Shown piece by piece: positions 1 to 64,000 of a DNA stretch of 64,000 bases. The DNA comes from Nitrosopumilus sp. (GTDB lineage Archaea; Thermoproteota; Nitrososphaeria; Nitrososphaerales; Nitrosopumilaceae), in assembly GCA_965224195.1 (NCBI GenBank), contig OZ245040.1, positions 256,001 to 320,000 on the forward strand. Reading direction: 5' to 3'. Under the pieces are notes generated by a model. It was given only the letters and a program-made list of their open reading frames with translations, was not told the DNA's origin and searched no databases. Both the position numbers and the translations under genes were made by a program. Every line of letters starts with the position of its first letter. The stretch's first letter is position 1.

Positions 1-235
1 GAGCAATTATAATTCTCTCTTCACCTAATCTTGCAATTTCAGCATCTTCTGCTTTTGCAATAGAATACAATTCTTCAACTACTTTACGAAGTTGTTCCAC
101 ATCTTTTTGTGCTAATGGTGTAACTCTTAGAATCAAAATCATATTTTTTTTAATATCTTCTTTGATAGAGTGAACATCACTGATGTCTCTAATCGTTATT
201 GCTTTTAGATATGTGGAATTTTCTTGTTTTTGCAT
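1..235 (-). CDS. sepF: Cell division protein SepF (runs off window start)
   Basis: Manual translation MQKQENSTYLKAITIRDISDVHSIKEDIKKNMILILRVTPLAQKD...IARLGEERIII resembles archaeal SepF/DUF552; not in ORF track. Confidence 0.75.
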   Translation of the reverse strand, partial: MQKQENSTYLKAITIRDISDVHSIKEDIKKNMILILRVTPLAQKDVEQLRKVVEELYSIAKAEDAEIARLGEERIIIA

Positions 236-308
236 CCTTGTTGAAAATGAGAACTACTTATTCAAAAACTCTTCCTTAGTTTTAACTAATTTTTAAAAAA
301 TTTCATGC

Positions 309-1367
309 CTACATTCTAAATTTAAGATAAGATTGTTCTTTTGCACATTCAGAACTAACTTCATCAGTTGAATCTCCATTTTTAACAGAAACAACACTGT
401 GTTCAGTTTTTGGTGCATCTGAATATCTTAACGTTACAGTTGATGCAAATTCTACATGCAATTTTGCATTCTTACCACGTAAGATTGAAACTGATCCAAC
501 GTAATCTTTAGCCTCAAGTAAAATATCACCAGGTAATGCTAATGCTTTAATCATTTCATTTTCATCTTTGTTTCTTCCAACAACAAATTTTGTTTCTTCA
601 TCTAATCTAAAATGTCTTCCAATTTTTAACAAATCAATTTCATTAATTGTTGGAGTTTCTATATGATCAAACAAATCTTTAGCCTTAATTCCGAATTGTG
701 GTTCAGTTAACAAACAACCCCCACCTGCATTTGGTGGATTTTCAATTCCATATTCTTTAGCCATTTTCATTTGAATTTTTCTTTGTCGTCCTTTAATCAT
801 TCCAAGATTTTCTCTTTTAATCAAACCATCTTTTTCAGCATCTGATGGTGGTAATAATCCAGCAGATAATGGTCTAACTATTTTTCCTTTCAAATTAGAT
901 TCATTTTCAATAATATGTAATGACGGTGCATGTTGACTCATTGGACGTTGACCTAATACTTCTCCTGAAATAATAAATTCTGCACCAATTTCTTCCATGT
1001 GTTTTTTTGCTGCATCAAACATCATTGTTCTACAATCAACACATGGATTAAACCCAGCACCTATTCCGTGCTTTGGATGTTTTAACATCTCTATGTATTC
1101 ATCACCAAGATAAACTGTTTTTAAATTCACATTAAGATCATCTGCTCTTTCTCTAATTTCAAAACCACACCCTCTTCCACAATCAAAATCACAAAATGGA
1201 GTTTTAATTGCAACAGCTGACACGTCAAAACCTTGTTCTTGCATCATTCTAACAGCAAGTTGACTATCTAATCCTCCAGATAACAAAGCAACTACTTTCT
1301 TCTTTTCTTTTTCTTCAGCCACTGTGATCTGACCCAATTTTCCATATACAAACTTTACATCATACAT
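309..1367 (-). CDS. ThiI/MnmA-like PP-loop tRNA sulfurtransferase (DUF814-type C-terminus); true start probably ~45 nt downstream
   Basis: SGGLDS PP-loop, NPCVDCR, GEVLGQRPMSQ and AGGGCLLT motifs. Confidence 0.8.
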   Translation of the reverse strand: MYDVKFVYGKLGQITVAEEKEKKKVVALLSGGLDSQLAVRMMQEQGFDVSAVAIKTPFCDFDCGRGCGFEIRERADDLNVNLKTVYLGDEYIEMLKHPKHGIGAGFNPCVDCRTMMFDAAKKHMEEIGAEFIISGEVLGQRPMSQHAPSLHIIENESNLKGKIVRPLSAGLLPPSDAEKDGLIKRENLGMIKGRQRKIQMKMAKEYGIENPPNAGGGCLLTEPQFGIKAKDLFDHIETPTINEIDLLKIGRHFRLDEETKFVVGRNKDENEMIKALALPGDILLEAKDYVGSVSILRGKNAKLHVEFASTVTLRYSDAPKTEHSVVSVKNGDSTDEVSSECAKEQSYLKFRM

Positions 1368-1393
1368 AAATTGAGAATTAGATATATCTGAGT

Positions 1394-2458
1394 ATGAAGC
1401 AACGTAGAAAGAATCTTTTGAAATATGCTCAACAGATCGATTGTGATACTATAGTTACATTTGAGCCTGAAAATTTGTTTTACATGACTGGGTTTTGGGG
1501 TGAAGCAATTGGATTACTTGAAAAAAATGGGAAAACCACAATTATTGCACCCGAACTTGAAGTTGGTAGAGCAAAAGAAGAATCTGTTGATTGTAATGTA
1601 ATTACTGCAGAACGAGGAGAAGGTCTAATTTCCTCACTAATTAAAAAAATTAAGAAAAATCGAGTTTGTACTGACTGCCAAAACTATTCAGTAATGATGT
1701 CGTTAAAAAAATCAATTCCAAAAATTAAATCATCAACTGAACCATTTTACAATGCTAGAATCATAAAAGATGAAAAAGAAATCCAAATTCTCAAAAAAGC
1801 TTCAAAAATAATTGATGAAATGTTCCAAATTTGTACTAAAAAAATGAAAATAGGTCAAAAAGAATCTGAATTACAAACGATTTTGATGACGTATGCAATG
1901 GAACAAGAAATGTTTAATACCGGATACAAATCTACACTTAATCCATTAATTATTGCTGGAGGTCCAAATGGTGCCTTACCACATGCTCAAGTTACAAATA
2001 GAAAATTCAAAAAAGGAGATCTAGTAGTAACTGATCTTACATTAAGATACAAAGGATATGTTTCTGATGCGACCCGAACATTTGCACTAGGAAAAATCCC
2101 ATCACAAGCAAATGAAGCATATGAAATTGTTAAAGAATCTCAAAGAGTTGGTTTAAAAGCTGTCAGACCAAATATTGATTGTAAAGATATTGATTTTGCA
2201 TGTCGAAAATATATTGATGATAAAAATTATGGTAAATACTTTATTCATTCAACAGGTCATGGAATTGGATTAGAAGTTCATGAACTACCAACTGTTTCTT
2301 ATCGAAGTAATACAAAATTAAAAGAGAACATGGCAATAACTGTAGAGCCTGGAATTTATATTGAAAATAAATTTGGAATTAGAATAGAGGATTCACTAAT
2401 TGTAAAAGACAGACCAATTGTAATGCACAAATTTACTAAAGATTTAGTAACAATTTGA
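1394..2458 (+). CDS. Xaa-Pro aminopeptidase/prolidase (M24)
   Basis: SDATRT, HSTGHGIGLEVHE, TVEPGIY and GIRIED motifs. Confidence 0.93.
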   Translation: MKQRRKNLLKYAQQIDCDTIVTFEPENLFYMTGFWGEAIGLLEKNGKTTIIAPELEVGRAKEESVDCNVITAERGEGLISSLIKKIKKNRVCTDCQNYSVMMSLKKSIPKIKSSTEPFYNARIIKDEKEIQILKKASKIIDEMFQICTKKMKIGQKESELQTILMTYAMEQEMFNTGYKSTLNPLIIAGGPNGALPHAQVTNRKFKKGDLVVTDLTLRYKGYVSDATRTFALGKIPSQANEAYEIVKESQRVGLKAVRPNIDCKDIDFACRKYIDDKNYGKYFIHSTGHGIGLEVHELPTVSYRSNTKLKENMAITVEPGIYIENKFGIRIEDSLIVKDRPIVMHKFTKDLVTI

Positions 2459-2460
2459 GC

Positions 2461-2943
2461 CTAGTCGTAATAGTTTACTAAATCAATAATATACTTAGAT
2501 TCTGGATTATTGGAAGAAATTTTTTCAGAAATTATATTCACATTCCAATCATAATTCATTTCTCCCTTGTGTGATTTGAAATTAAAATTCACTTTATATT
2601 CTTCAGAATTTACGTTTACTACAGTTAGATCAACGGTAGTTTTTTTATGATCAAAAATTTTCTCTTGAGGATATTCTTCATCTATTTTATTCTCTAATGC
2701 TTCTTTTACTGTTAATCCAGAATTATTTGGACCATCATACTTCATTAAAATATCTACAACTTTTTGATTTTCATCACTTAGTTCTGGAAAACTCTTCTCT
2801 AGTGTTCCTTTGGTATATTCAGGAACTACAAATACCACAAACATTGCGATCAAAGCAAGGTAAATTGGAGCTCTTTTTTTCAGAAATGACTTAAAATCAT
2901 TCTTTTTTGGCTTGTCTTCCTTTTTTTTATTTTCTTTACCCAT
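2461..2943 (-). CDS. Hypothetical membrane-anchored protein
   Basis: 160-aa ORF with basic N-terminus and one TM segment. Confidence 0.7.
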   Translation of the reverse strand: MGKENKKKEDKPKKNDFKSFLKKRAPIYLALIAMFVVFVVPEYTKGTLEKSFPELSDENQKVVDILMKYDGPNNSGLTVKEALENKIDEEYPQEKIFDHKKTTVDLTVVNVNSEEYKVNFNFKSHKGEMNYDWNVNIISEKISSNNPESKYIIDLVNYYD

Positions 2944-2954
2944 GTCTCTTCAAT

Positions 2955-3797
2955 CTAGTTTTTAGCACCTAGAATTAAAACTTGCCAAGGAAATAAAATT
3001 TCTCCATTTTTCTTCGTATATTGTAATGTTTTATCTTTGACTAACTGTTTCAATTCTTTCCTTTTTGAATAATCTAAATTATTTAGCTTTTCTTTTAATG
3101 GTTTTGCAATATATTTTAGATAATTTCTCCAATAATCTTCAAATTTTCCTGGACTAAAATGAAAGACATAATCTTTTACAGTAATTTTTGAGAATCCTGC
3201 TTTACTTACTTCTTTTTTTAAAGCTGATTTTGTTCCAAATCTGTCAAGATTTGGAGAGCCAGGTGGTACATAATCTGGAATATACTTTGTGACTGAATCG
3301 ATAATGCTGCTAAAGAAAGGAACAGAATCTTTACTTCCATGAACAGAAATTCCAATACTTCCTGATTTTTTGAGGCTATTTTTCATATTTTTTAATGCTT
3401 TTTGAGCATTAGGAAAGAAAAACAATGCATACTGACATGTAACAACATCGAATTTTTTAGAAAAATTAAATTTCTCAGCATCAGTATTTACAAAATCAAC
3501 ATTTAATTTTTTACCATTCCATTTTTTTGCAATTTTAATTGCTGTACTTGAAGTATCTACTCCTACTACATATCCTAATTTCTCTATTTTTTTTTGAATT
3601 TCATTTATAACTACTCCAGTACCACATGCAACATCCAATACTGTATCACCTTTGTTGATATTTACTAATTCTACTAATTTTTTTGTACTTTGAAATGGTC
3701 CTTTATTTACACTAGCCCATCTCTTGTGATATCTCGGAGCAACCTCATTCCAAATTTTCATATTTCGCTGTTTGTATTCTGAATGAATTACTTTCAT
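2955..3797 (-). CDS. Class I SAM-dependent methyltransferase (UbiE-like)
   Basis: VLDVACGTG motif I; FDVVTCQYALFFF. Confidence 0.9.
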   Translation of the reverse strand: MKVIHSEYKQRNMKIWNEVAPRYHKRWASVNKGPFQSTKKLVELVNINKGDTVLDVACGTGVVINEIQKKIEKLGYVVGVDTSSTAIKIAKKWNGKKLNVDFVNTDAEKFNFSKKFDVVTCQYALFFFPNAQKALKNMKNSLKKSGSIGISVHGSKDSVPFFSSIIDSVTKYIPDYVPPGSPNLDRFGTKSALKKEVSKAGFSKITVKDYVFHFSPGKFEDYWRNYLKYIAKPLKEKLNNLDYSKRKELKQLVKDKTLQYTKKNGEILFPWQVLILGAKN

Positions 3798-3854
3798 CTA
3801 ATGTTTTCATCTTATTTGATCTATTTTATGTAATCTCTTCTAAATCTAATTTTT

Positions 3855-5117
3855 TCATTTAATTTTCACTTCAATTTGTTTTCTGATAAGTTTAGCAATT
3901 TTTTCTTTACTCATCCATCTTGAAACAATATTTTTTTTGAAATCTACAATGATGATTTGGTTATTTTGAGGATTTTTCTTATATCTTATTGAACCAATAT
4001 CATTTGCGATAATCATGTCTGCTGATGATTCTTTTAATTTCTTTTCAGCTGATTTGATTAATTGATTTTTTGTTAGATTTGTTTCTGCTTTAAAACCTAC
4101 AAGTAATACATTTTTTTGATATTTTTTTATTTGATCTATGATTTTTGGAGCTTTTTTGAGGCTAATGGTTATGCTTAACTTTGAATTTTTAATTTTATTT
4201 TTACTTTGAATTATAGGTACATAATCTGCAACAGCTGCTGTCATAATCACAATATCAAACTTTTTCTTTAATTCTAATTTTACAGCTAGTTGCATTTCTT
4301 TGCTGGATAAAACATTAATGATTTTTGCACCCTTTGGTGGTTCTTCTTTTCCTGGTCCATAAACAAATGTAACTTTAGCTCCTGCAGAAATTAATTCTGC
4401 TGCTAAACTTACTCCTGTCTTTCCAGAACTATGGTTTGTAATTGCACGAATAGGATCTATTGGTTCAACAGTTGGCCCTGCAGTAATCAATATTTTTTTA
4501 TTTTTTAATGTAGATGAGAATCCAAATTTCTTTAACACATTTTCTAAAACATCTTCTGGTTCAGGAGATTTTGCTTTACCTTCTATTAATTTAGGAGAAA
4601 GAAATTCAATTTTGTTTTTTAGAAATTTGATATTTTTTTTAACTGCAGAGTTTTCATACATTGATGCATGCATTGCTAGACACATCAAAATTGGAATTTT
4701 TGATCCAAATCCTATTGTAAGAACTGTTGATACAGGCGTATCATCAATTCCATTAGCCAATTTTCCTAGTGTATTTGCAGTTGCAGGATACACTATTAGG
4801 AGATCAGATTGATTATAATCTGCTAATCTAATATGTTCTAACTCACCTGTCAGTTTTGTAATCACTTCATTACCTGTTGCCCATTTGAAATATTCTGGTT
4901 GAATCAGTTTTGTGACTGCATTACTGGTAACACATGTTACATCAGCTCCATGTCTCATTAGCAATCTAGCAAGTTCAATTGCTTTGTAAGCTGCAACACT
5001 ACCTGCTACACACAATACAATTTTTTTCCCAGATAACTCTACACCATATGAACTAACTATATCTAAAGATGGATGATCTTTCCTTTTTGATATCTTTTTA
5101 ACTACCAAGTGCTTCAC
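3855..5117 (-). CDS. coaBC: Phosphopantothenoylcysteine decarboxylase/ligase
   Basis: GSVAAYK, PATANTLGK, ITAGPTVEPIDPIR, SSGKTG, GFKAET. Confidence 0.95.
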   Translation of the reverse strand: MKHLVVKKISKRKDHPSLDIVSSYGVELSGKKIVLCVAGSVAAYKAIELARLLMRHGADVTCVTSNAVTKLIQPEYFKWATGNEVITKLTGELEHIRLADYNQSDLLIVYPATANTLGKLANGIDDTPVSTVLTIGFGSKIPILMCLAMHASMYENSAVKKNIKFLKNKIEFLSPKLIEGKAKSPEPEDVLENVLKKFGFSSTLKNKKILITAGPTVEPIDPIRAITNHSSGKTGVSLAAELISAGAKVTFVYGPGKEEPPKGAKIINVLSSKEMQLAVKLELKKKFDIVIMTAAVADYVPIIQSKNKIKNSKLSITISLKKAPKIIDQIKKYQKNVLLVGFKAETNLTKNQLIKSAEKKLKESSADMIIANDIGSIRYKKNPQNNQIIIVDFKKNIVSRWMSKEKIAKLIRKQIEVKIK

Positions 5118-5937
5118 GTAATTTTTTTAATTCTTCTTCATTCATTGAAAATGAGTTTTCTTTAGCAGGAAATGAACTTGATTCCACATCAGTTCTATAT
5201 TCTTCAAGTGATTTTACAATATCTTCAGATAAATTCATGTATCTTTTGGCAAATTTTGGTTTAATTTTGTCATACATACCTAACAAATCTTGAACAACCA
5301 ATACTTGTCCATCACAATTTACACCAGAACCTATTCCTATTGTGGGAATGCTAACAGATTCAGAAATAATTTGTCCGACCTCATGACTAACCATTTCTAA
5401 AGCAATACTAAAAACTCCTGCGTCTTCTAGTTCCTTGGCATCTTCAATTAATTTCATAGCACTATCTTTTGTTTTACCTTGAACTTTGTATCCTTCTGAA
5501 AGCATCGTAGTTTGCGGTTGAAGTCCAATATGTCCCATTACTGGAATTCCTACATCCACTATTGCACTAATTGTTTCAGTCATAATTGAACCACCTTCAA
5601 GTTTTATTGCATCTGCACCAGATTTGATTAATCTACCAGAATTATTTATGGCATCTTCAATACTGGCCTGATATGACATGAAAGGTAAATCTGCTACTAA
5701 TAGTGAATTTTTTCTTGCTCTGCTAACAGCTTCAGTAAACATGCACATTTGATCCATTGTCACAGAAATTGTATTTTCATATCCAAGCATTACCATTCCA
5801 GCACTATCTCCAACTAACATTACATCAATTCCTGCTCTATCACATAATGAAGCTAGAGTGTAATCATAACTTGTAATTACAGAAATTTTCTTTTTCTCTT
5901 TTTTCATATTGATAATATCTTGAACAGTTTTATGCAA
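5098..5937 (-). CDS. panB: 3-methyl-2-oxobutanoate hydroxymethyltransferase
   Basis: LVGDSAGMV, ADLPFMSY, KLEGG, GHIGLQPQ. Confidence 0.96.
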   Translation of the reverse strand: MHKTVQDIINMKKEKKKISVITSYDYTLASLCDRAGIDVMLVGDSAGMVMLGYENTISVTMDQMCMFTEAVSRARKNSLLVADLPFMSYQASIEDAINNSGRLIKSGADAIKLEGGSIMTETISAIVDVGIPVMGHIGLQPQTTMLSEGYKVQGKTKDSAMKLIEDAKELEDAGVFSIALEMVSHEVGQIISESVSIPTIGIGSGVNCDGQVLVVQDLLGMYDKIKPKFAKRYMNLSEDIVKSLEEYRTDVESSSFPAKENSFSMNEEELKKLREALGS

Positions 5938-6694
5938 TTTTGGCCCTCCTATCCAAATTATTTTTTATTTGAATCACATTTTCTCTTAAGTTTTTCTTAT
6001 TATCAAAATCCTCAATTATTTTTTGAAGACTCTTTTGATTCTTTTTTGATAGTTTTTTTGATTCATCAATTAGTAAATCAATTGCTCTAGTCACATTATC
6101 TACAATTGTAATGTTCGCTATCTGTGATGTTCTAGAGAGTGGATTTAGATCAAATGTTATGACTGTTTTTCCAGCTTTTCTTAATGCCATCGTTCTGTCT
6201 CCATCTTCTAAAGGAACTACCACAACATCTGCTACAAAAATTCCATCTTTATCTACAATTCTTCTTGCAGAATCTATTCCTGGTAATTTTTTAGATGATG
6301 TAGGTTTAGATCCTAAAATTTCATTGGCACCATTTTTTTTCAAAGTCTTAATGATTGATATTTTTCTTTTTTCATTAGCATAGAATAGATTCACTTCAAG
6401 TTTTGCTTTGATTTGTTTTGATAGTTTTACAATTTGTTTTGGACATAATGCTGCTATGTTTCCATTAACTGAGATAACTGGCATTTTTGCTACAATTAAT
6501 TGGGCTGCTGCAGCCTTGATAGCTTGTGTAGCTGCCTTACCTGTTTTTTCTCCTAGAAGATAATCAAATGCTTCTCCTCTACCTTGAGCCAAAAGACCTT
6601 CTTTGGCAACTAGTCCTTTTTCAAATCCTTCTACAAGTTTCTCACGAATTAAAAGAGATTTAGCTCTAGGATGGGATTTGGGAATTAATGACAT
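5930..6694 (-). CDS. Archaeal phosphopantothenate synthetase
   Basis: IPKSHPR, GRGEAFDYLLGE, PLEDGDR, DLNPLSRT; within CoA operon. Confidence 0.93.
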   Translation of the reverse strand: MSLIPKSHPRAKSLLIREKLVEGFEKGLVAKEGLLAQGRGEAFDYLLGEKTGKAATQAIKAAAAQLIVAKMPVISVNGNIAALCPKQIVKLSKQIKAKLEVNLFYANEKRKISIIKTLKKNGANEILGSKPTSSKKLPGIDSARRIVDKDGIFVADVVVVPLEDGDRTMALRKAGKTVITFDLNPLSRTSQIANITIVDNVTRAIDLLIDESKKLSKKNQKSLQKIIEDFDNKKNLRENVIQIKNNLDRRAKIA

Positions 6695-6703
6695 AATTTT
6701 TAA

Positions 6704-7615
6704 TTAATTGTTTAAAATTCTAGCTCCATTATCATCTAGTTTTGATTTTATTAAAATCCCATCAGAATATTTTTGTAAAATTTCTAAAACTTTAGATTCC
6801 TCTTTTTGTGGAACCATAGAAAAAATTGTTTCTCCAAAAAGAGCAATCCCACATTTGATCTTGTTTTTAGATAATTCTTTTACTATTTTTTGCATTCTAG
6901 GAGTCATTATATCTACATATTTTGCAAATTCTAATGACATGTCTTGAAAATGTTCATAATCTTTTGACTCTAATAATTGATTTACCATTTTTCCACCTAA
7001 TCCATTAATTTGAGACAAACGTTCTTTGATGAATTTATTTGTAGAAATTGGAGAAAAACAAATCATAATAATTGAAATTTTATCTGTAGGAATTTTTTCA
7101 ACATGTCCAATTCCTGGTGCTCCAGGTTTAACTCTAATTTCAAATCCCCCATAATATGATGCTAAGACATCTCCAAGTCCTGTTTTACAATTTACTTCCG
7201 CGTTATGAGCAATTTGACCAATTATTATTTTCTCTAATTTAGTTTCAAGTGCTTGGTTTAATGCAAATGATAATGATAATGCAACTGCACCACTTGAACC
7301 TAAACCATAACCAACTGGAACAGATATGTTGTGCTCTATATCAAAAAACTTATCTGAAAATTCTCCTAATTTTAAAAATTCATTTAATACGTATTGTGAA
7401 ACATCTGTTTTATCTGATTGATATCCATGTGTTGTGATTTTAAAATTTGATTCTTGATTATTTTTTGTTTTGATTTTTACTCTAGTTGTAACTCCTTGAT
7501 TTATTGAAAAACCTGCTCCCATTGAGCCTAAATTTTCTAAATTATTCTCATGGCCTTCTAAATGGGCTTTGAAAAAACCTGTAATATGTGCTGGACAAAA
7601 TGCTGTCGCCTCCAT
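6704..7615 (-). CDS. Pantoate kinase (GHMP family)
   Basis: FCPAHITGFF, PVGYGLGSSG, TGLGDV, RVKPGAPG; within CoA operon. Confidence 0.93.
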   Translation of the reverse strand: MEATAFCPAHITGFFKAHLEGHENNLENLGSMGAGFSINQGVTTRVKIKTKNNQESNFKITTHGYQSDKTDVSQYVLNEFLKLGEFSDKFFDIEHNISVPVGYGLGSSGAVALSLSFALNQALETKLEKIIIGQIAHNAEVNCKTGLGDVLASYYGGFEIRVKPGAPGIGHVEKIPTDKISIIMICFSPISTNKFIKERLSQINGLGGKMVNQLLESKDYEHFQDMSLEFAKYVDIMTPRMQKIVKELSKNKIKCGIALFGETIFSMVPQKEESKVLEILQKYSDGILIKSKLDDNGARILNN

Positions 7616-7680
7616 TGATCTGAGTTTAAACTTTACACAAAATATAAGAATATGGCTTAAATTAATTATACTAGTATAAA

Positions 7681-8661
7681 TTGACTAAATTTATTCGACG
7701 CCTACAAAGAATTGGAAGTAGTATACTTGTTTCATTACCTAAAGAATGGGTTGATGCAAATAATCTAGATAAAGGTAGCCAGGTTGAAATAGAAACCAGC
7801 CAAGATAGTATTTCTATATCTGCAAATAAAGAAATACGACCAACAAAAGAACTTGTAATTTCATATCCATTACCTAAAGAAGAAAATATTGTTGCAAACA
7901 TTACAGGTGCATATCTTTTAGGATTTGATGTTATTGTAATTAATTCAAAATCTATTATTCCAGGAAAAGATAGAGAAGAAATTCGTAATTCAATGAGACG
8001 ATTAGTTGGCATGGAGATAATTGAAGAAGATGCATCTCATATTAATATGCAGTTTCTATTAGATGCAACAACACTTAATCCATCAAAAATTCTCAAACGA
8101 ATGAGTTCCATTGCACTTGGAATGTATGATGATGTATTAAATGGATTAATTTCAGACGATAAATCTAATCTTCAAACGTTGTCTAATCGTGATGTTGAAG
8201 TAAACAGACAGTATTTTTTATTGGTTCGTTTAATTCGCAGTACAATAGTTGACAAAAGACTATCCAGTGCATTTAATTTAGAAAATATTGATGTACTTGA
8301 CTATAGAGTTGCTGCAAATGTTCTTGAAAATGCAGGTGATTCTATTGTTGAGATTTCTAATTTTATTTTTAATTTTTCATTATCAAAAGAATTTTCTAAA
8401 AAAATTTATGATGTTGTAAAAGATTTCAATAAACTTGCAGAAAAATCTATTGATGCTTTTACAAAACCTGATAGACTTTTAGCTATTGAAGCAATTTCTA
8501 TGCATAAACAATATGAAAAAAAACTCAGTTTACTTAGAACCACATTAGGAAATAAAAAACAAATTCCTTTAGATTTTCTTGATCTTGTGTACATGTTTGA
8601 AAGAATTGCACAATCTTGGGCTGATGTTGCAGATCTTGTGCAACCTATCTATAATGAATAA
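7681..8661 (+). CDS. phoU: AbrB-PhoU phosphate uptake regulator
   Basis: N-terminal RRLQRIGSSILVSLPKEW AbrB domain; PhoU repeats (LENAGD, FERIA). Confidence 0.88.
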   Translation: MTKFIRRLQRIGSSILVSLPKEWVDANNLDKGSQVEIETSQDSISISANKEIRPTKELVISYPLPKEENIVANITGAYLLGFDVIVINSKSIIPGKDREEIRNSMRRLVGMEIIEEDASHINMQFLLDATTLNPSKILKRMSSIALGMYDDVLNGLISDDKSNLQTLSNRDVEVNRQYFLLVRLIRSTIVDKRLSSAFNLENIDVLDYRVAANVLENAGDSIVEISNFIFNFSLSKEFSKKIYDVVKDFNKLAEKSIDAFTKPDRLLAIEAISMHKQYEKKLSLLRTTLGNKKQIPLDFLDLVYMFERIAQSWADVADLVQPIYNE

Positions 8662-9177
8662 CTAATATAATTTTTTCTTTGCAGCATATGTTAAAACTGC
8701 GCATATTGTTTTTGAATCCTGAATTTTACCTGTTTTTATCATTGAAAGGATTTTTTTAAAATCTATTTTTACTACAGATAAAATTTCATCTTCATCAAGC
8801 TTCAAATCAGATATTTTCTTCAATCCTGAGGCTAGAAAGCAATGAATTATCTCTTCATTATAGCCAATTGATGGATAGTAAGTAATGAGAGGAGTCATTT
8901 TTTTGGCTCTATACCCTGTCTCTTCTTCTAATTCTCTAAATGCACATTTTATTGGTTCTTCTTTTTTTTCTAATGTTCCAGCAGGAATTTCTAAAACATA
9001 TCCGTGTGGAAATCTATGTTGTTTAACAAGAATTACTTTTTTATTTTCATCAAATGCAAGCATAGCTGCAGCACCTCTATGTTTGATAACTTCTCGTTTA
9101 ACTTCCCTACATTCAATTTTACCATCATAAACACTAAGACCTAAAATTTTTCCTTCATAGATCTTTTTTTCTTTCAT
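8662..9177 (-). CDS. NUDIX hydrolase (ADP-ribose pyrophosphatase-like)
   Basis: Nudix box EIPAG...[11 protein letters not shown]. Confidence 0.92.
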
Positions 9178-9202
9178 ATAATTTATAGAAAATTATTCTT
9201 AT

Positions 9203-10105
9203 TTAATTGGTTTGATATGTTAAATGTAATTTTGGTGATTTTTTAAAATCATTTATAGCTTTTTCTATCCACTTTGTATAAAATGACATCTTTTTTGGAA
9301 TGAACAAGTCAACTGACTTTATATTTTTAATATTTCTAATTTTTTGTGTTAATTCATCCATTTTGAAAATATTGTCACTGTACATAAATAAAACAATTTG
9401 ATTTTTTGCTATAAATGGAATTTGTAAATATGAATCAGAAAAAGAATTATTTAATTTTTTTAGAGTTTCTTTTAGATCTCCTTCTATCCAAGTAAGTATG
9501 GCGTGAGGAATAAAATTTTCGATTTTTCTAGGATCATAAACTAGTGTAAATTGTATACCTTCATTTTCATGTAATTTTTCTATACATCTTGTAATTGTTT
9601 TTGTTGACATTTTTGTATTTTTTGCAATTTGTTCTATTCTTTGTCTAGGATCTCTGATTAATTCTTCTAGAATTTCTAAATCTGTTTTTGTAAGGTTTGA
9701 ACTAAATCCTGGGTTTTCTGCTTCAAAAATAGATAAAACTCTAACATTTTTCATCAATTTTTTTGCAAGTTCAATTTTTTGATTGATATCTTCTTTTACA
9801 GAAATACCACAAACTGTTATTCCACCAACACATGGAACCACAAAATATGGTTCACCCACAAGACTTGCTTGTTCTAAAATTTCTGTAATATTTTCTCCTG
9901 ATACAACAAAATACAATACTCCATAGCCCAAGACTGGAGGTTCAACTTTGACAAAAAACTCTTCAATTATCTTTTTTTCAATCATTTTTCGGATTCTGGC
10001 TCTAACGGCTCCACCTGATATACCAAATTCTATGCCTATCTGTCGGTCGGATTCTCTGCAATTATTCAATAATCTGCTTAGAATTTTAATATCTAAATTG
10101 TCCAT
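9203..10105 (-). CDS. Lrp/AsnC-family regulator with two HTH domains
   Basis: MDNLDIKIL...SGGAVRARI plus second HTH LTKTDLEILEEL; start placed at MDNLD. Confidence 0.85.
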   Translation of the reverse strand: MDNLDIKILSRLLNNCRESDRQIGIEFGISGGAVRARIRKMIEKKIIEEFFVKVEPPVLGYGVLYFVVSGENITEILEQASLVGEPYFVVPCVGGITVCGISVKEDINQKIELAKKLMKNVRVLSIFEAENPGFSSNLTKTDLEILEELIRDPRQRIEQIAKNTKMSTKTITRCIEKLHENEGIQFTLVYDPRKIENFIPHAILTWIEGDLKETLKKLNNSFSDSYLQIPFIAKNQIVLFMYSDNIFKMDELTQKIRNIKNIKSVDLFIPKKMSFYTKWIEKAINDFKKSPKLHLTYQTN

Positions 10106-10221
10106 TATATCACTTAAAATGACTCCATTAACATTATAAATAACTAATATCATATAAAATTGTCTATACTATTAGCACTATACATCATATACATTAAATA
10201 TCAGACTATTTTATTTATTTT

Positions 10222-11409
10222 GTGGATTATCGGGTAAAATTAGCAAAGCGAATGCTGTTCAATAAAAGAGGCAGTCTAATTGGAGCCATTTTAGCAGTAA
10301 CTGTTGGTATTTTAGTTATTCATGTAAACTTTGTAATTTTTCAAGGATTGTATGATGCTTTTGTTAGAGATATTCGTGATTACAGTACAGGTGATGTGAT
10401 TGTAACTGATGAATTTGATTTTATTGATAAATCTGATCAGTCTCTTATTCGATGGTTTGAACGCATCCCAGATGTTGAAGCCGCAACTCCGCGGCTATCT
10501 ACAACATCTGAAATGAATATGACAAAAAATGGAAAGTTGATTGAGGAAACTAGAATTTCATTGGTAGGAGTTGATCCATTTAATGACATTAGAGCTTCTA
10601 CAGCACACACAACTATTTCTGATGGAAGTTATGTTTTTTCAAGAAATTCTATTGTGTTAGGATCTACTGTTGCAAGAGATTTGGGAGGAGCTCAAGTAGG
10701 TGATAGTGTAAAAGTTCTTGTAGTTGATAGATGGGGACAAGATCAAATTAGAAGATTTATGGTTACTGGAATAGCAAGTTCACCAGGAGGATCAGGATTT
10801 GATTATTCTGGTGTTATTCATATTGATACTTTACGTGATATGATGAGTAGACATGGAGATACAGGTTCATTCATGGTAAAACTACATGATCCCTCTGCTG
10901 CAACAGAAGTTAAAGAATTCTTTTTACGTTCATTCCCAAACGATGACTTTATTGCTGAAACGACTGAAGAAGCATCAGAAGCACAACTAGAAGGTTTTAG
11001 ATCTGGCATTGCTATGATTAACATGGTTGGTTATTTCGGAATGATGTCTTCTGCATTTGCAGTTGTTACAATCCAAATGATGTTAGTAAATGGGAAAACT
11101 AGAGAAATAGGTGTAATGAGATCAATTGGTGCTAAACGAAAAGACATTCTAATAATTTTTATTTTCCAAGGAATGATAATCGGAGCTGTTGGAGCTGGTG
11201 TCGGTACTGCAGCTGGATTAGGTTATACTTTTTACGCTAAAGAAACAAAAATGTCATTTGCTGGAAGTCTTGAATTAGAAGTAACCTATAACTGGGAAAA
11301 AATTATTCAAACTGTATTAATGTCATTTAGTTTAGCAATAATTGCATCTCTATATCCTTCGTATAGAGCGACAAAATTACTACCTGTGGAGGCTATGCGA
11401 GCTGTCTAA
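10222..11409 (+). CDS. ABC transporter permease (LolE/MacB/FtsX type)
   Basis: KTREIGVMRSIGA, ASLYPSYRA; 4 TM segments plus extracellular domain. Confidence 0.9.
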   Translation: MDYRVKLAKRMLFNKRGSLIGAILAVTVGILVIHVNFVIFQGLYDAFVRDIRDYSTGDVIVTDEFDFIDKSDQSLIRWFERIPDVEAATPRLSTTSEMNMTKNGKLIEETRISLVGVDPFNDIRASTAHTTISDGSYVFSRNSIVLGSTVARDLGGAQVGDSVKVLVVDRWGQDQIRRFMVTGIASSPGGSGFDYSGVIHIDTLRDMMSRHGDTGSFMVKLHDPSAATEVKEFFLRSFPNDDFIAETTEEASEAQLEGFRSGIAMINMVGYFGMMSSAFAVVTIQMMLVNGKTREIGVMRSIGAKRKDILIIFIFQGMIIGAVGAGVGTAAGLGYTFYAKETKMSFAGSLELEVTYNWEKIIQTVLMSFSLAIIASLYPSYRATKLLPVEAMRAV

Positions 11410-12103
11410 CGTGCTTGAGATTAATAATCTCAATAAAATCTATGGGGAAAGTGATAGTCAAGTAAAAGCTCTTGATGATGTTTCATTTTCAATTAAACAA
11501 GGTGAACTTGTTTTAATTGTTGGTAGTTCTGGATCTGGTAAATCTACATTACTAAACATGATTGGATTATTAGATCATCCTACAAAAGGTAAAATTTTAA
11601 TTGATGGAATTAACACCACTACACTTAATGATGATGAAATTTCTTCATTTAGAAATAAAAAACTAGGATTTATCTTTCAATTTTCAAATTTACTTACTGA
11701 TCTTTCAGTTTTAGAAAATGTTTTGTTGCCAATGCAGATTGCAGGTAATGATACTGCAGAAAAAGATGCTATGGATTTGTTAAAAGTTGTTGGTCTAGAA
11801 AACCAGATGTATAAACGTGTAAATAAAATATCTGGCGGTCAAGCTCAAAGAGTAGCTATTGCAAGAGGATTGATCAATAAACCCTCAATTGTATTAGCGG
11901 ATGAACCAACTGGCAATCTTGATTCTGTTACTTCACAAACAATTGTTCAATTAATGAAATCAATGGCAAAAAAACTTAATCAAATATTCATAATCGTTAC
12001 TCACGATAGACAATATTTTGGAGATGTTGATAGGGTAATTACAATTAAAGATGGTAAAGCATTTGAAGGTGATCTTCCATCTGAAATGGAGATAGTAGCG
12101 TAA
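11342..12103 (+). CDS. ABC transporter ATP-binding protein (LolD-like); true start probably near 11400
   Basis: GSSGSGKST, ISGGQAQRVAIAR, LADEPTGNLD. Confidence 0.93.
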   Translation: MHLYILRIERQNYYLWRLCELSNVLEINNLNKIYGESDSQVKALDDVSFSIKQGELVLIVGSSGSGKSTLLNMIGLLDHPTKGKILIDGINTTTLNDDEISSFRNKKLGFIFQFSNLLTDLSVLENVLLPMQIAGNDTAEKDAMDLLKVVGLENQMYKRVNKISGGQAQRVAIARGLINKPSIVLADEPTGNLDSVTSQTIVQLMKSMAKKLNQIFIIVTHDRQYFGDVDRVITIKDGKAFEGDLPSEMEIVA

Positions 12104-13407
12104 TGAATTTTAAAATTATTTTATCATTACTTATGATTGGATTGTTACCAATTATTTTTGATAATTCGTATGCACAAATTACTTCTGGTGGATTTGGTCA
12201 GTCTCCATTTGAAAGAGATTTTGGTGATGTAAAATTTTTAGATGCGTATTTTGGTACTCTAAATGACAAAATTGAAGTTGAAGCAGGAGATGGTAATGTA
12301 CCGTTTACAGTTGTGCTTGCAAATGTAGGTACTCAAGATATTACTGGTATTAGAGGACAATTATCATTACCAACCAATTTTTCTCCATCTGATGGTCCAG
12401 GCTCAGTAATTCATGCTGATAGTGATTCAAATTCACTAGCAGGAGAGAATTTTCATCTAACGTTTTTTGTAAATATTAATGAAAATTCACAAATTCGGCA
12501 ATATCCTGGAACTGTAAAAGTAGATTATTCAAGATTAAGAGAATCAGGAGTTAGAACAGCCTTTGCTGACTTTGATTTTAAGGTCACAGGTGACAGTGTG
12601 ATAAATGTAAAAGCTCAAGAACCTTTTCTTACTTCTTTAAGATCTAATGATGTCGTAATTGAAATTGCAAATGATGGTACTGCTCCCATTTCTGGTGTAG
12701 ATATTACTGCAACAAATACATCTACAGAACTTGCATCTACATCATCATCAACTACCAATGTTGAAAATGTTGTAATTTTAGAATCAAGCTGGGATATTGG
12801 AAACATTGCTCCAAAATCAGCAAGATACCTTACAGCAACTGTATATGTTCCTGAATCACTCAAAGGTGACACTTTAAGAATTCCTTTATCAATTCAATAT
12901 TATAATACACATGGTGATTTACATCAAGTTTCAAAAATTGTTGATTTTTACATTAAAGGATTAATTGATTTAACAATCTTCAATGTTGATGTAATTGAAT
13001 TATCTGGTACTCAAATGGTTATTGGTGAAATTATTAATGAAGGTAATGAAGATGGATTATTTGGTTTTGTATCTATTGAATCTAAAGGTGATTCTAATAT
13101 TAAATCAGATACTCAATTTATTGATGAAATTGAAGTAGATGCACCAGTACCATTTAATATTCCAATTGAATTTGATGGTGAACCACAATATGGTGAGCAT
13201 GATGTCACAATAACTGTTAGATACAAAGACAGTACAAGAGATGAGATATTTCTAAATCATGATGCAACAATTACTGTAAAGGAACCATCAAATGAAGATG
13301 AAAATTCTACTGATCCAACAATTATAATTATTCCAATTCTTTTGGTAATGGGAGCTGCATTTTATATTATTCGTAGGCGTAAAAAAGCAGCAATTGAGGC
13401 TAGTTGA
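12103..13407 (+). CDS. COG1361-type S-layer-family surface protein
   Basis: Signal peptide, Ig-like beta-rich repeats, C-terminal TM + RRRKK; typical partner of this ABC pair. Confidence 0.75.
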   Translation: MNFKIILSLLMIGLLPIIFDNSYAQITSGGFGQSPFERDFGDVKFLDAYFGTLNDKIEVEAGDGNVPFTVVLANVGTQDITGIRGQLSLPTNFSPSDGPGSVIHADSDSNSLAGENFHLTFFVNINENSQIRQYPGTVKVDYSRLRESGVRTAFADFDFKVTGDSVINVKAQEPFLTSLRSNDVVIEIANDGTAPISGVDITATNTSTELASTSSSTTNVENVVILESSWDIGNIAPKSARYLTATVYVPESLKGDTLRIPLSIQYYNTHGDLHQVSKIVDFYIKGLIDLTIFNVDVIELSGTQMVIGEIINEGNEDGLFGFVSIESKGDSNIKSDTQFIDEIEVDAPVPFNIPIEFDGEPQYGEHDVTITVRYKDSTRDEIFLNHDATITVKEPSNEDENSTDPTIIIIPILLVMGAAFYIIRRRKKAAIEAS

Positions 13408-13451
13408 AGATAAAATTTTAAATCTAAAACGGAAAATTAAGGAATAATAAA

Positions 13452-13784
13452 TTGAGATTAACAATTATCATTCTTATTGTAGTTTTATCTATTGGAAGTA
13501 TAGTAATTTCATTAGGTTTTCTAACTTCTCAAGAATACATTGATGTTCCTGAAATTACTAATCAATATGAAAAATTAGAATCGTACAAAAATGAATTAGA
13601 AAAAATCAATCAACAAAATCAAAAAATTCTAAATGATTTAGAATTTCAAATTAAAAATTCAGATGATGTTCATATAGATCAAATTAATGATGAGATCGAA
13701 GTAATAAAACGTGTAATTGAAGAAAACAAAGTAGAATTAGAACAAGTAATTATAGAATTGTCTCAAACAGAATCTGATCCATAG
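13452..13784 (+). CDS. Hypothetical membrane-anchored coiled-coil protein
   Basis: N-terminal TM, heptad-rich remainder. Confidence 0.65.
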   Translation: MRLTIIILIVVLSIGSIVISLGFLTSQEYIDVPEITNQYEKLESYKNELEKINQQNQKILNDLEFQIKNSDDVHIDQINDEIEVIKRVIEENKVELEQVIIELSQTESDP

Positions 13785-13973
13785 TAAAACTAATTTCCAT
13801 TTTTGGGAAATTTAGATCATAATTATATTACATCTTAAGGAGATAATATTGGGTATGGCAAAGGGCATTTTTCTCTTTCTAGTAGGTAGTATTGTAGGGT
13901 TTATCACAACACCTTTACTATAATAACTAAAAATTTTCCTAAATTCATATAGTTATTTAGAATAAAATTTTCA

Positions 13974-14156
13974 TTGGAAATACATCAAAAATTAACAATT
14001 TTAGGAGTAATTTTGTTGGTTGTAACTTTTTTAATTAATTTTTATCATCAAGATACTCATCCTGATGTTGGATTCAATTATGCATATGTTACTGGAGTTT
14101 TGATGTTAGTAGCATTTTCAATTAGTTTTGTAATGTTTACAAAAAATCAACTATAG
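13974..14156 (+). CDS. Small two-TM hypothetical protein
   Basis: 60 aa with two hydrophobic segments. Confidence 0.65.
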   Translation: MEIHQKLTILGVILLVVTFLINFYHQDTHPDVGFNYAYVTGVLMLVAFSISFVMFTKNQL

Positions 14157-14398
14157 ACATCTCAATTTCAATATGTAATAGATGGTGTAAAGGTCTTTTG
14201 TAGGAAAAGCCTTCATCCTATCTATTTGAATCAAATTAATTTTATTTACATAAAAAATACACGTAGAAATTCTCAGTGAGATCTAAATACTATTTCACAA
14301 TATTTTGTTTAGTCGTCACTAAATAACAAATCGTTTTTGGTCTTAGACTGTTCAATTTTTGACCGTAAGATTATAAGCCATTACTGGATCTTGCGATT

Positions 14399-14782
14399 AT
14401 GCCTGGCGATGAGATTGAAGTACCAAAAGAATTACGAGAATTTATGCTAGAAGAATCTGAAGAAACGATACTTGGGCAAAAAAATGGCGCACACAAACAA
14501 TATCGTTATGGAAACTTACACATCAGAGAATACGATGATAAATTTTTAGTTCATAATGACAAGATTGATCCACGTAAAGATCCAATAGGACATTTAGTTT
14601 ATGATGCTCCTGAAATTTTAATTGGTTTAGCATGTGCAATTTTTGGCGGTTCACAAATTGCAAAAAATTTTTCAAATAAAAATTCTAAAAAATTATCAGT
14701 AACGTCAGGGTTAATCTCTTCAATAATTTCTGGATATATTGGATATTTAGCTACTAAGAAAATTAAAAATTATTTGGAGTAA
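14399..14782 (+). CDS. Conserved archaeal hypothetical protein
   Basis: QYRYGNLHIREY...HNDKIDPRKDPIGHLVYDAPE; TATA-like TTATAA upstream. Confidence 0.75.
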   Translation: MPGDEIEVPKELREFMLEESEETILGQKNGAHKQYRYGNLHIREYDDKFLVHNDKIDPRKDPIGHLVYDAPEILIGLACAIFGGSQIAKNFSNKNSKKLSVTSGLISSIISGYIGYLATKKIKNYLE

Positions 14783-14787
14783 ATTAT

Positions 14788-16332
14788 ATGTCTACTATCA
14801 GAACTATCCAGGTACTCTTTAAACTCCTTCCATCTATTCTTGCATTACGTAAAGATAGAAAAAAATGGATAAATCAAGAAAAAAATCAAATTGATTCAGA
14901 ACAGTTTAGAAAAAATGCACGAAAAGTACTTGATACTTTCATTTCTTTAGGTCCTGTATACATAAAATTAGGGCAATGGCTTTCTTCACGAGCAGATATT
15001 TTACCACAACCATATTTAGAAGAACTCTCAAAACTTCAAGACAGTGTACCATCTGTCCCATTTGATCAAGTTAAACCAATAATTGAAAAAGATCTTGGCC
15101 CTATTGATGAAAAATTTGATAATATTGATCCTAATTCTATATCTGGTGCTTCATTAGGTCAAGTTTATCGTGGAACTATTTCAGGTCAACAGATTGTTGT
15201 CAAAGTTAAAAGACCTGGAATTGAAAAAGTTGTAGCAAAAGATCTCCAAGTTCTAAAAAAAGTTCTTCCGCTTGCATTGAGATTTGTTGATCCAAATTTA
15301 CGTTATTCAGCAAAAGCAATGCTTTCTCAATTTATTGAAACAATTCATGAAGAAATGAATTACAAAAATGAATTACAAAATCTTAAAAGAATCAAAGAGG
15401 ATATGGTAGGATCAACTAGCGTGATTGTGCCATCAGTTTATGATGATTATTCGTCAAAAAATGTACTCACCATGGAATATTTGCCTGGAATTAAGGTTAC
15501 AAATGTTCAAGCTTTAGATGAAAAAGGAATTGATAGAGAACAGCTTGTAATTGATGTCCACAAGGTATTTTTCACAATGCTTCTCAAACATTCAGTTTTT
15601 CATGCAGATCCACACCCTGGAAATATTTCCGTAACTGATGATGGAAAACTCATTTTGTATGACTATGGAATGATAGGACGAATAAATAATGAAACACGAT
15701 TCAAATTGATTAGACTGTATCTGGCACTAGTTGAAAGAAATCCCTCTAGAGTAGTAAATGCAATGATTGATCTTTCAATGCTGACTCCTGGTTACAACCG
15801 AGAGGTAATTGAAAAAGGAATTGAACTTTCAATTCATGCAATGCATGGAAACAAACCTGATGAAATGGAAGTTCAAAGTTTGATGGAGCTTGCAAACCAA
15901 ACAATGAGCAGATTTCCATTTGTGCTGCCAAAGAACTTAGCTTTGTATATGAGAATGGCATCAATCATTGAGGGGATTTACAAAACCCATGACGTTGATT
16001 TTAAATTTGTCAAAGTTTTAAAAAATATTTTACAAGAAGAAAATCTTATTCCACGAGCGTATGTTGAAGAATTAAAAATTTCGTTTGATAATTTTTCAAA
16101 ATCAATTGATTCTGCACTTAGAATTGGACCTGAAATGAAAAAACTCATGGATGAAGTTCAAATACATATGAAGAAAGGGAAACCAATGGTTTTAATCAGT
16201 GGAAGCATATTTGCATCTGTAACTTTTCTAGGTTCTGTGTTTTTGTTTCAATCAAATGAATTACTTGGATTGATCGGTATGGTAAGTTCTGGTTTGATTA
16301 TGGCAGCATCAGGATTTTTTAGAAAATATTAG
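14788..16332 (+). CDS. AarF/ABC1/UbiB family kinase
   Basis: LGPVYIKLGQ, ASLGQVY, VKVKRPG, FHADPHPGN. Confidence 0.93.
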   Translation: MSTIRTIQVLFKLLPSILALRKDRKKWINQEKNQIDSEQFRKNARKVLDTFISLGPVYIKLGQWLSSRADILPQPYLEELSKLQDSVPSVPFDQVKPIIEKDLGPIDEKFDNIDPNSISGASLGQVYRGTISGQQIVVKVKRPGIEKVVAKDLQVLKKVLPLALRFVDPNLRYSAKAMLSQFIETIHEEMNYKNELQNLKRIKEDMVGSTSVIVPSVYDDYSSKNVLTMEYLPGIKVTNVQALDEKGIDREQLVIDVHKVFFTMLLKHSVFHADPHPGNISVTDDGKLILYDYGMIGRINNETRFKLIRLYLALVERNPSRVVNAMIDLSMLTPGYNREVIEKGIELSIHAMHGNKPDEMEVQSLMELANQTMSRFPFVLPKNLALYMRMASIIEGIYKTHDVDFKFVKVLKNILQEENLIPRAYVEELKISFDNFSKSIDSALRIGPEMKKLMDEVQIHMKKGKPMVLISGSIFASVTFLGSVFLFQSNELLGLIGMVSSGLIMAASGFFRKY

Positions 16333-16333
16333 A

Positions 16334-16714
16334 TTATTCTATTGAAATATTTTTCTCTTTTTTAGTAACAGGGATAATTAATGTGAGAATTCCATTTTCA
16401 TATTTTGCAGATTCAATTTTTTCTTCACCTTGCTTAATTTCTATGGGAAGTCTAATTTTTTTATCTATTACATTTGGTCTTTGATTTGATATCAAAGATT
16501 TAGATTCTTTTTCGTCAATTATTTTTTTTGCATTGATAGAAAGAATATCTCCACATAGTGACAATTCAATTTCATTTTTTGTAAATCCAGGAATATCAAT
16601 TACAATTTTTAGATTTTTATCATTTAGATACATATCCATTGGTGGTAAAACAAATTCATAGAATTCTCTTGATTTATTTCCAATCTCTTTGATTACATCT
16701 TTTACAAGTCCCAT
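16334..16714 (-). CDS. Small heat-shock protein Hsp20
   Basis: DIPGF...AKYENGILTL alpha-crystallin signature. Confidence 0.92.
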   Translation of the reverse strand: MGLVKDVIKEIGNKSREFYEFVLPPMDMYLNDKNLKIVIDIPGFTKNEIELSLCGDILSINAKKIIDEKESKSLISNQRPNVIDKKIRLPIEIKQGEEKIESAKYENGILTLIIPVTKKEKNISIE

Positions 16715-16791
16715 TTTGTGTTATGTGCTCAATTTTTAGTTATAAATCTTGATAGATTTTTAATCAATTAATCTCTCAGTTTTGATATCTC

Positions 16792-17397
16792 ATGATTATT
16801 GTAATTGAAGGTGGAGATCAAGCAGGAAAATTAACACAATCTACTCTTTTAGAAAAAGCTCTCAAAAAACGAAACATCAAAACAAAACTATTTCATTTTC
16901 CTGACTATGAAACACCAATTGGCAAAGAAATTAGAAAATATTTAGATGGAAAAAGAAAATTTCCTCCACAGGTAATTCATTGTCTCTTGGCAGCTAACAG
17001 ATGGGAAAAACTTGATACCATTTTAGCAGCTGAGGAAAAAAATTCTGTTTTAATCATGAATAGATATTATCATTCTAACTTAGTTTATGGATTAGCAAAT
17101 GGTTTGAAGCAAAAATGGCTTGAGAGCCTTGATGAAGGTCTTCCAAAGGCTGATCTTGTTATTTTACTTGATGTTACTCAAAAAGAATCATTTTCAAGAA
17201 CTCCACAAAATAAAATTGGAGGAAAGAAAATGAAACGAGACAAGTTTGAAAAAAATAAAGAATTTTCTACAAAGATTTCTAATCTTTACAGAACTGTTGG
17301 CAAGAAAAAACATTGGAAAATAATTGATGCTACTATGTCTAAAGAAAAAGTTCATGAAGAAATTTTAAAAATATTTTCAAAGAAATTAGGAATATGA
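16792..17397 (+). CDS. tmk: Thymidylate kinase
   Basis: IEGGDQAGKLTQ, FPDYET, NRYYHSNLVY. Confidence 0.92.
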   Translation: MIIVIEGGDQAGKLTQSTLLEKALKKRNIKTKLFHFPDYETPIGKEIRKYLDGKRKFPPQVIHCLLAANRWEKLDTILAAEEKNSVLIMNRYYHSNLVYGLANGLKQKWLESLDEGLPKADLVILLDVTQKESFSRTPQNKIGGKKMKRDKFEKNKEFSTKISNLYRTVGKKKHWKIIDATMSKEKVHEEILKIFSKKLGI

Positions 17398-18629
17398 AAA
17401 AAAATTACCTAGATATTATTGATCCAATTCATGATTTTATTCGTGTTTATGATTATGAACTTCCAATAATTGACAATCCACTTTTTCAAAGATTAAGACG
17501 AATCAAACAGCTTTCTGGCGCACATTTGACATATCCTTCGGCACAACATAGTCGATTTGAGCATTCTCTAGGAGTTATGCACATTGCTAGTCAAGCTGGT
17601 TTTGCATTAAATGAAAAGGGATTTCTAAATTCTGATGATATTCAATTATTACGTATTGCAGGATTGTTACATGATATTGGTCATGGGCCTTTTTCTCATT
17701 TGTTTGAAGAAGTAATACAAGAAAAAAAAATTTCACATGAAGATTATGGAAAAAAAATTATTCTAGGATCTGAAATTGGTGATATATTATCAAAAACAGG
17801 ATTTGATAAAAAATTAATTACTAAAATTGCATTTGGGGAATCAAAATATCAATATCTAAATGAAATTGTTTCAGGAGCTTTGAGTGCAGATATGATGGAT
17901 TATTTGCTAAGAGATGGTTATTTTACAGGAGCAGAACATGCAAAAATAGATCATAAAAGAATTACACAGTCCCTTAATATTCATAAAAACAAACTTGCCT
18001 TGGAACGTTCAGCACTTTATTCATTTGAATCTATGATGCATTCAAGATATCAAATGTTCAAAGCTGTATATTTTCATAAAACTGTACGTGCAGCAGAGGT
18101 AATGCTTATTGAAGCATTAAGATTGTCTGATGATGAATTCGGTTTTACATCTTTTAATCTAAATGAATTTGTTAAACTAACTGATGAATATGTTCTATCA
18201 TCATTGATCACATCCAAATCTTCTAAACTCAAACGAGCAAGGCAATTTGCAGAAGATTATCAAAATCGTAAATTGTTAAAATGTGTATATGAAAGAATTC
18301 TTACAAATCAAACAAATTTGAAGAAAACTAGAACAGATGAACTTAGAATTGAAATTTCTAAAAAATCTAAAGTTGATGAAAATGAAATTTTTGTAGATAG
18401 TTCTGTTACCCCTTCTATTCCTCTTGCCCCATCAAAAAATGAGTCAAAATCAATCATTTTGATAACTAATGAGGGTACAAAATCTTCAGCAAAAGAGATG
18501 CCAATTTCTGATATACCCGTAGTTTCGGCGATTTCTGGATTCATGAACATACTTAGAATATACACTCATCAAAAGAACAGAAAAAAAGTTGAAATTGCCA
18601 CTAAATCAATCCTTGGTGATCTGAAATGA
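17394..18629 (+). CDS. HD-domain phosphohydrolase (dNTPase-like)
   Basis: [38 protein letters not shown]. Confidence 0.92.
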
Positions 18630-19309
18630 AAAAACGAATTGTAATCAAATTATCTGGACGAGTTTTTGGCATGGATAATGTCAAAGTTCTAAAAGATTAT
18701 GCTACTTTTCTAGTAAAAATTAGCAAATTTTGTCAACCTGTTGTAATTGCAGGTGGTGGTACTATTGCACGACATTACATCTCACATGCAAGATCTTCTG
18801 GAGCAGATGAATCTACCCTTGATGAATTAGGGATTGAAATTTCAAGACTTAATGCAAAATTGCTAATTTATGCTCTAAAAAATAAAGCATATTCACATCC
18901 ACCAACTACTTTACAAGAAGTAAGACATGCAGTAGATGATGGATTAATCGTAGTAGCAGGAGGTCTTCATCCTGGTCAAAGCACTAATGGTACTGCCGCA
19001 TTGATCGCAGAAAAAATCAAAGCTGAACAGTTTCTTAATGCAACTGATGTTGATGGAGTTTATGATATGGATCCTAACAAATTCAAAAAAGCAAAAAAAT
19101 TCAAACGAATAGAATTAAAGAATTTGAAAAATATGTTAGTCCATGAAGACTCTGTAGCTGGTGGATATGACTTGATGGATATTGTTGCCCTCAAAATTAT
19201 AGAGCGTTCAAAAATTAAAACAAGAATTCTAAAAGCAGATACAAAAATTATTGAAAAGGCAATTAAAGGTGCCAACGTTGGCACCGAAATTATTCTTCCT
19301 TCAAAATAA
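18626..19309 (+). CDS. pyrH: UMP kinase
   Basis: VIKLSG, AGGG, PGQST, TDVDGVY. Confidence 0.93.
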
Positions 19310-19666
19310 TCAGTCAGAAGAATCGTTTTGAATTGTAGGTTTTGTTTGAGACCAGATTTGAATATCATTTTTTGGATATTCAGGAATTCCAGTATCTCGT
19401 AGTTTTTTGTAAATTGACAAGGCTTCTTCTTTCTCCACAGCCTTGGATTGTGCTTTGGTAAATCCATCTTTATCTACTATTACGGCAACATGACCATCTT
19501 CAGAACTAATCACTGCAGTAAATTCTTCTTCTCCGACAGGATAAAATTTCCCATCAATCTTTTTTGTAGTCAAAGTCAACATACCAAATCCAGCAACTTC
19601 AAACATCTTTATTTGTGATTTTCCGGCTCTTTGTTTTCCTTGTTGTACGGCTTGAAAATATTGCAT
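19310..19666 (-). CDS. Hypothetical protein (start at MQYFQ)
   Basis: C-terminal 118 aa of track ORF; upstream part overlaps the divergent gene. Confidence 0.7.
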   Translation of the reverse strand: MQYFQAVQQGKQRAGKSQIKMFEVAGFGMLTLTTKKIDGKFYPVGEEEFTAVISSEDGHVAVIVDKDGFTKAQSKAVEKEEALSIYKKLRDTGIPEYPKNDIQIWSQTKPTIQNDSSD

Positions 19667-19736
19667 AATTTTTTCTTCTTGCAATGGTATAATAACTATC
19701 TCAACATTTAAGACATCAAGAGGAAATGCAAAATTC

Positions 19737-20291
19737 ATGAATCCTAAAATTTTTGTTGGTATAGCAGTTGCTACACTTGCTGTAATTTTAGGTGGGATTC
19801 TTTTAACAGGACCTACAATGGTTATTCCTACACAAGACAATTCAGGTAATATTCAAAATACTTCTCAAGCAAAACCGATACAAATTGAATTGGAGGATAT
19901 TTCAATATCTAAAATTTCAGAGCGATCAGTTACTATTGAAGTAGCATTCAAACTTTCAAATTCAAATGAACGTGCAATGATTGTACAAACTATGGATTAC
20001 CAATTGTTTGAAACAGGCTATTCTGAAACTGAACAAATAACTGGTGGTGAAATTGGTAGTAGACCTACAGGTATGGTAGAGTTTGGATCAAACTACTATA
20101 CACTCCTTGGTAAAAACTCAATTATTTTAAAAGATTCTAAGACGATAAAGAATACTGGAAACACTGCAGAATTGTGGGCAACATTTGAAGATGATACTCC
20201 AACATGGAGAGTATCTGGTGATGTATTTTACAATCTCAGCTCGATGACTAGCGGTCAAGAAAACGAGCTTCATTTTGAATTTACAAAATAA
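19737..20291 (+). CDS. Membrane-anchored hypothetical protein (LEA_2/WHy-like)
   Basis: N-terminal TM; beta-rich IEVAFKLSNSN...MDYQL pattern. Confidence 0.65.
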   Translation: MNPKIFVGIAVATLAVILGGILLTGPTMVIPTQDNSGNIQNTSQAKPIQIELEDISISKISERSVTIEVAFKLSNSNERAMIVQTMDYQLFETGYSETEQITGGEIGSRPTGMVEFGSNYYTLLGKNSIILKDSKTIKNTGNTAELWATFEDDTPTWRVSGDVFYNLSSMTSGQENELHFEFTK

Positions 20292-20357
20292 ACTAGATAG
20301 TATCATAAAATCTTAAAATTATGATAGTATGTTTTTAGAGGAAAAATATTGGCAAAG

Positions 20358-20365
20358 TTATAAAA
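20358..20365 (+). promoter_or_regulatory. TATA box for the 36-aa small ORF
   Basis: TTATAAAA with purine-rich BRE, 25 nt before ATG 20390. Confidence 0.55.
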
Positions 20366-20389
20366 GTCCGTTTCATTGTTTTTTATCAA

Positions 20390-20500
20390 ATGGCAGAAGC
20401 AGGTATGGCCGCATTTGGCGCAGCAGCAGGAGTCGCAATTGCACTCGCAGTAGTGTGTTTCGCTCTACGTGGTAAAGGACATCCGGAACCACTCGATTAA
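20390..20500 (+). CDS. 36-aa single-TM microprotein MAEAGMAAFGAAAGVAIALAVVCFALRGKGHPEPLD
   Basis: Manual translation; GC-rich codons like amt; TATA box upstream, T-tract downstream. Confidence 0.75.
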   Translation: MAEAGMAAFGAAAGVAIALAVVCFALRGKGHPEPLD

Positions 20501-20541
20501 CCAAAGGAATTTTTCCTTTACAACATTTTTCTAATTTTTCA

Positions 20542-21189
20542 CTAATCTTTCTTGCCAAATCCTAACATTTCTACCAAGTCTAATTGTTTGGTATTCTTTT
20601 TTTTCATGAAACATCTTTCATAATACTGACAATCAGAGCACTCAGTTGATGGCTCTAAAATAGGAGTTTTTTGCTCTTTTAGAAGATCATTTAGAACTCT
20701 AACCCTTCGAATAATTTCCTCAAACATTTTTTTGTTTCGTGAAATTGAAAATGATGTCTCTTTTTTATCTCCTGTTAAGTATATGATAATCCCATCTGGT
20801 TTATCATAAATCCACATGCATGCATTCAGATAAAGAACATCGTTTGCTAAGGGGTTTTCTAACTCTGTTGTTGCTCCTCTGAATAAGAATATAGAGTCAT
20901 CAATTAACATGTCAACTTGGCCTTTTAGTCTGATATCCTCTATGTCAAAGTCCTTTGGATCACTTCCATATTGTAATTTTCTAAGTAACCCTGAAAGAAG
21001 TTCATTGAATCCTTTTCTCTGAATTTCTTGTGGATCAATTCTATCATAATATGATCTTCTTAGGCATTGTACTACTTCATGTAGATGTATAGTCTGAATA
21101 TCTGCTGAATCAGTTTCAATTTCTAACTCTTTCCCAATGGAGTTTATTGCATTTTCAATAATACCTCGAAAATCTCTATCTCCCATCAT
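20542..21189 (-). CDS. cas4: Solo Cas4-family nuclease
   Basis: N-terminal C-x-R (QCLRRSYY), LKGQVD, C-terminal CSDCQYYERC Fe-S ligands; no CRISPR array in window. Confidence 0.8.
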   Translation of the reverse strand: MMGDRDFRGIIENAINSIGKELEIETDSADIQTIHLHEVVQCLRRSYYDRIDPQEIQRKGFNELLSGLLRKLQYGSDPKDFDIEDIRLKGQVDMLIDDSIFLFRGATTELENPLANDVLYLNACMWIYDKPDGIIIYLTGDKKETSFSISRNKKMFEEIIRRVRVLNDLLKEQKTPILEPSTECSDCQYYERCFMKKKNTKQLDLVEMLGFGKKD

Positions 21190-21222
21190 GATACATCATT
21201 CACATTTTTTGACTTCTTATAC

Positions 21223-21459
21223 TTAGCTCAAAAGTTTGGTTATCACTTTTGAAATCTTTCTTGAGAAGGCTAGTATGACAAAATGAAGGCCAAAGCCGAT
21301 GACTGCTCCAATAATGAGTTCACCTGTTAGAAAATAAATTCCTAGGAATACTGCTAATGGGGGTAAGGCAAAAATCATGGCTAAAAATGAGCTAACCCAG
21401 ATAAATTTGATTAATAATTCTGTAGAAATTTCGGTTTTTTTCTTTTTAAAATTAAACAT
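21223..21459 (-). CDS. Small two-TM hypothetical protein
   Basis: 78 aa hydrophobic ORF downstream of atpC. Confidence 0.7.
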   Translation of the reverse strand: MFNFKKKKTEISTELLIKFIWVSSFLAMIFALPPLAVFLGIYFLTGELIIGAVIGFGLHFVILAFSRKISKVITKLLS

Positions 21460-21469
21460 TTCAAAAATC

Positions 21470-22516
21470 CTATTCTTGTTCTAGGATTAGCTTTGACATT
21501 GTAGTCTCAGTTGGAATCTTTTGTTCAATAGCAAAAGCGATTGCTGCTAAATTTCTAATTTCAAATGAGGTTAATTTTGTAATTCCAACAATTGTTGCAA
21601 AGCTAAACATTTGTGTGAATGATCTAAGTGATGAAGTGTATATTGACAATTCAAAGGCTCTTTCAAATTCAGCAATTGCGTCTAACTCATTTTCAACCTG
21701 TGGAACTAAATCTTTGTATTTTGTACTTGATAATTCATTAAATGCATCTCTAACTGAAGCTGCTGCCATCATTCTTCCAAGTAATTCTTTAGCTGGTGGG
21801 CTGGTGCTAATTATCAAATCTTGAATTTGTTCTTCTTGTAATCCCCAGAATTTTCCTCGAATCACACTTAGAATATTGTAAAAGTCAATATCCATTGAAA
21901 CAATTTTTGTAGCTGCTTTATCAGCATAATTTGTCATTGCTCCGGCTAGATGTTGAAATAAAATTTTATCAAAATATGTGTCAAATATTTGCAAATTTTT
22001 CTTTTCATTGTATAATGTAGCAGCCTTTGCTATTTCATCTGCAAATTCAACTGAATTCAAACTTGCAACTGCTTCTTCAAAATCTTTGGCAACTAATGCC
22101 TTAACAATAACATCTCTTTGTTTGATTAATTCTTCTGCATGAAGATTAACATGAGATTCAATCTCCTCTTGAGGTTTTCCTAAGATTTTGCCTTTTAAAA
22201 TTAATTTTAGATTTGAAACAATGAATTTCATATAGTATGCATCTAGTACTCCAGAATTTCCCGAAGTTTTTGCAATAGAATAATGAATATCTGCCAATTT
22301 ACTTCTTAGTGCTGATTCAATATTTTGTGAAGAATATGGTTTTTGGACATCTGCTACAGCTTCAGCATATACGGTATTTTTGATTCTAGTCATTAATTCC
22401 TCCAAATCTCTAGATTCTGCTAGGGTTTGAAAATCTCCTCTTGTGAGTAATTTACCTCGTTTACTGTATGCTTTTACTGAGGCATAGACATTCTTAGAAC
22501 CGCCCATTTCGATCAA
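21470..22516 (-). CDS. atpC: A/V-type ATP synthase subunit C
   Basis: YASVKAYSKRGKLL, DIDFYNILSVIRGK, EIRNLAAIA. Confidence 0.9.
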   Translation of the reverse strand: MIEMGGSKNVYASVKAYSKRGKLLTRGDFQTLAESRDLEELMTRIKNTVYAEAVADVQKPYSSQNIESALRSKLADIHYSIAKTSGNSGVLDAYYMKFIVSNLKLILKGKILGKPQEEIESHVNLHAEELIKQRDVIVKALVAKDFEEAVASLNSVEFADEIAKAATLYNEKKNLQIFDTYFDKILFQHLAGAMTNYADKAATKIVSMDIDFYNILSVIRGKFWGLQEEQIQDLIISTSPPAKELLGRMMAAASVRDAFNELSSTKYKDLVPQVENELDAIAEFERAFELSIYTSSLRSFTQMFSFATIVGITKLTSFEIRNLAAIAFAIEQKIPTETTMSKLILEQE

Positions 22517-22570
22517 TCTTCTTTAGGTAACTGATTTTAATGTTTGGCGATCTGTTCTTGAGAACAAATT

Positions 22571-23239
22571 CTACGTTATTTTCTCTAAAAATTTTAATGC
22601 CTCATCTTTTTCCTGTTTTGATAGTTTAACAAAGGCAGAAAGAATTTCTTTTTGAATTATCAAAGATTCATCAGAAATATCTTGTAATTTTGATAGATCA
22701 AAAGGCAATAATTTTTCAATTTTATTTTCACAAAAAGCCTTGACATATTTTTGAAAAATTGAATATGTGAAAATGGGACTTGTCTTTACCAGACTTACTA
22801 AGATTTTTTCAAATTCTTTTTCTATAGGATCGGACTTTGAGAAAAACTCGATCAATAAATTTTCTCTATTTTTACATTCGTTGATTGATAGTGCAACCAA
22901 AATTCCTTTTTTTGTTAAGTGATAATATGGAATTCCCTTTTCTTGAAGGGCTTTTGGACCTCGTTTCAAAGGTAATCTACCATCTTCTTCTGCAATACCT
23001 ATAGGAAGCAAGATTTCATCTAGATCTCGAAATATTCCTGAGTAAATATTCTTCCATGCAATATCTGCTTTTTTTGCTATTCTTTGAGATATTCCGGTTC
23101 TAGTTCTTTCTGCAGGATTTGCACTACTTCCAAGTATGGCGATGATCGCTCTTTGTCTATTTGCTTCTCCAGTTAGATCATTACCTTTTGTCTTGAACGT
23201 GTCAAAAATTGCTAATTTTGTCTTGCATTTGACCTTCAT
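22571..23239 (-). CDS. Thaumarchaeal hypothetical protein, possible winged-helix regulator
   Basis: Helical N-terminus followed by wing-like PYYHLTKKG. Confidence 0.6.
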   Translation of the reverse strand: MKVKCKTKLAIFDTFKTKGNDLTGEANRQRAIIAILGSSANPAERTRTGISQRIAKKADIAWKNIYSGIFRDLDEILLPIGIAEEDGRLPLKRGPKALQEKGIPYYHLTKKGILVALSINECKNRENLLIEFFSKSDPIEKEFEKILVSLVKTSPIFTYSIFQKYVKAFCENKIEKLLPFDLSKLQDISDESLIIQKEILSAFVKLSKQEKDEALKFLEKIT

Positions 23240-23337
23240 TTACTCACCGTTATCATAATATTCATTTTTTATGTTACTATCAGAATATACTAAAATATAA
23301 TAATTTACTTTTTTGTGTGTTTTCGGGTCTCCAATGC

Positions 23338-23345
23338 TTAAATAA
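23338..23345 (+). promoter_or_regulatory. TATA box of amt
   Basis: TTAAATAA ~22 nt upstream of ATG 23367. Confidence 0.5.
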
Positions 23346-23366
23346 TTTTCAATTTCGATAAATTTA

Positions 23367-24935
23367 ATGAATTCTAGGAACTACAAGTATGCTCTATTAC
23401 TTGTAGCCGCAGTATCTATCACAGCAGCAGGTGCTATGTCACAAGCATATGCACAAAGTGTTGATGATGGTATGGACGGATATGTCGCAGGAACCAGTGG
23501 AATTTACACTGGTAATCCTAACGAATGTTGGTATGATGGTGATGACGATGGCGTCCTGGATCTACCTTGTAAAATTGATACAGGTGATACAGCATGGATG
23601 CTTACAGCAACATCATTAGTACTCTTTATGTCCCCAGGTGTCGGCTTCTTTTATGGCGGTTTAGCCAGATCAAAGAACGTCGTCAATGTACTTGGTATGA
23701 CCTTAATCGTAATGGGTCTAATGTCAGTACAATGGGTTCTATGGGGTTACTCACTAGCATTTGGCGGAATTGATTCAGATGCAAATATGTTCATGGGAAA
23801 TCTCGATTATGCCGGATTTAACATGGTTTCAGCTTGGGCACCATTAGGTGAAGCAGGTCCGTGTGCAGACACATGGTCAGCAGCTTACCAGATGAATGCT
23901 ATGGTTGAAGGAGATGTTTGTAGTCAAGGTTGGCCTGGTACAGTACCTCACCAACTATTTGCAATGTTCCAAGCAACATTTGCAATAATTACACCAGTTC
24001 TAATTATTGGTGGATTAATTGACAGAATCAAATTCAGCGCATTAATCATATTCGTTCTCTTATGGGGAACCTTCGTTTATGATCCAATAGCACATTGGGT
24101 CTGGGGAGGCGGATACATAGGAGGAGGTGCAATAGACCTCGATCCAGACTTATCACCATCGTATGCACTTGACTTTGCAGGTGGTACTGTAGTACACATT
24201 TCTTCAGGATTTGCTGCATTGGCAGGAGCCTTAGTCCTTGGCAGAAGACTTGGATATGGCAAAGTGCCAATGGAACCACACAATATCCCAATGGTAGTCC
24301 TCGGAGCAGGAATACTCTGGTTTGGATGGTTTGGTTTCAACGCAGGAAGTGAAGTTATGGTAGACGGCATTACCGTCAGCGCATGGACTGTTACAAATAC
24401 AGCAACTGGTATGGCTGCAGTAACTTGGGTGCTCATGTCTTGGGCACATACAGGAAAACCAAGTATTGTTGGAGCTGCATCAGGAGCAGTAGCAGGATTG
24501 GTAGCAATCACACCCGCTTCAGGTTGGGTAGGTCCAATGGCTGCAATTATAATTGGAATTGCCGCTGGTACAGTTTGTTATGCAGCAATAGCATTCAAGA
24601 GTGCACGCAAATGGGACGACGCATTAGATGTATGGGGAATACACGGAATGGGTGGTCTTACAGGTGCAATTTTGACTGGTACATTAGCTAGCCCACACGT
24701 TTGGGATACTGGAGACGGTATCGGAGCATGGACTGGTACTGCAGAAGGAATGGAACAGCAAGCAATCAGCATCATTGGTGCTGCAATATCAGTAGGCTAT
24801 GCCTTTGGTGTTACAATTGTAATCCTTAAAGTAATGGATGCCGTATGGCCGGGTGGAATCAGAGTCACTCCAAAAGAAGAGGAGATTGGTCTCGATTTGG
24901 CACAGCATGGCGAAAGAGCATACGTAAACGAATAG
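23367..24935 (+). CDS. amt: Ammonium transporter
   Basis: DTGDTAW, FQATFAIIT, DFAGGTVVH, WFGWFGFNAGS, DDALDVWGIHG, EEEIGLD. Confidence 0.97.
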   Translation: MNSRNYKYALLLVAAVSITAAGAMSQAYAQSVDDGMDGYVAGTSGIYTGNPNECWYDGDDDGVLDLPCKIDTGDTAWMLTATSLVLFMSPGVGFFYGGLARSKNVVNVLGMTLIVMGLMSVQWVLWGYSLAFGGIDSDANMFMGNLDYAGFNMVSAWAPLGEAGPCADTWSAAYQMNAMVEGDVCSQGWPGTVPHQLFAMFQATFAIITPVLIIGGLIDRIKFSALIIFVLLWGTFVYDPIAHWVWGGGYIGGGAIDLDPDLSPSYALDFAGGTVVHISSGFAALAGALVLGRRLGYGKVPMEPHNIPMVVLGAGILWFGWFGFNAGSEVMVDGITVSAWTVTNTATGMAAVTWVLMSWAHTGKPSIVGAASGAVAGLVAITPASGWVGPMAAIIIGIAAGTVCYAAIAFKSARKWDDALDVWGIHGMGGLTGAILTGTLASPHVWDTGDGIGAWTGTAEGMEQQAISIIGAAISVGYAFGVTIVILKVMDAVWPGGIRVTPKEEEIGLDLAQHGERAYVNE

Positions 24936-24946
24936 AAAAAAAACCC

Positions 24947-24962
24947 TTTTTTTCTTCTTTTT
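24947..24962 (+). terminator. Oligo-T terminator after amt
   Basis: TTTTTTTCTTCTTTTT directly after the stop. Confidence 0.55.
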
Positions 24963-25006
24963 ATTTAAATCCAAATCAATTTAGTCCTGATCATTTTATT
25001 TCAATC

Positions 25007-25783
25007 ATGATAATCTCTACAACTGACCTTGATTCAATTCTAAATGATCCTAATATCATAATTGCTGATACTCGTTCTTTCAAAGAATATTCTGAAAGTC
25101 ACATCCCAGGATCTGTTCATCTGGATCTATTTGCATTTCATTGGATTGATACTACTCAAGAAGGAATTGAAAATTTCAATAATCAAACTCAAAACCTACT
25201 TTCATTTCTTGGGGTGACACCAGAGAAAAAAGTTATTTTTTATGATTCAGTTTCTGGGATGCTTGCAGCAAGAGGTGTTTGGATGCTGATGTATTTTTCA
25301 CATCAAAATGTCTTCATGCTTGATGGAGGAATTACAAAATGGAAAAAAGAAAATCTTTCTCTTGAGACAAAACCAAATGCTTTCAAGCCCTCTAAATTTT
25401 CAGGGAAAATCAATCCAAATGTTATTTCAGGATTTGAAAACATTAGAGATAATCTGGATAATTTGAATATCCTTGATGCTCGTTCACCTGGAGAATATGA
25501 TGGAAGTGTAATTCGAGCTGCACATTCTGGTCATATACCAAATTCTATCAATATTGATTGGAATCAAAATCTCAATGAAGATGGCACTTTCAAAAATGAT
25601 GAAGAACTATCTAAAATGTATAGTATTTCAAAAGATTCTGAAATTATTACTTATTGTCAGGGGGCATATAGGGCTGCTAATTCTTTTCTAGTTTTGAAAA
25701 AATTAGGATTCAAAAATGTTCGAGTTTATCTTGGCTCTTGGGGTGAATGGGGAAATAAACTAGAACTTCCTGTGGAAAAGTAG
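25007..25783 (+). CDS. Rhodanese-family sulfurtransferase (tandem domain)
   Basis: HIPGSV, LDGG, GHIPNS, YCQGAYRA, YLGSWGEW; start at MIIST. Confidence 0.92.
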   Translation: MIISTTDLDSILNDPNIIIADTRSFKEYSESHIPGSVHLDLFAFHWIDTTQEGIENFNNQTQNLLSFLGVTPEKKVIFYDSVSGMLAARGVWMLMYFSHQNVFMLDGGITKWKKENLSLETKPNAFKPSKFSGKINPNVISGFENIRDNLDNLNILDARSPGEYDGSVIRAAHSGHIPNSINIDWNQNLNEDGTFKNDEELSKMYSISKDSEIITYCQGAYRAANSFLVLKKLGFKNVRVYLGSWGEWGNKLELPVEK

Positions 25784-25903
25784 ATCTCGCTTAGGCACAG
25801 TTTAGGTGTAAAAAGAGATTTTAAAATCAAATACTGTGTTGGTAATTAGATATCGTTTTGGTAACTAGCTATTATAAATATATTTTTTATATTAACTTAC
25901 TTT

Positions 25904-26101
25904 ATGATAGCTACTACAAAAATAGACATGTGTAGAAAATGTGGAGAACGATTACAAGTGATGAATACTTGTAATCATTGTAATCAACCATTACATTTTG
26001 AGTGTAATAATTGTAATTCGTTTGTAGATAATCCAATTCATCAACATGAATTTCTTACATCCCAATCATTTCTCCAGCATTATGGGGTTAATGGAAACTA
26101 A
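25904..26101 (+). CDS. Small zinc-ribbon protein
   Basis: CRKC, CNHC, CNNC and HQH in 65 aa. Confidence 0.7.
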   Translation: MIATTKIDMCRKCGERLQVMNTCNHCNQPLHFECNNCNSFVDNPIHQHEFLTSQSFLQHYGVNGN

Positions 26102-26115
26102 AAGGAGGTGATAAA

Positions 26116-26301
26116 ATGGCGTTATACGGAATTTATGGCAGACATGAAATTGATACTTGTCCTTGGAATAATAAAGAAAATGCAAAGCGAGTAATCCAAA
26201 TTGTAAACAGTGACATGTCTCAAATATTGCCACAGTACAAAATCAATAAGATCATTGGTCAGTACCATTCAGGAAATGATTCAGATCATTTTTTAAAATG
26301 A
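26116..26301 (+). pseudogene. Probably truncated gene at the left island junction
   Basis: GGAGGTG RBS; MALYGIYGRHEIDTCP...GQYHS then stops 9 codons later as sequence character changes. Confidence 0.5.
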
Positions 26302-26336
26302 AGAGAATCAAAAGTCACGGCTCTCATCATCGCCTT

Positions 26337-26477
26337 CTATTTTTTCTCCTTGAGATATGTTCCGCACAGGCCGCATCTTGGTATCTTCATCCCACTTGCA
26401 AATTCACGGCCACATGAACATTTCACAATTCTTAGCTTGCCTTTTTCCTTATACTCTGCTGGTAATCCTGGAACCAT
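26337..26477 (-). CDS. 46-aa zinc-ribbon protein, virus-like
   Basis: Manual translation MVPGLPAEYKEKGKLRIVKCSCGREFASGMKIPRCGLCGTYLKEKK. Confidence 0.65.
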   Translation of the reverse strand: MVPGLPAEYKEKGKLRIVKCSCGREFASGMKIPRCGLCGTYLKEKK

Positions 26478-26505
26478 ATTACACATAAAACCATTTAATA
26501 TTTAA

Positions 26506-26526
26506 GTATAGTGTAATACACTATAC
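26506..26526. promoter_or_regulatory. Perfect palindrome, putative operator between divergent genes
   Basis: GTATAGTGTA-A-TACACTATAC. Confidence 0.6.
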
Positions 26527-26549
26527 ATTAATATGCAGGATGGTTCAGT

Positions 26550-27248
26550 ATGCTATACATGAATCAAATACAAATTCAAGAGGAAAAAATAATTTGCCAC
26601 GATGAGAATGATTTTAGATATTATTCTCATGATGATTCAATCTATGTATCAGCTACAACACTGCTCAATGAGATGCAAGACAAATCCTGGATGAAATATG
26701 TGAATCTGTCGCAAGAAGCTTTGTTGGACAGACGAAACAATGCGGCAAAAATTGGAACAGCAGTACATCAAGCTCTCTATGAAAAACTTTCAGGACTAAA
26801 TGTGACAAAGCTGGATCTGATTGCATCAGCACATGTATCACAGATTTCAGAACATCTCAATAAAATATCCGATGTTCGGGGACTGGACGAAATTATGAAA
26901 TCTGACACCCTCAAAGTGGCCGGAACTGCAGATGTTATTGCAACATATGATGGCGTCTCATCGGTGATAGATTTCAAGACGACACGAAAACCTCGTTACG
27001 GCAAACGACGAGATGTGTGGTATTTGCAAGCTGCAATGTATGCCTTTATGCATTATGAGCAGACAAATTTTATTGCAAATCAAATCGTCATCATAGAGTC
27101 ATGTGAAGACGGAAAATGCCGCATACACAAGGTAAAGTTTACAGACTATGCAGATGAGATGCTTGAGACAATTCAGATGTTCTACTTGCCTGAATTCATT
27201 GGAAATTCGCCAACAAAATATCTCGAGTTTTTGAGGAGGATGCAATAG
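26550..27248 (+). CDS. Virus-type PD-(D/E)XK exonuclease
   Basis: SATTLL, GTAVH, VAGTADVI, VIDFKT, YLQAAMY. Confidence 0.85.
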   Translation: MLYMNQIQIQEEKIICHDENDFRYYSHDDSIYVSATTLLNEMQDKSWMKYVNLSQEALLDRRNNAAKIGTAVHQALYEKLSGLNVTKLDLIASAHVSQISEHLNKISDVRGLDEIMKSDTLKVAGTADVIATYDGVSSVIDFKTTRKPRYGKRRDVWYLQAAMYAFMHYEQTNFIANQIVIIESCEDGKCRIHKVKFTDYADEMLETIQMFYLPEFIGNSPTKYLEFLRRMQ

Positions 27249-27249
27249 G

Positions 27250-27597
27250 ATGTCTGTCATATCTATGGCCTCAAGGTTTGATAGCACATGCAAGGTCTGC
27301 AATGTACAAATCAGAGCCGGTGATGCCATATACAAGGTAAATGAGCATTGGTGTAAAAATCAAAACTGTGGCAAGTCTGACAACCAAGTTCACATGGAGA
27401 AAAGACAACTTGATCTTGAGAATAAAACGCCGCTTGGCGACTTGTATTCTGAGATGTGCAGTGTCATTGATGCAAAGGCTGTGCTCTTGTATAAAATTAA
27501 TCAGAGAGTCTTGCATGCTCTCAAGAGATATGACGAGGCTCCAAACCCTGCAATGGTTGGGCAGTTTACAAAAATCATATATGACAAGCTAGGATGA
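27250..27597 (+). CDS. Virus-like zinc-binding hypothetical protein
   Basis: SRFDSTCKVC...IRAGDAI...WCKNQNC; abuts the exonuclease gene. Confidence 0.7.
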   Translation: MSVISMASRFDSTCKVCNVQIRAGDAIYKVNEHWCKNQNCGKSDNQVHMEKRQLDLENKTPLGDLYSEMCSVIDAKAVLLYKINQRVLHALKRYDEAPNPAMVGQFTKIIYDKLG

Positions 27598-27761
27598 TTG
27601 GTGATTTTAGCTTGTTTTATCATTCTGCATATGTCTTGATCTCACTGATATGACACGAATTAAATAAAAAACATCACAACATATCATTAATTTTATTATG
27701 ATGTATCTTTGATGTGTCAGACTAGCACAATACAGATATAATCACGCAGTAATAAAACCAC

Positions 27762-28451
27762 ATGGCACTGCTTTATGTTTTTATGGCATTGCTAATTTTA
27801 TCCAGTTTTATTCCGTTATCTTACTCTGAAGATATCAAGGGATATAATCATGATTCTAAAATACACATACAGATTCAAGGCGATACAACATCAGGCAAGA
27901 TAACACACAAGGATGTCCAGTATTCATGGGATGACATAAAGGTAATTTATAAAAATCAAAAGCTGTACATATTTGATAATGATATAAAAATTCTGGCAAA
28001 ACAAGTAACAGATTACAAGTATCTAATAATTGCAAAGCTTGCAGATGATGATGTTAGATTGAGGTTTTTGTCTGATGTATCAGAGCCTGCAAAAAACACT
28101 GCGCAGCGCAATCTGTTGGATGAAATGAATCAAAAAACTTTAGAGTCCAAGTCTGAACATGACATGACTTTTAAAGAAAAACAATTGCTAGAAAAGGAGA
28201 AAAAAATAGCAGAGGCAAAAAAGATATCAGATGACAGACTGGAAAGACTTGCAGAGCAAAATACAAAGAATATGAATGGTAAAACATCTCATAGCATTAT
28301 AGAGGATTGGAAGGAATCACAAAAACAGACGGGTATGAAATTGATAACTGATGATTCTAAAAAGACGGTAAAGCAGGATTCAAAAAAAGATGCCAAAAAG
28401 ATTATTCTAACTGAAGCCATTGCAACAAGTGACAGTGCAGCAGTCAATTAG
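27762..28451 (+). CDS. Secreted hypothetical protein (possibly truncated or chimeric)
   Basis: Signal peptide, charged C-terminal half. Confidence 0.6.
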   Translation: MALLYVFMALLILSSFIPLSYSEDIKGYNHDSKIHIQIQGDTTSGKITHKDVQYSWDDIKVIYKNQKLYIFDNDIKILAKQVTDYKYLIIAKLADDDVRLRFLSDVSEPAKNTAQRNLLDEMNQKTLESKSEHDMTFKEKQLLEKEKKIAEAKKISDDRLERLAEQNTKNMNGKTSHSIIEDWKESQKQTGMKLITDDSKKTVKQDSKKDAKKIILTEAIATSDSAAVN

Positions 28452-28512
28452 CTAATGGCTCCAGCTGGAGTCAGATGAGTTTGTACGACACCAAGATGAT
28501 ATTAGCAGCGTA

Positions 28513-28770
28513 ATGACCAGAGTAAATTCAAACTATGATAGTATGATATTTCATGAGAAGGACCGTGCATTACAGCATGCAAAAGATATGTATGGCAGTA
28601 TATATGACAGGCCGTCCTCTGATCTGGCAGAGCCTGTAACCATATGGATTGTGCCCTCATCAACAAACAAGCTGCAAAACCCGGAGATACTTGATACAAT
28701 GAAATTGGAGGAAGCAAAGGCAATGAGCTATTTACAGCATATGGTACGTGCTGATGTGTTACGTGAATAA
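28513..28770 (+). CDS. Hypothetical protein
   Basis: 85-aa ORF only. Confidence 0.4.
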   Translation: MTRVNSNYDSMIFHEKDRALQHAKDMYGSIYDRPSSDLAEPVTIWIVPSSTNKLQNPEILDTMKLEEAKAMSYLQHMVRADVLRE

Positions 28771-28779
28771 TATCCCGTA

Positions 28780-29229
28780 TTTTTTGAATCAGCATACAGT
28801 TTGACAGGAATTGGAATTACACATTTCACTGCAGACTCTATTTTTGCAATGTCTCTACACACTGTTGATGAATCAACTCTAAACAGATATTCCAGTAAAT
28901 CATAGCTTGTATAGCAACGATAGTAAATTAGCAACATCAGAATCCTATCCCTTGCTGAAAGTTTGAATGGTCTTCCAGCTCCAATGTTTCTTTTTCTGTC
29001 TTTTTTTGAGAGTCTTTTTCTCTCTGTAATCTTGTATTGTTTCTGTATCTCTTTTGTCAAAAAATCAAATTGTGTTGCAGTTATTCCTGTAAATCTCAGG
29101 AATTGTTTTGGTTTTCTTGCTAGTTTTGTATAATTTGGCATGAAATGAAATGGTTTGTACTTAGCTTTGGATCTTGTTGTGAGTGAATTTGGACTGTTCT
29201 ATCAGATTTAGTTAATTATGCAAGAGGTC
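28780..29229 (-). mobile_element. IS5-family element, left end + 5' half of transposase (start 29141)
   Basis: FLRFTGIT..QFDFL, GAGRPFKLS, LFRVDSSTVCR HTH; terminal IR GACCTCTTGCATAATTA at 29213-29229 flanked by TA. Confidence 0.9.
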
Positions 29230-29245
29230 TAATAAAAAAAGGAAT

Positions 29246-29479
29246 CTATTCTTGCTCCAACCACAATAACCAATAATCCTCAATTGAAGCTGCAAATCCA
29301 GACGTCATCGTAGTTTGATCTTCAGGTGAAATATATGATGCAGTAACCTCTGCACCTCCAAAACTCGCAGTGAAATCATTTAATGGTAAATTACTAAAAT
29401 CTGCGCCAGATGATAATATCATGACAACTCCAACTACAATAATAGCCAAACCTATTCCAATAATTATATTATTTGACAT
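29246..29479 (-). CDS. Small membrane-anchored hypothetical protein (possibly a fragment)
   Basis: N-terminal TM segment, 77 aa. Confidence 0.5.
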   Translation of the reverse strand: MSNNIIIGIGLAIIVVGVVMILSSGADFSNLPLNDFTASFGGAEVTASYISPEDQTTMTSGFAASIEDYWLLWLEQE

Positions 29480-29729
29480 GGTTACAAATAATTTTTCAAA
29501 TTAATTAGAATAATCAATGATTTTTTTCACGTTAAAGCTAATGATCGGTCAAATTATCTCTTTAGCGATCAAATACTTTAAGAAGGGATAAGGCGATGAA
29601 TGTACCTAACAACATGAACATTAAACCATGCTATGTACTTTTTAGTTAATTTTAGAAAAATTTTGTTAAACAACACTAATTTTGTCAGATTACAGATCAT
29701 TTATGAAATAGGGCATTATTTTATGAATA

Positions 29730-31286
29730 TTGGATTTTACAAAAGCACAAGAACAAATATCAAAAATTAGCAATGAAGGGGAAAGACAAGTAGGCGATCT
29801 ATTGCTCAACATGGGATTCACACTGATTGATTCTAATGTGATCGTTCTGAATTTGGATTCAAAAAGAATTGGTGAGATTGATCTAATTTTTGAAGTTGAA
29901 AATACACTTTTTTTAATAGATGCAAGTACGGACAAACATTCAGGAAGTAACAAAAAACTAGCATTTATTTCTAAATGGACAGATAAATCTAATCTAAATT
30001 TTCTAAAAAAATAATGTAAGTTAGGCAATCAAAAAGTTATGAGAATATATTTTGATTTACAACACAAAACACCAGATTCAGGTTCCGCAGAAATAGAAAA
30101 TGTGACAAAAATTGGAAAAATGAACAAGGTGTGTTATTCGGATGATTTTGAATACTTTACAAATTATGTTAAGAGGATTGGTCAATGGTCCAAAAATGAT
30201 TTTCTTGATTTCGTGGGGTATTCAGACAGACTAAATTATGTAAAAGTTGATGCAATTCAGTATTTTATTGGAAATTTACCCGTTTTTTGCTTTGTTGAAA
30301 GAGTAGAAAATTTGTTACGCACATGTTACATATCAAGAAGAAGAATTGGTGATTTAGGTTATCAGCGAACCCTAAAAGGAAATAGAGTGGTAAACATTTC
30401 TAACAACATCAAGACAGGAGTAGGGTTATCTTTTCCAAATTCCATCTTAATTAACACTCCACAATTAACTGAAGATATTTTATCTCCAGAGCAGTGTCCA
30501 GGAATTGTACAAATTAACTTTTCAACAAGCTATAGCACTTGTAGAATTATAGACGGTCAACATAGATTATTGGGGTTTGCAGGAACACCTAAAGCAATCC
30601 AAAGAGATTATTGTCTACCTGTTATCGCTTTACAAGGAATTGAATTAGAGAAAGAAATTCAAACATTCATTGATATTAATTCTAAACAACAACGAATGGA
30701 TGGAAACTTAATTCTACTTCTTAAATCGGATCTAAATTGGCCTAAAGACAGTAAAGGATATTATGAAAAAATATCAGTTGAAGCATCAAAAAGACTAGGT
30801 AGAACATTTTTCAAAAACAGGATTTTTTTCGGATATGCAGATGAGACTAAAGGAACCAAAATCACATTGGCAACGTTAGTAACTAATATGCGTCGTAATG
30901 GTCAGGTTGAGGAAACTGTTGAAAAAACATTCAAAAAATTATCTAACATTTTGAAACTCATGCAAGAATATTTACAAGCACATTCGTTTGTAGATGGAAC
31001 TTATTTTGGTCACAATAGAGGAATCAGTGTATTGTTTAGATTAATTCGATTACTTGAGCGAAATTTTCTAGCCGATACCATATCTATAAGTAAAGAGGAA
31101 TTTTTTAAAGATTTAGGACATATCTTTAATTCAAAATTAATTGTAACTTTAGATAATTATTATGGGGAAGGTGGCTCAAATGCCGCAGCAGCGAAAATCA
31201 TAGAAGAACTGCAAGCAAATTATCTAAAAAAAAAATACAAAGAAATGGAATCAAATCTAAATCAATTACCTAGAATAAAAAAATAG
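29730..31286 (+). pseudogene. PD-(D/E)XK-like nuclease fused to DGQHR (DndB-like) domain, split by one in-frame TAA at 30012-30014
   Basis: ORFs 29730-30014 and 30039-31286 share a frame; GEIDLIFE, GYQRTL, FPNSILIN, IIDGQHRL, FIDINSKQ. Confidence 0.85.
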
Positions 31287-31462
31287 GGAATTTGTGATAA
31301 CTTTTGATCGTAATTTTTAAAAAAACATACAAGCTGGAAAAATCTTGAAAGAAATAGTAAAAGTGGTTTCCGTGTCCTAGCAGAACTTTACTCACCTTGT
31401 GTGGAGAATAGAGAAACCATTATTCAACAAGTAATCATAGTAAATAAACTGATCTAGTTAGG

Positions 31463-31546
31463 CGTAGAGAGCGGGATTTGAATCCACGGGTCTGCTAGGA
31501 CACTTGCTCTTAAGGCGAGCGCATTACCATGCTCTGCCATCTCTAC
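31463..31546 (-). tRNA. Degenerate class II tRNA, anticodon UAA (nominal Leu) with Ser-like features; probable pseudo-tRNA
   Basis: Cloverleaf GTAGAGA/TCTCTAC, loop CTTAAGA, long variable arm, TTCAAAT; mismatches C29-A41 and A53-C61; G73. Confidence 0.75.
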
Positions 31547-31810
31547 AAGAACATTCATGGATTACAGCTATTTAGTAGTAGATTCAACAATTATTGAATG
31601 TCAATAAAAAATAAGAATAATGATTGATCGCCTTTGTATTCATCATTATTTGGGTTCAGTTAGTCTGAATGATCATCACTATCAGATTGTTTGTCCATTG
31701 AGATCCTATAGCATTACAAAGGATATGACTGGATATCATAGTTTGAACTAAAAAAATCATGAAAAAACAGAAATTCCTAGTACACCTAAAAAAACTACAG
31801 AGCAAGAATA

Positions 31811-32439
31811 GACCTCTTGCATAATTAGAAACAAAATACCATCTTTCATTCTTGACAGATTCTAATTTTATGAAATTGCCATGAATTCTTCTCTCCATTT
31901 TATCTTGAAATTAATAATTCCACAAACAATGTCACTTGTTCCATCATATCTGCACAATCTATTCCTAAATGTTTCTGAATTGATTCTAAATTTCTTTATT
32001 CTACTAATTGCATGTTCTACTTTTATTCTGATTTTACTTTGTAACTTGTTCCAATCCTTTTGAGATGCAGTCAACTCTTTTCCTTTTTTTCTCTTGTATG
32101 GTAAGATGCTAGTTTGTTTTGGGAAATCTTTCTCAACACCCAAATATCCAAGATCATAAAATACCATTAAATCTTCAGATAAAACAGGATATTTTATTTT
32201 CAGTATTGCGTAATCATTTCTTCGTCCAAGGGAATGTGGAGGTTTGTGAATAATCTCACCATTCAGGTTAATCGTAATTTGATTTTTGATTGTATGTCTT
32301 TTCTTTTTGCCTGAATAGTGAGTTTTTCTCTTCTTCTTATTTTTTAGTCTTGGGATTTGCTGTTCTGTTCCATCAGTAATTGCAATCAGTTCAGGAAAGA
32401 ATTCCTGCAGTTGCTGTATGTCGTTAATCTTTTTTGAAT
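31811..32439 (-). mobile_element. IS5-family element, 3' half of transposase (DDE domain, stop 31868) + right end
   Basis: ITDGTEQQIP, YSGKKKRHT, YDLGYLG, RIKVEHAISRIK; IR at 31811-31827 flanked by TA. Confidence 0.92.
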
Positions 32440-32615
32440 GTTATGTTATCTGATACTTTGGTCAAAACTAGGCTGGATTTTCAACTGATGGTAAATTCGG
32501 GTGACAGAGTGGTTCAGTTAGGGTTACCAACGCCTTAACATTGCAAAGCTGACAACAAACAACCTCTCTTTTTTTATTTTAAAATGTTAAAATACAACTA
32601 TACTAAATTATTATT

Positions 32616-32759
32616 ATGGCATCAAAGCGCATAACCATTATGATTGATGAGAAAAATCACGCCAAAATACGTAAAATTCAGGCTAAGAGAATTCTAAATG
32701 AGAATCGCGCTGTTAGTTTTTCTCAAGTCATTAATGATCAATTAGCAAAAAGTTTCTAA
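32616..32759 (+). CDS. 47-aa ribbon-helix-helix protein
   Basis: Manual translation MASKRITIMIDEKNHAKIRKIQAKRILNENRAVSFSQVINDQLAKSF. Confidence 0.8.
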   Translation: MASKRITIMIDEKNHAKIRKIQAKRILNENRAVSFSQVINDQLAKSF

Positions 32760-32959
32760 AAATCTAGTTTCTGTGTATGGTATAATCCATACACTTTTTG
32801 TAAAATACCTCAGTTAATTTATTGTTCTCCAATGATTTTATTTTAGTATGTACTTTTATGAAAACTATATTCTGTCTGATGCGTAAAAGTCATGCCTCAG
32901 TACATTGCACAGATGTCAATCCAAAATAGTTAAATCACGCATACGGATCACCCCAAGCC

Positions 32960-33121
32960 ATGATGTGTGATATATGCCAAAAAGAGATAGGTGGGGCAGC
33001 ACCGCACTTTTACATCCACTTTACTACCAAGATGGACGGCATGCATGATCTGTCAAAACGAAGAGTAAAAAAGATTATGAAGCGCAAGTTTCCCCAAGAT
33101 CTATTCACTAAAAAATTATGA
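32960..33121 (+). CDS. 53-aa C2H2-like zinc-finger protein
   Basis: MMCDICQKEIGGAAPHFYIH...; ATGA overlap with the next ORF. Confidence 0.5.
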   Translation: MMCDICQKEIGGAAPHFYIHFTTKMDGMHDLSKRRVKKIMKRKFPQDLFTKKL

Positions 33122-33217
33122 ATGCAATACGTAAAACAGTCTGGAAGGGATCAGATAGGCAATGTAGCATCAGCGGCAGCAGAACGCAGACCCGTAAGTT
33201 ACAACACATCTTACGCA

Positions 33218-33804
33218 TTCCTGAACTGATTGCAATTACTGATGGAACAGAACAGCAAATCCCAAGACTAAAAAATAAGAAGAAGAGAAAAACTCACTAT
33301 TCAGGCAAAAAGAAAAGACATACAATCAAAAATCAAATTACGATTAACCTGAATGGTGAGATTATTCACAAACCTCCACATTCCCTTGGACGAAGAAATG
33401 ATTACGCAATACTGAAAATAAAATATCCTGTTTTATCTGAAGATTTAATGGTATTTTATGATCTTGGATATTTGGGTGTTGAGAAAGATTTCCCAAAACA
33501 AACTAGCATCTTACCATACAAGAGAAAAAAAGGAAAAGAGTTGACTGCATCTCAAAAGGATTGGAACAAGTTACAAAGTAAAATCAGAATAAAAGTAGAA
33601 CATGCAATTAGTAGAATAAAGAAATTTAGAATCAATTCAGAAACATTTAGGAATAGATTGTGCAGATATGATGGAACAAGTGACATTGTTTGTGGAATTA
33701 TTAATTTCAAGATAAAATGGAGAGAAGAATTCATGGCAATTTCATAAAATTAGAATCTGTCAAGAATGAAAGATGGTATTTTGTTTCTAATTATGCAAGA
33801 GGTC
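33218..33804 (+). mobile_element. IS5-family 3' fragment + right end, fused in frame to a foreign 33-codon leader (ORF 33118-33747)
   Basis: DDE domain; IR at 33788-33804 followed by TA. Confidence 0.92.
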
Positions 33805-34953
33805 TACCAAAGTTTGTTGCATTATTTGGTGAGACAGTTGAGCTTATACCATTAAGGTTAGTTAGGATAGAATCATCGTTATCTGCAATGGTTAGTACTG
33901 CGTTAGCAGCACCTTGTGCGTTAGTATCAATTAGAAGTCTACAGTTGTCTTCACACATTAGTGAATCTACTGTACCATCTATGTTGATTGCTGCACCACC
34001 ACTTGCACCATTTTCATCGAATACTTGGTAGTGTGCACCACGTGATGTGGCGTTATCTACGTTTGTACCAAATGTCCAAGAGTCTTCATCAGTTGGGTTA
34101 ATGTTTAGCCATGAGTCAGTAATTGTTGTGTGTATTTGTGATCCTTGAGGATATACAGTTCTATCTAAACTTGAACCGGCGAATTCGTCGACATCATCAA
34201 AAGTAAGTGTTACTGATTGAGCATTACCTGCTGGATTGTATTGTACGACTACGTCACCCTTGTCTGAGTTTAGAGGATAGAACTGAATAAATGGCCAAAT
34301 TGAACTAGAAGCACCATCAGTTGCTACTGTGGTTTCGACTCCGATTTGTCCTACTGGCATGTTTGTATTTTCATTTACATCTTTTGATTCTCTCAAAACA
34401 TTTTGTGTAAATGCACCTGCTGCATTACCCGTGACACAAGCTGCAGCGATGTCACCACCAGTTGCGCTTCCATCGGTTAATTCTGTGGTCATTTGAGAGC
34501 GTTTGCAAATGCGACACCAACGGTATCACCAAATGAAACGGCTGATAGAGTACCTGCAGATGTTGCACTACAGAATACACCAAAGTCTAATCCAGCGCCA
34601 GCATTACCTGCTGCAGTTGAATCGGCTATTTGTGCTTGATCTCTATCGGCGAAGTAACCATACCAGTTACCATCAATACCTTGAACCATTCTCAGGATCT
34701 TACCGTTGATTGTAACGTCTGGCTCACCTTTTCCCTCGTCAGTATCATTAATATTAGAATCAATTATGACTACCTCAATTACTTGAGGTCCTGACATGTA
34801 ATTGCCAAAGTCTGAGTTTTCTGCGGAAACAAATAGGTTAGCGTTGGTTGCAAATGCTGGTTCCATTCCTGGAACTGCAAATGTTAAACCACCGGCTAAC
34901 ATAATTGTCATTAATGTAAGACTAGTTATTTTACGTCCTATTTCGTTATTCAT
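33805..34953 (-). pseudogene. slaA: Major S-layer protein, frameshifted near 34490-34500 and truncated by the IS
   Basis: MNNEIGRKITSLTLMTIM..NANLFVSAENS..GEPDVTING..WPFIQ..NINPTDEDSWTF; only ~380 codons remain; stop supplied by the IS end. Confidence 0.88.
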
Positions 34954-35168
34954 GTTATTGATATTTTTCTTAAAAATTAGTATAAAATGCTAATAGACGA
35001 ATTGTCCACAATTATCAGTTTTTTTGTAATTATTTTAGTAAATATCTAAATTTATTCAAATTTTTATATTATTTAATCATAATAAATACAGTTTATCATA
35101 TGAAATAGAAAATGATCCTTAAATTTTATATGTTTTATGTATGATTTATGAAATTTTTGTAGCCTATT

Positions 35169-36500
35169 TTATGCCTTGATCTCTTGTCCTAGTAGAGTTT
35201 TGTATAATGATATAGCATCAGATTCATCTTTTGGTCCTACAACAACAGCTGATCCTTTTTTCATGAAACTGACAGATAATTCATTTGTTCTCAAAGATAA
35301 TCCCAAGTCGCCCTGATTATCAATTATGAATCCTTTTTCTTTTCCAATTGCAGTAACACCATTAACATCAAGATCAAATGTTTGTGTAGGTGTAATAGAA
35401 TAAGTTCTCTTACCGCGATTACGTCCACACAATTCTTCTAAAATTAATTCTTCTTTTTCTACAACATCTAGTTTTCCTGTTCCACATATTGGACATTCTT
35501 CAGCTTTGAATGTTCTAGTACTGTTAAAGTCTAAATTTTCCAAATCAATATGTAAAATTCTTTCAGAAAGATTAGGGATTTTTCCAGTAATTATTTTGAC
35601 TGCTTCTGCAACTTCAATTGCACCAACAATAGAAAGTATTGGTGGATGAACTCCTTCAATACTACATGTCGGCATTGAATCTTCATCAAGTGATGGAAAC
35701 ATGCAATAATAACACGCAGATTTTTTTGGTAAAACAGTAAAAACTTGTCCAGATGTTCCAACTGCAGCTCCTGTAACAAATGGAATTCCATAATTTACGC
35801 AAGCTTTGTTTAATGCATATCTTGCATTTACACTGTCAAGTGCATCAATTACTATGTCACATCCTTCAACAACTTCTAATGCAGTATAATCATTTACAGA
35901 TACAGCTAGAGCTTCAATTTTACAATCAGGATTTAATTTCTGTAATTTTTTCGCAGCAACCTCAACTTTAACTTGACCGACATCATCTTCATCAAACATC
36001 ATTTGTCTATGTAAATTAGATAATTCTATTACATCTCTATCAACAATACGTAAAGTTCCAACACCCATTGTAGCTAATCTAGATATTATTGGATGACCTA
36101 AACCTCCAGTTCCAACAATACAAACTTTAGAATTTTTCAATTTTAATTGTCCGGCGTATCCAATTTCTTCAAGCATTACTTGTCGTGAGAATTTATCAAG
36201 TTCTTTTGGAGATAACTCTTCAGAGCCACCTGCAACTGCAGGTAATATGTAAACTTCATCACCATCTTTTAGAGCAGTTTCCATACCGCTAGAAAACTTT
36301 GCATTCTTTCCATTGATGTAGATATTTATCAATGAGCGTGGCGTTCCATCACCTTCCAAAACTCTACGCTTAAAATCATCACCCATAATTTCTGAAATTT
36401 TTGCAAATGCATCAGTAAGAGAATCAGATGAGATCTCAGTTTTCTTCTCTCCTCCACTTTGATTTAGTACAGACGGAATTGTAAATGTGATATTGGCCAT
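35169..36500 (-). CDS. MoaD/ThiS ubiquitin-like domain fused to MoeB/ThiF E1 adenylyltransferase
   Basis: ILPAVAGG, FSRQ, VGTGGLG, SNLHRQ, CYYC, CPIC. Confidence 0.92.
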   Translation of the reverse strand: MANITFTIPSVLNQSGGEKKTEISSDSLTDAFAKISEIMGDDFKRRVLEGDGTPRSLINIYINGKNAKFSSGMETALKDGDEVYILPAVAGGSEELSPKELDKFSRQVMLEEIGYAGQLKLKNSKVCIVGTGGLGHPIISRLATMGVGTLRIVDRDVIELSNLHRQMMFDEDDVGQVKVEVAAKKLQKLNPDCKIEALAVSVNDYTALEVVEGCDIVIDALDSVNARYALNKACVNYGIPFVTGAAVGTSGQVFTVLPKKSACYYCMFPSLDEDSMPTCSIEGVHPPILSIVGAIEVAEAVKIITGKIPNLSERILHIDLENLDFNSTRTFKAEECPICGTGKLDVVEKEELILEELCGRNRGKRTYSITPTQTFDLDVNGVTAIGKEKGFIIDNQGDLGLSLRTNELSVSFMKKGSAVVVGPKDESDAISLYKTLLGQEIKA

Positions 36501-37720
36501 TAGTTTACTACCGCCGATATTTCATTTACATCTGCTTTCATCACTCTTGGTTTTTGTAAAACTTCCATGATTGATTCGGTAGCCTTTAGACCATTACCAG
36601 TAACATAGCATACTACTTTGTCATTTCTATCAATTTTTCCTTGTTCAACCATTTTCTGAAGAACAGAGATAGAAACTCCACCTGCAGGTTCTGTAAATAT
36701 TCCTTCAGTTTGCGCAAGAAGTAAAATTGCATCAAGGATTTCTTTGTTATTGCATTCTTCTGCAAATCCATTATACTGTTGTAATCGCTTCAAAACATAT
36801 CGACCATCACCAGGATCACCTATTGCTAAACTCTTTGCAACAGTGTCAGGGTATTCAACTGGAATTACTTCTTTACTATTTTTCTTAAACGCATCAACTA
36901 TTGGTGCACATCCATGTGGTTGTGCTGCAATCATGTGCATATTTGAAACATTATCAAGTAGTGAGACGGTTTGTAATTCTTCGAATCCCTTACAAATAGC
37001 ATTAAGCATTGCGCCACTTCCTACTGGAACTATAAGTTGATCAGGAACTTGCCAATCAAGTTGCTCTGCAACTTCAAATGAAAATGTTTTAGAACCTTCT
37101 ACATAGTGTGAACGCATGTTAATGTTTACTATACCAATTCCTTTACTGTCACCAATTTGTGCAGCTATGGTGTTGGCATCATCATATGTTCCATCAACTG
37201 CAATGTAATTTGCACCATAAGATAGTGCTTGTGTAATTTTTGCCATCTCAATATTACTTGGGGCAAATACATGACAAGGTAAATCTGCTTTAGCTGCATG
37301 TGCTGCAGTTGCAGATGCTAAATTACCAGTTGATGCACATCCAACTGATGTCAATCCAAATTCTTTAGCTTTAGATATTGCAACTCCAGCAGGCCTATCT
37401 TTGAATGAAAATGTTGGATTTACCGAATCATTTTTTATGTAAAGATTGTTTAATCCTAATTTTTTTCCAAGGTTATCAGCCTTGATAAGAGGAGTCATTC
37501 CAGCTCCAATACTTACAATGTTTGATTTTTCTTCTATTGGTAATAATTCAAAATATCGCCAATAGGTAGATTCGCGATTTGCAAATGTATCTTTTGTAAT
37601 TATAGGAAAATTATATTTTACATCGAGTGGTCCGAAACAGTCATCACAGATGTACTTGAAAGCAGTGTCATACTCTTTTTTACATTCTCTGCATTGTAGT
37701 GAAGTTCTAGTCAAGATCAA
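36500..37720 (-). CDS. thrC: Threonine synthase
   Basis: NPTFSFKDR, ASTGN, PVGSG, EPAGG, VTGNGLK. Confidence 0.9.
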   Translation of the reverse strand: MILTRTSLQCRECKKEYDTAFKYICDDCFGPLDVKYNFPIITKDTFANRESTYWRYFELLPIEEKSNIVSIGAGMTPLIKADNLGKKLGLNNLYIKNDSVNPTFSFKDRPAGVAISKAKEFGLTSVGCASTGNLASATAAHAAKADLPCHVFAPSNIEMAKITQALSYGANYIAVDGTYDDANTIAAQIGDSKGIGIVNINMRSHYVEGSKTFSFEVAEQLDWQVPDQLIVPVGSGAMLNAICKGFEELQTVSLLDNVSNMHMIAAQPHGCAPIVDAFKKNSKEVIPVEYPDTVAKSLAIGDPGDGRYVLKRLQQYNGFAEECNNKEILDAILLLAQTEGIFTEPAGGVSISVLQKMVEQGKIDRNDKVVCYVTGNGLKATESIMEVLQKPRVMKADVNEISAVVN

Positions 37721-37911
37721 TATCTCCTTTGCGAATATAGATAAAAAATCCTAATATCAAGTTAAGTAATACTTAATTTTAAGGATTAAAAATATAGTGA
37801 TGCATATTATTCATACGGGGAAAAATAGGAAAACAGAAGTTTAGAGTGTAAAAAAATCAAATTTTTGGAATTATGAGAAAGGTATTTAGATATTTTTGAA
37901 AGTGTATTTTC

Positions 37912-38480
37912 ATGAATAGTAAAATTGCAATTCCAATAGTTATCAGTATAATCATAGTGGCAGTTGGAATCTTTGCAATTACCAATCAAGAATCAAAAAT
38001 AATTAAAGTTGAAGATACTATAAATGAAGAATTACAACCAACAGATGAAATTACTCCAGAGATTAAAGAAAAAATAGATGAAATAGAGAAAGTAAATTTA
38101 GAAAATGAATATTCACCAAAAGACAGAGAATGGATCACTTCAGGACCATTTCAAATTGATCGTAGTGAATATATCTTAGGTGAGAAAATTTTTCTAAGAA
38201 CATCAGGATTAGAATATAATGAAAAAGGTGAAACTGCATTTCTAAGACCTTTAAACAGTACACATTATTCGGTGTATCTTACTATTTCATTTGACGGTTT
38301 AGATAATGCAGTATATAATTATTATTTAGAACCACAACTTTCAAAATTAAAGGGGCATTGTACTGTAGATGATTTTATTGGAGATTGGTATTTAGAGGAA
38401 CAAATTATCCCAATCTAGAATTTAAAATAACAAAACAAATACTACCAGGAGAAGAAAGTTCGTTTGAACCTGTATGTTAA
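37912..38480 (+). pseudogene. Membrane-anchored hypothetical protein, apparent frameshift near 38388
   Basis: Track ORF stops at 38418 but another frame continues VFRGTNYPNLEFKITKQILPGEESSFEPVC* to 38480. Confidence 0.6.
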
Positions 38481-38481
38481 T

Positions 38482-38811
38482 TTATTTTTCTAAAGAATTA
38501 TGAAAACAAACTTTATCACCCAAGTGACAAGCAGGTCCTAAAGGTTCTACCAAGTAAATAATTGCATCAAAATCACAATCAACTAAAATTTCTTTAATTT
38601 TTTGAGTGTTGCCAGATTCTTCTCCTTTCATCCAAAGTTTATTTCTTGAACGACTCCAAAACCAAGAGTTCCCAGTTTTTTTGGCAAGTTCTAAAGATTC
38701 TTTATTTGTATAAGCTAAAGTTAAAACATCTTTTGTATTTGCATCTTGAACAATTACAGGTACAAGACCACCACTTTTCTCAAAATCTATTTCATCAATA
38801 ATTTTTTTCAT
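38482..38811 (-). CDS. hisI: Phosphoribosyl-AMP cyclohydrolase
   Basis: WSRSRNKLWMKGEESG, DCDFD, ACHLG..CF. Confidence 0.95.
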   Translation of the reverse strand: MKKIIDEIDFEKSGGLVPVIVQDANTKDVLTLAYTNKESLELAKKTGNSWFWSRSRNKLWMKGEESGNTQKIKEILVDCDFDAIIYLVEPLGPACHLGDKVCFHNSLEK

Positions 38812-38835
38812 AATTACAAATACAAAAAATAGCTA

Positions 38836-39639
38836 TTATAATCTTACAGGAATATCCCTATCTTTCAAATATGATTTTACACCATTTACTCCATGAGTTT
38901 CATAATGAAATATTGAAGCAGCTAAAGCAGCATCTACATTTGATTCCTTGAAAACGTTAATCATATCATCAGGTTTTCCACAACCTCCAGAAGCAATAAC
39001 AGGAATAGATACTGAATTAACGACATTTTTAGTCAGTAAAATATCATATCCATCTTTAGTTCCATCTTTATCAATACTTGTAAGAAGAATCTCCCCTGCA
39101 CCTAATTTTTCAGCATCTTTAACCCATTGAATAACATCTATTCCAGTACCTTCTTTCCCACCATAAATGAAAACTTCAAACCAAAATTGTTCATCATTTT
39201 CAGTAAAAATATTTTTTGACTCATCAATTTTAAAATTTCTTTTTGCATCAACAGCTATCACAATACATTGGCGTCCAAATAATTCCATTAATTCTGTAAT
39301 AACTTTAGGATTTTTTATTGCTCCAGTGTTAATTCCTACTTTATCTGCGCCATTTAGTAAAATATTTCTAGCATCTTCTAATGATTTTACTCCACCACCA
39401 ACAGTAAATGGGATGTCAATTACTGATGCAACTTTTCGTACCAGATCTTTGAGAGTTTTTCTCTGTTCGTCTGATGCAGTAATATCTAAAAAAACTAGTT
39501 CGTCTGCTCCTTCATTGCTATATTTTTCTGCTAGTTCTACAGGATCTCCAGCATCTTTAATTGATTCAAAGTTTAATCCTTTTACCACTCTTCCATTTTT
39601 TACATCTAAACATGGAATAATTCGTTTAGTTAATGTCAT
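38836..39639 (-). CDS. hisF: Imidazole glycerol phosphate synthase cyclase subunit
   Basis: [26 protein letters not shown]. Confidence 0.96.
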
Positions 39640-40343
39640 GATAATTTTTTTGCATCCTCAACGGATATTTTTCTCTCATATAGTGCTTTTCCAAGAATTA
39701 CTCCAAAAGCATTTTTTTCTTTTACATCTTTAATATCATCAAGATTAGAAATCCCTCCACTTGCAATGATATTTGTTTTAGGTAAATTACATGCCTGTTC
39801 TAAAAATTCCAAATCTGGACCTTCCATAGTTCCATCACGACTAACATTTGTTAATAAGAATTCAGTAAAACCCATTTCAAGAAATTCATTAATTGCAGAA
39901 ATTAATTTAATTCCAGTATCTTTTTGCCAACCATTAATTACAATTTCACCATCTTTATGATCAACTGAAATTACAATTTTTTCCGGACCTAGCTCGGTTA
40001 ATAATAATTTTAGAAGGGATTTATCTTTGAATGCTAAAGTTCCCAGCACAATTCGTTCAGATAATTTTACAATTTCTAAAACTGATGATTCATCTCGTAA
40101 TCCACCAGCAACTTCAACAGGAATTGAAACGGATTCAAGGATTTTTTTAATTATATCCAAATTAGATCCAATTCCCAATGTTGCATCTAAATCAACTAAG
40201 TGAAGAATATCAGCACCTGCTGCTTCCCAACGTTGTGCAATTTCTATAGGATTATCACTATACACAGTTTTTTGGCTTGGATTTCCTTTGTACAATCGAA
40301 CTACTTTACCATCCATTAAATCAATAGCAGGAATTATTTTCAT
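39636..40343 (-). CDS. hisA: ProFAR isomerase
   Basis: IIPAIDL, HLVDLD, RDGTMEG. Confidence 0.95.
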
Positions 40344-40945
40344 TTTTTACACTCTTTGAGAAAATTCTCCAGCATTATTTTTCCTACAGTGCTAGATTTT
40401 TCAGGATGAAATTGAGTACCATAGAAATTATCTTGTTCCACTACAGCAGGTACTTTTATCCCATAATCAGACTCGGCAGTAATTACATCATTTGATTCAG
40501 GTTTTACTCTATACGAATGAACAAAATAAGCCCATGAACCATTTTCAACCCCTTCAAGAATTTTTCCAGGTTTTTTTATTTCAAGATTATTCCATCCCAT
40601 GTGTGGCACTTTCATACTAGAAGGAAGTATAACCACTTCGCCATCAATAACATTCAAACCTTTCTCTTTTCCTTCTTCACTTTTTTCAAAAAACATTTCC
40701 ATTCCAAGACAAATACCTAGAACAGGCACATTCCCAACATATTCTTTAAATTTGATTTTAGAAAAATCTCTAATACTATTCATAGCAGGATCAAAATTTC
40801 CTACACCAGGAAGTAACAAACCAGAATATGTATTTTTATTATCAAAAGTAGTTATTACATCTACTGTTGCTCCTACTTTTTCAAGGGAGTTTTTTAAACT
40901 GAAAATATTTCCAGCGCCATAATCAAAAATTGCAACACTTACCAT
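40340..40945 (-). CDS. hisH: Imidazole glycerol phosphate synthase glutaminase subunit
   Basis: LPGVG, GICLG, PHMGWN, QFHPEKS. Confidence 0.96.
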   Translation of the reverse strand: MVSVAIFDYGAGNIFSLKNSLEKVGATVDVITTFDNKNTYSGLLLPGVGNFDPAMNSIRDFSKIKFKEYVGNVPVLGICLGMEMFFEKSEEGKEKGLNVIDGEVVILPSSMKVPHMGWNNLEIKKPGKILEGVENGSWAYFVHSYRVKPESNDVITAESDYGIKVPAVVEQDNFYGTQFHPEKSSTVGKIMLENFLKECKK

Positions 40946-41541
40946 TACATTGAACCTTTAGTACTTGGAATTCCTTTTTGTTTTTTATCTAGTGAAGATG
41001 CATTTCTTAATGTAACTGCAAGTGATTTTATAGCAGCCTCAACTTTGTGGTGATCATTATCTCCATACTTTACAGTAAGGTGAATACAACTATTGAGATT
41101 TTGTAATAAAGATTGGAAGAAATGTTCAAGATCTTCTTTGGATATATCTTCAATCTTATTACGTTTAATAGATAATGTCAATTTCCAAAATGGACGTTTT
41201 ACTAAATCAATTGAAGCCTCAGCAAGAGATTCATCCATCGGAACAGAAGCATAGCTAAATCTAGTAATTCCACTTCTAGAACTTAGTGCCTTGTCAATTG
41301 TTTGTCCTATTGTAATTGCAGTGTCTTCAATCAAATGATGTTCTATACCATCATTTGACTTTGCATCAACTTTAAGATCCATCATACCATGTTTTCCAAA
41401 TGAAACAATCAAGTGATCAAGAAAATTTATTCCAGTTTTAATTACAGTTTTTCCTGAACCATCAAGATTTACAGATACAAAAACACTCGTTTCTTTTGTA
41501 TTTCGTTTAATTGATGCCTTTCTTGGTGTCATTTTTCTCAC
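40945..41541 (-). CDS. hisB: Imidazoleglycerol-phosphate dehydratase
   Basis: [25 protein letters not shown]. Confidence 0.95.
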
Positions 41542-41557
41542 AGATTATGTAATTGCA

Positions 41558-42532
41558 TCATTCTAAATTTAATACCTTTGGTAACAAATGGATTGAATCC
41601 AATACCAAAATAGCATCATTTTTCTCAAATAGATCTAATTTCTCTTGTGGGTTTTTACTAGTACCTATAATTCCACAAAATGTTGTTTTTTGTCCTAAAT
41701 CACTAGATCTTTTAGCCATAACGAAATCCTCCATGGAATCTCCAACATAAAGAGTTGAAGTGCAATTCATACCATGAATTGAATTGAGAAGTGATTGAGG
41801 ATTAGGTTTTGCAAGCTCACGTGGTTCATCCTCAAGAAATACAGAACTATCTAAATTGAATTTTAACAATAATGATTTTAAAGAATATCTTACGGATTCT
41901 TTTCCTCTTCCTGTAACCATAGCAATTTTTGAATTAAATTTCTTTTGTAATTTTTTAAATAAAATATCATTTAAAATTACATCATCTTGTTCAATCAAAC
42001 CTATATCAGAAAAGTTTGAAGTTTTGTTAAATAATTTTTGGTACAATTCAGGTCCATAAAAAATTTGATCAAATATCTGATATACAATATTATCATGATG
42101 AGTTCCAGGATATGATAATTGTTTTTTAATTTCAGAAATATCAGTTTGATTTTCAACATATTTTTCTACAGATACAATACCAGTAAAATCAGAGTTTTTA
42201 ATAACATCAAAGATAAAATTGGTTGGATCTTTTTCTAATTTTTTAGCAGCAACAAGAGAAATTATGGCAGCATATGTCAAATCCACTTCATCATTAAATC
42301 CTCCAGTAGATTTGAATCCATCAATAATTTTAAAATCAATATCAATAGATGAATTAATTTTTGCTAGATGTTCTAATACATATCTAGTAGTTTTGATAAT
42401 TGTTAGATCATATGATTTTGTAATATTAATTAACACACCATCACAATCAAAAATTATTGAATCCAATTCATTTAAAATTTGAATTTTAGAATCATTAGTG
42501 TAGATCCCTTCAAATTTTTTTATTAATGTCAT
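41558..42532 (-). CDS. HAD hydrolase, candidate histidinol-phosphatase
   Basis: FDCDGVL, VTGR, KPNP, YVGDSMED; inside his operon. Confidence 0.8.
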   Translation of the reverse strand: MTLIKKFEGIYTNDSKIQILNELDSIIFDCDGVLINITKSYDLTIIKTTRYVLEHLAKINSSIDIDFKIIDGFKSTGGFNDEVDLTYAAIISLVAAKKLEKDPTNFIFDVIKNSDFTGIVSVEKYVENQTDISEIKKQLSYPGTHHDNIVYQIFDQIFYGPELYQKLFNKTSNFSDIGLIEQDDVILNDILFKKLQKKFNSKIAMVTGRGKESVRYSLKSLLLKFNLDSSVFLEDEPRELAKPNPQSLLNSIHGMNCTSTLYVGDSMEDFVMAKRSSDLGQKTTFCGIIGTSKNPQEKLDLFEKNDAILVLDSIHLLPKVLNLE

Positions 42533-43599
42533 CCTAGTAAATCACGAATAGCCAATAAGAATTTTGAATTCATTTCTTTTGTTCCAATAGTTACTCTAAG
42601 ACATCCATCATGATTTCCTATTTTTCCTAATTTACGAATTGAGATTCCCTGCTCAGCTAATGCAGAATAGACACGTTTGTATGCACTATGGGCGTCAAAT
42701 AGCACAAAATTAGCCTTGGAATCAAATACTTCAAAAGCGTCAAAAGTTTGTAAAGTTTCAATAATTCGTTTTCTTTCAATTTTGATACTATCAATAGTAT
42801 CTTTCATGAGTTTTGATTTTTCCAAAGCCTGAATTCCTGATTCTATTGTAATTGTGCTAATAGGATAGGGATATTGTAAAACATTCATAAAAGTTTCAGT
42901 GAATTTTTTACTTGCAATAAAATAACCCAGTCTCAATCCCGCTAATCCAAATGATTTGGAAAGAGTTTGAACTATAATTAAATTATTTTGAGTCTTAACC
43001 ATACTTGAAAGAGAATATTCGCTAAAATCACCATATGCCTCATCAATTATTACAAGACCAGTAAAAGATTTAACAAGTTTTTGTAATTCATTTTTTGTAA
43101 ATTGAAATCCAGTTGGATTATTTGGGGAATCTAAATAAAGAATATCTGCATTTTTTGTTTGTTTTAAAAAATCTTTAACATCTAATTTCATATTATTAGA
43201 AAACGGAATTGCAATTAATGGTATATCATATAATTTACAACGCTCCTCAAAAAATCCAAATGTAGGGTTTGATGTAAGAACTTTAGTTTGTTTTGAGACA
43301 AAATTTGAAAGTATTAAATCTAAAATTTGATCAGATCCATTACCCACCCCAATCATCGATGATGGTATTTTAACAAATTTTGATATCATATCAATTAATC
43401 TTTCAACTCCACCTAATGGGTATTCTCTAATATCAGAATTTTTTTTAGCAAAAGAAATTATATCACTTTGAAATTGTTTTGGAATTACATAATTTTCATT
43501 AGAATCAAGTTTCACTGAATCTTCAACAAGTTCTGGTTTTTTATAACCACCTAGCAAACTAAATTTTGTAATTTTTTCTTCTAACCAATTTTTTTTCAA
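42529..43599 (-). CDS. hisC: Histidinol-phosphate aminotransferase
   Basis: GNGSDQ, SPNNPTG, DEAY, TLSKSFGLAGLRLG. Confidence 0.95.
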   Translation of the reverse strand: MKKNWLEEKITKFSLLGGYKKPELVEDSVKLDSNENYVIPKQFQSDIISFAKKNSDIREYPLGGVERLIDMISKFVKIPSSMIGVGNGSDQILDLILSNFVSKQTKVLTSNPTFGFFEERCKLYDIPLIAIPFSNNMKLDVKDFLKQTKNADILYLDSPNNPTGFQFTKNELQKLVKSFTGLVIIDEAYGDFSEYSLSSMVKTQNNLIIVQTLSKSFGLAGLRLGYFIASKKFTETFMNVLQYPYPISTITIESGIQALEKSKLMKDTIDSIKIERKRIIETLQTFDAFEVFDSKANFVLFDAHSAYKRVYSALAEQGISIRKLGKIGNHDGCLRVTIGTKEMNSKFLLAIRDLLG

Positions 43600-44870
43600 T
43601 TTAATCTACCTCTTACTGCTTCAAAGTGATTTGTAAGACCTTCAGCATTAGTCAAGACTTCAAGATGTTTTGAAATTTTTGATAACGATTTTTTAGATGA
43701 TGTAATCTGTGTGTTTACTTTGATAAAATCTAAAACAGAAAGAGACCCTCTGATTTTTCCAAATCCATTTGTAGGTAGAATATGATTTGAGCCTAAAATG
43801 TAGTCACTTACCGATGATGGAGTATCATTTCCAATCAAAACAAGCCCAGATGAAGTTATTTTTGATGCCATAGATTCTGAATTTTTGGTCATAATTTGTA
43901 AGTGTTCAGGAGCTAGAATATTTGCAAGTTTAATCATATCTGAATTAGTTTTACATATTCCAATAAATCCATTATTTTTTAAACTAGATTGGACTATCTT
44001 TCTTCTTTTGATTTTTGGGATTAGTTCTGAAATAATTTTATTTACAGACTTTGCAATCTTCTCTGATGTAGTAATCAAATAACAAAATGTGTCATTACTG
44101 TGTTCAGATTGAGAAATCAAATCTAAAGCCACAAATTTTGGGTTTGTCGAATTATCTGCCATTATTCCTAATTCAGTAGGACCTGCAAGCATGTCAATTC
44201 CTGTCTGATCACTTATCATAAATTTTGCAGTTGTAACAAATGAACCTCCTGGACCTACAATTTTATCCACTTTAGTGATAGATTTTGTTCCATAAGATAA
44301 TGCTGCAATAGATTGTACACCTCCTGTTTTGTAAATTTCATTTGCACCACAAATATCAGCGCTAACAATGGTTAATGGATCAATTTTTCCATCAGAATTA
44401 GGTGGAGATACAACTACTATTCTTTTAACTCCTGCAATTTTAGCTGGAACTACAGACATAATTACAGAGCTTGGGTATTTTGCCAATCCACCAGGAATAT
44501 AACATCCTACACTTTGAATAGGAATAAATCTTTTAGAAATTTTTATTCCATCCTGGTTAATTATTTTATCTGTAAGTAATGATTTAACGATAGATTCTGT
44601 TTTTCCAAGTCTAGCTTTTGCCAATTTTAATGCGTCACGTTCTGTTTTAGATATTTTAGAATATGCATTTTTTATCTCACTTGGAGTTAAACGTAATGAT
44701 GATATGTTTGCTTTGCTAAATTTTTTTTCATATTTGCGAATTGCAATATCCCCGTTTTTTCTAACATCTTTTAGAATTGATTCAACTATAGTTTTGTTAT
44801 TTTGAGGCTGTTTTGGAAGTATTTTAGCTGCAAACTGTTCAACATTAGATACTTTGATTATTCTCATCAA
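43596..44870 (-). CDS. hisD: Histidinol dehydrogenase
   Basis: YIPGG, KIVGPG, DMLAGPTE, APEHL, GSNHILPT. Confidence 0.95.
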   Translation of the reverse strand: MMRIIKVSNVEQFAAKILPKQPQNNKTIVESILKDVRKNGDIAIRKYEKKFSKANISSLRLTPSEIKNAYSKISKTERDALKLAKARLGKTESIVKSLLTDKIINQDGIKISKRFIPIQSVGCYIPGGLAKYPSSVIMSVVPAKIAGVKRIVVVSPPNSDGKIDPLTIVSADICGANEIYKTGGVQSIAALSYGTKSITKVDKIVGPGGSFVTTAKFMISDQTGIDMLAGPTELGIMADNSTNPKFVALDLISQSEHSNDTFCYLITTSEKIAKSVNKIISELIPKIKRRKIVQSSLKNNGFIGICKTNSDMIKLANILAPEHLQIMTKNSESMASKITSSGLVLIGNDTPSSVSDYILGSNHILPTNGFGKIRGSLSVLDFIKVNTQITSSKKSLSKISKHLEVLTNAEGLTNHFEAVRGRLN

Positions 44871-45859
44871 TTTTCTTCGTCACGTTTTATCTCCTCGAGT
44901 TCAAGTATTTGTCTAGGTTCATGAACTACGAGTCCTTGAGCAATTTTTCGTAATTTAGGGATTAGTTTGTGAAATTCTTCTTTTTGAATTACGGTATTTA
45001 CACCAAACCATCCTTCTTCACTTAGTGGACTGATTGTAGGTTTTTTGAGAGATGGCATCTGTGTCAAAAGCTTTTTCAGATTTTTTTCTTCAACATTTAG
45101 ATAAATGTGTAAGAATTTCTTGCCTTGAACTGCACCTCTCATCAAAGTTACTATATCAAATATTTTTTCGCGTTTTTTAGAATCTTTTAATGATTTTTTA
45201 TTTACAATCAAATGTGCAGTTGAAGTAAGAACTTCATCTACAATTTTGAGTTTATTTTGTTTTAGAGTAGTTCCAGTTTCTGTAACATCCATTATTGCAT
45301 TTACATCCTCAGGTGGCTTTGCTTCGGTAGCACCAAAGGATAAATGAATTTGAACACTTTTGTTATTTCCAAGTCTTACCCAAGGAGTAACAATTAAAGG
45401 ATCTTTTGAACCATAATATTTTTTGTAAGATTTTGATTGTTTTAGAAATTTTGATGCGGTTGTAAGATATTCTGATGAAATTCTAAGTGTTTTCTTCTTT
45501 TTACCATAATCTGCAATCATTTCATCAAGATTTTTGTATTTGTATTTATCAGGAAATGCAATTACTAATCTAATTTTTCCATATTCTAAATCTAAAATTT
45601 GTTCAACATCAGAATTTGTTTCCCCTACCCAATCCTTTCCAGTAATGCCTACATCATACAATCCTTCTGCAACCAATGTTGGAATTTCTTGAGGACGAAG
45701 CATTTTGACTACTATACTTGGATCATCTAGATAGACTCGATATGTTCTACTTTTTCGATTTACTTTAGTAAACGATCTTTCTAACAATTTGAAAGTGGCT
45801 TCTTCTAAACTTCCTTTTGGGATTGCAAATTTTACTTCAGACATTTTTAATTTTTTCAC
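44867..45859 (-). CDS. hisG: ATP phosphoribosyltransferase (long form)
   Basis: AIPKGSL, RPQEIP, GITGKDW, GATEA, DVTETGTTL. Confidence 0.95.
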   Translation of the reverse strand: MKKLKMSEVKFAIPKGSLEEATFKLLERSFTKVNRKSRTYRVYLDDPSIVVKMLRPQEIPTLVAEGLYDVGITGKDWVGETNSDVEQILDLEYGKIRLVIAFPDKYKYKNLDEMIADYGKKKKTLRISSEYLTTASKFLKQSKSYKKYYGSKDPLIVTPWVRLGNNKSVQIHLSFGATEAKPPEDVNAIMDVTETGTTLKQNKLKIVDEVLTSTAHLIVNKKSLKDSKKREKIFDIVTLMRGAVQGKKFLHIYLNVEEKNLKKLLTQMPSLKKPTISPLSEEGWFGVNTVIQKEEFHKLIPKLRKIAQGLVVHEPRQILELEEIKRDEEN

Positions 45860-45882
45860 TTTTTAGGTATATAATCTCATGT

Positions 45883-47139
45883 TTAAATTTGCTCAAGTAA
45901 TTCTTTAGCTCTATCAAGTGAAATTTTCTTTTCTTCAATCATTTTTTTAACGATTTTATCGATTTGATCAGGTGTAGCACCTGCTACTGCAGCTAAATTC
46001 CTAGCATGAAGACGCATGTGCCCTTTTTGAATCCCTTCAGTTGAAAGAGCTTGAATTGCACTATAGTTTTGAGCCAATCCTGTAGCAGTCATCACACATG
46101 CAAGTTCTTGTGTAGATGTTGCTCCTAGAATTTTTGCACAAACTTTGGCTACTGGATGAACATTTACAATTCCACCCATAATTCCTACAGAAAGTGGTAT
46201 TTCCAGAATTCCAATTAAATTTCCCTCATTATCCTTACTCCATTTACTCAAAGAACGATACTTTCCAGTTTGCGCAGCATATGCATTTGCTGCAGCCTCT
46301 ATTGCTCTACTATCCTGACCTACTGCATTTGCAACAGCTATTGTTCCATTCATAATACCTTTGTTATGAGTAACAGCCCTATACACATCATTATCAGCAA
46401 ACTCAAATGCAGAAATAATATTATCAACAACTTGTTCTCCACCTACAGCTTCTTTTTCAAATACTGCTTTTGCTTTTACCATTCTTCTAGTAGAATAATT
46501 AGATAATATTCTTAGTAATGCCCTACCGCTAGTAATTTTTTCAATTAAAGGGGAGATAGCTTCACACATAGTATTTGTAACATTTGCACCCATGGCATCA
46601 CCTACGTCAATAAGTAATTCGACAATTAACATTTTTCCTGAAGGTGTATCAATTTCTTTACATGAAATTTCTTTTGCACCTTTATCCATCTTAGACAAAG
46701 TATTACTTTTTGAATTTGCAAGTTGGAGTATTTCATTCGTAGAATTTTTTATTTCAGATATAGCTAATGGAATGTCAACATCTAACATCTGAATTTGACC
46801 AATACTAAAAGATTCATCAGCAAAAACTTCAAACCCACCTTTAATTCGTGCAACTTTAGCTCCCTTTGATGCAGCAGCTATTACTGATGGTTCCTCAATA
46901 ACCATAGGGACCACGTAATCTTTACCGTTTATCTTAAAATTTGTAGCAATTCCCAAGGGAAGAGAAAAAGTTCCAATTGCATTTTCAACCATTTTATCGG
47001 CCTTATCAAAAGAAATTCCTCCATCGTCACTTTGTAGAATTTTTAATTCTTCATTTGAGAGATTTGCAAAATTGGCTACAATATCTAATCTTTCTTGTCT
47101 AGATTTTTCAAAAAATTTAGAAATTGATGAATCAGGCAT
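45883..47139 (-). CDS. hmgA: HMG-CoA reductase (class II)
   Basis: ENAIG, EEPSVIAA, DAMGAN, THNKGIMNG, GHMRLH. Confidence 0.95.
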   Translation of the reverse strand: MPDSSISKFFEKSRQERLDIVANFANLSNEELKILQSDDGGISFDKADKMVENAIGTFSLPLGIATNFKINGKDYVVPMVIEEPSVIAAASKGAKVARIKGGFEVFADESFSIGQIQMLDVDIPLAISEIKNSTNEILQLANSKSNTLSKMDKGAKEISCKEIDTPSGKMLIVELLIDVGDAMGANVTNTMCEAISPLIEKITSGRALLRILSNYSTRRMVKAKAVFEKEAVGGEQVVDNIISAFEFADNDVYRAVTHNKGIMNGTIAVANAVGQDSRAIEAAANAYAAQTGKYRSLSKWSKDNEGNLIGILEIPLSVGIMGGIVNVHPVAKVCAKILGATSTQELACVMTATGLAQNYSAIQALSTEGIQKGHMRLHARNLAAVAGATPDQIDKIVKKMIEEKKISLDRAKELLEQI

Positions 47140-47140
47140 T

Positions 47141-48232
47141 TTATTTCAATATCCTCAATAGTTTATCATCCATACTATCTGGAAAACCTTTTCCATCCGT
47201 ATTTGAAGTGATTACATAGAGACTGCCATCAGTACCCTGTACTACATCACGTACACGTCCTATACCACTAAGAATTGACTTTTGAGAACTCAATCCTTCT
47301 TCAAAATCTAATTGATATAGATTTGCTGCCCTCATGGATGCCATAATAAATGAGGATTCAAAGTCTAAAGAATCCCCAGAATAAAATAAAATACCCCCAG
47401 GTTCTACACTTGGATCAAAACAAAGAATGGCATCTTCAAAATCTTTATCACCTGAGCATTGTTCCTCAGGCCATCCATAGTTTTTTCCTGCTTGAATTAG
47501 ATTAATTTCATCATTTTTTTCTGGTCCAAATTCTGCAACATACAAATTTTCATCGTCATCCCAAGTCATTCCTTGAGGATTTCTATGTCCTAATGAATAT
47601 ACTAGTGAATTAGAAAATGGATTATCATTCGGAATTGTACCATCATCATTTAATCTTAAAATTTTTCCAGATAGAGAGTTAAGATCTTGTGGCAAATGAG
47701 AAGCATCAGAAACAGTACCTGTACCCACATACAATTTTTCATCTGGTCCGAATTTCATAAAACCTCCATTTGTAAAAGAAGATCCAGGAATTTTATCTAA
47801 AATAGTTTCTGCATTTTGTAATTTATTCTCTGATTCAGTAATTCTTAAAATCTTATTCCATAAATTATCATCTTCTTCATAAGTCAAAAAAACATACATG
47901 TAATGATTAGTTGAAAAATTTGGATGTAATGCAATTCCCAACAATCCACCATCAAACACATCAGCTCCACGTAATGTAGCTAATGGAGATTCTAACAAAG
48001 TATTATTTTGAATTACTTTAATCATTCCATCTTTTTCAGTAACAAAAATCCTATCATTAGAAACAGCAATAGCTCTAGGCTTATCGAGATTTTCAGCTAA
48101 AATAGTTACAAAATCACTTTGAGAATTGGAATTTGGAATTGGTAATGGAATTGGATCTGTTGGAGATGTTAAAACTAATACTGAAAATACAATAGCAACA
48201 ACAATTGCAGCAACTTGAATTTTTTTATCCAT
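47141..48232 (-). CDS. PQQ-dependent glucose/sorbosone dehydrogenase-family protein
   Basis: GLLGIALHPNF, GKILRL, GHRNPQG, NYGWP, GRVRDV. Confidence 0.9.
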   Translation of the reverse strand: MDKKIQVAAIVVAIVFSVLVLTSPTDPIPLPIPNSNSQSDFVTILAENLDKPRAIAVSNDRIFVTEKDGMIKVIQNNTLLESPLATLRGADVFDGGLLGIALHPNFSTNHYMYVFLTYEEDDNLWNKILRITESENKLQNAETILDKIPGSSFTNGGFMKFGPDEKLYVGTGTVSDASHLPQDLNSLSGKILRLNDDGTIPNDNPFSNSLVYSLGHRNPQGMTWDDDENLYVAEFGPEKNDEINLIQAGKNYGWPEEQCSGDKDFEDAILCFDPSVEPGGILFYSGDSLDFESSFIMASMRAANLYQLDFEEGLSSQKSILSGIGRVRDVVQGTDGSLYVITSNTDGKGFPDSMDDKLLRILK

Positions 48233-48314
48233 GAAAATATGAGTTCTTCAAATCCTATTAATTACTTTCAAGAATTTGATAAAGCGTATATACGGCTCAA
48301 CTTCATTTATGTTC

Positions 48315-48389
48315 AGCGGGGTGGGGAAGCCAGGTCATCCCGGCGGGCTCATAACCCGCAGTTCAGTAGTTCAAATCTACTCCCCGCTA
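48315..48389 (+). tRNA. Initiator tRNA-Met (CAU)
   Basis: A1-U72, three G-C pairs in anticodon stem, loop CTCATAA, TTCAAAT. Confidence 0.95.
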
Positions 48390-48390
48390 C

Positions 48391-49719
48391 TTATTTTCCA
48401 TATACACAAAACCATGAAAGGGATTTCTCAAATTTTGATGATTTGTTAATTGTTCCAATTCTCTGTAAAGGTCTACTTAGATGCCTATGTGCAGATATTT
48501 TTGGAAGATAGAGTTGTTTTTGGATATTTCTTGAAATTTTAGTAGTAATTTTTTTAGAAGCTTTTTTTCCACAACGAACACACTGAAATCCTTGATTGAC
48601 GCCTTTAGATTTCATTTTTTTGTGACATTTATTGCATTGAGGATTTGATAATGTGGTATTCTTTTCGAGTGAAATAATATCAATAAATTCAAGATTAATT
48701 ATTCGGGGAAAATATTTTGAGGCTTTTCTAACTCCTCCACCAACATGAATTTTATCTCCTTTTAGCAAATTTGATGCAATTAGAGTCATACCAGTCGGTT
48801 TGTAAACAGCACACCAAAATTCATGGCCCTTAGAAATAATTTTAAAAAATACATGACCTCCTTTTACAATTTTTGGTGTATTAGATACAACACCAGAGAT
48901 TTTTCCAGATGCATAAGGTTTCATGTTTTCAAAAGTTAGTTCATTTTTCAAATGATCACCAGTTCCCTGATTTGATTTAAAGATCATATATCCGTCTAAT
49001 TTTTCATTCGTTTTGAGAATTTTAGTAGCATAAACCAAAGAATCAACATTTTCACCTCTAACACCATAAAAAACAGGATCTGGACTATGTGGAGTAATTA
49101 AAACTCGACCTTTTTTTGTATCAAAGCTGTTAAACGTGTTAGGGGAAGTTTTTTCCTGCATATGTTTTACACTCTCAGTAGAAATTTTTCTCTCTTTTCC
49201 AAATTTTGATCTTTTGCGATAACTTAAAAGTTCCAATGTATGATCTTTAAAATCATAACCTATTGCACCTATAGCACCAACTAATCCTTGACCATTTCCT
49301 TGAAAATGAATTTCAAGATTGTTTTTTTTAGCAAATGTTTTTGCATTGTTACGATTAATTAATTGCCATAAAGCTAATTTACTAAATTTAATGAATTCAG
49401 ATGGAATACTATCACTTTCAAAAAATACTAATCCCGGATTTGCGCCATTTTTAGTATCAGAATATTTTGAAACAAAATTTTTAATTTGATTTTTAATTTT
49501 AGATGGGTTTTTTGTCTTTATTTTAAAAGAAACTGCACCATTTCCTCTAGTTTTCCAAGGAATGTTAGGATTGAATCTAATTAATCTTGGAAAATCCAGA
49601 AATTCCGTTTTTTGCTTTTGGAGTGAATCAACAATTTTGTAAGCAAGAAATGTGGTACACATACCTTTTGGAGAATCAGTATCATCAAATCCAACATTTA
49701 AGATAGTTTCCTTTTCCAT
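48391..49719 (-). CDS. tiaS: tRNA(Ile2) agmatinylcytidine synthetase
   Basis: DDTDS..GMCTT, NPNIPWKTRGN, NQGTGDH, C-terminal zinc ribbon. Confidence 0.95.
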   Translation of the reverse strand: MEKETILNVGFDDTDSPKGMCTTFLAYKIVDSLQKQKTEFLDFPRLIRFNPNIPWKTRGNGAVSFKIKTKNPSKIKNQIKNFVSKYSDTKNGANPGLVFFESDSIPSEFIKFSKLALWQLINRNNAKTFAKKNNLEIHFQGNGQGLVGAIGAIGYDFKDHTLELLSYRKRSKFGKERKISTESVKHMQEKTSPNTFNSFDTKKGRVLITPHSPDPVFYGVRGENVDSLVYATKILKTNEKLDGYMIFKSNQGTGDHLKNELTFENMKPYASGKISGVVSNTPKIVKGGHVFFKIISKGHEFWCAVYKPTGMTLIASNLLKGDKIHVGGGVRKASKYFPRIINLEFIDIISLEKNTTLSNPQCNKCHKKMKSKGVNQGFQCVRCGKKASKKITTKISRNIQKQLYLPKISAHRHLSRPLQRIGTINKSSKFEKSLSWFCVYGK

Positions 49720-49801
49720 GACTTGTTTTAATTAATCAGACATTTTTAGTTGTTGTAAGCTTCAGTTGATTTAAATTAATAACGTACCATTCCAAGCTGA
49801 A

Positions 49802-50797
49802 TTGATCATAATAGATGAAGCAAGGATTTTCAAAGAAATAGACGATAAAAAACCAGCATCAGTTTCATTAAATGGCCCAGATGGTATGTTACCTCAAGTC
49901 CAAGATATGGCAATTAAAATTTCATCAAAGTATGGAATACCAGCGTATATTTTAGCAGATACTACATGGGGAACTTGTGATTTGAATACAACAGGTTCAA
50001 AAATACTAGGGGCAGAAATTCAATTTAACATTGGACATACAATTAATACAGAATCATTAGAAAAAAATTTAGTTTTAATTGATGCTTTTGATGATGTTGG
50101 ATTTGATAGCGTTGCAGAGCAATGTACAGATCTTTTAAAAGGAAAATTAATTTCACTTGTTACAGACAGTCAACATTTACATCAAATGGATAGAGTTGAA
50201 AAAATTTTAATAAAAAATGGAATTAAAGTGAAAATTGGAAAAGGTAAAGGACAGTTAAATGACGGTCAAGTATTTGGTTGTGAATTTTATCCTGCAACAG
50301 AACTAAAAAAAGAAGTTGATGCCTATGTATTTTTAGGACAAAGTAATTTTCATGCAGCAGGGATTGCATTATCTACAAATTTGCCAACATTTGTTTTGGA
50401 TCCTTATTTTAATGAAGTAAGAGAAGTAACAGAATTTGCACGTTCGCTAAAAAAGAAAGCATCTCTAGCAATATTCAAAGCTGCTGAAGCAAAATCATTT
50501 GGAATAATTATCGGATTAAAAGAGGGACAATTATCAAAAGTGTTTGGATTAAAATTTAAGAAAGAATTAGAAAAAGAAGGAAAATCAGTGCAGTTATTTG
50601 CACTTACAGATATTACAAATGAACGATTAAACAATCTTAGAGGAATTGATGCATTTATTCAAGTTGCCTGCCCAAGAATTTCTACAGATAATCAATTTGA
50701 CAAACCTGTATTGTCCACCCCACAGGCTAATGCACTTCTAAAAGTTTTACGAAAAGAAAGTATTGGTAAATATTTAGAAATTCCACATTGGTTATAA
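49802..50797 (+). CDS. dph2: Diphthamide biosynthesis enzyme Dph2
   Basis: WGTCD, GQVFGC, ACPRIS. Confidence 0.93.
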   Translation: MIIIDEARIFKEIDDKKPASVSLNGPDGMLPQVQDMAIKISSKYGIPAYILADTTWGTCDLNTTGSKILGAEIQFNIGHTINTESLEKNLVLIDAFDDVGFDSVAEQCTDLLKGKLISLVTDSQHLHQMDRVEKILIKNGIKVKIGKGKGQLNDGQVFGCEFYPATELKKEVDAYVFLGQSNFHAAGIALSTNLPTFVLDPYFNEVREVTEFARSLKKKASLAIFKAAEAKSFGIIIGLKEGQLSKVFGLKFKKELEKEGKSVQLFALTDITNERLNNLRGIDAFIQVACPRISTDNQFDKPVLSTPQANALLKVLRKESIGKYLEIPHWL

Positions 50798-51397
50798 TTA
50801 TAAAATTAAATTTTTAAATCTAGCATTATTGGATAATTTTTCAAATATTTTTGATTTTTTAGCTTTTATTTTATATTGTATTCCTTGAGAAATAGCACGT
50901 TCAAGCAAATCTAACGCTTCTTCATTTTTAGACAACATTACAAAACTACAAGATTTATCAAATAAAACATCTGCATTATCAGGATAGTTATCTAAAATTC
51001 GATTACAACATTCAATAGATTCATCATAATTTTCCATAGAAAATAAAATTCGCTCTTTATGATACAATGCTATATTATATTTTGAATTATTATCGAGTAT
51101 GATATTGCATATGTATAATGCATCTACAAATTTCTCTTGTTTACGAAATGAAGAAACTTTGTTAACTAATAGTGAAAGATCATCTGGAGAACTCTCTAAA
51201 GCAGCATCATAGCATTTTATTGCATTATCAAAATCTTTTAGTTTACTAAGAGCATATCCCTTATTGTTAAGAGAGCTTACATGTTGAGGGTTTTCATCTA
51301 GAATTTTATCATAATACGTAATGGCTTCACGCAATTTACCTGTTAAAAACAGTCTATTGGCTTCATCTAAAATTGAATTTATTTTTGGATCTTCCAT
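50798..51397 (-). CDS. TPR-repeat protein
   Basis: Repeated NNKGYAL..AIKCYD-type units. Confidence 0.85.
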   Translation of the reverse strand: MEDPKINSILDEANRLFLTGKLREAITYYDKILDENPQHVSSLNNKGYALSKLKDFDNAIKCYDAALESSPDDLSLLVNKVSSFRKQEKFVDALYICNIILDNNSKYNIALYHKERILFSMENYDESIECCNRILDNYPDNADVLFDKSCSFVMLSKNEEALDLLERAISQGIQYKIKAKKSKIFEKLSNNARFKNLIL

Positions 51398-51398
51398 A

Positions 51399-52478
51399 TC
51401 ATAGAGATCCAGGTTTGATTAAGATTTTTCCAAAAAGACCTTTACCTTTGAGCATTTTTGTATGAGCATCAGCAGCTTCTTCTAATGAATATACAGAATC
51501 AATAACAGACTTGATTTTGCCTTGTGACATCCAATACAGACCTTGTTCTAATTCGGTTCTAGTTCCTTGAGTGGAACCCAAAATATTGATGCCTTTAAAG
51601 AAAATATGACGTAAATCAGTCTTAGCATCATATCCTGTTGTGGCACCGGTTGTTACAATAGTTCCTCCGTAATTTAGTAAAGTAAGTTCTTTGTTCCAAT
51701 GAGAACCACCAATGTGTTCAAAAATAACATCAACCCCAGTTACATCTCCCAAAGGTTTGGGAATTTTTTTGGCAATTGATCTTACTTCTTTATGCCAATC
51801 TTCTTTTCTATGATCTACAGCATAATCAGCACCAAGTTCCAATAATTTATCTAATTTATCAGGACTGGCAGTAGCAATTACAGTACATCCAAAAAGTTTT
51901 GCAATTTGTATTCCATAATTTCCAACACCAGAACTACCTCCCATTATCAAGACAACTTGTCCTGGTTGAATTTTTGCTCTACCAATTAACATATGCCATG
52001 AAGTTAACAAAGTCATTGATGCAGCAGCTGCTTCATCATATGAAACACCTTCCGGGATTTTTATAACATTAATTTCTGGAAGATGTGTAAATTCACAATA
52101 ACCACCCCAAAGAGGACCGGTTTCAAAACCCCAAATAGTTCGTTTTCTACAATCAAATTCTCTCCCAGCAGTACACGCTTTACAAACTCTACATGACATA
52201 TTTCCATGTGATACAACCCTATCACCAACTTTGATAGTTTTAACATCGCTACCAATAGCTGTTACCTCACCGGCAGCATCAGTTCCAGAAATATGTGGTA
52301 ATGGAATTGCTAATGGTTTACCTCTCATTCCCCATATATCATCATAATTAAGAGCAGCTGTTTCTACTTTGATTATAACTTCATTAGATTTTGGTTCAGG
52401 TATAGGAATGTCTTTAATTCGTAAGATTTTAGAAAAATCATCATCATCAGTATATTGATCATATACTAGGGCTTTCAT
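51399..52478 (-). CDS. Zinc-binding MDR dehydrogenase/reductase
   Basis: PHISGTDAAG, CRVCKAC..C structural Zn site, GGSSGVG. Confidence 0.9.
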   Translation of the reverse strand: MKALVYDQYTDDDDFSKILRIKDIPIPEPKSNEVIIKVETAALNYDDIWGMRGKPLAIPLPHISGTDAAGEVTAIGSDVKTIKVGDRVVSHGNMSCRVCKACTAGREFDCRKRTIWGFETGPLWGGYCEFTHLPEINVIKIPEGVSYDEAAAASMTLLTSWHMLIGRAKIQPGQVVLIMGGSSGVGNYGIQIAKLFGCTVIATASPDKLDKLLELGADYAVDHRKEDWHKEVRSIAKKIPKPLGDVTGVDVIFEHIGGSHWNKELTLLNYGGTIVTTGATTGYDAKTDLRHIFFKGINILGSTQGTRTELEQGLYWMSQGKIKSVIDSVYSLEEAADAHTKMLKGKGLFGKILIKPGSL

Positions 52479-52565
52479 GATTTTTATCTAATTTTTGAAG
52501 ATATATGATTTATCCAGATCCATCAAATCACAAACAATTATAATCATAAATACAAAATTCTCTAT

Positions 52566-53117
52566 ATGTCTGAAAATGCAATATTTCCAGGTGACAAAAT
52601 AGCATCTATTGAAGAATATGAGGCAGGAAATAACGCTTTTGATGACGGTGACATGGTTAGAGCAGCAACAATTGGAGAAAAATGCATTGACAAGGAATCA
52701 CGAACTGTAAATGTAAAACATCCAAAACTTCTATCAATTCCAAAAGTAGGAGACATCATTATTGGGACAGTAGCTGCAGTTATGTCATCAATGATTGCAG
52801 TTTCAATTGATTACATTAATGGTAAACCTACAACATCAAAAGTAGAATGTATTTGTGGAACACGAAATTTAAGAATAAGAAATGTTGCGTTAGTAAATGA
52901 TATAGTTACGCTAAAAATCCTTAATCATCTTAATGGTACTATTCATGCATCTATTAGTGAACCCAATTTAGGGATTTTATTTACAAAATGTAGAAAATGT
53001 GGCGGTAAAGTTATTCCAATGCGTGATGCAATAAAATGTACAGATTGTGCATGGATTGATGAAAGAAAACTTTCTGCAAACTTTGGAAATAGTGACTTCG
53101 TAAATTTAAGAGATTAA
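52566..53117 (+). CDS. csl4: Exosome RNA-binding protein Csl4
   Basis: PGDKIASIEEY, PKVGDII S1 domain, CRKC..CTDC..RKLS. Confidence 0.92.
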   Translation: MSENAIFPGDKIASIEEYEAGNNAFDDGDMVRAATIGEKCIDKESRTVNVKHPKLLSIPKVGDIIIGTVAAVMSSMIAVSIDYINGKPTTSKVECICGTRNLRIRNVALVNDIVTLKILNHLNGTIHASISEPNLGILFTKCRKCGGKVIPMRDAIKCTDCAWIDERKLSANFGNSDFVNLRD

Positions 53118-53120
53118 AAA

Positions 53121-53936
53121 ATGATTTATGTTTCGTTCCAAGGCGAACGAGGTGCTTATAGTGAAGCAGCAGCAAAATCATTTTTCAATGAACAAATTGA
53201 AACAGTACCTCAAACTACATTTGCAGAAATATTAGATAATACTTCAAATGATAAAACACAATATTCAGTTTTACCAGTGGAGAATTCTTTGGAAGGAAGT
53301 GTTGGTGAAAGTTATGATTTATTGTATTCAACATCTCTAAATGCAACAGGTGAAATCTATCATAGAATAGAACACTGCTTAATTGGAACTGGTGAAATTA
53401 ACGAAATAGATACAGTGTATTCACACCCTCAAGCTTTAGGTCAATGTAGAAAATTTATCGAAGAACACAACATGAAAACAATTCCAGCGTATGATACTGC
53501 TGGAAGTGTAAAGATGATAAAAGAATTAAACAAAGATAATTGTGCATGTATTGCAAGTAAAGAGGCTGCAAAAATATACAACATGCCTATAATTTTAGAT
53601 AATATTGCAAATAATCTCAATAACTATACAAGATTTTTGATTCTATCAAAAGAGAATAATTCTGAAACGGAGAATGATAAAACATCAATAATTTTTTCAA
53701 TAAAACATGAACCTGGTTCTTTATTTAGAATAATAGAGAATTTTCATAAAAATAACGTTAATCTAACTAAGATAGAATCTAGACCAACTAAAGCAAATAC
53801 TTGGGAATATAATTTCTACGTAGATTTTGAAGGGCATCAAAGTAATTCTAAAATTTTAGAAATGCTAGATATAATAAAACAAGATACATTATTTATGAAA
53901 ATTTTAGGATCTTATCCTTCTGCAAAATTAAACTAG
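53121..53936 (+). CDS. pheA: Prephenate dehydratase
   Basis: QGERGAYSE, SHPQALGQC, NYTRF, LTKIESRP. Confidence 0.95.
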   Translation: MIYVSFQGERGAYSEAAAKSFFNEQIETVPQTTFAEILDNTSNDKTQYSVLPVENSLEGSVGESYDLLYSTSLNATGEIYHRIEHCLIGTGEINEIDTVYSHPQALGQCRKFIEEHNMKTIPAYDTAGSVKMIKELNKDNCACIASKEAAKIYNMPIILDNIANNLNNYTRFLILSKENNSETENDKTSIIFSIKHEPGSLFRIIENFHKNNVNLTKIESRPTKANTWEYNFYVDFEGHQSNSKILEMLDIIKQDTLFMKILGSYPSAKLN

Positions 53937-54400
53937 AAACCTTTAGGTTTTCTTAAAGTAAAACCCATACTAAATCCAATAATTACCACCCCAGAGGTTA
54001 TCACCATAAGATCAAAGGTAAACCAAATAGGATCAGAAGTTCTAATTAATTCTCCAGTTATAAATAATTCAGAATTGCCTGTATTTTGAATTAAGATTTT
54101 TGTTTCACCATCTATAAGATGAACCCATTCTAAGGACAATTCGTTTTTGTATGAAGTATTTGGAATTTGTAATCCATCTCCAGGACTTGCAAGCTTAAGA
54201 TCAAAAGCATCGCCAACAATATCCATTCTTTGAGATGCATGAGCAGTAGCAGGAATTGTATATGGTATTGTATCTCCAACTCCTAATTCATAGTCTTCAT
54301 GAATTGTAATTGGGCCAATATGAGTAAACAAAGAATATCCACCTATAGCAATTATTGCACTTCCAACTATAAGACCAATAATAGTTCTTTTAGAAAGCAT
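53933..54400 (-). CDS. Hypothetical protein with N- and C-terminal TM segments
   Basis: 155-aa ORF. Confidence 0.7.
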   Translation of the reverse strand: MLSKRTIIGLIVGSAIIAIGGYSLFTHIGPITIHEDYELGVGDTIPYTIPATAHASQRMDIVGDAFDLKLASPGDGLQIPNTSYKNELSLEWVHLIDGETKILIQNTGNSELFITGELIRTSDPIWFTFDLMVITSGVVIIGFSMGFTLRKPKGF

Positions 54401-54543
54401 GATGAAATTATTTTAGATACTGTTTAAAAAATTACCGGCTACATAGTAAGACTATTTCATGAATTAACTGAAAAAATTCAATATCTGAAAATATTGAAGA
54501 AAATATTAAAGTAATTATATTTTATTTTCATGATTCAAAAAAA

Positions 54544-55920
54544 CTATTGAGAATAGAAATGATTCCAACAATAAAATAATCCTCGTTTATAAATACTGCC
54601 TACACGATCATAAATTAAATGACATCCAAGATCAGCATTACTCCAATGTGCTTTTTTTGGTCCATTCAATAACCATTTTAACAATCTACCATCCAATGAA
54701 ATAGTCATATATTGTTCATAATTTGCTATGTCACTTTGAGATATTTTTTGAAATCCTTGACCATTACAACTTATAGCAATAATCAAATTATTATTATTCA
54801 TATCAACAATTTTTAAAATTATAACAGAATTTGAAACCCAATTAATCTTCTTTCGAATTTTTTCAAAATTTTCATATGATTTTGGAATTAAATCCAATAT
54901 TTCTGAAGCAGAAGGGATAGATTCATGTTCATAAGGAAATTTTTTCTTAGAAAGAATGTCATCAACATATTTTTGTTTTTTATTTTTATCAATGGAAACA
55001 TAATTTTTATTAATTTTTCCAGTATCAATATCAAACCAACAATTATTATTCATAATGATTCCTTTATTTTTATCAGATTGAATATTAGAACATAACCACT
55101 GAAATGCATCTTCCAATTCGGGTTCTCCACGGTATGAATTGAGAATTGAATTTTTACCACATAGTGTATAACGACCTGCAAATGGGATATAGTAACTTGG
55201 TTGTAATAATTCAATATATTTTTTTGATGTTTCAAGTTTAGCAAGTTGTTTTTTTATAGATTCTTGTTTTTTTATATCATCAGATAAATTGTAACAGTGG
55301 GGCCAAGACGAAGCTGCAACATAACCAACAAGTAAAACATCAATTTTACCATATACTAATTTAATTAGAGATGCAGTATTTTTTGCAATATCAAATGGAC
55401 AATCATTCGTGTTTACAATTACTTGTTTTTCATTATCAAATACAGCCATAGTATCAATTTGAGTCGTTTTGAATTTATCTTCGGCTAAACCACAACCCAT
55501 AATTTGACCACAGATAGTAGGATCACAATTATCTGCAGCCATTATGTTAACATAAAAGTGATTTTTTAACTGTAATCTTATTCCATGTTCCAATTCAATT
55601 GTTTTAAAACCAAAACTTTCAATTTTATTTTTAAGGAATTTTTCAGGGAAGTTATGTATCAATACAGGAATATTTTTATTTAGTTTAGAAAGAGTTTTTG
55701 CAGAACAGTGATCAGGATGAATGTGACTTACATAAATAAAATCAACATCATCAAAATTATTGGGATTGAAATCATATGGCGGATATATTGCCCAAGAACC
55801 TAGATATTCTTCACCATCAAGCCAAGGATCACATAAAATTTTAATTTTAGAATCTCCAATGCTATCTTCAATCGTAATAGATGCAGAATTAAGTTGAGTG
55901 ATTTTCATACAAATGTACAA
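54544..55920 (-). CDS. Metallo-beta-lactamase-fold protein (UlaG/CMP-Neu5Ac hydroxylase-like)
   Basis: LCDPWL..GSW, YVSHIHPDH, NTNDC, YIPFAG. Confidence 0.8.
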   Translation of the reverse strand: MYICMKITQLNSASITIEDSIGDSKIKILCDPWLDGEEYLGSWAIYPPYDFNPNNFDDVDFIYVSHIHPDHCSAKTLSKLNKNIPVLIHNFPEKFLKNKIESFGFKTIELEHGIRLQLKNHFYVNIMAADNCDPTICGQIMGCGLAEDKFKTTQIDTMAVFDNEKQVIVNTNDCPFDIAKNTASLIKLVYGKIDVLLVGYVAASSWPHCYNLSDDIKKQESIKKQLAKLETSKKYIELLQPSYYIPFAGRYTLCGKNSILNSYRGEPELEDAFQWLCSNIQSDKNKGIIMNNNCWFDIDTGKINKNYVSIDKNKKQKYVDDILSKKKFPYEHESIPSASEILDLIPKSYENFEKIRKKINWVSNSVIILKIVDMNNNNLIIAISCNGQGFQKISQSDIANYEQYMTISLDGRLLKWLLNGPKKAHWSNADLGCHLIYDRVGSIYKRGLFYCWNHFYSQ

Positions 55921-55978
55921 AAAACAGAGTATCTATTAAAATTCTTCATTGTATAATTAAATTTTAAACTCTAAACAT

Positions 55979-57409
55979 CTACATTAAAGAAACATCATGA
56001 GGTTGACTTTCGGCAAACCCTGCTCTTGACATTTTAATAAATTCAGCATTTTCTTGCATTTGTGGAATTGTGTGAGCACCACAATAACTCAAACCAGAAC
56101 GTACACCGCCTGTTATTTGTTTTAAAATATCAGTTACGGTTCCTTTGTATGGAACCATTGCTTCAACACCTTCTGCAACATAGTCATTAAGATCATCATC
56201 AAGAGACATTGAACCTGTTTCTTTAGATTTTCTTCCTATAGATGCAGCTAGTGATGCCATACCACGATAAACTTTGAATCGTTTTCCATTTTTAGTTAAA
56301 ACTGTACCAGGTGATTCATCAGTTCCACCAAGCATACTACCAACCATTACTGTTGAAGCGCCAGAAGCTAATGCTTTAGTTGCATCACCTGAAGTTCTAG
56401 TTCCACCATCAGAAATTATTGGAATTCCATAATCCTTACCAATTTTGGCACAATCCATTACTGCAGTTAGTTGTGGAACCCCAGAACCTGTAATTACTCT
56501 AGTAATACAAATTGAACCAGAACCTACACCTACCTTTACAGCATCTACACCTGCTTTAATCAAATCTTCAGCTCCTTGAGCGGTTGCAATGTTTCCTGCA
56601 ATTAATTCACAGTTTAGAAATGCTTTTTTGATGTTACGAACTGTACTGATTGCATTTTCACTATGTCCATGAGCAATATCTACAACAAGTACATCTGCAC
56701 CTGCTTCCAAAAGAGATTCACTTCTTTCTAAAAAGTCACCTTTAACTCCAACTGCGGCACCAACTAGTGGTCTACCTTTCTTATCTTTAGATGCATTTGG
56801 AAAATCAGCATTATTTATGATATCTTTACTTGTAATCAAACCTTTGATAAGACCAGAATCATCAACAATAGGTAATTTTTCAATTCTATGTTTGTGCAAA
56901 ATTTCTTTAGATTCATCTAATGTAACTCCAAGTTTTGCAGTTACAACATCTTTTGTCATCACATCTTGAATTTTACTAGTTTTATTTGCAAATAATAAAT
57001 CCCTTTCAGTCACTATTCCAATTAATTTTGAAGTAGAATCAACAACTAATAGACCTGAAATGTCTTTATCTTGTGCATAATCTAAAGCATCTTCAATGGA
57101 TTTATCTGCAGTAATTGAGTATGGGTTTTCAATCATTACACTGCCTGATCTTTTAACTTTGAGAACTTCGTTTGCTTGTTCCTTAATAGTCAAAAATCTA
57201 TGAATTATTCCAATTCCTCCAGCCCGAGCCATAGCACCAGCCATTGAGGATTCAGTTACAGTATCCATATTTGCACTCACAAAAGGAATGTTAATTGTAA
57301 TATTTTGTGATAATTTTGTAGACAGATCTGTCTGACTTCTACTTGTAATATCAGAATATTTGGGTACAAGAAGAACGTCGTCAAATGTTAATCCTTCTTT
57401 GAATTCCAA
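55979..57409 (-). CDS. guaB: IMP dehydrogenase with CBS pair
   Basis: [32 protein letters not shown]. Confidence 0.96.
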
Positions 57410-57454
57410 TGAAACCTTGTTAAGAAAGTAAAATATTGATTATAAGCCTTTGTG

Positions 57455-58318
57455 TTATTTTGATAATTTAGAAGCGATCGTTACTGCATCTTTAGTTACC
57501 TCTACATTATGAGTACGAATAATATCAGCACCATTCATTACAGACACTACTTCTGCAGAAATCGAGCCAAATAATCGATCATTTGGATTTTCTTTTCCCA
57601 AAATTTTCCCTATGAATGATTTGTTTGAAACAGAGATCAGAATGGAATAATTTTTCTTAATAGAATTTAGATTTTTTAATATACATAGATCTCGTTCTAA
57701 CCAATCTGATTTAATTTTTGTAAAAAATGGTCCCTTTCCTGTTTTTCTAAAAAACCCAATAGCAGGATCTAATACAATTTTTTCAGAAGAAATGTATGAT
57801 TTTTTTGCAATCTTTATGCTATCTTGAAGTAATTTTTTAGTTGCCGTTATAGTATTACCAGAAATAGGTTTTGGACTATATGCACATAAAATTAAAGATG
57901 GATTGTATTCAGAAATAACCTCTTTCATATTTTTATCATATTTTAATCCAGAAATATCATTAATAATGTCAACACCATATTCTAAAGCATCTTTTGCAAC
58001 TTTTGCTCTACAAGTATCTACAGATATTGGAAGATTTGTAGAATTTTGAATTATATTAATTGCATTTTGAATTCTTTTTGATTCTATTTTTTCTGAAACT
58101 GATGTAGACAGATATGGTGCAGTAGACATTCCTCCAACATCAATAAAATCAGCACCTTGATCTTCCATTAGTTTAGCAGTATCTTTTATCAGAGATTTAC
58201 TAGTATTAACAGACTTTTTGTAAAATGATTCAGGACTAGTGTTCAGAATTCCCATTATTCGCACCGGATTCTTTCCACCTACATCTACATTCCCAATTTT
58301 TGTCACATGGTTTATCAA
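57455..58318 (-). CDS. folP: Dihydropteroate synthase
   Basis: MGILNTSPESF, ISVDT, INDISG, SNKSF, IIRTHNV. Confidence 0.92.
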   Translation of the reverse strand: MINHVTKIGNVDVGGKNPVRIMGILNTSPESFYKKSVNTSKSLIKDTAKLMEDQGADFIDVGGMSTAPYLSTSVSEKIESKRIQNAINIIQNSTNLPISVDTCRAKVAKDALEYGVDIINDISGLKYDKNMKEVISEYNPSLILCAYSPKPISGNTITATKKLLQDSIKIAKKSYISSEKIVLDPAIGFFRKTGKGPFFTKIKSDWLERDLCILKNLNSIKKNYSILISVSNKSFIGKILGKENPNDRLFGSISAEVVSVMNGADIIRTHNVEVTKDAVTIASKLSK

Positions 58319-58330
58319 ATCTAATACAAT

Positions 58331-59077
58331 TTGAGTGATATGATGATTTTAGGTTGGAAAAAGAGATACTATGAGATTTTAAAAGAGTTCAAGTATAGTC
58401 AAAAAAAGGACAAAGAATCATCCATTGTTTTAAATTCAATTTTAAAAAAAACTAATGTTAACAAAAAAATCATTGATTTAATCAAAGGGAAAACAGTTTT
58501 GATAATTGGTTCTGGACCATCTTTAGCATCAGCCATTCCAAAGTTAAAAAATTATAAAAAAATAGTCAAAATTGCTGCAGACAGTTCAATAAAACTACTA
58601 GTAACAAATGAGATCATACCAGACATCATTGTGACAGATTTAGATGGAGATCTAAAAATGCTTGAAAAAATTGGAAAAACTAACTCAATCTTTGTTGTAC
58701 ATGCACATGGGGATAACATTGAAAAATTAGATTTTGTAAAAAAATTTAAAAATTGTATTGGAACAACCCAATCTACACCTTTTGATAAAATAGAAAACTA
58801 CGGAGGTTTTACAGATGGAGATAGAGGAGTTTTTCTAGCAAATCATTTTCAAGCAAAAAAAATTATTTTGATGGGAATGGATTTTGGAGATCGAATTGGA
58901 AAATATTCAGAAACTAGAAGATCAGATAGAAAAATAAAATTGATGAAATTAAAAAGAGGTGAATCTCTTTTGAAATGGCTATCATCCTTTACAAAGGCAG
59001 AATTGTTTACCACGTCAAAGTCAATTGCAGGGTTTAAAAAAATATCATACAAAGAACTGGATATTATAATTACCTAG
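58331..59077 (+). CDS. mptE: 6-hydroxymethyl-7,8-dihydropterin pyrophosphokinase (MptE)
   Basis: GSGPSL, VTDLDG, HAHGDN, GGFTDGDR; divergent from folP. Confidence 0.9.
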   Translation: MSDMMILGWKKRYYEILKEFKYSQKKDKESSIVLNSILKKTNVNKKIIDLIKGKTVLIIGSGPSLASAIPKLKNYKKIVKIAADSSIKLLVTNEIIPDIIVTDLDGDLKMLEKIGKTNSIFVVHAHGDNIEKLDFVKKFKNCIGTTQSTPFDKIENYGGFTDGDRGVFLANHFQAKKIILMGMDFGDRIGKYSETRRSDRKIKLMKLKRGESLLKWLSSFTKAELFTTSKSIAGFKKISYKELDIIIT

Positions 59078-59112
59078 AATGCATTTAATACCCATTCCTC
59101 ATTAATCAAATT

Positions 59113-59682
59113 ATGAAATTCTCAGAGGAGCAAATAAAAGAAATTGTTGCTTTGAAAGAAAGTTTGATCGAACAAATTGACAAACATCAGGAAGGAATAG
59201 AGATGTTAGAAAAAAATATCACAGTTTTAGACTTGTTTCTAAAAGACTCTAGTTTTATCAAGGCATCTCAATTAGAAATAAAAAAAGAAGTTGAACCAAA
59301 ACCTAAGATTGTAGAAAAACCAATAGAAAATTCAATTCCAATTAAAAGAGTCAATGATGGCAAGATTATTGCCAACGCTTTTGTCACACCAGATCAGATC
59401 TCCATAGTTTTAGATAATGAAATTATAATTAATGCAGATACTCCACCGTTTAAATCATTCTTTTTAGATAGAATAATTGGTGAAATGAAAAAGAAAGATG
59501 TTGCTGAAGCAGAAAATGGAAAAATCCAAAAAGAATCAGTGATAGATTATATTGTAAATAAAAATGGGGCAGACATTAGAGAAATTATAATTAAAAATTA
59601 TAGACAAAAAGAAAGAGTTAATGAATTAATTAACACAGCAGGCTGGTCATTAACTAGAATGCTTGAGAACATAAACAAGTGA
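59113..59682 (+). CDS. Conserved archaeal hypothetical protein
   Basis: 189 aa; SSFIKAS, PPFKSFF, WSLTRM. Confidence 0.75.
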   Translation: MKFSEEQIKEIVALKESLIEQIDKHQEGIEMLEKNITVLDLFLKDSSFIKASQLEIKKEVEPKPKIVEKPIENSIPIKRVNDGKIIANAFVTPDQISIVLDNEIIINADTPPFKSFFLDRIIGEMKKKDVAEAENGKIQKESVIDYIVNKNGADIREIIIKNYRQKERVNELINTAGWSLTRMLENINK

Positions 59683-59686
59683 TAGT

Positions 59687-61210
59687 ATGGATAAAATTGT
59701 AGTTTTAGATTTTGGTTCTCAGTATAGCCATTTGATTTGTAGAAGAATTAGAGAATTTTCAGTTTATGCAGAACTTGTTCCATATGATATTAGTTATGAA
59801 GAATTACAAAAACTAAATCCTACAGGAATAATTTTTTCTGGTGGTCCATCAAGTGTGTATAGTTTAGATGCTCCAATGCCAGAAAATAAAATTTTTGATA
59901 TGAATTTGCCACTACTTGGAATTTGTTATGGACATCAATTGATTGTAAATAAATTTGGAGGAAAAGTAAAAAGAGCAAACAAAGAATACGGTTCATCATT
60001 ACTAACAATTGATAGTGATAAAGATCTTCTAAACGGAGTTGGGGAATCGGTAAGAGCATGGATGAGTCATGGTGATGAAGCAGAGCAAATTCCTGAAGGC
60101 TTCAAAGTAATTGGGCATACTGAAGGTGCAAAAGCAGCTGCAATTGCATTTGAAGAAAAATCAATTTATGGTATTCAATTTCATCCAGAAGTAGTACATA
60201 CTGAGCAAGGTACAGAGATTTTAAAAAATTTTGTTTTGAAGGTTTGTGATGCAAAACAAGACTGGACCATGGAGGGTTTTATCGATACAGCAGTTGAAAA
60301 AATTTCAAAAATTGAAGGAAATGTACTATGTGGGGTAAGTGGTGGAATAGACTCCACAGTAGTGGCACTGCTAATTCACAAAGCAATTGGAGATAAGCTA
60401 AAATGTGTTTTTGTAAATAATGGCTTGTTACGAGTAAATGAAGAAAAAGAAGTTGAGGAAATGTTTAAAGATAATTTCAAAGTAAATTTCACATCAGTAA
60501 ATGCAGCAGAAATATTTCTTGAAAAATTAAAGGGAACAGAAGATCCCGAGAAAAAAAGAAAAATTGTTGGAGAAGAATTTGTTAGAGTTTTTACAGAATT
60601 TGCTGAAGGGAATGGACCTTTCAAATGGTTAGCTCAAGGTACATTATATCCAGATGTAATTGAGAGTGGGGTATCAAAAGGACCGGCAGCAGTAATCAAA
60701 TCTCATCATAATGTAGGAGGTCTACCTGATTGGCTGAATTTAGAAATTTTAGAACCGTTAAGAGAATTGTATAAAGACGAAGTAAGAAAAATTGCTAAAA
60801 TTCTTGAAGTTCCTGAAAAACTTTTCATGAGACATCCATTCCCAGGTCCCGGACTATCAGTTAGAATAATCGGAGAAGTAACTCCAACAAAGCTTGAGAT
60901 TTGTAAAGTTGCAAGTAAGATTGTAGAAGAAGAGTTGATGGATGCAGGATTGTATGAAAAAGTATGGCAAGCATATGCAGCAGTTGGCGATGATAGAGCA
61001 GTGGGAGTTGTTGGTGATGAACGCAGATATGGAAATATAGTCATGATCAGAGTTGTAGATTCAGTTGATGCAATGACTGCAGATTGGACAAGATTACCAC
61101 ATGGATTATTAGAAAAGATGAGTAATAGAATAACTAACGAAATTGAAGATGTAACTTGGGTCACCTATACCATTTCAAGTAAACCACCAGCAACCATTGA
61201 ACCTCAATAG
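59687..61210 (+). CDS. guaA: GMP synthase (glutamine-hydrolysing)
   Basis: DFGSQY, GICYG, QFHPEV, SGGIDS, KSHHN, KPPATIE. Confidence 0.97.
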   Translation: MDKIVVLDFGSQYSHLICRRIREFSVYAELVPYDISYEELQKLNPTGIIFSGGPSSVYSLDAPMPENKIFDMNLPLLGICYGHQLIVNKFGGKVKRANKEYGSSLLTIDSDKDLLNGVGESVRAWMSHGDEAEQIPEGFKVIGHTEGAKAAAIAFEEKSIYGIQFHPEVVHTEQGTEILKNFVLKVCDAKQDWTMEGFIDTAVEKISKIEGNVLCGVSGGIDSTVVALLIHKAIGDKLKCVFVNNGLLRVNEEKEVEEMFKDNFKVNFTSVNAAEIFLEKLKGTEDPEKKRKIVGEEFVRVFTEFAEGNGPFKWLAQGTLYPDVIESGVSKGPAAVIKSHHNVGGLPDWLNLEILEPLRELYKDEVRKIAKILEVPEKLFMRHPFPGPGLSVRIIGEVTPTKLEICKVASKIVEEELMDAGLYEKVWQAYAAVGDDRAVGVVGDERRYGNIVMIRVVDSVDAMTADWTRLPHGLLEKMSNRITNEIEDVTWVTYTISSKPPATIEPQ

Positions 61211-61218
61211 TGATTGTA

Positions 61219-61575
61219 ATGTAATATGAAAAAATCTGTGATGAAATTTTAGAATGTGATAACGATATTCGATATGTTGGAGTATATGATTATGGAGATC
61301 TTTATGATAAAATGAAACCTGGACTAAAAAGTCATTTATCAAGGGAAGAAACTGAAATGTCATTATCTCAAGCAGTGTATCGTTGGTCTACACGTAAGAA
61401 AACTGCAGATAAAATTGGAAAACCAATTTATGCACTAGCAAAATATGAAAAAATTTATCGGGTGACAATTCCAATTGGTAGTGCAGGATTAATTTTGATT
61501 AGTATTGAATTAAATGCAGATGTAAATATGATTGTAGAAAAATTTTTAACAATTAAAAACAAATATTCTTCCTAA
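61219..61575 (+). pseudogene. Thaumarchaeal roadblock-like (DUF6659-type) protein with a nonsense codon at position 2
   Basis: ATG TAA then YEKICDEILECDNDIRYVGV...in frame with track ORF 61312-61575. Confidence 0.65.
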
Positions 61576-61578
61576 TTT

Positions 61579-61848
61579 GTGATTGATATGGATTTTCATG
61601 TTTTTGACTCATATGTAAAAGCAAAAGATGGACATACAATGCATTTTGATGTTGTTACAGATACAAGTAATTTAGAAAAGGCAATTTCCTATGCAAAAGA
61701 TTGGCTAAAATCTATCGGTGAAGAATCATCAACAATTACTGCAAATGAATGTAAATTTTGTCATACTCAATCAGTACCAGAAGATATGGAGATTGAAATA
61801 ATGATTATTGGATATTCTATTTCAAAGATGGAAGGATGTCCGAATTAA
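61579..61848 (+). CDS. DUF2024-family protein
   Basis: HVFDSYVKAKDGHTMHFDV, AKDWL, ECKFCH. Confidence 0.8.
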   Translation: MIDMDFHVFDSYVKAKDGHTMHFDVVTDTSNLEKAISYAKDWLKSIGEESSTITANECKFCHTQSVPEDMEIEIMIIGYSISKMEGCPN

Positions 61849-62468
61849 TCTACATCAAGAATTTCTTCTGAAATTAAATATTCTATTGCAGATAACAGAT
61901 CATTTTCTGAAATTGTTTCGTCTGCATACCATATAAATATGTCATGTACCCATGCAGGGATTTTAGATTGTTCTAAAGTTTCAGTTTCTAATGATTCAAC
62001 TTCAGTTTCTTCAGATGGTTCTAATTCCTCAATATCCTGAGTAACAATTACAGGTTTACTAGATTGAATTAAAGAAAATGTTGAAACTGCTTCAGATGGA
62101 CCAGACACAAAATAAATTCTCATTACATAATCACCAACAATGTTTGTTTCAACATCACCAGGTTCTAGATAATGTAAAATCTGAACTTCAAACAAGTTAT
62201 CCTCTATAACTTTAGGAAAAATTTCAGTAGTTTTAATAATTTCTCCATCACTTAATCTAGATATTTCCATAAAGTGTTAACCGTGTTGTGGATCATAATT
62301 TTGAATTTGGATGTGTGCTCGAATCATTTGTGGATTTTTATCAAGATCAATAGTATCTCCTGTAGTGAATTCTATAGTAATAACAGGTAGTTCTTCTAAT
62401 CCATAAATAGAATTTACTTGAAATAGCATAACAATTGAGAAAAGTCCAAGTATTATTTTTGAAATCAA
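61845..62468 (-). pseudogene. Secreted protein with thaumarchaeal IPxW C-terminal domain, split by in-frame TAA at 62277-62279
   Basis: Both ORFs share a frame (HG*HFME); C-terminal KIPAWVHDIFIWY..AIEYLI. Confidence 0.75.
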
Positions 62469-62551
62469 TTTTTATCTGAAATTAATTAAATTAGATTGGT
62501 TATATCTTTACTAGACGATTTTTTTGACAAATAAATTCCATTTTGGAAATA

Positions 62552-63418
62552 TTAGTTAAGCATACATGCCCCAAAAACACCTGCTGAATCACCTAATTTA
62601 TTTTTCAAAATAGGTGTATCAACCAAGTCAGAAAATATTTTATCATAAACAGATTTTTTTCCTTCAGTATACAAAAAATCAATGTTTGACAAACCACCAC
62701 CTAAAACAATCGCGTCAGGATCTAAAATATCAATAACATTTGCAAGACCATATCCAAAATTTTCTAAGAATTCATTTTTCCATTTTTGCCAATTATCATT
62801 ATCTATACTAGTAAGAATTTCAGGAAGAGATTGGGATTTTCCTGTCAATTTAGTCCAGTAATTTTCCAATGAAGGACCGCTAATGTATGTCTCCACGCAC
62901 CCAGTTTTTCCACAATAACACAAATTTCCATTTCGATGTAATGTATGATGACCCCACTCACCTCCAATGTTTGTTCTTCCCGGATAGAGTTTTTTATTAA
63001 TCACTATTCCACCGCTAACACCAGTTCCTAGTATTACACCAAAAACTAAATTAAAATCCATAGCAGTACCCAATGTTGCTTCAGCCAATGCAAAACAATT
63101 AGCATCGTTTTCCATAGAAATTTTTTTATCGAGTTTATTTTCTAAATCTTCTTTTAGTGATTTACCAATCAAACATTGAGTATTACTATTTTTAATTAAT
63201 CCAGTTTGTTTAGAAATTGCACCAGGAGTACAAATTCCTAATGAATAATCAGAAATATTTTCAGATATTTCTATCACTAAAGATGAGATAGAGTCTAAAA
63301 TCTTTTGATAATCATTTTGAGGTGTAGAAATTCTTTTTCTTTTGATTACATTGAAACTTTCATCTAGTAGAACTGCTTCAATTTTAGTGCCACCTAAATC
63401 AACACCAAGTTTGTACAT
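62552..63418 (-). CDS. ROK-family sugar kinase
   Basis: GVDLGGTK, ENDANC, GEWGH, CYCGKTGCVE. Confidence 0.93.
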   Translation of the reverse strand: MYKLGVDLGGTKIEAVLLDESFNVIKRKRISTPQNDYQKILDSISSLVIEISENISDYSLGICTPGAISKQTGLIKNSNTQCLIGKSLKEDLENKLDKKISMENDANCFALAEATLGTAMDFNLVFGVILGTGVSGGIVINKKLYPGRTNIGGEWGHHTLHRNGNLCYCGKTGCVETYISGPSLENYWTKLTGKSQSLPEILTSIDNDNWQKWKNEFLENFGYGLANVIDILDPDAIVLGGGLSNIDFLYTEGKKSVYDKIFSDLVDTPILKNKLGDSAGVFGACMLN

Positions 63419-63461
63419 AAATTATTTACAGGAATTAAAACGCTTAAGCTTAACTAAAATT

Positions 63462-64000
63462 TTATCCCATTCCACCAGGGGCACCAGATATTGCAATAAC
63501 ATCATCAATTCTTAGTACCATACATGCAGCTTCAGTTGCAGATTTGATTATCTGTTCTTTAACTACTATTGGTTCTACAACGTTGATTGCCATCATATCT
63601 GCAATTTTCATGTTTTTAGCATCAATTCCAGTCCATTTTTGACCTTGGTTTTGTCTTGCTCTAAGATTAGCCATTGTATCAATTGGATCCATTCCTGCAT
63701 TTTCTGCAATAGTAAGTGGAATTGTTTCTAGAGCTTCTGCATATTTTTTGATTGCAAGTTGTTCTCTTCCATCAAAATTATCAGCCCAATCTTTGAGTAA
63801 TGAGGCTGCAAATGCTTCAGGTGCACCACCACCAGCTACAATTGCTGGTTTTTCAATTACATCTTTTACAACCATTAAAGAATCATGAATTGAACGGTCA
63901 ACTTCATCAATTACTCTTTGAGTTCCACCGCGAATTAACATTGTAACTGATTGTGGATGTTTACATCCTTCAATGAAGACCCATTTATCAGATTCAACTT
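63462..64000 (-). CDS. Thermosome (group II chaperonin) subunit, 3' part; runs off window end
   Basis: LIRGG..DEVDRSIHD, AGGGAPE, VVEP..VK..SATEAA..LRIDD. Confidence 0.95.
   Translation of the reverse strand, partial: VESDKWVFIEGCKHPQSVTMLIRGGTQRVIDEVDRSIHDSLMVVKDVIEKPAIVAGGGAPEAFAASLLKDWADNFDGREQLAIKKYAEALETIPLTIAENAGMDPIDTMANLRARQNQGQKWTGIDAKNMKIADMMAINVVEPIVVKEQIIKSATEAACMVLRIDDVIAISGAPGGMG

Follow-up and report, generated by a model that had tools for sequence, protein, structure and literature searches.

In the analysed window, a 64,000-nucleotide stretch of a Nitrosopumilus sp. genome (contig OZ245040.1, positions 256,001 to 320,000), the segment 28780-32439 comprises a complete 1,069-bp IS5-like insertion sequence (IS), designated IS-A, and a cargo of 2,581 bp, the whole being circularly permuted at the 10-mer TTTTTTGAAT. 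This 3,650-bp unit, in which the cargo figure counts both TA dinucleotides, probably originated from an accidental short-homology exchange at 10 bp, as a local event involving a neighbouring half-IS. An accident at a 10-base match, rather than the action of a dedicated integration system, is the most likely explanation.

The permuted unit is bounded by two copies of the direct repeat TTTTTTGAAT. The left copy (28780-28789) forms the hybrid junction between the left part of a gene module, termed F, and the 5′ part of IS-A, and the right copy (32430-32439) forms that between the 3′ part of IS-A and the right part of F. Both IS-A parts lie on the minus strand: the 5′ part (IS positions 1-440; 28790-29229) carries IRL, the promoter side and the HTH_Tnp_4 domain, and the 3′ part (IS positions 441-1069; 31811-32439) carries DDE_Tnp_4 and IRR. 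The HTH and DDE parts of the split transposase gene are now separate, and the truncated ORF of the 5′ part (28728-29141) runs out into module F. The terminal inverted repeats (GACCTCTTGCATAATTA), 17 bp long and perfect, both point to the cargo, and a TA follows each of them (29230-31 and 31809-10).

A sole intact IS-A copy is present in the genome (C1:574965-576033), with TA at both ends. Mapped onto this copy, the right half of the permuted element covers 574960-575593 and the left half covers 575584-576035; they share exactly the 10-mer. When the halves were joined in silico, the rejoined and intact elements each measured 1,071 bp (TA by the 3′ end counted) and differed by 26 mismatches and no indel (97.6% identity), with a 307-aa ORF in both. 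These results bear out the initial annotation, made from the sequence alone, in its 10-bp direct repeats, its same-orientation IS halves with TA-flanked 17-bp repeats facing the cargo, and its uninterrupted 307-aa transposase in an IS of about 1,069 bp upon rejoining. The ORF is restorable only through precise deletion between the 10-bp repeats. Sequence comparison revealed that similarity between the exchange partners is confined to the 10 bp, which existed beforehand in both. Because the two junctions correspond precisely to a reciprocal exchange at a 10-mer single in each partner, the arrangement is not a chance product.

Domain analysis placed IS-A close to the IS5 family. The N part of its transposase matches Pfam HTH_Tnp_4 (9.5e-12) and the C part DDE_Tnp_4 (2.1e-22) and DDE_Tnp_1; the sole NCBIfam match is the curated IS5 transposase model NF033581, with a score of 88 bits where the cut-off is 140. 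IS5-type ends are present, with perfect 17-bp repeats and TA beside the intact copy and all IS-A ends. These TAs may reflect target preference as well as duplication. A genome-wide census of three IS families identified 1 full copy and 6 partial pieces of IS-A, 23 and 3 of IS-B, and 10 and 11 of IS-C, among which no second permuted pair was found; the case is single. The initial annotation suggested checking whether other IS copies break at the same 10-mer. Recurrence is not supported: the break points of the four other IS-A fragments (IS positions 435, 483, 45/977 and 881/1038) include the 10-mer in no instance. At 435, IS-A is interrupted by an IS-B copy that inserted at a TA. A span of 48 bp holds three IS-A break points (435, 441-450 and 483). 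A programmed frameshift site at the 10-mer (A AAA AAG in frame), considered as a cause of this clustering, was rejected because both IS-A versions and most of the 23 IS-B copies have a single ORF of 303-317 aa.

The cargo (29230-31810), with a TA at either end, is single-copy in the genome save for a 94% fragment at C1:1896627-1897193. Near its left end lies a 77-aa hydrophobic ORF (29246-29479, minus strand) whose terminator hairpin is split by IS-A. The hairpin arms are TATTCTTGCTC at 29247-29257 and GAGCAAGAATA at 31800-31810, with a T7 run in the 31790s on the minus strand, and joining the cargo ends rebuilds, on folding, an 11-12-bp hairpin with its T-run. In a control, a spanning inverted repeat of at least 9 bp arose in 54 of 5,000 random pairs. 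The cargo ends were formerly contiguous, and the rebuilding of the terminator hairpin across them suggests that the cargo was once a ring.

One reading frame of the cargo (29730-31286, plus strand) joins a weak YraN-like nuclease N-part (29730-30011) and a DGQHR-domain part (30039-31286; TIGR03187, 82.3 bits, cut-off 58.85), with an in-frame TAA at 30012-30014. The initial annotation was accurate as to the 2,581 bp and the tRNA, and its "nuclease-DGQHR gene" proved to be this one frame with an internal stop. Relatives have open frames of 520-575 aa. Homologs were detected in 4 of 200 other genomes of the family (28-32% identity), and a plasmid collection yielded only DGQHR homologs of 26-32% identity, carried by bacterial plasmids that range from 10 to 860 kb, with 7 of the 10 exceeding 100 kb.

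The cargo additionally encodes an atypical tRNA-Leu(UAA) (31461-31546, minus strand; acceptor GTAGAGA...), which differs from four host-type Leu tRNAs and has no match in any of 20 same-genus genomes; a 24-nt exact stretch of it gave 0 matches in genome-contig and viral-contig collections. ARAGORN and Rfam detected no other tRNA-Leu(UAA), and the host-type gene at C1:492474-492596, which has two apparent introns, rules out the idea that the cargo tRNA is the only one and renders the cargo essential. At the DNA level, no cargo homologue was found in 30 relatives, five of which gave only 30-63-bp matches (E 2e-5 to 9e-4), and a search for related loci returned 0 confirmed cases. Judged by the rarity of the DGQHR gene and by a tRNA unmatched in the 20 same-genus genomes, the cargo is foreign DNA.

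The target is one copy of the multi-copy module F, delineated by blastn against the genome and by Pfam/NCBIfam searches. Its left part (F-left; 26269-28779, plus strand) contains a Cas4-like PD-(D/E)XK nuclease (26550-27248) alongside small ORFs, and the final ORF (28513-28770) has its stop 9 nt ahead of the 10-mer. Its right part (F-right, or X; 32440-33217, plus strand) begins with 85 bp that are 98-99% conserved in other F copies. The empty site predicted in the initial annotation exists: it is uninterrupted in all five flank paralogs (C1 at about 798k, 1018k, 1161k, 1505k and 1551k), which read ...ATCCCG(T/C)A-TTTTTTGAAT-G(T/C)TATGTTATC..., and the window without the 3,650 bp aligns gaplessly to them. 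Ahead of the 10-mer, the locus bears its own variant, GTGTTACGTGAATAA, where the paralogs have different letters. Pfam/NCBIfam searches of 23 window ORFs, those of the cargo included, and of 25 ORFs from three F copies revealed no integrase domain, a result that also led us to reject an F-encoded integrase; nor was a recombinase tied to the 10-mer detected in either the cargo or the target family. The SSV-like mode of integration suggested initially is not supported, as the split gene encodes a DDE transposase and neither cargo nor target family holds an integrase.

A second, truncated 3′ half of IS-A (IS positions 483-1069) lies inverted at 33218-33804 (plus strand), 778 bp from the unit, and is 100% identical to 31811-32397. 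The two perfect inverted arms of 589 bp (31809-32397 and 33218-33806) are 100% identical to one another, compared with 97.3% for the intact copy elsewhere, and they enclose an 820-bp spacer (32398-33217). This half-IS, which stands at a large synteny break, was missed in the initial annotation. Adjoining it, a fragment (33807-34492, minus strand; about residues 158-382) of a gene for a protein of about 1,720 aa is cut at the IRR-TA of the half-IS. The remaining gene block is found inverted about 155 kb away (C1:445187-458663), where two other IS families adjoin it. This region forms a hot spot of rearrangement, with a large synteny break at the second half-IS. The missing portion of the giant gene does not lie in the cargo, where tblastn gave no match. 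The segment 31811-33804 was likewise rejected as an IRR-IRR composite moved as a unit, since the cargo and the giant gene, which flank it, do not adjoin one another in relatives.

From this architecture, we infer the following order of events. IS-A would have inserted at a TA atop the terminator hairpin of a closed foreign ring, and the ring would then have entered the half-IS by ordinary homologous recombination, generating the order half-IS, cargo, intact IS beside the broken giant gene. Two routes could lead onward. In route (a), an exchange between inverted 10-mers 4.4 kb apart would have turned the segment around, and a later flip between the 589-bp arms would have reversed the 820-bp spacer. 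In route (b), a 3.65-kb ring would have been excised via direct IS repeats and would have re-entered at the 10-mer. The permuting step would in either case be one reciprocal exchange at a 10-bp identity, catalysed by neither a transposase nor an integrase. The inverted half-IS nearby makes possible a history, by inversion plus flip, whose final step involves no free circle.

The present 6,501 bp are a pure permutation of the proposed precursor under route (a) or (b); this hypothetical arrangement (half-IS / cargo / intact IS) was seen in none of the genomes or runs examined. None of the models accounts for the join of F-right to IS position 483 (33217/33218). Archaeal microhomology-mediated joining has been documented (PMC12281630 and PMC5435918, in their accessible portions), and thaumarchaeal att sites extend down to 8 bp according to the accessible portion of PMC6563490, so that a 10-bp core does not by itself exclude an enzyme-mediated event. 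Homology-facilitated illegitimate recombination anchored in the half-IS was discarded by reasoning, the orientation of the anchor relative to the 10-mer being wrong.

A possible, though rather unlikely, alternative to this local accident is that a free 3.65-kb ring, a small episome with one IS, integrated directly at the 10-mer of F by one 10-bp crossover, the half-IS being unrelated. Such a history takes the fewest steps, fewer overall than the local one, and is compatible with the ring topology evident from the rejoined IS and the rebuilt hairpin and with a parental 10-mer in both partners. The second contig of the assembly, small and replicon-like, suggests in its favour that extrachromosomal DNA occurs in the organism or culture; this contig is unrelated to the unit. 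However, 10-mer sites beside IS-A pieces are very few: among 146 genomic copies, only the target and one other site 400 bp from it have a resident IS-A piece no more than about 1 kb away, so that an independent landing 778 bp from a 100% identical half-IS would be a coincidence of about 1% (roughly 1 in 100). The 587 bp of perfect homology to the half-IS would moreover favour recombination there far over 10 bp, and Pfam/NCBIfam searches revealed no replication or integration gene in the cargo. The sole ring-type joint in public contigs (32429 to 28780, back 3650; contigs of 3 of 4 public runs) is not diagnostic of a ring, because it equals the sequence of any intact IS-A copy. Of the circle integrated by a 10-bp crossover, as initially annotated, the ring topology, the absence of loss or gain and the support of the cargo-end hairpin stand, whereas its independent integration is undermined by the overlooked half-IS.

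It is improbable that the structure is an assembly or amplification artefact, including one in which the 820-bp spacer is misphased and the true molecule is a simple inversion without 10-bp direct repeats. The region is rich in repeats (F copies and three IS families), the 589-bp arms exceed short-read phasing, and the public data are contigs whose best-matching runs may be the source sample itself. Against this, two reciprocal junctions with nothing lost are not expected of a chimera, and a 57-nt contig from public run X2 crosses the left junction (28756-28812) with 0 mismatches. The assembly consists of 2 contigs in which 23 near-identical IS-B copies are resolved, which suggests that long reads were used. 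Contigs of public runs X3 and X4 show that the organisms behind them share these cargo-IS junctions. Empty-site-like loose ends in the public-run contigs match the paralogs, and no strand-changing joint or flipped isomer was seen among the joints listed from these contigs, which drop rare variants.

It is highly doubtful that the unit is a living ring-forming element, a small episome or translocatable unit (TU) with an IS, a tRNA-Leu and a DGQHR gene, that moves into and out of chromosomes through a 10-bp core in its own transposase gene. Were this true, integration would turn the transposase off and excision would turn it on, and Thaumarchaeota would gain their first described plasmid-like or TU-like element as well as their first described IS-borne cargo; according to the accessible portion of PMC6563490, no composite transposon carrying passenger genes had been detected in archaea. 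Least probable is a programmed reversible system in which the 10-mer is an att-like core and integration silences the transposase in SSV-like fashion: the repeat falls inside the thaumarchaeal att range (at least 8 bp; PMC6563490, accessible portion), precise excision would give back the 307-aa ORF and three IS-A breaks cluster within 48 bp, but the split gene codes for a DDE transposase rather than a tyrosine recombinase, no recombinase was found in cargo or target, none of the four other IS-A fragments is broken at the 10-mer (the break at 435 being the IS-B insertion), the genome holds one occurrence, and the 10-mer is common (146 copies, found also in 7 of 23 IS-B copies).

Understood as a local accident, the locus provides a base-for-base record of reshuffling in an IS-rich ammonia-oxidiser genome (23 IS-B, 10 IS-C and IS-A pieces). 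It suggests that reciprocal exchange in this lineage can proceed with only 10 bp of identity, and it offers indirect evidence that a thaumarchaeon once harboured a 2.6-kb ring with a tRNA and a DGQHR gene. To our knowledge, no plasmids have been isolated from Thaumarchaea. Annotation is affected as well: two "transposase pseudogenes" separated by 2.6 kb belong to a single IS, and the tRNA-Leu(UAA) enclosed by the IS-A halves is an imported, extra copy and not the host's own. As a one-off rearrangement, the case leaves current ideas on transposition and integration unaffected.

Comparison with known systems places the unit outside several established categories. It is not organised as a composite transposon, as both terminal repeats point to the cargo and each side holds half an IS. 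Measured against thaumarchaeal att-flanked elements, as described in the accessible portion of Krupovic et al. 2019 (PMC6563490), its repeat length is in range and an integrase is absent. IS26-type translocatable units consist of an IS plus adjacent DNA in circular form (PMC4196232 and PMC4676283, accessible portions). The present unit resembles them in joining one IS to adjoining DNA in a circular topology. However, IS26 belongs to the IS6 family and the transposase here is IS5-like; an IS26 unit inserts beside a resident IS26 and leaves intact direct IS copies, whereas here the IS is opened internally and the unit contains no transposase-made junction.

In SSV-type elements, the attP core lies within the integrase gene since that integrase uses the core. 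The likeness is that a mobility-enzyme gene stands in two parts around the integrated DNA and that precise excision restores it; the difference is that the gene here encodes a DDE transposase for which no role at the 10-mer is known, and that the site shows no reuse. IS-IS cointegrate formation and flipping between inverted copies correspond to the proposed first step (ring into half-IS) and last step (589-bp arms), but these steps alone cannot yield a permuted IS, and one 10-bp exchange is still required. Our literature search, in the portions of the sources accessible, returned no description of a permuted IS or of a ring opened in its own transposase gene.

The closest counterpart is Campbell-type integration at short homologies, a form of illegitimate recombination with classic examples among bacterial plasmids. 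As in those cases, a short identity present once in each parent is found in one copy at each of two hybrid junctions in direct order, with zero gain or loss. The unit differs in that the identity lies inside the transposase gene of its own IS, that a homologous half-IS nearby probably took part, and that the host is an ammonia-oxidising archaeon.

Sequence inspection located the 10-mer direct repeat TTTTTTGAAT at 28780-28789 and 32430-32439. It bounds a 3,650-bp unit in which IS-A, a 1,069-bp IS5-like insertion sequence, is opened within its own transposase gene. The IS-A 5′ part (28790-29229, minus strand; IRL and HTH_Tnp_4 domain) and 3′ part (31811-32439, minus strand; DDE_Tnp_4 domain and IRR) enclose 2,581 bp of cargo (29230-31810), and the 17-bp inverted repeats GACCTCTTGCATAATTA both point to the cargo, with a TA after each. 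One possibly expressible product of the transposase split is an HTH-only protein of 137 aa that has its own start (28728-29141, minus strand). The host genome, G000 (2.07 Mb, 33.6% G+C, two contigs; the window is G000:C1:256001-320000), is that of an ammonia-oxidising thaumarchaeon, as judged from its ammonium transporter and family-level kinship. Its second contig (G000:C2:1-7434) has no sequence in common with the chromosome, carries a gene for a protein-primed family-B DNA polymerase (DNA_pol_B_2, 1.4e-33) and could represent a small linear plasmid or virus-like element.

Both junctions could be traced to their parental sequences. The genome holds one intact IS-A (C1:574965-576033, TA on either side), which matches the right half of the split element over 574960-575593 and the left half over 575584-576035, the overlap being exactly the 10-mer. 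When the halves were joined in silico, the product and the intact copy, each 1,071 bp with the TA at the IS 3′ end counted in both, differed by 26 mismatches and no indel, and each contained a 307-aa ORF; the halves thus rejoin without loss or gain, as the initial annotation had stated. The flanks of the unit belong to F, a repeated chromosomal module with a Cas4-like nuclease and small ORFs, copies of which lie near C1 794-799k, 1018k, 1156-1162k, 1505-1513k, 1551k, 1602k and 1620-1626k. The empty site predicted earlier is present in all five F copies that cover it, as a single uninterrupted TTTTTTGAAT located 9 nt past the stop codon of an 85-aa conserved ORF, and these copies align gap-free with the window minus the 3,650 bp. 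No similarity was found between the IS-A and F partners outside the 10 bp. With both parents identified and nothing common beyond these 10 bp, the observation is real and represents an exact reciprocal exchange.

F, which at this locus spans 26269-28789 and 32430-33217, is a mosaic module in which numerous small ORFs accompany a Cas4-like PD-(D/E)XK nuclease and PKD-domain proteins. The 85 bp that follow the 10-mer (32440-32524) are 98-99% conserved, the neighbouring ORF only 87-91%, and F copies diverge past ...TTAGGGT into two different continuations.

A ring of IS plus cargo, as proposed initially, gained independent support from the cargo ends. With the IS and one TA removed, they rebuild an 11-12-bp hairpin (arms 31800-31810 and 29247-29257) directly after the 77-aa ORF and followed by a T7 run (minus strand), so the ends were formerly contiguous; a spanning inverted repeat of at least 9 bp arose in 54 of 5,000 random pairs. 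IS-A would have entered a 2,579-bp ring (or tandem) by simple TA insertion.

The cargo encodes this hydrophobic 77-aa ORF and a tRNA-Leu(UAA), the two being both on the minus strand. It also has one long frame (29730-31286) whose N-part bears weak similarity to YraN-like nucleases and which, after an in-frame TAA at 30012, encodes a DGQHR domain (82 bits to TIGR03187, against a cut-off of 58.85). Of 200 other family genomes searched, 4 contain DGQHR relatives, which are 28-32% identical. The tRNA is dissimilar to the four host-type Leu tRNAs and has no match in 20 genomes of the genus, nor a 24-nt exact stretch of it in the two collections searched. By its sequence, then, the cargo is foreign DNA. 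Neither ARAGORN (-i) nor the Rfam tRNA model found a second Leu-UAA gene in the genome; a candidate host-type gene is nevertheless present at C1:492474-492596 (plus strand), with two apparent introns, as read by eye, in the D region and anticodon loop, so that the cargo tRNA would be an extra copy. Another tRNA (C1:246665-246757, minus strand), found by Rfam and missed by ARAGORN, is by eye a tRNA-Arg(CCU) with a D-loop intron. The 3′ end of the DGQHR gene plus downstream DNA recurs at 94% identity as a fragment at C1:1896627-1897193, within a variable island and adjoining an HNH endonuclease, a metallophosphoesterase and a helicase-like gene.

Absent from the initial annotation was a second, truncated IS-A 3′ half (33218-33804; IS positions 483-1069), inverted and 778 bp right of the unit. 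This half-IS is 100% identical to the unit's IS-A over 589 bp including the TA, versus 97.3% for the intact copy elsewhere. The 820-bp spacer between the perfect 589-bp inverted arms (31809-32397 and 33218-33806) carries two small ORFs (32616-32759 and 32960-33121) and should flip by homologous recombination, so that both orientations may co-exist in culture; no flipped isomer appeared among the joints listed for contigs of four public runs. A 209-aa DDE-only ORF (33118-33747, plus strand), whose first ~34 residues derive from F right of the 10-mer, may also be expressible. The IRR-TA of the half-IS cuts a giant gene, matched in 36 of 40 same-genus genomes, which in relatives encodes ~1,720 aa and follows a ThiF-like gene. 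Its remnant (33807-34953) covers about residues 1-382 in two frames, with about residues 158-382 in the fragment next to the half-IS (33807-34492); the middle is absent, and residues ~1348-1721 with five downstream genes lie ~155 kb off in opposite orientation (C1:445187-458663), adjoining IS-B and IS-C copies. The broken gene and its displaced block beside IS copies make this locus a breakpoint for large rearrangements associated with IS elements.

The IS load of this genome is heavy for the genus: IS-A has 1 full and 6 partial pieces, IS-B (1,070 bp, 75% related to IS-A) 23 and 3, and IS-C (~1 kb) 10 and 11, respectively. Among these pieces no further permuted IS pair was found. The 10-mer also lies inside seven IS-B copies. 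Recurrent breakage of the IS at the 10-mer was not borne out, with 0 of 4 other IS-A fragments breaking there; the IS-A half at C1:1270515-1270949 ends at the TA where IS-B inserted.

Every history requires one rare exchange at the 10-mer. The earlier reading combined ring topology and a 10-bp exchange, both of which stand, with independent direct integration of the free ring at the 10-mer, which we consider doubtful: the target was essentially the sole one of 146 chromosomal occurrences adjoining a resident IS-A piece, and the half-IS, to which the ring is perfectly homologous over 587 bp, would be a far easier place for it to recombine. On these two grounds, a local accident of short-homology recombination is the likelier origin, although the present sequence by itself fits either history. 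In such an accident, the ring would first enter the half-IS by homologous recombination, giving the order F-left, 10-mer, F-right, half-IS, cargo, intact IS and giant-gene fragment. Thereafter, either the 10-mers, by then inverted and 4.4 kb apart, would mediate an inversion, followed by a flip of the spacer between its arms, or the direct IS repeats would excise a 3.65-kb ring that re-enters at the 10-mer. Either route from this intermediate yields exactly the present 6,501 bp.

An assembly artefact is unlikely. The stretch is present in five public runs, four of which were compared as contig data; the best-matching runs may be the source sample. In run X2 a 57-nt contig crosses the left junction with 0 mismatches, and the empty-site-like loose ends in the runs match F paralogs. 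The joint 32429 -> 28780, found in 3 of the 4 runs compared, is identical to the sequence of any intact IS-A and therefore does not demonstrate a ring. A living unit that forms rings and switches its own transposase through integration and excision is improbable. There is no sign of enzyme action at the 10-mer: no integrase was found in the cargo or three F copies, and the split gene encodes a DDE transposase. As a caveat, thaumarchaeal integrated elements can have att sites of no more than 8 bp (PMC6563490).

In agreement with the initial annotation, literature searches found no published case in which an IS is opened inside its transposase and its ends enclose cargo; PMC6563490, for its part, describes composite transposons as undetected in archaea. 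The IS26 translocatable unit is alike solely as one IS plus adjacent DNA, and SSV-type integrase splitting, the likeness drawn initially, solely by having a mobility gene that is interrupted yet restorable. The unit lacks the defining features of either: against IS26, its transposase is IS5-like and its IS is interrupted internally; against SSV, the split gene is that of a DDE transposase and no integrase was found in the cargo. The product does bear the hallmarks of Campbell-type recombination at short homology, and it is a single, probably accidental rearrangement, one more example of a familiar type of event.
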